Below the pieces are notes generated by a model, which worked only from the letters and a program-made list of their open reading frames with translations, was not told the origin of the DNA and made no database searches. 64,000 bases of DNA, taken from assembly GCA_038496445.1 (NCBI GenBank), contig JALMLS010000627.1, forward strand, positions 124,001 through 188,000. Reading direction: 5' to 3'. Position numbers and translations under genes: made by a program. This DNA is from Trichosphaerium sp. ATCC 40318 (Eukaryota; Protista; Tubulinea). The first letter of the stretch is position 1. Each line of letters begins with the position of its first letter. Of this stretch, positions 1-64,000 are shown piece by piece.

Positions 1-172
1 CCTACTAAGCGCTTTGTAACCTGCGACGAAATAGGTACTCGAATGAATTACTCTTATTTTTTTTTGACATAACTGTTTGATAGGAGGAATGGTTACGTTT
101 TTGTGTTCTCCTGCTGCAAACAATATCACAGGTTCTGAAATGATGATGGACGGCGGTTGGAGTGCTGTGTAA
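1..172 (+). CDS. C-terminal end of a short-chain dehydrogenase, 3-hydroxybutyrate dehydrogenase-like (5' part outside window)
   Basis: Removing one GT-AG intron (35-83) gives PTKRFVTCDEIGGMVTFLCSPAANNITGSEMMMDGGWSAV*, a typical SDR/BDH C-terminus (ITG...DGGW). Confidence 0.8.
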
Positions 173-313
173 AACGGTATTTATTGTTTATGATATCAAA
201 CAACAAGGAAAACTGGTAATACACGTGCTTTATAAAACAATCTCACGTTTACTATTTTTATTTAATTTTGTATGTACAACTTTACATCAGGTTTCTTCTT
301 CTTTTCAACATAA

Positions 314-1651
314 TTACAAATCGTTAGCTTTTAGTTTCGTTAACATTTTAGTGTTGATATTTATAGCAATTGTTCGTCTCGCTTTACACCACAGGTACTG
401 AGAAAATGATCCCTTTTTGAAAATCGCGTCAGAAAAACAAAAAGTTTTTGCTGTTGGTAAAGCGTACCACATTTTTTTTCTTGGTGCACAAAGGTAAAGG
501 GGTAAGGACATGCGGATGGTGGTAATAGAATGTTGCCCGATCTTGGCTCTGCATTAGATCTCTAAATATAATAACTATACTGTGATGCATAGAAAGCGCT
601 TCACTAGAGATGTCACCACTCTCCACAAAGTTCTCAAGCCTATTTCAAAAGAAATAGGTAAGATACACGTTTTTTTTTCGGAAAGAAAACAAAACTCCGA
701 AGAGTTTTTAGCGTCTTACCCTTTCCAGTTGATATAGAAGTACGCATAGTACGTTGGAACCTCCTCCAATGTATTTGGACCTCGTACTACAGATACACGT
801 ATCACGTGTGCGTAACGTTCTCGCCAATGAGACATATCACCAATACCAGTAAGTACTGATGTAGAAAACGTTTTTAGGAACTTTTTTACGCGTCCGTGAT
901 TGTCTACGAGCTAAAAAAGAGTTACCACTGCATCCAAAAATAACTCATAAAAAAAGACGTATTGAAAGGAACAAAAAAAAACAAGGTTTTAAAATGTGGT
1001 CTACAACCGACGCTTTTACGTGTGGTTGTTTTCCGTACCTGTACGTATACATCCTTGTTCATCGGGCCGCCCCAATATCCGCCATGTATGTACACGGCAT
1101 CTTCTGGAATGTCGATAGTGATAAGTCTTAAATAGCACCTTGTGATATCAAAGTTTCGGCCACCATGCTTTACAAAAGTATGGAATTAGATAAGATAGCC
1201 ATTAAAACTATCGTACATTGTCTACACTTTCACCTATTGGCGTAACTGATTCAACAAGAGTTATCCTATGAAGAAATAGCCAATTTGCTTCATGCTTTTG
1301 AGAAACACGATGCCATTGCTTCTATTTGTCATGTGTTAGCGCTGTCTCTTAATATTTTTGGCAAATGCCTGGTTATTAATAAAAACGAATAAATCTATTG
1401 AAGCGGTAGACGCTTTGGTTTACAAAACATGTCAGGATGGTGCTTGGCTAGCGTTATAAAAGATTTTTTTAACTTATGGGAATACTTGTTCCACTTACGT
1501 TTACACAAGCACAAGTTCGCTTCAAGTAGCAATCCAGGTTGTAAAATATTTGTAATAAGATGTCATCTGGGTACGGGAGTGGGCACGAGCTTCGTAATAT
1601 TGTTTTTGTCGTCTGAGCTCTCTTTACTTCACTGCTATGGGTTGTAGACAT
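314..1651 (-). CDS. F-box protein, multi-exon
   Basis: Spliced N-terminus PLPYPDDILLQIFYNLDCYLKRTCACVN|KQWHRVS is an F-box motif. Downstream exons have no recognisable domain. Confidence 0.7.
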
Positions 1652-1976
1652 TGTAAAATACCAAGAAGTCTAAGAACAAGCGTTCGGGCTTTCAGTATTA
1701 CTTAAAAAACTATGAGTTTTCATAGCACGAGCGTAGGTTGACTTAGTTACGCGTTTTCTCTTAAGACAGGAAAAAATGCAGGCGTAAGACATCAAAAGGT
1801 GGCTTAAACTGTTTTTGTTCCGAAAAATTCACATTATTTTTTGTAAGACCAAACTGAAGCGTCCCAATTCTTAACTTGGGCTTTTTTTTTGGAAAAAATA
1901 AGCTGTCAAGAGGCTAGCCAATAAAATTATAAATTGAAAAAGGACAGTAGCTAAAAGAGCATACTACACGCTAAAT

Positions 1977-4236
1977 ATGAACAAGGCCATTTTATTTACA
2001 GTATTGTACAGGTATGCCCGACGAAACAAACCAAAAAAAAAAAGGTACTAATGCATAAATATAGCGTTTTTATTTGTACTGCGTACGCTACTACGCTCAC
2101 AGATATGACTGGGACACTTTTCACCGACACAGGCGCAGAAAACGCTTTGGTACGTAAACGCGTATTAAAACATTGTTCTCACAGTTCATAGATGACACAG
2201 TACGGCACATGTACGGGCTATTGTTTTTGTGTGCAAAGTTCCAAACTAAAACAATGCCGTAGTTAATGGCGGTAATGGCCCTTGTGGGTTCGGTTCCATA
2301 GGTGGCGAAGCTTGGACTCCAGCTGGAGCTGCTGTAGAGTCAGGTTTGTGAACTCTTTTCCAAAACACCCCACATCCTTCCTAAAAGTTACCATCGCAGG
2401 AGAAACTGGCATGTACACTGTAGCGATTGGTCCTTCAGCGGTTAGTGCTTGTGTTTTTGAGAAACAAAAAACTTTTTCAAAAAGAAGTGTCACATCACTT
2501 GTACTCACGTTACCTAACTAGAATGACTTTGTCTTAAAATGTGGTATGTGTGCCGAGATGACTGTTAAAGGAGACTTTGGATCAGGCTCAACGAATTGTC
2601 CTACGAGCATTCCATGGAACAAGGTATTAATAATAATTACAACATGTCACGTGATTAACGTTTTTTTTTTTTTCGGCAGCCTTTGTTGATTTTTGCAGCA
2701 AACCTATGTCCAGAGTGTGATAGCTTTAAAGTTGACTTGGCTATAGCACCTACGGGTCAATGTGCAATAGATTGGAAAGCTGTGCCTTGTCCAACGTCAG
2801 GTTAGATCGTATTAACATGGTTCTTTATCTAACATCGATATTAGGTAACATACAATTGAGCGTCAAGGAAAATAATATTTATGATCAACAAATTCTTTTG
2901 AGAAACCACAAGTTTCCAGTCCAATCAATGGAAGTTAACTTACCTGTGCGTATAATTTACATACGTGTATGGTTCTTTTGATTAACGAATTTGATTGTTT
3001 AGAGTGGTTGGAAGACTATGACACGTGATAATGCCCAAAACCGGTTCAGAGATGGAAGTTGGTTTGGATTACTTCCTTTGGAAGCTAGGATTACTTCTAT
3101 TTTCGGTGAAGTGCAGCCATTTACTATTGTACAACAAATGTATGATCGAGCACCAGCCTTCATTGATATCGGTGTACAGTTCTCAACAGGTCCTGGAGGA
3201 TCAGTACGGCCCAAAAACCCCATTAAACTTATCTGACTGTTTTTTTGATAGACTACTGCACCATCAACGGATGCTCCTACAGAAACACCAACAGCTGCAA
3301 CCCAAACACCTACGACAGTAGCAGCCCCTGTTATGCCAACAACTGCGAGTCCTCCAACAGAAGCAGTAACAATGGCACCAAGTGTTTGCGAGAATACGGG
3401 TAGGCTTGTTTATGAGGATAGCTTTCAAAACGGTTTTTCTGAACAGAGTTGGGATAGTGTTGCAACGTACGTCCTTTGGAGTTTTTATTTTAAGGGGTAG
3501 TTCTAATGTCTACACAGACAAGTTATTAGTCCTGTAAGATGTGGTCTAAGGTCTCTTAAAGTATCATTCCAAGAAGCATGGGCAGGCGCTAAGTTTGTTT
3601 GCAAGGACGTAAGCTGCTTCTAATACCAAGTCGTTTTGTTTATCGCAGTTGTTTAGAACGCTCAGTGTATTCCTTCCACTTCTACAATATATTTCTGGTT
3701 AAGATCATCAAAGACTGTTACTATCCAAATGGGAGCATATATTTCAAATATTGACACTGTAGCAGATGGTGCTAAAGCTCCTACGCCTACATTTATTCCT
3801 GCCGACACGTGGACAGAGGTACTTCTTAAACGACCTATTACTGAGCTACGTCTTGTACTAATATTCGTTACCAGGTTTCTGTCTCTGTTCAAGATCTCAG
3901 CGGCGGTGAAGTCGGAGACGCAAGAGGGATTATGTACGTCAGTTGTGCTTCAGATGTATTTTTTTGTTTGTTTAAAAGTGTTATTGATGAGGTTTGTGTA
4001 GGGTACAACTAGCTACTGATGACTTGGCTGATCTCTTCTTTGATCAATTAAGGCTCTTATCTGAATCTCAACTACCAACAGTTAGTGTGCGTTGACGTTT
4101 TTTTGGTTTATTGTAGTTGATGTTTTTACTTATTTTATTATTTTCTTAGCCGAATTCTGCCTTTATGAGCTCTTCTGGTGTCTTGAATTTTACTATCTAT
4201 CTATTGATGGCAGCTCTATTGGTTTTTATTATGTAG
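1977..4236 (+). CDS. Expansin-like (EXLX; DPBB + CBM63) protein with Pro/Thr linker, extra carbohydrate-binding-like domain and C-terminal hydrophobic (GPI-like) tail
   Basis: Signal peptide MNKAILFTVLY; GGNGPCGFG, CGMCAEMTV, NLCPECDSFKVDL, IDWKAVPCP, LRNHKFPVQSMEV, WKTMTR; PT-rich linker; YEDSFQNGFSEQSW...SLKVSFQEAWAG; ends FTIYLLMAALLVFIM*. Confidence 0.85.
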
Positions 4237-4509
4237 ATTAATTATCAAACTCGATATTCTTTTTTTTTTTTACTTTGTTTCACAATCCAAAATTACAATT
4301 AGTGTTAACAGAAATATAAACTCTTTCCAAACACCCAAACTTTAATGCATTTAATACAATTCATATACCAAAAACAGTGTCCGCCTACTTAGTATGGCAG
4401 CCAGTAAAAAGCGAAGCATCTACGACTGTTGTAGCTACACATTCACGCAGTGCAGAAATACTTTGTGTTCTTTCTTTTTTTTTTTCCAGTTTTATTTGGT
4501 TTGATTGTG

Positions 4510-6439
4510 TTACGATAGAATACTGTAAGGGTTACTCGATACCGGTTTTTTTGAATTGCCCGAAGATTTCTTTTTACGCCTTCTTTTCTTTGGTTGAGAT
4601 GATTTATATTGTTTTCTAATAAACTCCTCAGCTATGCTCTTGCACTCGTCCTCAAAGTTAATGGCTTGCTTATCAAGAGCTTCCATGACGTCGCATTCGG
4701 TCTCTTCACAGTAATCCTCATAAGCGTCTAAGGCGCAAGGTAAATACAAAGAGAAAGGTGAACAAGAGCAACTGTTACCTTGGAACAAGTAATTTGCAAA
4801 CTTTGAGTATGCTTTTGGGGTTATTTCTCCATACTTCAACAAGCAATTAGTAATGCTTATGTACCATTTTATACGATACCTTGCTTCTTATACCATCAAG
4901 TCTGTTCACGTTTTCAATAAAAGGTCTCAAAGACTTGACAGAATCTTCACGGACTTTCATCTCTAGAAAAAAATTAGTAGCAATAAAACCTGTCTTTCTT
5001 TGCCTTCAGCGTATGAGGAGAATTGAATATCTACTGAAATATTCTCTGTTGAACCCTGTAATTGTATGAGATGAGCACGTGACTAAAAAAAAGATAAAAC
5101 CGTACTTGCTTGAACCTTGCATTCTTGATTTTGAAGATTGCTCTTATTTGTATTGGTTAATATAAAATTGAAGCTGAGTCTACTCGTTTGTTACCTATTG
5201 TTTTTACCAGCCCTGAACTCTTTTTTAGGCTTTATTATAATACCTTCCATAATATTGTCATCAATTGGGGGTAATCCATACGTTGCTGGAATGGTTGTGG
5301 TTTTCCTATTTTAAGATTAACTTTGCTAGCAATGTGAAGTAGGATGTACTTTATGTCGAAGTTGAGGCATTCCGCAAGCGTTCCTAAACCCGTGTTCAAT
5401 ATCTTGGATCTAATTACATATTCCATGTACCTTCGAAGAGCTTAGGAGCAGTTTTTAGTCCGACTTCAGCGGCAAGGCGTTCAACATGTTCGAAATCAAT
5501 AAACCTACGTTCTTCACATACAACCTCAATGTCAAAACAATGAAAATCCCGCCCTGGGTGATAATACACCTACAGATTTGTAATCAATAAACGAAATAGA
5601 AACAAGCACACTGAAAATGACACTTACTCCTTGTTGTATAATGGAAGCTTTTTCTCTTTTAACATGTTCGTGTGGATACCTTCCTAAATCATTCTCAGAA
5701 TGGACTGGCGACATCGAATTGTGTGTAGTTTGATAGTAGATAAAACATGCCTCCAAACATCTCGCCGAATACCAAGATAGCTCGGATATCTTTACCCAAG
5801 AAGTCTTTTACTGAAGAAAATAAGGACTTAATCGCATCTCCATATTTGTCGATGACAAGTTGAAATTGATAGAACTCTTCGTATTCCATAAGAACCTACT
5901 TGTTGGTTAGCTTCTATTTTACATGTATAGTGTGTTGTTACATACTGTAGTTCTCTTTGCTACGCGAATAGTTTTGCCATCAGTGATGATGCAAAAGTTG
6001 CAGCCGTGAATCTACACGCCTTTTTGAACAAAAAATCTTACTTGTAAAAAAAGGCGTAAAAAATGATTCTATTTCACCGGCTTTTTGCGTATGACTCGAA
6101 ACGAGAGTCACGTACTTTCTCTAGAGCTATCCAAGTACTGTCTACTACAGAATGAGGGAGTTTCGCCTTTTTTAAAGTTAACTTCGACCAAAGCACCTCA
6201 CTCGTACTATACGGCGCTGTAATGGAGCGTGTATTTTTTGATAAGCCGACCAACAAAGATGAACGTGAGACGTTGCCATTTAAACCAAACCTGCAAACTT
6301 TTGTACATTTGACTTTTTTTCGGATTTCATTGAATCGCTTCCAAACTTTTTCTTCGTCCAAGAGTTCACTGTATGGGTATGAACATTAAAAAAAGTCTTG
6401 GTACCGTTGATACCAATACGAGTTAAGAGTGGGGTACAT
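4510..6439 (-). CDS. Rnl2-family ATP-dependent RNA ligase (T4 Rnl2 / kinetoplastid REL-like), multi-exon
   Basis: Motif I WIALEK|IHGCNF split by an intron, motif III VFGEMFGG, IIQQGV, motif IIIa FHCFDI, motif IV NIMEG, motif V KIKNARFK. Start codon approximate. Confidence 0.88.
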
Positions 6440-6539
6440 CAATAAGCCTTTAATGGCGTACAAAGGCAATAGTACAGTACATAGTAGTTAAACAACATTA
6501 AGACGCTCACAGTGACACTGTCTTGAGCTCTGAATAAGA

Positions 6540-8310
6540 TTATAATAGTAGATATTTGTAATATACATTCTATCGCCACTAAATACCTTACTGTCATTTC
6601 GGGCGTAATAAAAATACACTAGACACAAAAAAGTCAGGAAGCGAAAAAAAGTGAGAAGGTGTTAAAAAAGTTGTTTTTGTTTGGTAGAGAGCCATTACCT
6701 GGACAATAGATTGAACTAAATTCCCTGGTTCTGATATATTAATATCTCCAACAGCAATGTAAATAGCACCACGGTGTTTTATCTACAATCAAGTTAATAA
6801 TAAAGGCTTTGAAGAAGCAAGAGCATTGTGCTGATTTTTGATAAAATAGGAATTTTTGTGGTTGTACCAATGTGCCTCTTGTGTATCCCATACCGTGTTG
6901 CCAATGTGGTACGTGGTTTATAGAGTCTCTAGAATTGGTATGTTAGAAAATTTGAATAAAAAAAGAAGCGTAACTGTTTCATCAAGCGTGTAACATCGCT
7001 GGTATTCGCTCGTCGCCATTTGCCAAGTTCCATCGCACATTTTTTTAATTTTGTGTAGTGTACAGAAAGTGTATGATGTGTAAGCAAAATTGCTGAGTTG
7101 ACTGTTATATATACTAGCGTAGCTAGACATCTTGTGGGTGAATACGTATATGACTACAAAACACTATGAGAATCCGACAAAAAAGCAGAAAAATTACTTT
7201 CTACAAGCAAAGAAAAGCAAGTCCAGAATGACACTATTTCATAGAAGCTGCAAAAGAGTTCGTACTTGATAAAACTGGAATTTGAGCGGAAGGAATCCTG
7301 ACAGATAACTAGAAGTAATTGAGAAGGAGATCAAGTTAATTTTCTTGGTATAACGGTAAGGTGTGTACCTGAACTCTAAAGTCTGGAAGATGATCAATTT
7401 AAAGAAAATTGTACAGACTCCTGAAGGATGATGTTTACTCTGAGTGATAGGTAAATGCCTGATTCCAAACAAAAATAGATAGGCGATATATCTGAAAAAG
7501 ATAAGTAAGTAATAATCTGACATAAAAAAATGTGACACGTGTCAAAATGATGTAAAAAAAAATGACCAAAAAAAAGATGTTAGGAAGCTTTACTCGCGTA
7601 TAGTTATCTTCAATTTTCACAAAAAATTCGGAAATGAGACATGGAAGTTGTGCCTTACGGAAAGAATATCATGACAAAGTTGCTCCAAGTGTGTAATACC
7701 GACAAATTGACTAAGAGATAAAATATATTGGATGCTATCACCAGACTCACGCCCATTGGGATCAAACCAATTCTATTACAGTTTTGAGTGTTGTTAAAGC
7801 GTATTAACGGTAGTTTTATGCGTTTAAATAGAGTTGTATATAGAAAATCAAAAAACCTTCTAAACCTACTCATGCTAGTTCTTTGGGTTTTTAGAAGTTT
7901 GAGAATGCATTAACGGTTTATGTGGTTAAGTTTACAGTGAAAATGGAATAATGGTTGCTAATACGTACGTTAACGCGCCTGGCTTGTTATCGCATAGTAA
8001 ATTAGCCAGTGAACGCTTGCACACCCAGTAAAACTCGAGTAAACTTGTAAATCCAACGCCATTACCCACAATACTGATTGAGGATAACCACAGAAGCGAT
8101 AGCGCTAATAAATATATGTTATAGTTCTGGTAATTCTAAAACTGTCAAAAAACGTTTGGAATGCGTCCATACTGTGCCATTAATGTTATAATTTTGTACT
8201 AGGAGTAATACAGAATGGTACAACCATAGAACAAACGCAAACCGGCGCCTTTCATTCTTTAACGGCGTAACAAGTTCTCCTATACGCCAAGAAACGCGTT
8301 GCAGTGTCAT
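6540..8310 (-). CDS. TMEM39-like multi-pass membrane protein
   Basis: SSYLSGFLPLKF, TLHK...GTWQ and IKHRGAIYIAVGDINISEPG resemble TMEM39 conserved segments (AYYVAFLPLCF; VRH..LYRA.G.YNVA.P). 3' end approximate. Confidence 0.6.
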
Positions 8311-8470
8311 CCATACAGTAAGTTCGAAAAAACAGCAAGGAAAAAATCACGTTCAAAAAAAGTATGTTGATCCAAAAGTCGGTTAGAGTCAACTAAACAT
8401 TCACTCTTAGTACACACAGTACGCTCATTTAGGCTATAACAACAGTCACAACTTATCTTTTTCTTAAACA

Positions 8471-10225
8471 ATGACAAGCGTTACAGGTTAAGTGTAAGTT
8501 TTGTTTCGTTCATTCTTACGTCTACCAGGCGCTCCAAAAGATGGTTTATTAACGAAGGAACAACTAAAAACGTTTAATGAGGAAGGGTATTTGATAATAC
8601 CAAAATACTTTTCTAAGGAAGAGCTAGAACCAGTCATTTCATCAATAAACAAGGTGAGTCATCAAAACCAAAAAAAAAAGAAAAAAGTTTTCAAGTGCTA
8701 ACTGAAGGCCACTTTTTAAAGCTCGTCGATGATTTGGCAAGTGCGTTATATGATGCTGGTCTTATTAAGAGCAAATATGAGAATGAAGGCTTTTATACAA
8801 GGCTGACATGTATTGAGAAAGAGTACGTTTTTGGTTTTTTTGGTAACATTCATCAATATTGTAATATATCTCGCACTCACTCTACTAGGTACCCTGGTGC
8901 TTCTGTTGTACTACATTCAGATGGTGAGTTTCTTTAATCTTTTTCCTTCGAACTTTCTTAACCTCACGTGACCGAAAAGGTGTACTCACACCTGAAATCG
9001 CTAAATTGTGGACAACTCCAAGATTATTGGATATGGTACAGCAACTCATTGGTCCAAATATTGCTGGGTAAACTTGCTGCCCTCATTACATTGTTTAATA
9101 AGAGATTAGGCACCAAGTGTGGAACTTGCGTACAAAGACACCGCAAAACTCAGAAGCTACTGTTCCATGGCACCAAGGCAAGTTTTTGACTTAAATAAAT
9201 TTCTTGACATAAAAAAAGTAATGTTATACCAGACACTGCGTATTTGAATTCTGGTTGTGAGACTACGCTACAACCAACCGCCTGGATTCCTTTGATAGAT
9301 GCTACCGCTGAAAATGGGTGTATGCAAGTAATTGCTAAAGGTATAAGCCGCAAATATAGTGTGCTAAACTTGCTTAGGACATAAAACAGGAGAAGTACTA
9401 AAACACGAATGTTGCGTTCGTACGTTGTAGTTTAGTTAATTAAACTAGCTAAAATACCAACGAATAACTAAAGGTGATACTTGGTATATTGGTATCGAAG
9501 AAAAAGAGATGGAGAAGATGAAGGTATCGGAGGAAAACAACAACATGTTTTTCTTTTTGAATGAAAAAACCTCATAAAGATCGTTTAGGATCAAGAAATT
9601 GTAACATGCCCAGTGCCTATGGGTGGTATACTCCTAATCAACCAGCTTATTCCACATCGATCTCTAGAGAACAGCTCCAACAAAATAAGATGGAGTGTCG
9701 ATCTCAGGTAACGTCTTTTAGCACGTGATTTTCTTTTCTTCTGAATCTTTCGAAAACCTTACTATTTCAAAGTATTAATGGGTTTTTTTTCTGTAGGTGG
9801 CAAGATCCAAGTAAATATGACGGATTTTGGGGAGAAAAGAAAACAGTACTTTTTAGAAAAGATGGTAAAGACATCGAAAACATCGATTGGGGCACATTCT
9901 CAGATATTTCTCGGACGAAACAGCAAATGGAAACCTTAATGAAGATGGGTAAAGTCAGCAAAGAAGGTAAGTGCACGCGGACATATCGTACATACGCTAA
10001 CTTAAATAAAAACAACTTCATAAACTAAAAGTTTTTGTAGATTTGACTAAAAAATTTAACCCAATCATTTCTGGACCATGGATGGCTAGATGGCCAGTAA
10101 CGAATCATAATAAGCACTCTAAGGGTTAGTAAATATAAGAAGCATGTATTGTAAGTAACACTGTAACCGCAGGCTTTGCAGGTGATGGGATTTCGGGATG
10201 GCACAAAAAGAGCGTGTCTGCTTAA
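8471..10225 (+). CDS. Phytanoyl-CoA dioxygenase (PhyH) family Fe/2OG dioxygenase
   Basis: LTKEQLKTFNEEGYLIIP, VPWHQ|DTAY (HxD), TAWIPLIDATAENGCMQV, PHRSLENSSNKIRWSVDLR. Contains a GC-AG intron at 9178-9232. Confidence 0.9.
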
Positions 10226-10407
10226 ACCATTTCTCTGCTTTCTCTTTACCTTTAAATTTTAGACGTAGTAAATCCTGATTAGAGCTTCTCAATAAACTTA
10301 GACTTAATTTAAATCATCGTTGTTATTTATTGCTATCTTACATTACAATCCGGGAATTATGAGAGTGGACTTTGTATTATCTCTTTTTTTTAAATCCAAT
10401 TTCTTTC

Positions 10408-13395
10408 TTAAGTCTTGACTTTCTTGAGTTTATTTTTGTTATTCTGGCGGATAGCCGCCAGCAAATCACCTCTACCTGATTGAGGTTTTGGGACATTCAT
10501 ACCTAATGAACTTGTAAATAGAGTTACAACTACAAACAAGAAATTTTGTACTTTTTAGAACAGGTGCAGAAGGTGGTGGAGGCGGAGGTGCAGGCGCTGC
10601 AGGCGCTGCAGGTGCAGAAGGTGCTGCTGGCTCCTTTGTTGTAGATGGTGACGTTGATTGGCTACCATTTGCTTGTTTCTTTGAAGGACTGGTTGATAGA
10701 GAGCGTCCAGCAGGTGACAGAGATCCTATATTATTGGTTAATTGCATTCTTCAAAAAAAGCAATTTAAAGTTACTTTTCGCTTTTGGTGAGAATATAGCT
10801 CCTACATCTTCTCCAGTGCACATGCTCTTCATGTACATTCGTGATCTCTTTAACAACACTCTATTTCAGGTATGTTATTATTATTATTGTTCAAACAAGC
10901 GCTTACTTTGCTTTGTTGTCCCACAAGTCCTTATCAGCCTTGGCGTTATAGTCCGTCATTTCTGTTAATGAATGAGTCAGTAAACTAGTTCTTGATATGG
11001 TGAGTGTGTAATAGTACCTTGTAGCTTTAAATCAAAGTATGGAATGTTTAAAAGCGCCTTGACATTGATAGCCTTGCCTTCAGAGTCAGGAGCGAAGATC
11101 TTATCCAATATCTGTATTGAAAGAAAAAGTAAGTTCGACGTGTTGTCAATAACATAATAGCCGTCCATACACGTGCTAATTCGGGTACAGCTATGTCTTG
11201 TTTCACAGTACTAAAACTATTCTCTCCCAAAGGCTTTCCAGTAGCCATTTCATACATGACATGCCCGAAACAAATCACCTTTTGTTAAAATTAATAGAGT
11301 ACAAAAAACCGTTTTTTTGCACCTCAGGTATTGCTTTACTGTTACGAGAAATAGCCTGTTTTAAAAACGATAGATAATAAGGTTCTAACAGAAGAAGGGA
11401 ATTCTCAACATCAGTCAGACTAAGATGGACCTCGTTAGCTAAAAACGAAGTAATAGTTTCAAACAAAAAACTTTTGTCACGTGATTTCTGAAATAAAATA
11501 GCGACGCACTATGCTTTGTTATCCTTCATGATAACGTTACCAGGATGTAAGTGAGGATAAGCCAAACCACGTGATTTTAGGTATTGTAAACCTTCTAATA
11601 TCATACGCCCAATCTTGGGTAACACTTTACTTGCTAAAAGGGTAATCAACAAGGTTGTTGTGGCAGATAGTGTAGTAAATAAAAAAAAGTATTGGTTTTT
11701 TCTCTCTTTGACTTACGCAGCTTTTTTCCTACTTTGTACATGCCATATTTTACTGCTATTGGTTCTGAAGGATCAACCTAAGAAACCGTTTATACATCAC
11801 GTTTGGTAATTGTTTCTAACGCACTTTGTTCCATATCATGTCCTATTTGAGTGTTAACAAACAGTACTACACAACCAATAACGATACCTTTAAGCTTCCT
11901 TTGGCATTGTATTCACGTGAAATTATACATGACGAACTATCAAGTGTGAAATCTACTCGTCTTGCTGGCCATATATAAGGATGCTAAAGACATTACAAAA
12001 CAAGCAGTATATAAGGGAAAAAAAAGAGAAAGGAGTACCTGTATGTTGTCTTGTAAAATTGAAATCAATGAACGCCTTCTGCTCTAAGTGTGAAACGGTT
12101 TGAACATAACCAGGACATAGAGAGTATGTTTTGATGGCGTACCTCCGTGTTTATTAGATTAGACACCTTGGGTGACTTTATCACTGACAAGAGTACTTTA
12201 TTGTCTCTCACGTCTTTTGCTGATGCATAAACCTTAACTGGCAAATCTCTAGTTCCTATCAGTTATTTAGTAACTGGGTTTGAGATTATGTTATGTTCGT
12301 ACCAATTCCATGAAGCATTTTTGACAACTCTGTTTGAGTTAAGATCCTCAAGTGAAGCCTCATGTCTATTTTCGCTTGTTCTATCGTAAAACGATGAGTT
12401 TCATTTTAGTAGTACTTGCTAAAGGCCAACAAAAAGCAAAACACGTGATTGTCTAGTGCAAAACAATATTTTTTCAAAAAAAAGAAAGAATGTTTGTGGC
12501 AGCGTAGATTATTGCTAGTGCTTCACCTTTTGGCTCTTTTGACTTTGTAAGTTCCCGATGACAGTGTTCGCAAACACGCCTTGGCCCATCATACTCATAT
12601 TCAACAGGGAGTGTTATAAAATAACCTGAACACTTCCAACAGAAAATCTTGCCACAGTACCTTTCTATGTTATAAAAATCGTTCAATTAAATTTTTTATA
12701 TACCTGCAGTGATGCTAATAATACCATTAGAGTATATTCACACCAGCAAATCAAAGAGTATCCAAAATAAAATATGAACAAGCCAAAAAAAAACAAAAAA
12801 AATGTCTTGATCACAAAACGCCAGGAAACTGTACCGTACTTTTCTAAGCGTCATTGTAAACTTTAACATGCATATACCGCAAGTCTTGGCTCTACTGTCA
12901 GGAACCCAAAAGGGTCTAAAAATTAAAAAAAACCACGTGAGCCAAAACGTTGTAGGTGTATATAAAATTATACTATGTTTAGAAACGGCAGAATATCATC
13001 GCGTTGCGTTCACAAAAAGGAAAAAAGCTTCATGTTGTTTTGTACTGCGCGATAAATATGGTTTCATGCTTTTATAATGTTTTAGAAGCGTACCTGGGAC
13101 CGCCTAGGTCACCATTTTCTCCCATCTCATCTTCAAGGCCTACAGGATCAAGCTTTGCTCTTCGTGCTTTCCTTCGCGTAGCAGATGTTTGTTGGCGCTT
13201 ATTAGAAAGTTAACAAGCTTTCAATTTTTCAACTTTAAACGTGGATTCCGTTGGTGCTAGTAACGTACTTTTTTACTGGCTTTTACTGCCTAATAAAGGG
13301 GTTAGAGTATTGGAAATAGAATGTGCTTTATTCTTCATTTCGCTACGCGCCTTTTCTTCGCGTTGTTTAAGCTTATCATGGAGTATAGTGGCCAT
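10408..13395 (-). CDS. FYVE + PXK/Slob-type pseudokinase + proline-rich + WH2 protein (Dictyostelium Slob-like)
   Basis: FYVE (WVPD...RK|HHCR|YCGKIFC..C...RVCEHC), YLHLHPGNV, CFGHVMYEMATG, poly-Pro, C-terminal WH2 DLLAAIRQNNKNKLKKVKT*. Confidence 0.85.
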
Positions 13396-13647
13396 GACGC
13401 CTATTTCCAATCAATTTTAAAACGATAGGTTGTTAACTTAAAATAAGATACCCAACCTTAATTGACAAGACGCTCCGGTTCTTTCCAGCCTCCAAACAGA
13501 AGGTACACTACTTTTCGAGATAATTATCCGAAAGCTCCGCCTTTACAAATTTTTAAGCGACTTTGATTGGTGCAACACGTCTGAAAAAGTGCTTTTATAG
13601 CCACAGCCCTGCTTTGATACTTGTTTTGTTGAACAAAAACGGTTTTG

Positions 13648-40232: not shown

Positions 40233-40745
40233 TTAACCAAAAAGTTCGTGAGAAACTTGTTTGGTTATATCCCAGTTTACTGTGAGAAGTTTGCCTTTCT
40301 TGTATTTAAATATACCAAATATAGTGCTACTTTCTGTCCACAGAACAAGCTCCCCGTCAACATGATCTTGGTTATAAGTACATGAACATTCCAATGTGCC
40401 ATTGGCGAACCATGACTTGTAAGGCCCTTCTCTCATACCGTCTTTATACTCTACAACACATTGCAATCGACGATTGTTGTACCACATCTTGTATTGTCCA
40501 TCAAGCTTTCCATGACTAAAAGAGCATTTTCTTCGACAAAAATCTTCTTTCCACGTGATATATTGGCCTTGCTTTTTCAAATCACTATCAAACCTACTTG
40601 TAACTGCAGCTTGAAAGCATAAAAGGGGCCAAGCAATATAAATATTAACATTTAGAGTGTAAATAGCCCACAGCAGTTCAACTGGCAGTTTTAGTAAATG
40701 ACACGTTTTCTGAGCCTCTGAACTCGATTCATTAGTACTGGTCAT
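40233..40745 (-). CDS. F-box-like + MORN-variant (YwqK-like) repeat protein, intronless
   Basis: LLKLPVELLWAIY; repeats such as GKLDGQYKMWYNN and GMREGPYKSWFANG. Paralog of 62098-62871. Confidence 0.8.
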   Translation of the reverse strand: MTSTNESSSEAQKTCHLLKLPVELLWAIYTLNVNIYIAWPLLCFQAAVTSRFDSDLKKQGQYITWKEDFCRRKCSFSHGKLDGQYKMWYNNRRLQCVVEYKDGMREGPYKSWFANGTLECSCTYNQDHVDGELVLWTESSTIFGIFKYKKGKLLTVNWDITKQVSHELFG

Positions 40746-41075
40746 ACTTGAACACTTGAGTAATAATACCGGCAATCTATTTAAGACGAAAGAACCAAGA
40801 AGTACGCGAAATCTCAGCTATTTTTGTCGTTCAAAAAACCGCTAACGTTTGATCGAAGCTCGAAATACATGGTCCCCTGGAAGCAGGACTTTCATTCAAA
40901 ACAGTGCTCAGCTTTATAAAGCCCAGTTTCTAGAGTAGCTTCGTGTTTTTGCTGTGGGCGCTATTTTAATAACAGCAATGAGCGTAGGTTATCATTGGTA
41001 ACGTATTTATATCAAAAAAGCGCCCAAATTAAGCGGGCTCTACTTCAAGTCATAAACAACCACTTACGCTTGGCA

Positions 41076-42570
41076 ATGCATTTACGAGCTCTATTGAGCG
41101 TTCTTTGCGCATCTTTACTGTTTTGCGTTGCTTTCACAAATGGTATGCAAGCACAGAAACGCTACCCCATGTTACCGGAATGCCAAAAACGCACTCTACA
41201 TACTACTTCGCACTAGCGGAAACGATAATTTTGCGATTTTTTAGATCAAAACGCTAGCACTTTACATTTTGTCTAATTTCGTTTATAGAAGTAAGCAAAC
41301 GCTCTACTGAAGTAGATTGTGATCCCTCCAAATTTGAACCGGTCGTAGATTGCGTTGAATTTATGTCTACAGGCTTTTTACGCGCTTGGTTTGGTTATTC
41401 ATACTATGGAGATGAGTGCACCTTTCAAAACGGCCAAAACTTTTGGTACAACGTCAAAGAAGTACGCGTAAATCTACAAAATGGCGTAAAAGGGTTAATT
41501 AGATCTAGGTACAATCGTTTCCACTCTTAGAAACAGCAACAAGGCGCTATGAGGGTTGGGTCATTTTTGATAAAACTGCCTCCATTTCTTGGGAAGTGCT
41601 AGGCAACGATGTTGTGCCCACAGCAAAGAATACAGCTTTGTGTAGCGAGAGTACGGCTACTTGTTTCATTTCGATAATTCTGACGTTTCTAGCTGCTACA
41701 TTCAAGGTTAAGGGTGAGTCTATTACTGGCGTGGCTGTCACTAGGGTAGCAGCTGCAGTTGCTGAAGTTTTAGAGATTGAAGAATCCCGCGTGACGTCCA
41801 AGCTTAGTGAACAAACTGGTATGGATGTTACATTAGACATAACAATTGGACAAGGTGCTGGTAAGTCTACAAAAAGAAAAACAAGATCTGAACCAAAAAA
41901 TTTGCCAACTGTTCTTTTGTAGACGAAGATAGCTCCCCTGCGCTCGCCATGTTCACACTGTGCACGACTATTATGGACACTGACGATGTCGCACGTCAGA
42001 CTTTTTTCCAAAATACAGGTGTAGACATATTGAGTTGTGTCATCGCCGAACAAAGCTTGTCACCGTTTAAAGATCAAAACGGCAAGGACAAAGAATTTTT
42101 GCCAATGTGGGCATACTATGCCATGGCAGGTGCTGGAGGTCTTATACTTCTTATCATATTGCTTATAATCATTATTTGCTGTTGTAAGAAGTGTAAGCGC
42201 GAGAAAGACGAAGAGATAGCAATGAAGAAGTACACTACTGACTTTTTTTTTGTGGAAACTTTTTTAATCTGTTGACACTCTCTTTTAGTTATAAGAGACC
42301 TTGGGAATTAGAAGCTGAGAGGAACTCTAAACCAACTAAGAATGGTTACACTGATTTAAGTGCACAACGTACGTAGTAGACGAACTATCTTCATTTCAAC
42401 TCAACGATCACCCTTTGATACGTTTTTGTAAATTTTTTTTGACATTTTTTTCTTCAGAGGATAGCTTGAACGACAATGATCCTGTACCTTTGGCTTCACC
42501 ACGTGCAAACTCACCATTTAACCCTGCTTTTGATGCTGACGATGGAAGATCACTACCTCCTGATCCATAA
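41076..42570 (+). CDS. Type I membrane protein of unknown function
   Basis: Signal peptide MHLRALLSVLCASLLFCVAFT; EPVVDCVE...RAWFGY domain; TM GAGGLILLIILLIIIICCC followed by a basic tail. Confidence 0.75.
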
Positions 42571-42725
42571 GTGGATCATTTAAAATAAATCTAGATGAGC
42601 TTCGTAGAAGCTTTATAGCGTCATAGGAAATAATAAAATAAACAAAATTACAAAGACGAAAAAAGCGTGATTACAACAACAAAGGCAATAGATTGACAAA
42701 AAAAAAAGGTTTTTAGTTCCAAATA

Positions 42726-44172
42726 CTACAACATGTAAAATATGGAGAGAATGAATACAAGTTGAAGTATTAAAGATATAGTAAGCCCTCTTGAACTACT
42801 AGGAAAGCTCGTTGTACATCTACTAACATTAACAGCAGGTGAACTTGTGCACGTTACTGTAGGATACGAAGTAACTGTACATGTAGTCAAGCACCTAAGC
42901 AAAAAAAGGGTCAAAAAACCAGCTGATTGTGATCAAAAGTTAATCGTACCTTCTAGCGGTTTTAGGTTCAGAAGGACTGGTACAGTTGGCAGTAGCTTTA
43001 GGCAACAACTAGTAATATGTTACACTAAGGTCTAATAGATAAGTACGTACTTCATATTCGGCACAAAATGTAGAATTGTCTGCTGGTGCAGAACCACCGC
43101 TCTGAAATGTAGTTTCGAGATACAAATAGTTACAAACATCATTGTTGTCTTGAGTGATTCGGACAGGAGTAATAGCTACCAAGATCTTCGTAAATAACAA
43201 CATGTACATTGAATGCTTTCTATAACGTACTATTTCCAAAATTCCAAAACTCCACTTTGGCTTGAACTGATGAAGGCAATTGATCAGTCTCTGCGTATTG
43301 AAAGAATCCACCTTCTCCTGAGTTGGTACTGAACGTATTAAAGCTATCAAGAACAGTCCCGGTTTTGCTGTTTAAGAACTCTGTTCCTGCTTCAGCAACA
43401 TCGGGAACATTCAAGTCACCACAACTTGAAGGATTTGCTACAGAAGGCGTAAAGTCTACTGACTTTAAGTATTTTCCTAAACCATAAGTTACTTTTTGAT
43501 GTTTAAGAAACTAGGAAAAAACAAGGAAAACAAGCGGGACACTGTACCAACGTAAAGGGCTACAGACCCTGATTTCAAAGTAGAATCTGACCCTATGATT
43601 TCAGTAGTAGTAGGTGTTACTTGAACAGTTACAAATCCCTTAAAAGTACTCATTAGAATACAAGTTCAAAAAAAAAAAACATCAGCACGTTTAGTCTGCA
43701 TGTTGTACTAGTTTGTGCAACAACCATTAGTCCAAATATAACTACAAAGCAAGCAAGGGATAGCATAGTAGCAGGAGACCTTGGTTGAGAGAAGTGAAGT
43801 GCTGCTCCAAACGCAAGAATCATGAACAGAAGCGTAAAATTGACAGAATTGGTTTTGCAAGCCGAAGCTGTACCACCTGTTTTTTCTCTAATTGTAACAT
43901 CTGTCTTTGCGCTTCCAGCTACTGTAACAACTTCCGCGCCTGCTAATTGAGAAGACGAAGACTGAAGTCTTAAAACAGATGAACCACCCACTTGTGACGT
44001 AGTAACGAATATATGGCCCTGTAATAGCGGTTAGTAGGTATAACAGTGTTTGTAGAGAAGCAAGTAAATTACTGCATTTGGTAGGAAGCTCCGACACTTA
44101 ATATGACGTATTTACGAGTATATGAATGAAGAGAGTATTTTTAAGCGAAAGGAGGCGAAAGCCGTACATCAT
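42726..44172 (-). CDS. Secreted/surface protein with an internal double hydrophobic segment and C-terminal GPI-like signal
   Basis: N-terminal hydrophobic leader; internal FTLLFMILAFGAALHF-SQPRSPAT-MLSLACFVVIFGLMVVAQ; C-terminus SSSRGLTISLILQLVFILSIFYML*. Confidence 0.65.
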
Positions 44173-44658
44173 ATTCGTTGTGAAAGGAAAGCGGTAAAAC
44201 AGTACTAATCACCTCGGTCCTCTGTAAATTACACGGTTGAGCGTTTACAAGAGCCAAAACTAACAAAGAAAGTAGCAAACAACTATGCATTTCTAGTTTA
44301 GTCGTTAGCTCAACTACTATTACATTAATTTTGCCAATGACGTACCGGAGTGTTTACAATAACTTAAATTAACCACAAACCCCACAAAACCCAATATTTG
44401 ACACCCAAACTTTTTGGTGAATGTCAAATGTCAGAATTTTCTTTGTTAAGGGTTCTACGGTATACTGGTACACTATACATTGCATTCTGGAATAAATGGT
44501 TAAGTACATTCTATTTAAGCGACATAACTTTTGTTAACCGAGTGGTACAACGTATTATGGATGTTCTAGTGGACTCTGCTGTCTAAATTATGCCTTCTTG
44601 AGGCATTTGGCCTATTATCGAATTAATAAACACCGTACTACGTTAATTTCGCGTTAAT

Positions 44659-47600
44659 ATGAAGGTGGCGCTACAAAGAGCTAATGGTGTTTTCAGTAAG
44701 CCAGTTAGTAAGTAAAATCGCCTAAACGCCTTAAATACGCCCAAAAATCACATTTATTCAATGTTTATTGTTAAAATAGGCTTGAACGGCGCTCATGCGC
44801 CAAAATGGAGCATCTCAAAAAAAGTTACGACATATCGACGGTTTCTTGACCTTGAGTACTTTGAAAGCTTAGCAGAGGAACATGGAATCACTGATCTTGA
44901 TGGATGGTATGCTGCAAATATTGACAAGAAATCAAGATTGCTACAACCTGGCATCTGGCAGAGGTACGAACAAATCCGCTCGTCTTGTTTTTCCTTTTTT
45001 TTTATTGTTTTCTTAACTTTGTCACAAAAGGTATGGTCAGTCTATTGCTGCAGCTTTGGTTACTATATTTCCTAATCATAATTGGAAACCATGGAAGTTT
45101 GAGTACGTTTATCGCATGTGTTTTGTCACGTGATTTTACGTGGCATGTAAATGGGTTTTGTTTTTTATTGTTTTTTAGAAAGACTCCAAAAAGGTTTTGG
45201 AATGAAGACAATAATCAACGGCTAGCCTTAAATGAAATGGCGGAGAATCTTCGTGTTAAAGTGTTAGAGGATTGGTATGCTATTTCGCACGAAAAGTTTA
45301 GAAAAGCTGGTATGAGAGGCCTAACAAGCAGGTATTCAATATATTTTTTTTTCTTGGTTTTATTTGTTAACCACTGGCGTAGATATAGTGATTCGAATTC
45401 CAAAATTCTGTGTGTCTTATATCCAGACTATGATTGGCAAGTCTGGCGCTTTAAGTACGTTAGACCGTTAGATACCAAACAACATTATTGAGTAGTTCAA
45501 TTATCCTAAATTTTAACCAGGTCAGCACCACAGAAGCATTGGAATAGCTCTGATAACCAACGTGCCATGATGGATCAAATAAGTAATAAATTAGAGATTG
45601 ATCATTTTGACCAATGGTATAATGTACCATATTCAGATGTGGTAAAGTACGGAGGCGCATCATTGCTCATTCGGTAAGCTCTATTGTACACCTTGTAAAT
45701 TTTGTTATTTTATTTGTCACTTGAAGTCATGTCCTTACTCCCAATGGTTATCTATCTGTACCTGACAGTTTGCATGTTAGGTATGGGAATTTAGCAAAAG
45801 TCCTTATGAGTGTATATCCTGAACACGATTGGCAACAAGTAAAGTTTGGCGATCCGTTGGGTATTCAAAGAAAATTATTCAACAACCTGGCTAAGAAAAA
45901 TGGTGTCAAGATACTAGATGATTGGTACAAGTTTGGATATCGTAAGTTGATGTCTACTACTGATAATTTGGAGCATCCAAACAGGTAACTACCAACAAAC
46001 TTGTAAACTCTCAATCCATTTGTCCAAAAGTAGTTTAACACGTTCAAAGAACATTCTTACCTCACACTTCGATGTCTGTTATTAATTTTTTCGTAGGGCT
46101 ACTGGAAGCATGTATGATGTTGTAACAGCTGTTTATCCAGACCATAAGTGGATACCATGGAGGTTCAAGTACGTAGTACCAAAATGTTGTAGTTTTCGAC
46201 GATTTTTAATTTGTTGTACAAAGGAATGTTGGTGAGGGTGTTTGGGCTGATGTATCTAATCAAATGGAACTTTTTGGGTATGTTTCGTTAGAACTTAGGA
46301 TGTTTACAACGGGTGATTGGCATTACCTATCTAGCTACGATATTGAAGAGTACAGAATGCGTACTACTATTTCAAAGTACGGATATTGCTTTATTAGTTT
46401 ATATCATGCATAATTCGCGATTTTTACTTGATAGTGAATCACAAGCTAGTATGCTAGTGTCTAGAATATTTCCTTTAAACACATGCGAATATACTTCAGT
46501 ATAGTTTCTGTTGTTAGGCTCTCACTAGTATAAAAGCGAGTGATAGCAATGTTGATAATATTACTTGTGTTAACTTTTTGTGTAAGGTATGGCTCACTGT
46601 TCAATACGTTATCCGCTTTGTTTCCAGATAATGATTGGTCAGAGTATGCACTACTTTTTTAATTCAAATAGTAAGAGCAGTCACTAACTCCGTGCCATTT
46701 AGGATAGAAAACGGTTCGAAAGAGTTTTGGCATAAGAAAAAGAATCAAGTCAAATTCCTTAAGAATATGAGTAAAGAATTGAGCATAAAGGACCCTCAAC
46801 TATGGTATCGTGTTTCTTTTGATGAAATGAACCATGCTGGTGGCTATCAACTAGTTCTAAACAACTCATTTCCACGTGTTCTTAAAGAGTTGTATCCAAT
46901 GTTTAAATTTGATTGGTCTTCGTTTGCAGTCTTTAACAAGAAATCTAAGCAGAGGTACGTCAAAGTATTTTGGTAGTACTGGTTGAAAGTAATCGTGTAC
47001 TTCGCAATGTTGATGTTACGAAGACGTAAAAATTTATCACGTGACTTGGCAAAGAACAGAATCTAAAGACTAAAATGCGCTTAGGATTATCTTATCAGCT
47101 GTTCAGGAATTGTTTGGTAGTCATAATGTGAAAGAAGAGCATTTTGTTGGATTCAGGCATACTACAGGCGCAGGAATTTATGTTGATATATACGTAGTAT
47201 CTCATAACCTTGCTATTGAATACCAAGGTACGATAGCACGTGGCTTGCAAGAATTCTTCAAGCTCAAAAGAAAAAAAAAGTTAAAAGCTGGCCAACACTT
47301 ACACTCTATAGGAGAGCAACATTTTTATGATGCTTTCCCTCATTCATTGCCTACAACAATGTTTGAAGCACGTGATAACGAAAAACTTGAGCATTGTGAA
47401 GCAGCAGGTTAGTAAATAAACGGTTCTCCTTTTTTTTTAATTGTTACAAAATTAATCACTTTTTAGGTGTCTGTCTCGTGCCTGTGCCGTATTGGTGGAA
47501 TGAAGGCTTGCATGATCTGGCGGCTACAATAAAATACTATGCTCCACATGTCAACTTGGATAAAGCTGAAGGTGGGAGAGCGCTCTTACCTCAATCTGAA

Positions 47601-47727
47601 GAACGTCAAGGTGCCAAGCTTTTTAAACAAAATCAAACTTGTTTCTTACTTTTTTATCACTGTAGAATCTGGCTTCCGTAAATCTATCATGAGTCCAGAA
47701 TCAGCACAACGTGAAATATTTATGTAA
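44659..47727 (+). CDS. Helical 'FW...NQ...DWY...YP..W..W.F' repeat protein with C-terminal RAP/PD-(D/E)XK-like domain
   Basis: About six repeats, then YVDIYVVSHNLAIEYQG|EQHF, RDNEKLEHCEAA|GVCLVPVPYWW. Basic N-terminus resembling a transit peptide. Confidence 0.8.
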
Positions 47728-48206
47728 ATACCTTATTGGAGATGACCTTTGTGGCCGACTGTTGTTTTTGGTAAATCAAAGTATTAAAAAAAAAAGGGAG
47801 CTACACTTCTTGTACATAATAGCTATTCCTTTGGTGTACTCTTAAATATAGCCTGTATATTTGGTTTGAACGTAAGTGCGCGAAAGGCCAAAAAGGTTAC
47901 CCCACATAACCTTCTACATACAACAGTGCATATACCAGGTTTTTTATGGATATCTTTGTTGTAGTACCTTGTATTCATATCTCTCATCGCACCAATCTCG
48001 CATCCTTGACACGTGTTTTTTTTTTTAACTAAAAGACGTGTATTATTAATTTGTGTAAACAAGGCTTGTAGATCTTTGGATTGTAGGAATTATTAAGATA
48101 ACATCGTGGCGTGCACTTATTTATGTACAAAAATAAAAATTATATTAATAGTACCACAGCATAAGCTGGTTGAGATTATAGGTCTTGCGTTCATCCTTCA
48201 ATCGAT

Positions 48207-48778
48207 ATGGAGTATCAAACACGCAAATATCTACAAAATACGGCGCTAATCGATAAAGCAACGCATCACAAAGCATCAAAAAGTAGATCAAAACATGGCA
48301 AAGTTAAAAAAACGTATGGGTACAGAAATCACGAAAACACGTGTCCACTCTAACTACTGGTTACAGACAACTCGATATAGACGATGAAATAGACCCGAAG
48401 CAAAAATACGAAATGATGGAAGATCCAAAAAAGCTACGAGTAGCACGTGAACTAGCAGATAACTACAGTTGTTTCAATACTGAGCCGAAAAAGAAAAAAA
48501 GTTGCAAATTAAGAAACATGTACACAGCCCTTCCAGCACCTACAAGCGCGTCAAATATTTCTCCAATGCATAAAAGTATGCCTGCCGGTAAACCAGAGGA
48601 GAATAAAGAAGCGCCTTTCTGTAGAATAAGATCGAGAAGTTTAAATGTTACCCCAGAGCTTAAAAAATCAAACAATAATAAAAAGAACAGACGAGGGTAC
48701 GTTGACAAAAAATACACGTGGTTCAAACTAAATTTAACATTTCCCAAGATCAATTTACCTTGCATACAGGCGGGCTAA
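48207..48778 (+). CDS. Hypothetical basic protein (one intron)
   Basis: The ATG 48207 frame joins ORF 48341-48778 through a phase-2 GTATGG...CTAAC...CAG intron. Confidence 0.55.
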
Positions 48779-48999
48779 AAAAAACTTGGAATAACCAAAC
48801 ACCGATCACTGTAAATAAAACTTGTTTTTTTTAACCCAGTTGTAGCTGATTTTCACTTGTTTTTTTTTCTGCCCTGAAAATAGCAACAAGCTGATTGGTA
48901 CATTATTGGCGCTGTGCAGTTTTTACTCGTTTTTTCCAGAAATTACAAGGAGACTTGCGTTTATTTATAACTTTTGAAATATCCTTACAAAAGTTTTAG

Positions 49000-51900
49000 T
49001 TAAGCGGAGAATGTAGCTGTTGCTACGCTAACAAGAGCTTTTACGTCTACCAACCGCGTGCAGAACGAAACTGCAGAGCAGTTAGGTCTACCAAAATTTG
49101 TGTAAATTGTTCCTGAAACTAATGCGCCCGTCTGTGATTTTGCGTGTTGAGTGTGGAATAACTTTGCTTCGATATTATACTCTCCTGGCTGTGCGTGATG
49201 TATCAAATACTCAACTGGACCAAACCCACCTATTTATAGTGATTAGTTAAGCAGTGAAAACAACAAATAATAAAACCAAGTTTTTAAAAGTTCTTACCTG
49301 TAAAATCGCGAGAATGCAATCCACCACTTGGAGTCATATTTCTGAATGCGTTACATTTAGTACCATCAGGTTCTGTGACATGTAGTTCAATATCTGTCAT
49401 ATCACGATGCTAGAAACTCTAGTAAGCTTATTGTTTTGCAAAGTTTTTTTTGTTGTTTGAGAACAAAAAGAGAATGCCCGTACCCATTGAAGTACGATAC
49501 GTAGATCAACATCTAGAGGCTTAATAAGACGAGCATCAATCTTTTCGAATCTGACTTTATCAGTAAGGTTGTTATAGTGAATCTCTTGTATGATTGCATT
49601 AACATCACTAGAATAAAATGTATCAGCACTGTGTTAAGTTTTTTGAGTCATGGAGGTACGTTGTTGCGACCAACTCTATTTGAGAGAATCTATTATCCCA
49701 CTTTCTGGTTATGATATTATTAAGTAATTCAATAGCACGTTCGTAATCCGCTATGGTTTTCTCGGACTGATCAAACATTAGCAACTTGTTTTTTATTTAT
49801 TTTAAGTGCAGTACCTTCATCATTATAGCTAGAGCTAAGTCTCTATGACTCTGTGGTTCTTCTGGGCGCAATTTCAAAACTTTACCAAAGATACGAATAG
49901 CAGCGTGAAGGAATCCCTAAAGTAAAAAGTCAATAATTAGGGTTTTATAGCGAGTGGCAAAGTGTACCTTGAATGTCATTAAAACACGTGCGATTATACG
50001 CAACTGATGAGCATCTTCAAGAGAATTTTCGGCAATATTTGATAATACCATAGCGGCTACTTGTTTATCTCTAGTATCACGAATAACAGATAAAGCAAAG
50101 TCAATAAAATAGCCTGCTTCCTTTTCGTATTTCGTCCTGAATGTAACGTGCTTAGACAGCTTGTTTTCTACTGTCTTTTCGTTGTTAATAGCATTCCAAG
50201 CTGCGCTTTTGATTTGCCTATCGTTCAATTCAACTCTCCATGGGCTATCCTTGTTCGCTGATAGGTCTTCTTTGAGCTCTTCAAATTGCTTGTCATTCAA
50301 TTCCAGTATAGAAACTTTTTGACCTTTGTTTGCCTTGAGTATTTCTTTTTGGAGTCTTTCCTTCAAACCTTTTTCGCAGTAAGGCTACTGTACTTGGCTA
50401 CTTATAAGCGTACCTGGCATCACTTCACCTACTAGCGTGATATTGGCCAATAGGTCAGCTTGCTGTGTTGGGTCACACCGAGCAATGGCGTCCAGAATTT
50501 TCTGAAATGTTGTTAGAGGTGTTTGTACTGTAACTGTAAGAATGTTACCTGGTGTAAACCTTTTTGTCTTGAGCCAATAAAAGATGGTTGGAATATAGAC
50601 TCTGAAGCTCTGAATCTTTCCGTACCTATGATATAATTAATTTCAATTGTAATTAGCAAGAGTACGTACCAACAGTAAGCACTTGACCATCTTCCAATTC
50701 GTAAGATTTTTCTAAAGCTGAAGAAGATGCTGCTGTTTGCATCTCCTCATCAAAATCTGTACAATGAGTCACGTGAAAAAATATCACAAAGGAAAACCTG
50801 TTTTCACTTACCGTAAGACACATAGCATAGTTTCTGTGCAACACCAGATACATCCTTTTTATCCATAAAACCATATCTGACGAAAGAAAAATAAGTAAGA
50901 ATAAAATAAGAACCAACATAATATGACTTTAAAAAGCTTACCCTCTTTCATTCATTTGCTTATTTAGGAGATCAGTGACTTTATTAGAACCAATGGATGT
51001 TCTTTGTCTAGCTTCTTGTATTGGAGCGCCATCAATCATCTGAAAGAAAAAAATGGTTAGCTAAAAAAACCACTTGGTTTGTTTTCTTACTGGAACAATC
51101 TCGCATCCATCTTCTGTCCAGTGAAGTACAAGTTGTGGAGTTTTAATCTCTTTAAGTGATTCAACAACTTCATCTTCTTCTAGTCTCTCAACATAGAGCT
51201 CTTCAGGTTCTTCAATCAACATTTGATTAGATGATACAGCAAGTTCTGCTTTATTGTCGATAGATACTATTGAATCTGGCTCCATGAAATCACTCTCTGA
51301 TTCTTCTTCTTTCTCTTCGCATTCAGGCTCAAAATCAATATCAAACTTCTCATCAAGTTCCCAAATTGCTAAATTGCCGTCTGCACCTGCAGTAGAAAAT
51401 TGAACTGAAGAACGATCTGCTTTCATCAACTGAATAGAGTTTATAGCTCCCTAAAAAAACAAATTTTAGTAAGTACTCCAACAATCAGATGATCTTTCAA
51501 AATGGAAAAAAAGAGGAAAAGGGTAACAGAGAAATTAAAGTAAAGATTTTTGAGTCTTTCTAACCTTATGTGTTGATGCTACCTTCGGTTCAAACCTATC
51601 CACGCCTCTACTATCCATGCTCCTAAACCTACAAAATGCAGACATGGATGATCGTTTAGCTCTCTTTTCTTCTGTTTTCCAAAGACGTTTCTTTTCCTTT
51701 TTGTCTTTCTTTTTCTTTCGGTCTAGTTGGGCTATTTTGGAAGCGGAGGCTTTTTTTGCCAAAGAGAACGCTCTTAACTCGACTTTCGCTGTTTCTTCAC
51801 GTGGCTGTGCTTTACGTCGTTCAAGGTTCTTGTATCCAGAAACATCACTCTTTGAAGCAGACTTCTTTTTCCCCATTGGCCTACTCTCAGGTCTGACTTC

Positions 51901-54900
51901 TTTTTCTGACTTTTTTTCGGCGGACTCTTTTTTTGCCATTTTTCTACCTTTCCTTTTCCTTCTTGGAGCCTTCTTTTTCAAATCACTCGATGTGATTCTA
52001 GACGCTTCAAATAATGATATACTGTCTAATCTCTTATTTTGAGGCATTGATCGTATTTGTTCGTCTTGGCGTGTATCTGCAAGCCTCTGTAAAGATGCAT
52101 TGCTAGTCCGTCGTGCTGGTTTTCTGACAAGTCGCTCTTGCTCGTCAGCACGTGTATCTGTAAATCTTGCAAATGAATCCCTAGCTAGCCTTGATATGCT
52201 GGTAGACCGCACTGGCTCATCCTGACGTGTATCAGCATATCTTACAGCTCCGCTCTTCATCTTCTGTAGTTTGTTACGCATTGGCATAGCTCTTGGTGCT
52301 GCAAATCCCATTGGTGGACATCCCGGCATCGGCGGAGGTCTATTAGGCTGTATAGCTTGGTTTACCATGGCTGATGGACGAGGTGGTGGCGGAGCGTCGA
52401 TCATTGGTATAGGCGTTGCGTTCATTCTAGGAGGAAGTGGGGCACCTCCTAATGCTGGCCTTGCTCTACGTTGCGCAGAGGAGGTAGTAGACGTAGGTTT
52501 TCTACTCATTGGAGCCTTAATAGTTAATATGCCACGTTTAGATAAAGCTTCATCACCAACGTAGCAGTCTTTCTGGCCCATACCAACCTACCAAAAAGTC
52601 AAAAAAAAAAAAAAACAGGATTGAAAAAAACAAAAATGGCTATTCACCATACCATGACACCCATGTGGCGAGGTCTACCTACAATAGCTCTGAATACAGA
52701 ACGTGGTGCGTCATCACCTGCGAATCCTTTTTTGGGGAAGAAGTTGTTAGTAAACTAAAAATACAATGCGATTTTTTTTTTTGTTATTATTATACCTGCT
52801 TTAATGTTAAACAATCCGTTATCAATAACGATAGGGGTAATTTGATCAATGTCAATATCAATTGTATTAAATACCATTGGAGGTGGAACTGGTGGTGGTT
52901 TTGGAGCATTTAGATCTAACAAGCCATAAGCATTTGTATCATCCTGACCATCATCTTGTTTAACCCAATCGAAGTCTATAAGGAGTTAGCAAATGTCCTT
53001 AAATTAGTAACAGCTCTACTATATTGTTCTTTTTCATCAATGCTAGTGTATAAAAACCCGCACTCAAAAGTTTTATAACGGTGATAAGAGTGAAAGTTGA
53101 GTAAATTTTATAGCAGAGATAATGTACCAATGAACTCCATTTCTGGCTTCATCTCAATTGCCCAACATGTAGTGTGACCTCCTTTGGATCCTTCAGTAAG
53201 GTCTACAAAGCCAAGCATAGCAGACTGATAAGCTGGCTTTACACTACCCATATACAGATCGTATTCTGTGAAGTCATAATCGTTTAAAGTAACCAAATGG
53301 TTCGCAACTGGATCTCCAAGAGACTCTTTGTAATAATCTACAAAATCAAGAAACTGAGATGATCCAAAAGAAGTAGAATAAGCAGCATTCCACCAGGCTT
53401 TTTTAAATAAAACGTCAGTACATGTCATCGAGATAAAGACAAAGTTGTTTTACTTCAACAAAAAAAAGAGGGTTAAAAAACCCACAAAGGTGGTACCTAT
53501 TCTTCTGTTCCACATTTGAAGTACATACTGGATTTTCTCTTCGTCTAAATCTCTTTGCTTCTTTTTCTTAACTTCCATGATCTCCATGTACTTCTCATAC
53601 CACTCTATTCGATATTAAGTTGATATTATGGATTGTATTAAACTATCACTAAAAACGAACCTGTCATTGCCTTTGGAGGCTCAATTTCGTACTTCACGTA
53701 TTGATCAAAGTTTTCAAGAACAATCAGAGAAGTATGGGGAGATATGATACCATGAGCACGACCTAGAGCTAAGAATGTAGATATATGCTCCTTCTGCTCA
53801 TCTTCTTCAAGCTCCAACAGTGCTACACCCATACATTAACGCTTGTGCTCACAAAACACAAAGAGGTTTGGTGGTATAAAGAAGAAATCAGCGTACCATC
53901 AATCTTTTTCTTTGCCCAAAATCTAGGTATGAGTTCATCAACGATAATATCTGATTTTTCGGGCATGGAAATCGTAAACTGTTTCTTCTCGATAATCTTC
54001 TGCGCAGTCCCAAACACTTACAAATAAAACGTTATTGACAATCGCTATTTTACTATACCTTAGGCGTACCTAGTGTTATTTTCACTGGTTTGGTGATACC
54101 AGGAAGTGTAGATCCACATAAGGAAAACATGCCGTTCGATTCCAATGTCACCACATTTCTGTAAAAAAAAGTTAGGAAGGGATTGTATGTACAAGAACTA
54201 CCTTGGAAAGAGTTTTTCAGCATCGATTTGTTTCTCATCATATTCTGCGTATAAGAAAGATACTTCTTGTGCACCTGTGAGTTTATTGACTGCCGCAGTG
54301 ATATTATTTGGTTGCTCCTAAGATGTACATTAACACCTTCCTTAATATGACTTTTATCATTTTACCTTTAAGTTGGTGTAGGAACCACCACTGTTCTTTG
54401 CCCATCTCTTAAGTGATCGGAAATCAGCTTTAGCTTCGCAGCTAAATATATGAAGAGGACATTGTATCTAAACATATTAAGCGACAACACCAAGAAGGGA
54501 CAAAAACTAATGACTTTTTGTAATCCAAAAACAAAAAGGTTAAAATCGTACTTGTTGAATAGGCTCGTTTGATAATGAATTAATACCGTTGGTAAACATC
54601 AAAGCGAACATATATTCGCCCGAAGCATTCGGTACACCCATTGCTCTTCGGCTACGAAGGACACGGATATCTCCAAAATCAGTACCTTAAATAGCTTAAG
54701 TTAACAGAACTTATAACAAAAAAATAGCTGGTGAGCCAAAAGCAAGACATACCGCCATCATAAAAAGTATTGTTAATATGGTTTGTAACACTTGATATTT
54801 GTCCTCTAGTAATATTAAACGTTTTGATATCTGTGTCAACCATATTACGAAAAAAGATAACATCAATTGTGCACGTGTTAAAATGCCCAGAAATTAACTT

Positions 54901-56202
54901 GGTAAGGATTGACTGATAAGTGCTAATATTTGCCTTGTTATCTTGAGACCTTGAAGAGTCCCATAGCAAGCAAATATTAGGGTTTGAAGGCATTGATCCT
55001 GTACTACAAAGGCATTAATCTTGAGACTGTACTGGGATTGTTTTGAAAAAAGACGCACGATGACTGAATTGGGATTACGTCAGCAATCGAAAAGTCACAA
55101 GGTTTTGACTCGCTCGCTTTAGAAGCTATTAGAAAACTAGAAGCTGAAAGCTTCAAGGTAATACTATGTGATTTTGGTGCGACTTTCATATTGGTCATGG
55201 AGCTCTGAGCCCGGGAATCCTACGCAGAGGTAAGCGAGCAATTTAATCTATTTTATAACTAAACCACGAACACTATTATTGCTCAAGGTCATGCCCTTAA
55301 ATACTCCTGTGCCTGTTACAATACAATCAAGATTACACCCTTGTGAAGCTGCAATCTAACAGGAAACAAAGTTAATTTCATGACGAGCGTAAGGCGATGG
55401 ATTACGTTGAACATAGTTTTAAACGTATCAATTTTCTCAGTTTGACCAAAAGAAAGTCCTAAATTGTACGAAGCAGACTTCGTACTACCGCCTACACTAG
55501 AGTTAACAACCAAAAAGTAGTGAATATTTTGTACTCTTGACGATATTAAGCTGTTGAAAGTACGTCACACGGAGCTGTCTTGATCCCTTTTGCTGAGTTA
55601 GAAAAAGCAAGATTTGCTTGACAATCTGTTCGTACTTTTTTAGGCACGGGGTAAACACGTGTTTTATATACGTTGCCAACAACTTGCTCTATTATTGAAG
55701 GTGCTGATTTATTCTCCCTTCTCTCTGTTTCAAAGGCAACTCTCGATTTCTCTTTTTCTACAACGACCTGTACAATTGCAGTGAGCAACATAATTATTGC
55801 CAAAATAAGCTTATCCACTCAGGTGAGAGTTTGTGGCTTGGTTTTGGTTTTATTTTGTTTGAATGCTAACGTACACCTTCAACCATCACACCTTTTACGT
55901 CGCAAGCGTATCCACATACAGATGACCCTGTTTGGTACATGAGGTTAATAAATAAAAATAGGTTCGGTTAGAATACCTTCTGTTAGAGGTACCACAAGCT
56001 CTGCTTCGAAAGCTTCGTTCAAATTGTTTTTAAAAACCATATCAAGGGTAGTTTGCGCTAAAAACCCATTTATAACAACCGTGGCAGTTATCTAATAGCG
56101 TTGAGGAATATACAACGTTATAATATCGGTTTTATCTACCTCTTGTAACGGTATTGTTATTCCTCTGTCTTTTACCTCTAAACGAAGTAATTGATCACTC
56201 AT
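49000..56202 (-). CDS. VIT-vWA-[actin N-fragment / Pro-Lys linker / ARPC1 C-fragment / actin core fragment]-TPR-DUF2135(YfaP) fusion protein
   Basis: VIT ([20 protein letters not shown]), vWA ([12 protein letters not shown]|T), HTSLIVLE, actin segments, WD40 blade, TPR ([14 protein letters not shown]), DUF2135 ([23 protein letters not shown]|GFGPVEY). Junctions across the insert are in frame. Confidence 0.85.
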
Positions 56203-56450
56203 TAGTTGTATTATTCGTATACAATGGTTTGACTGTGCAATAGTCTCAAAAAAAAAGTCTTGGTTTTCAGATTCAATGAAAAAAAACTTGACAGAAATTT
56301 TGCGAAGTTGACGGTAAACCAATTCATTGTTTCGCAATGTTGAAGGTTTGTATCATGTAACTTACAAATATAGACAAAAAGGTCGTGCAATCAATATATT
56401 CTGTGGAACACAAGTAGTAAAAAAAGCTGTATGTACATTTGTGGTTTTTT

Positions 56451-57131
56451 TTACTTTTTTTCTGTAAAGCCACCAGTGGAGCCAAATCCACCGCTACCTC
56501 TAGAAGTGTCATCTAGATCTTCAACTTGTTGTACAGGAGGTGTAGAGCATTTCTCTAGGATGAGTTGAGCGACGCGGTCGCCAACAGAAACTAAAAATCG
56601 TTAGCAATTCTGTACTTGATTTTTTTCTCGTTTTTGAGCGTTGCACGCCTTATGCATACACACGAAACTCTACATTCGGTTTTGGATAATGTTAGAAAGA
56701 GTACGCATACCTTTAAAGTTTGTTTGAGCATGGTTAAACAAAACTACGCCTACGGATCCTCTGTAATCTCTATCGATAACACCAGCTATAAAAACGGCGT
56801 GTTAGCAAGAGCGAAAAAACAAAGCGGGAAAAATTTTTCGGCGCGAAGTAAACTAAACAATACGTACCGCCTACATCTATGTGTTGCTTCCACGCAAGAC
56901 CAGATCTAGGAGCAATACGGCCATAATGACCCTCTGGAACCGCAATAGCAATATCTGTCTTCACCAACGCTTTACCTTGCGCAGAGATAACCTTACGTAA
57001 AACTTAAGTTTAAAAAAGTAACGTTTCTAGCTTACGCATTCTTGGGAAGCATACAAATCGTATCCAGCCGCCATATTAGAACCACGTGTTGGCAATTTGG
57101 CTGTTTGAGCGAGTAATTTTACCTTTAGCAT
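56451..57131 (-). CDS. DUT: dUTP pyrophosphatase (trimeric dUTPase)
   Basis: [43 protein letters not shown]. Confidence 0.97.
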
Positions 57132-57228
57132 GAGAATGGTTAGTGTACTTTGAAGTTTGATTTGTTTTCACCGCAACAAAAACAAGTCCTTGGAATTCTT
57201 CACCACTCCATCTTCGAAAGGGGTTTCT

Positions 57229-58648
57229 AGCTGTTTACGTAAAGAAACCTAGCGAGTGTTCTTTGATTGTTTGCATAGCGAACCTGATTCACTGTACAAA
57301 TTCTGGATGTCCGGTTTTTTTGTTCCCACTCAGCAAATGCGTAGGAAATAAACGTACACCGTTTTTTGATAATATAGTGTCAAGCAGTAAGTGTCCAAGC
57401 AAACACTTTACGAAAATGTCTAAGAACTGGTATGTCAATCATTTTTGGTAGCGTCAGTCGTAATACAATCGTGAGGGAGGTTTGCAACGTGTTAAATAGT
57501 TTGCTCTCACTCAAATCTTCGTACTGAATGTAGTGACTGATATGGTATACACCCTCTAACTTGAAAATGGTTCTCGCAAGTTTCGCGACTGTGTATGTGA
57601 AATGTTTACAAACGCCACTCGCGTAGAAAGGCACCTATAGCTAAGGTAGTATTGATAAAAGGACATATATCTCATATATCTATGGGTAGTGTCCTTGGAG
57701 ATTATCATGTATGGTAGTTCGCGTTCACGACCATACGGAACTAAAAACTAAAAACTACAAAACCGACCATCTACCAAATATCCAAAAAATGTTTAAATCA
57801 CGTGGTATTCACACAAGTACTACTGGCTGTTAAGAAATGAATAATACTTGCAAGATATTCTAAATATATGGAGAAACTACATTCACTGCTTCCGTTACAA
57901 AAGGTTGAATGAGCGGTGAATCATTGTCTAGCCAAAAAAAAAAAACATCCAACTAAGCAGTTTTAATAGTCTAGTCAAGGTGACTACCTCGTTTCTTATC
58001 TGATATTGATATCATAATACTTACTGCCTATTTACGTCAAAGTAAACTGCGTGTCAACTGCAGAAACTCACAAATATCTGAATCTTTGGTGTGGGTTGAG
58101 ACTGCACGTGATGGTAATGCCAATACTAAACTTTTCATTTCGCACAACACAGCCTCATTCTTCACTACGTCATTCTATTTTAGCTTGAGAGGGCTTGGTG
58201 TGAATAGTAGTTTCTGATGAGTTTTCCATCACATAACATAAACGTAACCATTCTGACAAATAGTTTTGTGATAGAAATCACCCAGTTTGTGTTCCGCACG
58301 GAAAAAGGGAATGACTACCAACCTATCCTTTAATTAGTCAGAAAAAAGTTGTCTCGGAAAAAAAAAGTAAAAGTGTATCTCTAGGCTGAATTTTGTAGTT
58401 TTTCGATAAATAGTGAACAATAAAAATAAGAAAAGTCAAACTGTTTGTTGGCGTCACCCGTTTTGTACAAATACAGAATAACAATCGTATACTGTTTTTT
58501 TTACTATCACACGCTCTGGTTTGTTCACAAAATAGCCATTGTGTAACAAAACTAAATAAAGAAAAGAATATAACGCGACATAACTTAAGCTAAAATGGCT
58601 AATGAATTGAAGTAACCATAACGGCAGTATACTAGCACTAATGTACAA
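57229..58648 (-). CDS. Possible hypothetical protein with N-terminal hydrophobic segment
   Basis: Several short exon-like open segments; no motif recognised and the structure is unresolved. Confidence 0.3.
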
Positions 58649-58657
58649 CTCCTTATA

Positions 58658-60550
58658 ATGTTATTTCAATTATTAACACCGCAACAAAGGGAAATAACAA
58701 CGGATACCTGTGACTATTGCGGAGAAGCTTGTAAGACTATAAAGAAGTGCTCTGGATGTACCTTAGCGATATATTGTTCACGAGCATGCCAAGTAAGTAC
58801 ATATCGGATATTATTAACTCTCGGGGCTGCAGTCGCTCATAGCTACGTAGGTATCTGACTGGCAGCGTCATAAAACTCAGTGTACATCTTACGACAATGT
58901 TGAGGAGACTATAGAGCTCTCAACCTATGTAGAAGACACCAAGAGTAAACGGACTACGCTAAAACAAGCAGCACAAAAGATACTTCGAGAAAAGATTGCT
59001 ACAAAAAAGAATGCTGTTTCAAATGGAGGCTTAGACCCTGAAAGTACGTTTAAGCAGTTATAAGATAACCGATTTTCTGTATTTCGTTATATTTGTCAGT
59101 CGACGAGTTTCCACTTACCGTTTTTAGCCTTAATAGAAGAGCTAGGCGTAGAAACACGCTACAACGCGAATAGATCATTATCTAACGTAGAAATTACAAA
59201 TTGTAAAAATTCAGTAGCGGCTATGACAAAAGGACTTCATGAACAACAACCTAATCGTACGTCGCGTTAAAAACTATTTCTCTTTTGTATACAGTGTACA
59301 AAAAAATTTTGGATCCAAAATTTGAAACATTTTCGTTGAGATTTCACTTCCTCTTATTGTGTACTACTAGCCACCTTCGAAAATGCATTATATAGGTTCA
59401 TGTACTACTGTAGAACAGATGAATGCATGAAAACAATGGTTGACTTGCAGGTACGTTGTGATTTGATATTAAAAAAAAAATTATTGTTTTTACGAAAAAA
59501 AAAATAGATCATAAGTTCAAGTGTTTGTTGCTGCATGTATCTAAAACGATTTCAGTACATTGTTGTATAAATACTAACGAAATTTTTTTTAAATTTGTAG
59601 GCGCTTAGTATCTGTAAGATGTGTATTTTTTTGGCTGCTTACAATGTCAATTTCAAACCAGAAGCTACAATAGAAAATAGAACAAAACTTACATGGGTTG
59701 GTGTATACTGCATTGCTAAGTTAAGCATGAATCATCGCGTGGCTGAATACTTTGTAAAACAAGGCGTTCATAAGGTAAACTATCTAATACAAGGGTGTCT
59801 TTTTGACAAACAAAAAAAAAAATCACCAAAATGATCTTTTCCTGTCCTTCCTTTTTATTTTTTCATCTCGCTTTCTTGGGTTTTGTTTAAGCTTGTGAGT
59901 GAAGTTAAATAGATCACGTTTATGCTATTTTGCGCTTTATATCGTATATAACATTTATAATAGGGCATGTATCGCTTGGCAATAAATCCAGGAGCAACTG
60001 AAATGATGAGATTCTGGTGCTGGCAGTGTGTAACAGAGCTCGCTACAATTGATCTACCAGATACCCCAGCGAACGTAGCAAGACATGCCATACGTTTCCT
60101 ATTGTCAGAAAAGGCACAGGAGCTATACACGTTCACCGAAGCTTGTACGTTCTTCCCGGAGTTATTTTTTTGTTTCACACCGATCTTTTTACACACGTGA
60201 CGCAATGTACTTCCAAAGAAAGATCTAACTCTGTTTTTTATATAGCTGATAACCTTGGCGCTGTAGAAACAAGTGTACCTTATTGTTACGCTGGATTAAG
60301 GTTTTTGAGTGCTATGACGATGTTTTGGAAAATAGACCTTCAACAACATGGTTTGGTTCCGCTTTCACTTGGTCCATATATAAATCACAAGGATGGTCAT
60401 ATAAGGAGGCTTGCTAAGGTTCTATCTCTTAATTCTATTGACCAACCTTCTGCTGAAGAGTGGAATAAGAAATATAGTAATGAACGTGTTTCAGAGACGT
60501 GGCATACAAGATTTCAGCTAAAACGATTCCTCACAACTGACGAAGCTTGA
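58658..60550 (+). CDS. MYND zinc-finger protein with helical (ARM-like) C-terminal region
   Basis: CDYC...CSGC...YCSRACQ|VSDWQRHKTQC. Confidence 0.85.
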
Positions 60551-60994
60551 AAGAAAAAAAAACACCTACACAAAAACAAATGTCCAGCACCTGTATAATA
60601 ATTAAAGCGTATGTAAACTAGTACCTTGAACGAACATTGCTTTATCACCTTGAAGTTTGCAAGAACAAGTTCATAGTATGTCAACCTACCAAGGCAGATT
60701 CTGTAGCTTCTGTCGCTAACAGTCCGTCTTTTATTACGCGCTTACACTGTATAAATGAGATAGTTTATAGTAGCTTTGAATAAGTAATCGATAGGTACGC
60801 ACAAGTAAGTTAAAGGCGATAAGGTACATAATTTGAAAAAAACAATTAATTGGAAAACTCGCTAATTTTCGGTGCTACAAGTATTTCAAGTAAGCGTCCA
60901 ACAGCTACTTGCTGAAACGTTCATTACATCTCCTTTTCGCCGATTTTTAATCGTGTTCTATTAATTAGCTGCGTAACCTTCAAACCTTTAACTG

Positions 60995-61699
60995 CTTTAC
61001 AGAACCATACACATTTGAGTATTGGGGGAAGTTGTATTCTGGTTTCTCCCTTCAAGCTAACTGATATCTTCCCTACAAACCTGTATAGCGTGCCCTCCTC
61101 GATACGTGGTCTGGTACTAGGGCCATTCTACAAACACAATCAGAGCAAGTAGCTGCAAAGTGACTGTACCCAATATTCTATCTTGATGGACTCTCCGTTG
61201 TTATTAATGACAGTACATCCAAAGAAGTGATTAGAGGACCTTACTTGCGCAGTTTTTGTATCGATAAAACCTGATAAGAGTAAGAAAAGTAGAGTTGTTC
61301 GTCATACCATAGATCTCTACATAGTGTATCTTAAGTTCCTTCAAACCTCTAATAATAACGTCCCTATCGTAAGGACCAATCCGTCTCGCCTATTGGAACC
61401 AATTTAATCAGCGACTACGCGCAAAGTGGTTTGCATTCAAGTACATTATGAGCCATTGGTATTGATAGCGTGTGTATTATCTTTTCGTGTTGGAATTTGA
61501 GGTTTGGCTGCTCGAAGATCGGGAAGAAATCCCTTCCAAACTCATCTTTAGCCTTACCAAAAGAACTCAAAGGCTTGTTTCTCGTATCTCTTGCGTAGGG
61601 ATTCAAACTCTTTTTCAGCTGAGGCGTTAAAGCAAGCTTGAACGGTTTCTGAGGCGGGTAGCCTTTGACGAACTTTAGTTCTCTAGTCATCTTGGACAT
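60995..61699 (-). CDS. Hypothetical protein, multi-exon
   Basis: MSKMTRELKF... ORF followed by GT-AG-bounded exons; 3' end uncertain. Confidence 0.45.
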
Positions 61700-62097
61700 T
61701 GAAGAGCCCTCTAAACTATAACTTAGTGCTCTCGTTAACTCTGTTAAGTAAGGGCGCAAAAAACAATAAGTACTGTACTAAAAACAATAAATATTTGAAG
61801 GAATGCCAAAAGCAATCGAACGGATGGAATGACTGTCAAATTTTGTGCTTAGTGTCTAAGCTAAAAACAAACATTATCTATTGCCTTCTGGATGTGACAA
61901 ACAAACAAAACAGATTGTAGGAAACAATCTTGGTCAGTTTTATTAAGAGTCAGACAGCAAAAAAACAACACTACAAACAAAAAAGCTTGTCTGCAGACCC
62001 TGTTTGCTATAGGCTGTTTGGTGAGTGATTATGCCTGAATTAGCCCACCTCCTTTCCTCTAAAACGTCCATAAAACGCAAGCTGTCCAACCATTCTA

Positions 62098-62871
62098 TCA
62101 ACACATTCTGCCAGACACATAATTAAATTTTCCTTGTAAGGTTCCATCTCCATTCCATGTTGTAAACTCTCCTTCCTTCTTACCATCAACATAATGACAA
62201 TGTGTCCAAAGCTGACCATCGTAATACCAATTCATATATTCTCCTTCAATTTTACCATTAACGTATGTACACTGTTTTTCTAACTGACCATCAATATGCC
62301 AGTGCCTGTAAACTCCTTCTCTTTTACCATTATCATAACAACATTTCTCTTCATAATTGCCATTAGTATGCCATCTGGTATACTCTCCATGTATTTTACC
62401 ATCAACATAATTACTATTCAATTGTATTTGATTGGTAGGATACCAACGCTTGTAACTTCCTTGTAGTTTACCATTGACATAATTACATTGTTCCCACACT
62501 CTTCCATTTGCATACCAACGGTTACTCTCTCCTTCTTGTTTACCATCTACATAATGGCATTGTGTCAATACTTGTCCATTCTCATACCAAGTAATTGACT
62601 CTCCATCACGTTGACCGTGTTTCCAATACTCTTTGGATACAAGGTGTAGGTTTGAGATGTTAAAGAACTCAACTTCTTTTTTTTTAAGCCATTTACTGTG
62701 TTTCTTCAAATCGTAATCAAACCTTGTTGTAATGGCAGCTTGTTTTGATAATAGAGGCCATTTTTTATATATCTCAAAGTCCAAGTCAATGATATCGAGA
62801 TGTATTTCCAGTGGAAGAAGCAGGAGACCATTGATATTTCCCAAATTACAAAATTCGGTATTAGAGGTCAT
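62098..62871 (-). CDS. F-box-like + MORN-variant (YwqK-like) repeat protein, intronless
   Basis: LLLLPLEIHLDIIDLD; about seven 24-aa repeats of the type YVDGKQEGE...WY.NGQ. Confidence 0.88.
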   Translation of the reverse strand: MTSNTEFCNLGNINGLLLLPLEIHLDIIDLDFEIYKKWPLLSKQAAITTRFDYDLKKHSKWLKKKEVEFFNISNLHLVSKEYWKHGQRDGESITWYENGQVLTQCHYVDGKQEGESNRWYANGRVWEQCNYVNGKLQGSYKRWYPTNQIQLNSNYVDGKIHGEYTRWHTNGNYEEKCCYDNGKREGVYRHWHIDGQLEKQCTYVNGKIEGEYMNWYYDGQLWTHCHYVDGKKEGEFTTWNGDGTLQGKFNYVSGRMC

Positions 62872-63150
62872 GACCTCTTTATACAAAGGTATTTTAGAGC
62901 AAAAACGCTACAATACGCCAATACGGTACGTACTAGATAGCTGTGTGCCGTATTCAGCGCTACACAGTCCACTAATCACCTTTACGTTAGGTTTACGATA
63001 ATACCACGTACAATGGAACAGTGTACAAAGCTCTGGTCAATGCTAGTACCAACGAGTCGGTCCTCTGAGACTAAGATTGACTGAAGTCAAAATACACTGT
63101 TTCAATCATTTCGAGACTTATTACAACAGCTTACTCTCCGCACTACAATC

Positions 63151-64000
63151 ATGAATTTCTTACGTATTTCAGTTGAACACGTGCTAGCATACTATCGTGA
63201 AAGCCACCGAGAAGTATTTGATAAAATTACTGAAGAACGTAAAGAAACATTTGTAAAACAACTTGAAAATACTCTAGATGACATAAATACAAGTCTCCTA
63301 AATCAGCTTGATCATTTTATTTACAACCACACTGATACCGTCATAAACGTAAAGAGTGATACGTACACAAGACATTCAGAAGGTTTAAAGCAACCAAAAT
63401 CGAAATTAAGAAGATCCAGGTATTTTTTGTTATTTTTTTGGTTTTTCGTCTTTGATCTTTCTTCTTTTTCTTCTCTTTTGTTCTCTGTTTGCTTTTTTGT
63501 ACTAACATCTTTTAGAAGAACCACGAGAACAGCTTTCATGTTTGAACCTGAACCACATATTCTTGATTTTCCAGTTGAAGTTATTTCAAACATTGTACAA
63601 AAAACTCGTGGAAAAGATAGATTTCCTGTTGCTCAATCGTGTCATCTTATGGCTGATATTATTCATGATATTGTCGGATACAAAAAGATTAAAGTTAGAA
63701 ACCTAGATGACATGTTGAGTATAAGAAAGTACAAGGGTATAATGAACAATAGTATTATTAGGCTCAGGTTCAAGAGCAGCTTGTTCTCTCTGTTATCGGG
63801 ATGTCGTAAGATTGATTCACATTTATTTACTACTTTGAAGGATGATGATCTGAAGGCTTTTGAAGGGGTTCGTTACTTCGACATGGAAGCCCACACCAAA
63901 GTGACAGCTATAGGTCTCAAAGCACTCAAAGGAGTCCACACTATTAACCTCAGTCGCTGTGCAAACTTAACAGATGAGGGCGTACAGGCACTGGCTGGAG
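63151..64000 (+). CDS. F-box + leucine-rich repeat protein (runs off window)
   Basis: ILDFPVEVISNIVQK (F-box); LKGVHTINLSRCANLTDEGVQALAG (LRR); one intron at about 63420-63514. Confidence 0.8.
   Translation, partial: MNFLRISVEHVLAYYRESHREVFDKITEERKETFVKQLENTLDDINTSLLNQLDHFIYNHTDTVINVKSDTYTRHSEGLKQPKSKLRRSRYFLLFFWFFVFDLSSFSSLLFSVCFFVLTSFRRTTRTAFMFEPEPHILDFPVEVISNIVQKTRGKDRFPVAQSCHLMADIIHDIVGYKKIKVRNLDDMLSIRKYKGIMNNSIIRLRFKSSLFSLLSGCRKIDSHLFTTLKDDDLKAFEGVRYFDMEAHTKVTAIGLKALKGVHTINLSRCANLTDEGVQALAG

Follow-up and report, generated by a model that had tools for sequence, protein, structure and literature searches.

The window analysed here, a stretch of 64,000 nucleotides from Trichosphaerium sp. 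ATCC 40318, contains on its minus strand, from position 56202 to 49000, one open frame that encodes a VIT domain, a predicted vWA domain, a long insert and a TPR and DUF2135 tail. Hand splicing of the central and C-terminal part (53604-49000) joined 17 exons, designated Ca to Cq, into a single open frame of 1161 codons. The 16 introns are of the GT-AG type and 44-152 nt long, with GTA at all donors, and the full gene comprises roughly 1,700-1,750 codons. VIT-vWA-TPR-DUF2135/YfaP is mainly a bacterial architecture, and the initial annotation had proposed a single gene of this type with actin pieces carried in frame across GT-AG junctions. These junctions were reproduced and extended to the 17-exon model, and the single gene was borne out by the open frame and by Pfam matches to VIT, Actin and DUF2135 on exon ORFs.

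The scaffold was compared with two bacterial VIT-vWA-TPR-DUF2135 proteins, L003:3778-6819 (Planctomycetaceae) and L060:3811-6816 (Micavibrio), and with a further relative, P0149. Exon E1 (56140-56202) opens with the start codon ATG at 56202, and the N terminus is colinear with that of P0149. The VIT domain (55636-56091) is encoded by exons E2 (56091-55977), E3 (55927-55875) and E4 (55767-55636), which are colinear with residues 46-140 of L003 and 27-151 of P0149, and Pfam detected it in two exon ORFs at 55948-56091 and 55549-55818 (E 9e-5 and 1.6e-4, respectively). Its end was placed in exon E5 (55511-55592), of uncertain 3' boundary, by tblastn with L003 residues 134-153. The vWA and post-vWA exons, taken as one block (53665-55500), are colinear with L003, L060 and P0149. 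The block includes the DxSxS motif LLWDSSRSQ at about 54975-54751 and a TSLIVLE block at 53796-53665. The DxSxS stretch and MFTNG can be aligned to L060 and P0149, and identity to L003, L060 and P0149 reaches 48-68% in the post-vWA TS(L/F)(I/V) block at 53796-53665; the Pfam vWA profiles were silent on single exons of the window, on P0149 and on L003. Exon Ca (53497-53604) carries the post-vWA helix up to MWNRRI, and the MWNRRI/AWWN junction has its counterpart in MWKRRIAWWN of P0149 and MWQERVKWWE of the bacteria. The boundaries of Ca, Cc, Ce and Cf are those of the splice model.

Beyond the insert, exon Cl (49968-50368) leads from the last actin residues, LKERLQKEI (about 311-318), into the pre-TPR helices and was aligned to the protein P0001 and to L003 from residue 747. 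The TPR and DUF2135 beta-sandwich (49000-49916) follow in exons Cm (49916-49815), Cn (49766-49660), Co (49607-49484), Cp (49409-49298) and Cq (49229-49000), the last of which ends in the stop codon. The C-terminal part matched L003 residues 747-1014 by tblastn (E 3e-37) and P0001 in full alignment. DUF2135 was detected by Pfam in one exon at 49003-49233, with 21.7 bits against a cut-off of 22. The TPR-DUF2135 module was also modelled with AF2, and a Foldseek search with this model returned generic TPR proteins only, none of the matches naming the beta-sandwich. No signal peptide was found at the start of the gene, and Pfam detected no PARP domain in the ORF piece upstream (56095-56352); the gene begins at VIT, as does P0149. 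The next ORF further upstream resembles dUTPase. NB-ARC and NACHT domains were found neither in any exon ORF scanned nor in P0149.

Colinearity with L003 extends over residues 46-598 and 747-1014, so that the insert, about 800 residues long and flanked by the post-vWA helices on one side and the TPR module on the other, occupies the position of the bacterial linker. L003 and L060 share the VIT, vWA, post-vWA helices, TPR and DUF2135 with the gene. They differ from it by their signal peptides (hydrophobic leaders), by the lack of introns and host-protein pieces, and by a linker of about 150 residues that is of low complexity and rich in Ala, Pro and Glu. NCBIfam holds no name for these bacterial relatives. 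Within the bacterial-type VIT-vWA-TPR-DUF2135 family, the window gene belongs to the eukaryotic, cytosolic branch.

In the insert, polyproline, actin 5-70, a Pro- and K-rich spacer, an ARPC1-like helix with a WD blade, an acidic tract and actin residues of about 150-318 follow each other in this order. The variable part begins with exon Cb (53128-53397, 89 codons), which obtained its best coding score in the model frame and gave neither a Pfam match nor a usable Atlas match. Exon Cc (52796-52975) encodes an acidic stretch, polyproline (52907-52878) and actin residues of about 5-20 with a degenerate first phosphate loop, exon Cd (52653-52726) encodes actin 21-44 (Pfam Actin, E 1e-4), and the 335-codon open exon Ce (51583-52587) continues with actin 45-70, from the rest of the D-loop to ILTIKAP. 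Actin 5-70 comprises the first strands of subdomain 1 and the whole of subdomain 2, its D-loop being intact. The spacer in Ce consists of a Pro-rich tract (52449-52279), three ADTRQDE repeats (52242-52057) and a K-rich tract (51984-51652). A WH2/thymosin-like motif spotted by eye at 52020-51970 was dismissed, being without support in Pfam. Exon Cf (51091-51450) holds a WD40-type blade (51450-51349), the acidic tract (51348-51142) and the start of the actin C half from 51132. Based on Pfam and blastp, actin residues of about 165-310 are found in exons Cg (51039-50942), Ch (50876-50812), Ci (50756-50670), Cj (50625-50549) and Ck (50501-50414), together spanning 50414-51039.

Three different exon ORFs (52647-52754, 50516-50746 and 50388-50636) gave a Pfam match to Actin. 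In a blastp comparison of the spliced model with an actin, model residues 167-237 matched actin 3-73 with 72% identity (E 4e-28), and model residues 648-832 matched actin 149-339 with 34% identity (E 6e-33). Conservation is uneven (Fisher p 3e-6). Two islands stand out, actin 21-72 with subdomain 2 and the D-loop (44 of 52 residues identical, 85%) and actin 216-270 with subdomain 4 and the plug at 50833-50573 (40 of 55, 73%), and the sequence outside them is 25-31% identical. Of actin, the gene contains only residues of about 5-70 and 150-318; it lacks residues 71-149 and 319-375, and with them the complete four-subdomain fold of about 375 residues. The phosphate loops read DNGLFN for DNGSG and HWTEDG for DSGDG. 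The initial annotation had already named the D-loop/subdomain 2 and subdomain 4 as the best-kept regions and the phosphate loops, the middle and the C-terminus of actin as degenerate or missing, and in each of these respects the alignments agreed with it. The loss of both phosphate loops and of most of subdomain 1 rules out an ATP-binding actin, and with about 80% of subdomain 1 lacking, a native actin-like fold is doubtful. When the N module was modelled alone with AF2, confidence was limited to the first strands, with pLDDT 47-58 for the D-loop and the rest.

The ARPC1-like piece consists of a helix at the end of exon Ce (51651-51604) and a single blade-like unit at 51450-51349; the seven-bladed WD40 propeller of ARPC1 is not present. 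The exon of the blade alone matched generic WD40 proteins. For the spliced piece of 69 residues, the best single stretch was ARPC1A residues 294-357 (15.7 bits), with MSAMERFRNMDKRA on the ARPC1A side of the alignment. For the ARPC1-like segment announced by the initial annotation, the resemblance to the insert helix and last WD blade of ARPC1 is colinear but marginal, its whole-sequence E of 0.004 being no better than the generic WD40 level.

The insert exons have the properties of coding sequence. When codon usage was scored with a table derived from the scaffold exons, the model frame came out best in 10 of 10 insert exons, exons Cf-Ck contain no stop in 255 codons (p about 2e-8 at the stop density of introns), and GC was 0.41 in exons against 0.30 in introns. 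The protein collections do not contain the gene's own product; exon 49920-50384, compared with 1.84 billion representatives, matched only P0001 and an unrelated TPR protein, and a search with the linker ORF gave only actin-word matches, P0004 among them. RNA-type runs contain only 14-18% of the words of the stretch, which was counted in favour of an artefact, either three separate genes (VIT-vWA, actin-related with a long insert, and TPR-DUF2135) or a misassembly joining them. Such an artefact is highly improbable, as the frame is unbroken at every junction, the splice signals are uniform, no start or stop signals separate the three parts in the spliced model, and exon Cl carries the actin tail and the scaffold together on one exon with no intron intervening. 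The locus is very probably one real gene with coding actin exons.

The same domain order was identified in P0149 (L087; JGI 3300050380, contig Ga0506620_001279), a protein of 1666 aa encoded by a single ORF of 5001 nt on a contig of 5169 nt. Pfam detected VIT, Actin (profile 5-63) and DUF2135 in P0149, whose sequence aligns colinearly to that of the window gene, through the actin piece as well. Such a one-ORF contig is transcript-level support, from a relative, for the domain order, and further evidence against an assembly of unrelated genes. P0149 and the window gene have in common the VIT, a vWA-like region, the MW.RRIAWWN helix, actin of about 1-71, Pro-rich tracts, TPR and DUF2135, and both are devoid of a signal peptide. 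P0149 differs by a long coiled-coil ahead of the actin piece and by the lack of the actin C half and of the ARPC1-like piece, and the two scaffolds are only about 30-65% identical. In P0004 (L083), actin 45-70 runs into a Pro-rich tract, as in exon Ce, and over actin 21-70 the window gene and L083 displayed a pN of 0.14 and a pS of 0.81, the latter saturated. L083 was considered and rejected as an orthologue; its vWA is of the VWA_3 type and does not align, and it represents a VWA5A/PARP4-type gene.

A module of about 70 residues (actin of about 5-73) was found after the vWA in at least 20 PARP4/VWA5A-type proteins. These include the PARP4 and PARP4-like proteins of sponges, cnidarians, a ctenophore, molluscs, hemichordates and Capsaspora, and a 'VWA5A' protein of Anaeramoeba that contains nearly the whole of actin in permuted order. 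Across these proteins the module ends at actin 70-73 or so, has a degenerate first phosphate loop and keeps the invariant block GVMVGMGQKD.Y.G.EA; the window copy, which ends at ILTIKAP, has every invariant residue. As in the window gene, PARP4 and its likes combine VIT-vWA with a variable linker carrying this module and often proline-rich tracts. They differ in having BRCT and PARP catalytic domains ahead of VIT, a vWA of the VWA_3 type and another C-terminal region without TPR-DUF2135. Since P0149 and the PARP4/VWA5A-type proteins share it, the actin N piece is an old module of the family and not a local oddity. Neither the actin C half nor the ARPC1-like piece was found in any other relative, and these two appear to be all that is special to the window gene; the C half carries an amoebozoan actin signature and seems to have been added later in this lineage. 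The initial annotation had regarded the architecture as undescribed. A literature search found no publication on an actin module in VIT-vWA proteins or on VIT-Actin-DUF2135 proteins, and the pattern of the module in eukaryotic VIT-vWA proteins is apparently undescribed, but the architecture is not unique to this locus, given the actin piece of P0149 and of dozens of PARP4/VWA5A-type proteins in public protein sets.

The linkers of other family members carry further borrowed pieces. In PARP4 these are partial domains of 14-3-3 (C half), ubiquitin, HSP70 (substrate-binding piece) and synaptobrevin (SNARE piece), and the PARP4 of Oscarella has a WH2 motif in the same region. In the EukProt protein P0065, the same TPR-DUF2135 module is preceded by the C-lobe alone of a kinase, and in amoebozoan NACHT-TPR proteins actin is located at the end.

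The absence of the C half and the ARPC1-like piece from all relatives found, together with the mere 25-31% identity of much of the C half and the low complexity and variability of the linker in all relatives, could also be read as decay. The N module would then be a functional heritage, and the remainder exonised leftovers of captured gene fragments, functionless and tolerated in a disordered linker. Against this speak the 255 codons without stop or frameshift over six introns, with codon usage like that of the scaffold, and the 73% island amid 25-31% identity, where neutral decay should be even. Such a relic is quite improbable, and from the sequence comparisons the actin pieces are judged to be both in frame and selectively conserved.

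The D-loop, residues 241-247 and the plug form longitudinal and lateral filament contacts of actin, and the insert helix of ARPC1 binds to the mother filament in its barbed-face groove. The insert probably acts through mimicry of actin surfaces, and we infer a nucleotide-free mimic of the pointed face of actin, serving as a docking handle or as bait. In the docking reading, the scaffold would display the pointed-face surfaces (D-loop, residues 241-247 and plug), for which the most likely docking site would be the barbed-face cleft, on actin monomers or on filament barbed ends. The polyproline tracts, through profilin, and the ARPC1-type helix might aid docking, and as a result the VIT-vWA-TPR-DUF2135 scaffold would be tethered to actin, or filaments would be capped. 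The conservation of the islands, the invariant D-loop block and the WH2 motif of Oscarella PARP4 were counted in favour of docking. Counted against it were the marginal ARPC1 match, the lack of the C half and the ARPC1-like piece in any relative, the doubtful native fold, the low pLDDT of the D-loop, and the 14-3-3, ubiquitin, HSP70 and synaptobrevin pieces, which an actin-specific tether leaves unexplained. This specific role in docking to actin, the favoured reading, is tentatively suggested, its chances falling somewhat short of even.

The diversity of these pieces, drawn from unrelated hub proteins, would suit a bait or tripwire, in which the variable VIT-vWA linker shows pieces of host hub proteins to pathogen factors that bind, modify or cut them. 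Here the theme would be actin and Arp2/3, and bait engaged or cleaved between the VIT-vWA and TPR-DUF2135 halves would act as a signal or a trap. The arrays in PARP4 linkers, the kinase C-lobe of P0065 and the terminal actin of the NACHT-TPR proteins are consistent with this, and a copy of an invariant target would itself remain conserved. Strong positive selection was reported for the equivalent region (exon 30) of vertebrate PARP4, where contact with viral proteins was proposed (PMC4038475). However, the actin module was kept from Capsaspora to molluscs, a stability unusual in parts engaged in an arms race. Each of the pieces is also an ordinary protein-binding module, so that an adaptor would fit equally well; the window gene lacks a signalling or death domain, and the bacterial relatives matched no known defence model in PADLOC. 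A bait is possible but rather unlikely. Slightly more doubtful still is a generalisation in which VIT-vWA scaffolds (PARP4, VWA5A-like and DUF2135 type) would be pan-eukaryotic sensors or traps whose hypervariable post-vWA linker baits pathogen effectors with hub-protein pieces. The window gene would then be the actin- and Arp2/3-themed member of an expanded amoebal repertoire, and the selection on PARP4 exon 30 a remnant of the same system.

VIT-vWA proteins such as PARP4 (vault PARP) and VWA5A are old, widespread and poorly understood in function. A near-invariant actin D-loop module in an otherwise variable linker, from amoebae to molluscs, provides a concrete and testable handle on their partners, and bears on the positive selection, so far unexplained, that affects this part of vertebrate PARP4. 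Among the examples found, the window gene has the richest actin theme, with its N piece, C half and ARPC1-like piece on an otherwise bacterial-typical scaffold, and it would lend itself well to binding, capping and infection assays.

Among known systems, the integrated decoys of plant NLRs, the tripwire linker of NLRP1 and the bait region of alpha2-macroglobulin likewise combine a constant scaffold with a variable, host-mimicking stretch. The analogy is functional only; the window gene has no NB-ARC/NACHT, death-fold or thioester domain, and a pathogen role for it is conjectural. Dictyostelium Vwa1 and human VWA5A represent a family of cytosolic VIT-vWFA proteins, for which neither an actin piece nor a DUF2135 tail is mentioned (PMC10539598). 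Like the window gene, they are intracellular and combine VIT-Hyb-vWFA with a helical bundle and a C-terminal part of heterogeneous make-up, and in the same study the bacterial members of the VIT-vWFA family were placed in one clade with those of some protists (PMC10539598).

The minus strand at 56202-49000 was broken into many short open segments, the pattern of an intron-rich eukaryotic gene. In single segments on this strand, Pfam detected VIT (55948-56091 and 55549-55818), a weak TPR match within the gene, DUF2135 at its 3′-end (49003-49233) and, in each of three distinct segments, a piece of Actin (17-42, 269-294 and 299-333 of the profile). Exons were joined by hand splicing, which gave five N-terminal exons with the ATG start at 56202, and 17 exons that begin at 53604, end with the stop at 49000 and form a single open frame of 1161 codons. 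The vWA and post-vWA exons (55500-53665) were placed by colinear similarity to relatives, not exon by exon. All 16 introns in the 1161-codon model were GT-AG and 44-152 nt long, their donors began GTA and pyrimidine runs preceded their acceptors. Yeast-like TACTAAC or CTAAC branch motifs were seen in several introns of the gene (e.g. intron 52795-52727), and 52587-52630 comprised a T-rich intron end and the first base of an exon. An upstream neighbouring ORF with a dUTPase-like motif (56770-56967, minus strand) bounds the gene on the 5′ side.

Exon Cl (50368-49968) encodes the last actin residues, LKERLQKEI, followed by the pre-TPR helices of the scaffold with no intron between them, and insert and scaffold therefore share one exon. 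When codon usage was learned from the scaffold exons, all ten insert exons scored best in the model frame. The 255 codons of exons Cf-Ck were free of stops (p ~2e-8 given the density of stops in introns), and the GC content was 0.41 in exons versus 0.30 in introns. The actin exons are coding and in frame within a single gene model, and an artefact is very improbable. Blastp against an actin matched residues 167-237 of the spliced model to actin 3-73 (72% identity, E 4e-28) and residues 648-832 to actin 149-339 (34% identity, E 6e-33), the two matches being colinear. The in-frame GT-AG junctions into actin read in the initial annotation came out again in the hand-spliced model.

When the window copy was compared with the amoebozoan actin contained in P0137, identity was very uneven along its length: 44/52 for actin residues 21-72, 5/16 for 148-180, 10/32 for 181-215, 40/55 for 216-270 and 8/30 for 271-300 (Fisher p 3e-6, conserved island vs rest of the window actin). 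Within the island at 216-270 lay a 17-residue run typical of amoebozoan actins. Conservation is concentrated in subdomain 2, including the D-loop, and in subdomain 4, including the plug. Both nucleotide-binding loops have been lost, DNGLFN standing at the first phosphate loop and HWTEDG at the second, and actin residues 71-149 and 319-375 are missing. The initial annotation was right on the best-kept subdomains and the lost phosphate loops, and had called residues ~73-148 and the C-terminus degenerate or missing. The AF2 model of the isolated actin N module was confident for the first three strands only, which we regard as neutral evidence.

In actin filaments the subunit presents its D-loop, residues 241-247 and the plug at the pointed face, and the surfaces kept in the insert appear to be those of this face. 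On this view the insert would act as a nucleotide-free mimic that engages readers of those surfaces. Tentatively, it might serve as a tether or capper by docking into actin's barbed-face cleft, and its polyproline might recruit profilin.

The piece between the two actin parts was less clear-cut. Exon Cf alone returned only generic WD40 proteins in a PDB search. For a second query of 69 residues, in which Cf was joined to the end of Ce, the best single aligned stretch was human ARPC1A residues 294-357 (15.7 bits), spanning the insert helix (MSAMERFRNMDKRA in ARPC1A) and then the last blade; all other matches reached at most 7.7 bits per stretch, with similar totals via several summed WD repeats. 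Over the whole sequence, ARPC1A (E 0.004) did not outrank LST8 or CFAP52. The piece named as an ARPC1 segment in the initial annotation may be called ARPC1-like, in a match that runs colinear over helix and blade and is marginal. Elsewhere in the linker, three repeats of an ADTRQDE-centred unit were found (52242-52057, minus strand), and a thymosin/WH2-like stretch was seen by eye only, with no support from Pfam (52020-51970, minus strand).

A search with the linker ORF returned P0004, which lies on L083, a metagenome scaffold of high GC content. One strand of L083 carries vWA exons of the VWA_3 type, then polyproline, actin 1-70 with ILTMKSP at its end, and Pro-rich and K-rich tracts. Between the window and L083, pS over actin 21-70 was 0.81 (saturated) versus a pN of 0.14. 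A DNA pattern search for a 12-residue motif gave three further metagenome-contig loci (L084, L085 and L086). L084, a 6.9-kb contig, holds one 2006-codon ORF of PARP4 architecture, in the order BRCT, PARP_reg, PARP, VIT, VWA_3 and Actin (profile 6-64, 45 bits). With its actin region as query and targets limited to 1100-3500 residues, a protein search gave PARP4 or PARP4-like proteins of sponges, cnidarians, a ctenophore, molluscs, hemichordates and Capsaspora, together with an Anaeramoeba 'VWA5A', all with a Pfam Actin match. Except in Anaeramoeba, this match covered actin residues ~5-73 only, at 47-75% identity. Common to the aligned N pieces were the block GVMVGMGQKD.Y.G.EA, which is invariant and covers the D-loop with its flanks, a first phosphate loop that has degenerated, and xSPF as a family-specific ending in place of the KYPI of actin. 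The Anaeramoeba flamelloides protein (P0109, 1185 aa) carries actin 44-372 and then actin 10-50, in the same post-vWA place; either its actin is permuted or the gene model is a fusion. Amoebozoan proteins, e.g. of Balamuthia (P0141, P0123, P0111, P0127, P0128, P0130, P0136; also P0152, P0140, P0133-P0135, P0139, P0142-P0145), combine NACHT, TPR and a whole C-terminal actin, or have a Sec23/24-trunk or vWA_2 domain after a whole actin.

Also among the results of the long-protein search was P0149, a protein of 1666 aa encoded in one ORF of 5001 nt on a JGI contig of 5169 nt; it has VIT at 21-132, Actin at 773-836 and DUF2135 at 1606-1652. P0149 runs colinear with the window gene, and the splice-predicted MWNRRI|AWWN junction and the actin piece fall at matching positions. 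Of the evidence available, it speaks most strongly for scaffold and actin N piece forming one message in the VIT-vWA-DUF2135 family. Sequence comparison shows that the actin N piece has long been a module of VIT-vWA proteins and is under strong constraint, so the fusion can no longer be taken as unique in this piece. Motifs of the actin C half and the ARPC1-like piece were found in neither P0149 nor 35 other relatives, and that these two are tolerated relics seems improbable. A full-text literature search found no paper on DUF2135 or on PARP4 with an actin domain.

The PARP4 post-vWA linkers also hold, adjoining the actin 5-73 piece, partial domains of other abundant proteins: the C half of 14-3-3 in Oscarella (P0103, with WH2) and Capsaspora (P0105), ubiquitin and a synaptobrevin piece in Dysidea (P0097), and an HSP70 substrate-binding piece in the oyster Magallana (P0164). 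Such mixed arrays would be explained better if the insert were a bait or tripwire for foreign factors than by docking on actin; on the whole this reading is possible but rather unlikely. The same region in vertebrate PARP4 is a disordered stretch with strong positive selection acting on it (PMC4038475). A 2023 survey of the VIT/vWFA family leaves actin unmentioned (PMC10539598), and no paper was found on partial-domain arrays in these linkers.

The profile of the C-terminal module matched many bacterial TPR/DUF2135 proteins and a few eukaryotic ones, namely a Pelomyxa 'YfaP family protein' (P0018), the JGI transcript contig P0001/L001 and P0065, a EukProt Trinity ORF of 464 aa. In P0065 the TPR-DUF2135 module is directly preceded by the C-lobe alone of an AGC-type kinase (Pkinase profile 154-263 in Pfam); judged by sequence, the scaffold of this other organism bears a host-protein piece of a second kind. 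The 1.9-kb 3′ part of L001 lacked the actin piece. In L001:1-800, a K/E/R-rich ORF and the module ORF, whose start is acidic/Ser-rich, lie in different frames, the change falling around an A-rich run at ~540-570, and a sequencing frameshift or a retained intron may account for it. AF2 modelled the C-terminal module as TPR-like helices followed by a beta-sandwich; Foldseek recognised the TPR part only, with no match for the beta-sandwich. Neither NCBIfam nor PADLOC had a name for the bacterial VIT-TPR-DUF2135 proteins.

In genomes of bacterial species, the C-terminal module was encoded at 587 or more loci, and Pfam found VIT, TPR and DUF2135 in the full-length bacterial genes L003 (Planctomycetaceae, 1014 aa) and L060 (Micavibrio, 1002 aa). 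Residues 46-598 of L003 are colinear with the window from 56079 to 53498, and residues 747-1014 from 50138 to 49009, in agreement with the bacterial-type scaffold initially proposed. Since L003 is colinear on both sides of the gap, the actin mosaic sits exactly in the place of the bacterial linker. Both bacterial proteins have a signal peptide, whereas the window protein has none, and the bacterial counterpart of the actin mosaic is a low-complexity linker of ~150 residues.

Follow-up and report, generated by a model that had tools for sequence, protein, structure and literature searches.

A probable ARPC1-derived fragment within the composite insert of an actin-like domain in Trichosphaerium

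The window analysed in this study is a stretch of 64,000 nt from Trichosphaerium sp. ATCC 40318 (assembly GCA_038496445.1, contig JALMLS010000627.1, positions 124,001-188,000 of the forward strand), the minus strand of which carries a multidomain gene whose features are collected in Table 1. A model of 10 exons and 837 open codons joins an actin-like domain to a TPR/DUF2135 tail; it contains no stop, its nine GT-AG introns measure 44-114 nt, and each of these canonical short introns restores both the reading frame and the actin homology. The probability of a stop-free frame of 837 codons, as calculated from base composition, is approximately 1e-26. One open exon of 341 codons holds the ARPC1-like helix together with actin residues 43-70, an exon of 120 codons holds the WD repeat together with the point of renewed actin similarity, and the last exon passes from the end of actin into the TPR-like part in a single open frame. 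On reading the introns, CTAAC branch-site-like motifs were observed in several of them. The acceptor of the actin-start exon was assigned from GCTAAC...TTATAG, likewise by reading the sequence. Neither Rfam nor tRNA scanning gave any match in the window.

Table 1. Features of the actin/ARPC1-like gene, in order of transcription (positions are those of the window).
Feature	Position	Strand	Remarks
VIT domain exons, upstream part of gene	55549..56091	-	PF08487, 23.1 and 22.2 bits, two exon pieces
Actin-start exon: acidic/Trp stretch, PKPPPVPPP, actin start	52796..52975	-	5' end approximate
Actin residues ~19-43, 24 residues	52653..52726	-	exon
Actin residues ~43-70, start of 1023-nt exon	52507..52587	-	ends at family-typical break
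Pro-rich tract directly behind actin break	52282..52479	-	sequence reading
Three ADTRxDE-motif repeats	52003..52251	-	middle repeat 12/13 identical to eEF2 switch I
Lys/Arg-rich stretch (29% Lys) 5' of helix, same exon	51652..51981	-	composition
ARPC1-like protrusion ('insert') helix, 14 residues	51607..51648	-	9/14 identical to ARPC1A 296-309
Linker from helix to WD repeat, 14 residues	51565..51606	-	ends exon at AAG/GT
GT-AG intron inside ARPC1-like segment	51451..51564	-	114 nt, phase 0, donor AAG/GTTAGA
Single WD40 repeat (GAINSIQ...), corresponding to last ARPC1 repeat	51355..51450	-	phmmer, shuffles, Pfam
Remainder of repeat exon: acidic stretch (31% Glu), then actin similarity resumes at ~residue 150	51091..51354	-	alignment
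Actin residues ~165-375, six exons	49920..51039	-	last exon continues into TPR-like part
DUF2135 exon, 3' end	49003..49233	-	PF09906, 21.7 bits (cut-off 22), whole profile 1-48; join outside model

Concerning the remainder of the host protein, VIT and vWA-like exons occupy the same strand 5' of the actin-like domain, which continues in frame into the TPR/DUF2135 tail. The joining of the VIT exons to the actin region was deduced by reading and lies outside the model, and both VIT exon pieces score below the Pfam cut-off of 26.5 bits. The TPR signal obtained with Pfam is weak, and no vWA domain was detected by Pfam on single exons of the gene.

The actin-like domain is unevenly conserved. Its N-terminal piece, which includes the D-loop region, is identical to actin residues 1-70 at 52 of 70 positions (74%), while identity is approximately 43% over aligned actin residues 141-301 and high at residues ~215-268. 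Both nucleotide-binding loops are degenerate, as DNGLFN is present in place of DNGSGM in the first and HWTEDG aligns to the DSGDG of the second. The groove side is poorly kept, with an alanine, as read from the alignment, at the position of actin Y169; it is because of these degenerate groove residues in the protein's own actin that binding of the ARPC1-like helix in cis is considered unlikely. No sequence similarity to actin residues 69-165 above that of shuffles was found in model residues 461-549 or in the insert, and the possibility that actin residues 70-150 are retained in the acidic part was discarded as the similarity is no better than that of shuffled sequences. The domain does not, therefore, appear to constitute a continuous actin fold (PF00022) that includes residues ~70-150, although a structural remnant of this part may persist.

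These residues are replaced by an insert of approximately 435 residues, inside which the ARPC1-like piece lies in frame. The earlier note had placed this piece between the two actin halves, and its location inside the actin-like domain holds, although it proves to be one element of a composite insert rather than the sole content of the gap. Three ADTRxDE-motif repeats precede it, and a PDB search with this region retrieved eEF2 in 17 of the 17 matches at E<=10, the best of which (E 0.17) is not significant by itself. The Lys/Arg-rich stretch had no family or PDB match. A combined regular expression and Pfam search identified no WH2 motif in the insert on the gene strand, and the WD repeat is followed only by a Trp and an acidic run, such that a WASP-type WH2-C-A module is absent from the insert. 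Two further candidates in the window were rejected: a WH2 or thymosin-like motif was unsupported by Pfam, and a P-stalk-tail-like motif of 10 residues reached a local E of just 0.01 against the related locus L008 and was without a match in the PDB.

The ARPC1-like peptide itself was present exactly as the earlier note had quoted it, encoded on the minus strand by 51660-51565 and 51450-51355 with the 114-nt intron between them. In the core of the helix, CRFRSMD corresponds to ERFRNMD in ARPC1A; the phenylalanine (codon 51627-51625) is kept and aligns with ARPC1A F303 and ARPC1B F302, and the hydrophobic helix positions M, F, F and M are retained in the phmmer alignment of the 14 residues to NMSAMERFRNMDKR of ARPC1A. 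The spacing from the MD of the helix to the H of the repeat is 14 residues, as compared to 15 in ARPC1A. The repeat exon opens at 51450 with GAINSIQ...AIWEL, preceded by ...TTTTTTTAG, and the ARPC1 alignment runs exactly across the 51565/51450 junction. The intron (51564-51451) has a TACTAA branch-like site approximately 20 nt 5' of its AG and, if retained, would introduce a stop 9 codons on. Pfam WD40 (PF00400) scored 12.9 bits on the single repeat against a cut-off of 27, while all neighbours of the repeat in protein-language-model feature space were WD40. No WD40 signal was found in any other exon scanned, and tblastn did not detect a second copy of the ARPC1-like peptide in the window. The AF2 model of the repeat exon (51091-51450) was uninformative (pLDDT 37.5).

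Searching the spliced 67-mer against 177,635 distinct PDB sequences with phmmer returned ARPC1A in the top matches (6yw7_C, E 4.4e-6; 7t5q_C, E 5e-6), as the earlier note had anticipated, followed by ARPC1B (E 0.004), thereby placing ARPC1 above all generic WD40 proteins. The ARPC1A match is one stretch of 24.4 bits between query residues 4-63 and ARPC1A residues 296-357 of 370, with two gaps of 1-2 residues, and it extends over the helix; an outcome in which generic WD40 proteins scored best and the helix stayed unaligned, named beforehand as the result that would speak against an ARPC1 origin, was thus not observed. Generic WD40 proteins (CFAP52, LST8 and RACK1-type) align over the repeat only, from approximately query residue 28, while the alignment of Utp13 extends back to query residue 16 and leaves the helix unmatched. 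Against the ARPC1A segment, none of 20,000 shuffles attained the observed score for the helix half, the repeat half or the whole peptide (z 6.8, 10.3 and 17.6, respectively), and by local tblastn the ARPC1A segment matches the window at 51648-51604. When searched alone, the repeat exon matched generic WD40 proteins only (best E 0.034) and the helix exon piece had no match; the ARPC1 label accordingly stems from the collinearity of helix and repeat, as neither half alone yields it. Based on these findings, descent of the fragment from an ARPC1 (Arp2/3 p41) gene, of which it represents the C-terminal ~65 residues with helix, linker and last WD repeat, is well supported, and we regard this origin together with the gene structure as very probable. 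The protein is nevertheless not an ARPC1, since one repeat only is present, in agreement with the earlier remark that a lone WD blade cannot form a propeller.

Word-index searches of protein collections, in which the repeat exon, the actin/TPR junction exon and the spliced peptide served as queries, a HMMER search with the 339-residue exon among 1.84 billion representatives, metagenome scans and a genome-contig scan all retrieved nothing except actin pieces, and an orthologue or paralogue of the ARPC1 piece was consequently not found in any of these protein, metagenome or genome-contig searches. Comparison was possible, however, with unannotated PARP-VIT-vWA loci that harbour an interrupted actin (L004 and L007-L011, and also L001-L003). 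These relatives and the window gene have in common conserved actin residues ~19-70 with an interruption at an identical position (SPFER in the relatives, APMSR in the window), a poly-Pro stretch ahead of the actin start, and Lys-rich, Pro-rich and acidic inserts after the break. They differ in that the relatives possess PARP_reg and lack actin residues 150-365 in the DNA available, whereas the window gene has no PARP domain and retains the 3' part of actin; furthermore, the VIT/vWA exons of the window are without a match to those of the relatives, and its tail consists of TPR and DUF2135.

The site of the insert is also differently occupied. In the relatives it contains WH2-C-A, SNARE, CTD and P-stalk-tail motifs, whereas the ARPC1-like piece was not detected by tblastn in any of these loci. 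WH2 exceeds the Pfam cut-off in three independent loci (39.8, 28 and 23.4 bits), one locus (L009) carries a WASP-type C motif and an acidic-Trp motif besides WH2, and another (L004) an acidic-Trp stretch. Pfam additionally identified Synaptobrevin (50.6 and 33.6 bits), an Rpb1 repeat (30.1 bits) and EF-hand matches, while the P-stalk-tail-like EMGFGLF scored 23.2 bits, below the cut-off. All of these motifs lie in the region that holds the actin piece, and their occurrence extends over several genomes. Strings of the SSMS type in L001, L003 and L004 were considered as remnants of the helix and rejected as low-complexity chance, the similarity between the inserts being only compositional. The occurrence of WH2 motifs in three loci with the same actin break suggests that the insert site is used for conserved actin-binding peptides, and conserved functional motifs at the equivalent site lend indirect support to the view that the insert of the window may also be functional.

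Among characterised systems, ARPC1A and ARPC1B provide the best sequence match to the fragment, with which they share the helix and its Phe, the MSA..RFR.MD.R pattern, a linker of near-equal length and the last WD repeat (F.T.G.DG...IW). The window retains only ~62 of ~370 residues, placed inside another protein and with an acidic tract where the ARPC1 C-terminus would be. As six blades are missing, no propeller is possible, and a place in the Arp2/3 complex is implausible. A second comparison is with WH2, the WASP C helix, the Arp3 C-terminal tail and the actin D-loop, which resemble the fragment in consisting of a short, flexibly tethered amphipathic helix with a Pro-rich neighbour. The parent ARPC1 helix binds the same groove as ligands of the WH2 type, and genuine WH2 and C motifs are present at the equivalent site in the relatives; however, the window helix is without sequence relation to WH2, Pfam WH2 does not match it, and binding by the window copy is putative. 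Finally, an actin fold is found in multidomain proteins or with large inserts in filactin of Dictyostelium, POTE-actin of primates and Arp5/Arp8. The window gene resembles these in possessing an actin-fold domain that tolerates a large insertion within a larger multidomain protein, and differs from them in that actin residues ~70-150 are undetectable, the nucleotide signature is degenerate (DNGLFN) and the insert holds fragments of other genes. In the literature, we found no paper on DUF2135, none on VIT-vWA-WH2-actin fusions, none describing a patchwork of actin, ARPC1 and VIT-vWA, and none on VIT-vWA proteins whose interrupted actin copy is filled with motifs from elsewhere.

The explanation that best accommodates these observations, to which we assign a probability of roughly 0.6, is that an ARPC1-derived fragment resides in a composite actin insert and that its helix acts as a tethered ligand of the actin groove. 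The key part would be the amphipathic helix with its retained hydrophobic positions and Phe. Held by a flexible tether rich in Lys and Glu, it may bind conventional actin in its hydrophobic barbed-end groove, in the manner of the ARPC1 helix at Arp2/3 branch junctions and of WH2 and C helices. Acting together with the Pro-rich tract and with the strongly conserved D-loop face that the actin piece of the protein presents, the helix could thereby attach the protein to actin monomers or to the barbed ends of filaments, while the lone WD repeat would represent a relic or spacer. Taken by itself, the assignment of the helix to the barbed-end groove is tentative. It draws on the finding that the ARPC1 Phe inserts into the mother-filament barbed-end groove and is needed for filament binding (Ding et al., PMC9295785); the earlier description of the helix as the actin-binding part of ARPC1 agrees with that work, and the key Phe is kept in the window.

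The most serious rival to this proposal, though in our estimation an unlikely one, is that a 3' ARPC1 fragment was captured into a tolerant, disordered, low-complexity linker, as the eEF2-like fragment may also have been, is recognisable because the event was recent, and has no function of its own. The piece corresponds to the contiguous C-terminal end of ARPC1 and not to an exactly excised helix, and since helix, linker and last repeat together form the 3' end of the gene, the helix could be a positional passenger that was not itself selected. Lys-rich and Glu-rich low-complexity sequence on both sides, the absence of the piece from all relatives, and a single WD repeat for which no independent fold is known and which was modelled with low confidence would likewise fit such a relic. 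The earlier note had argued that the capture of a second cytoskeletal gene fragment implies selected function; capture of an ARPC1-derived piece is borne out, while the argument built upon it is weakened by the eEF2-like, non-cytoskeletal repeats in the same insert, for which no link to actin is known. Against a functionless relic stand the preservation of the frame over 341 and 120 codons with the intron within the piece intact, the retention of the critical Phe and of the hydrophobic helix pattern, and the equivalent insert of the related loci, which holds motifs conserved across several genomes and is hence not a neutral dump.

Rather improbable, in our judgement, is that VIT-vWA proteins display, in a single disordered region, an array of short mimics of highly conserved cellular proteins that varies between lineages and would draw their ligands, possibly including pathogen effectors or toxins. 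The bait would comprise the actin D-loop, eEF2 switch I and the ARPC1 helix in the window, and calmodulin, the VAMP SNARE motif, Pol II CTD heptads, WH2-C-A and the ribosomal P-stalk tail in the PARP-VIT-vWA relatives. Several parent proteins of these motifs are well known as targets of toxins or as docking sites. In keeping with such a display, every piece is an interaction motif and not an arbitrary portion of the protein it comes from, and Synaptobrevin, WH2, Rpb1 repeat and EF-hand matches and a P-stalk-like tail accumulate near the actin piece in several genomes. The idea is nonetheless purely comparative, the window gene belongs to a different VIT-vWA subfamily without PARP and with dissimilar VIT/vWA exons, the eEF2 match is not significant, and the WH2-C-A and Pro-rich parts fit an ordinary role in actin assembly equally well.

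Very improbable is a wrong gene model, in which a pseudogene, separate transcripts or mis-assembly would mean that no such protein is made. A collection of 15 billion proteins contains none from the actin/ARPC1-fragment locus, and just 10-12% of the words sampled from 50400-53000 occur in two runs with a probable-RNA label; yet 837 open codons run over nine canonical short introns with frame and actin homology restored each time, the ARPC1 and actin pieces occupy common exons, and several introns bear CTAAC branch-site-like motifs. A chance likeness, in which an ordinary degenerate WD40 repeat follows a fortuitous ARPC1-like stretch, is already largely refuted and scarcely credible, for although the repeat by itself matches generic WD40 proteins only, the helix piece by itself is without a match and the Pfam WD40 score is under threshold, the database-wide E is 4e-6, ARPC1A/ARPC1B is the only family significantly aligned through the helix, the helix half is identical at 9 of 14 positions (z 6.8) and the helix-repeat spacing is equal within one residue.

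The current study thus draws attention to unannotated VIT-vWA genes, some with PARP, in all of which an actin copy is interrupted at the same residue and the gap filled with conserved interaction motifs from other proteins. The encoded VIT-vWA/actin proteins could represent actin-assembly factors of a new kind or, alternatively, a bait array, which, if true, would constitute an integrated-decoy system outside plant NLRs. Should the helix of the Trichosphaerium protein function as proposed, it would amount to a natural experiment in which the minimal actin-groove element of Arp2/3 has been reused on a tether inside a pseudo-actin, and the ARPC1 protrusion helix would be a portable actin-binding module.

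The spliced 67-residue peptide was used as a phmmer query against all 177,635 distinct PDB sequences, and ARPC1A, a form of subunit 1 of the Arp2/3 complex, was the top match (E 4.4e-6 and 5e-6), as the earlier note had expected, while ARPC1B was also matched (E 0.004). The ARPC1A alignment is a single stretch of 24.4 bits that pairs query residues 4-63 with residues 296-357 of 370, covering insert helix, linker and final WD repeat, so that the match reaches the helix and not just the WD40 repeat. Generic WD40 proteins (CFAP52, LST8 and RACK1-type), ranked between ARPC1A and ARPC1B, align from approximately query residue 28, and the Utp13 alignment begins at residue 16 with no match to the helix. 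Searched alone, the repeat exon gave generic WD40 matches only (RACK1-type at E 0.034, followed by Utp13 and CFAP52) and the helix piece gave none; Pfam returned no match for the separate pieces and WD40 alone, at a sub-threshold 12.9 bits, for the spliced peptide. The helix phenylalanine (F303 in ARPC1A) is kept, as CRFRSMD in the window versus ERFRNMD in ARPC1A (codon 51627-51625), the hydrophobic M/F/F/M positions of the ARPC1 helix are retained too, and the spacing from MD to the His of the WD repeat is 14 residues versus 15 in ARPC1A. Ding et al. [quoted passage not shown] The fragment is of ARPC1 origin, as had originally been proposed, and retains the key Phe within one long open reading frame.

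The peptide had been quoted correctly, and the break marked in it is a real-looking intron, since both exon parts and a 114-nt intervening sequence are read there on the minus strand. This intron is in phase 0 and carries a TACTAA branch-like site 5′ of its AG, while unspliced read-through at 51565 reaches a stop after nine codons. The two ARPC1-bearing exons (1023 and 360 nt) are symmetric, both being phase 0-0.

Features of the composite insert, the exon junction within the ARPC1 piece, and interrupted-actin loci in other DNA (L numbers)
Feature	Position	Strand	Remark
Exon 5′ of junction	52587-51565	minus	open, 341 codons, ends AAG before GTTAGA
Exon 3′ of junction	starts 51450	minus	preceded by ...TTTTTTTAG
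Pro-rich tract	52479-52282	minus	first element after N-terminal actin piece
Three ADTRxDE repeats	52251-52003	minus	second element of insert
Lys-rich stretch	51981-51652	minus	third element of insert
ARPC1 helix, linker, repeat	after Lys-rich stretch	minus	fourth element of insert
Glu-rich stretch	after ARPC1 repeat	minus	last element of insert
Interrupted-actin loci	L004 8107-17581; L007/L008, L009, L010/L011; L001-L003		unannotated, eukaryotic

The lone WD blade noted earlier was borne out, as the gene holds a single WD repeat and no WD40 signal was found in its other exons; membership of the ARPC1 family is consequently rejected, and the piece is an ARPC1-derived fragment. Neither a second ARPC1-like stretch nor a true ARPC1 gene was found elsewhere in the 64-kb window. 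A protein-language-model look-up placed the repeat among generic WD40 clusters, and the AF2 model of the repeat exon (pLDDT 37.5) was uninformative.

The host gene was modelled from actin homology and GT-AG sites, which gave ten exons and nine introns of 44-114 nt. Across 49920-52985 (minus strand) the introns are very short (44-69 nt, with the single one of 114 nt), and several contain CTAAC/CTAAT-like branch sites. Identity to actin 1-70 is 74% in the N-terminal piece, whose DNGSG loop is replaced by DNGLFN; residues ~70-150 have no detectable counterpart in the gene model, and similarity restarts near residue 150, in a stretch that runs across an exon junction into MIDGAP, and reaches the actin C-terminus, with approximately 43% identity over aligned residues 141-301 and much higher identity at ~215-268. 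The ARPC1 helix shares an exon with actin 43-70, the WD repeat shares one with the restart of actin similarity, and the last exon encodes the actin end and a TPR-like segment in a single frame. Putative VIT exons (23.1 and 22.2 bits, cut-off 26.5) lie upstream and a probable DUF2135 exon (21.7 bits, cut-off 22) downstream on the same strand. Further upstream, also on this strand, a dUTPase-like neighbour split by short introns (~56450-57170, with ..AAGYDLYA.. and ..GVIDRDYRG..) was recognised by eye only.

No orthologue of the large exon was found by HMMER among 1.84 billion representatives, nor one of the piece in any protein, metagenome or genome-contig collection searched. The same HMMER search recovered ~25 short ORFs whose actin piece has the derived ending found in the window, GILT(L/M/V)(K/R)SPFER..., where the window reads APMSR in place of SPFER. 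In each ORF Lys-, Pro- or acid-rich sequence comes next, and the contigs are eukaryotic DNA that lacks annotation, drawn from metagenomes and from one GenBank assembly. In the loci examined actin is broken at the same residue, and the inserted motifs recur in several genomes. PARP_reg and VIT exons lie upstream in L004 and L007-L009, and a phosphofructokinase gene lies downstream in L004, L008, L010 and L011; because these neighbours recur, the loci look orthologous between genomes. In L002 a PARP catalytic region plus VIT was read by eye, and its actin N-piece exons (AGFAGE..GRPRHQ, GVMVGMGQKD..) occur twice in tandem, ~1 kb apart (9160-11320), a local duplication within the gene.

In the relatives, as in the window, a poly-Pro stretch lies ahead of the actin start, and FH1-like poly-Pro also follows the actin break in the PARP-VIT-vWA loci. 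The relatives further carry Pol II CTD-type heptads (Pfam 30.1 bits in L004), a synaptobrevin SNARE motif (33.6 bits in L004 and 50.6 bits in L003, where a single ORF also encodes the actin piece) and WH2 motifs (39.8, 28 and 23.4 bits), accompanied in L009 by a WASP-type C motif and an acidic-Trp motif. L004 has calmodulin-like EF-hand exons and an acidic-Trp stretch followed by the actin C-terminal tail, and a ribosomal P-stalk-like EMGFGLF tail occurs in L004, L008 and L009 (23.2 and 16.8 bits, below cut-off). Just 5′ of the poly-Pro and actin start in the window, 52857-52975 (minus strand) shows a weak resemblance (E 0.01 by local tblastn) to the acidic-Trp and P-stalk-like tail that L008 carries; as a PDB query it gave no match. 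The window and these relatives are alike in their interrupted actin and in insert style, whereas the window VIT/vWA exons did not match theirs.

We propose that the ARPC1 helix, on a charged flexible tether, would bind conventional actin in its barbed-end groove, with the well-conserved D-loop face of the protein itself and the Pro-rich tract alongside. The VIT-vWA protein may in this way attach to actin monomers or to barbed ends, and the WD repeat is a probable relic. WH2 and C helices bind this same groove, and since conserved helices of these two kinds fill the corresponding site in the relatives, the groove-binding reading is reasonable, albeit not proven. The entire piece may instead be a neutral remnant, left when the 3′ end of ARPC1 was recently captured, which is possible and, we consider, unlikely; no ARPC1-like piece was found in the relatives' loci. 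An array of baits or decoys that mimic conserved proteins is improbable. The middle ADTRxDE repeat is identical at 12/13 positions to eEF2 switch I, the Thr56/Thr58 region, and all 17 PDB matches of the ADTRxDE region at E<=10 are eEF2, the best at only E 0.17; this repeat may likewise be a captured fragment, or may mimic a kinase site, and because of this eEF2-like repeat the insert looks like a patchwork with sources beyond cytoskeletal genes. An incorrect gene model is distinctly unlikely: the 837 modelled codons are stop-free, for which base composition gives a chance of ~1e-26. RNA support is limited to two runs, labelled probable RNA, that contain 10-12% of sampled words. Chance resemblance to ARPC1 is scarcely credible, as 0/20,000 shuffles reached the observed score against the ARPC1A segment for the helix half (9/14 identical, z 6.8), the repeat half (z 10.3) or the whole peptide (z 17.6).

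In the literature searched, no VIT-vWA protein was described whose pseudo-actin contains a reused ARPC1 protrusion helix, and there was no paper on such PARP-VIT-vWA interrupted-actin proteins. Gene-fragment capture and actin-fusion proteins are both known, and the family context of interrupted-actin genes is a greater surprise than the ARPC1 fragment itself.
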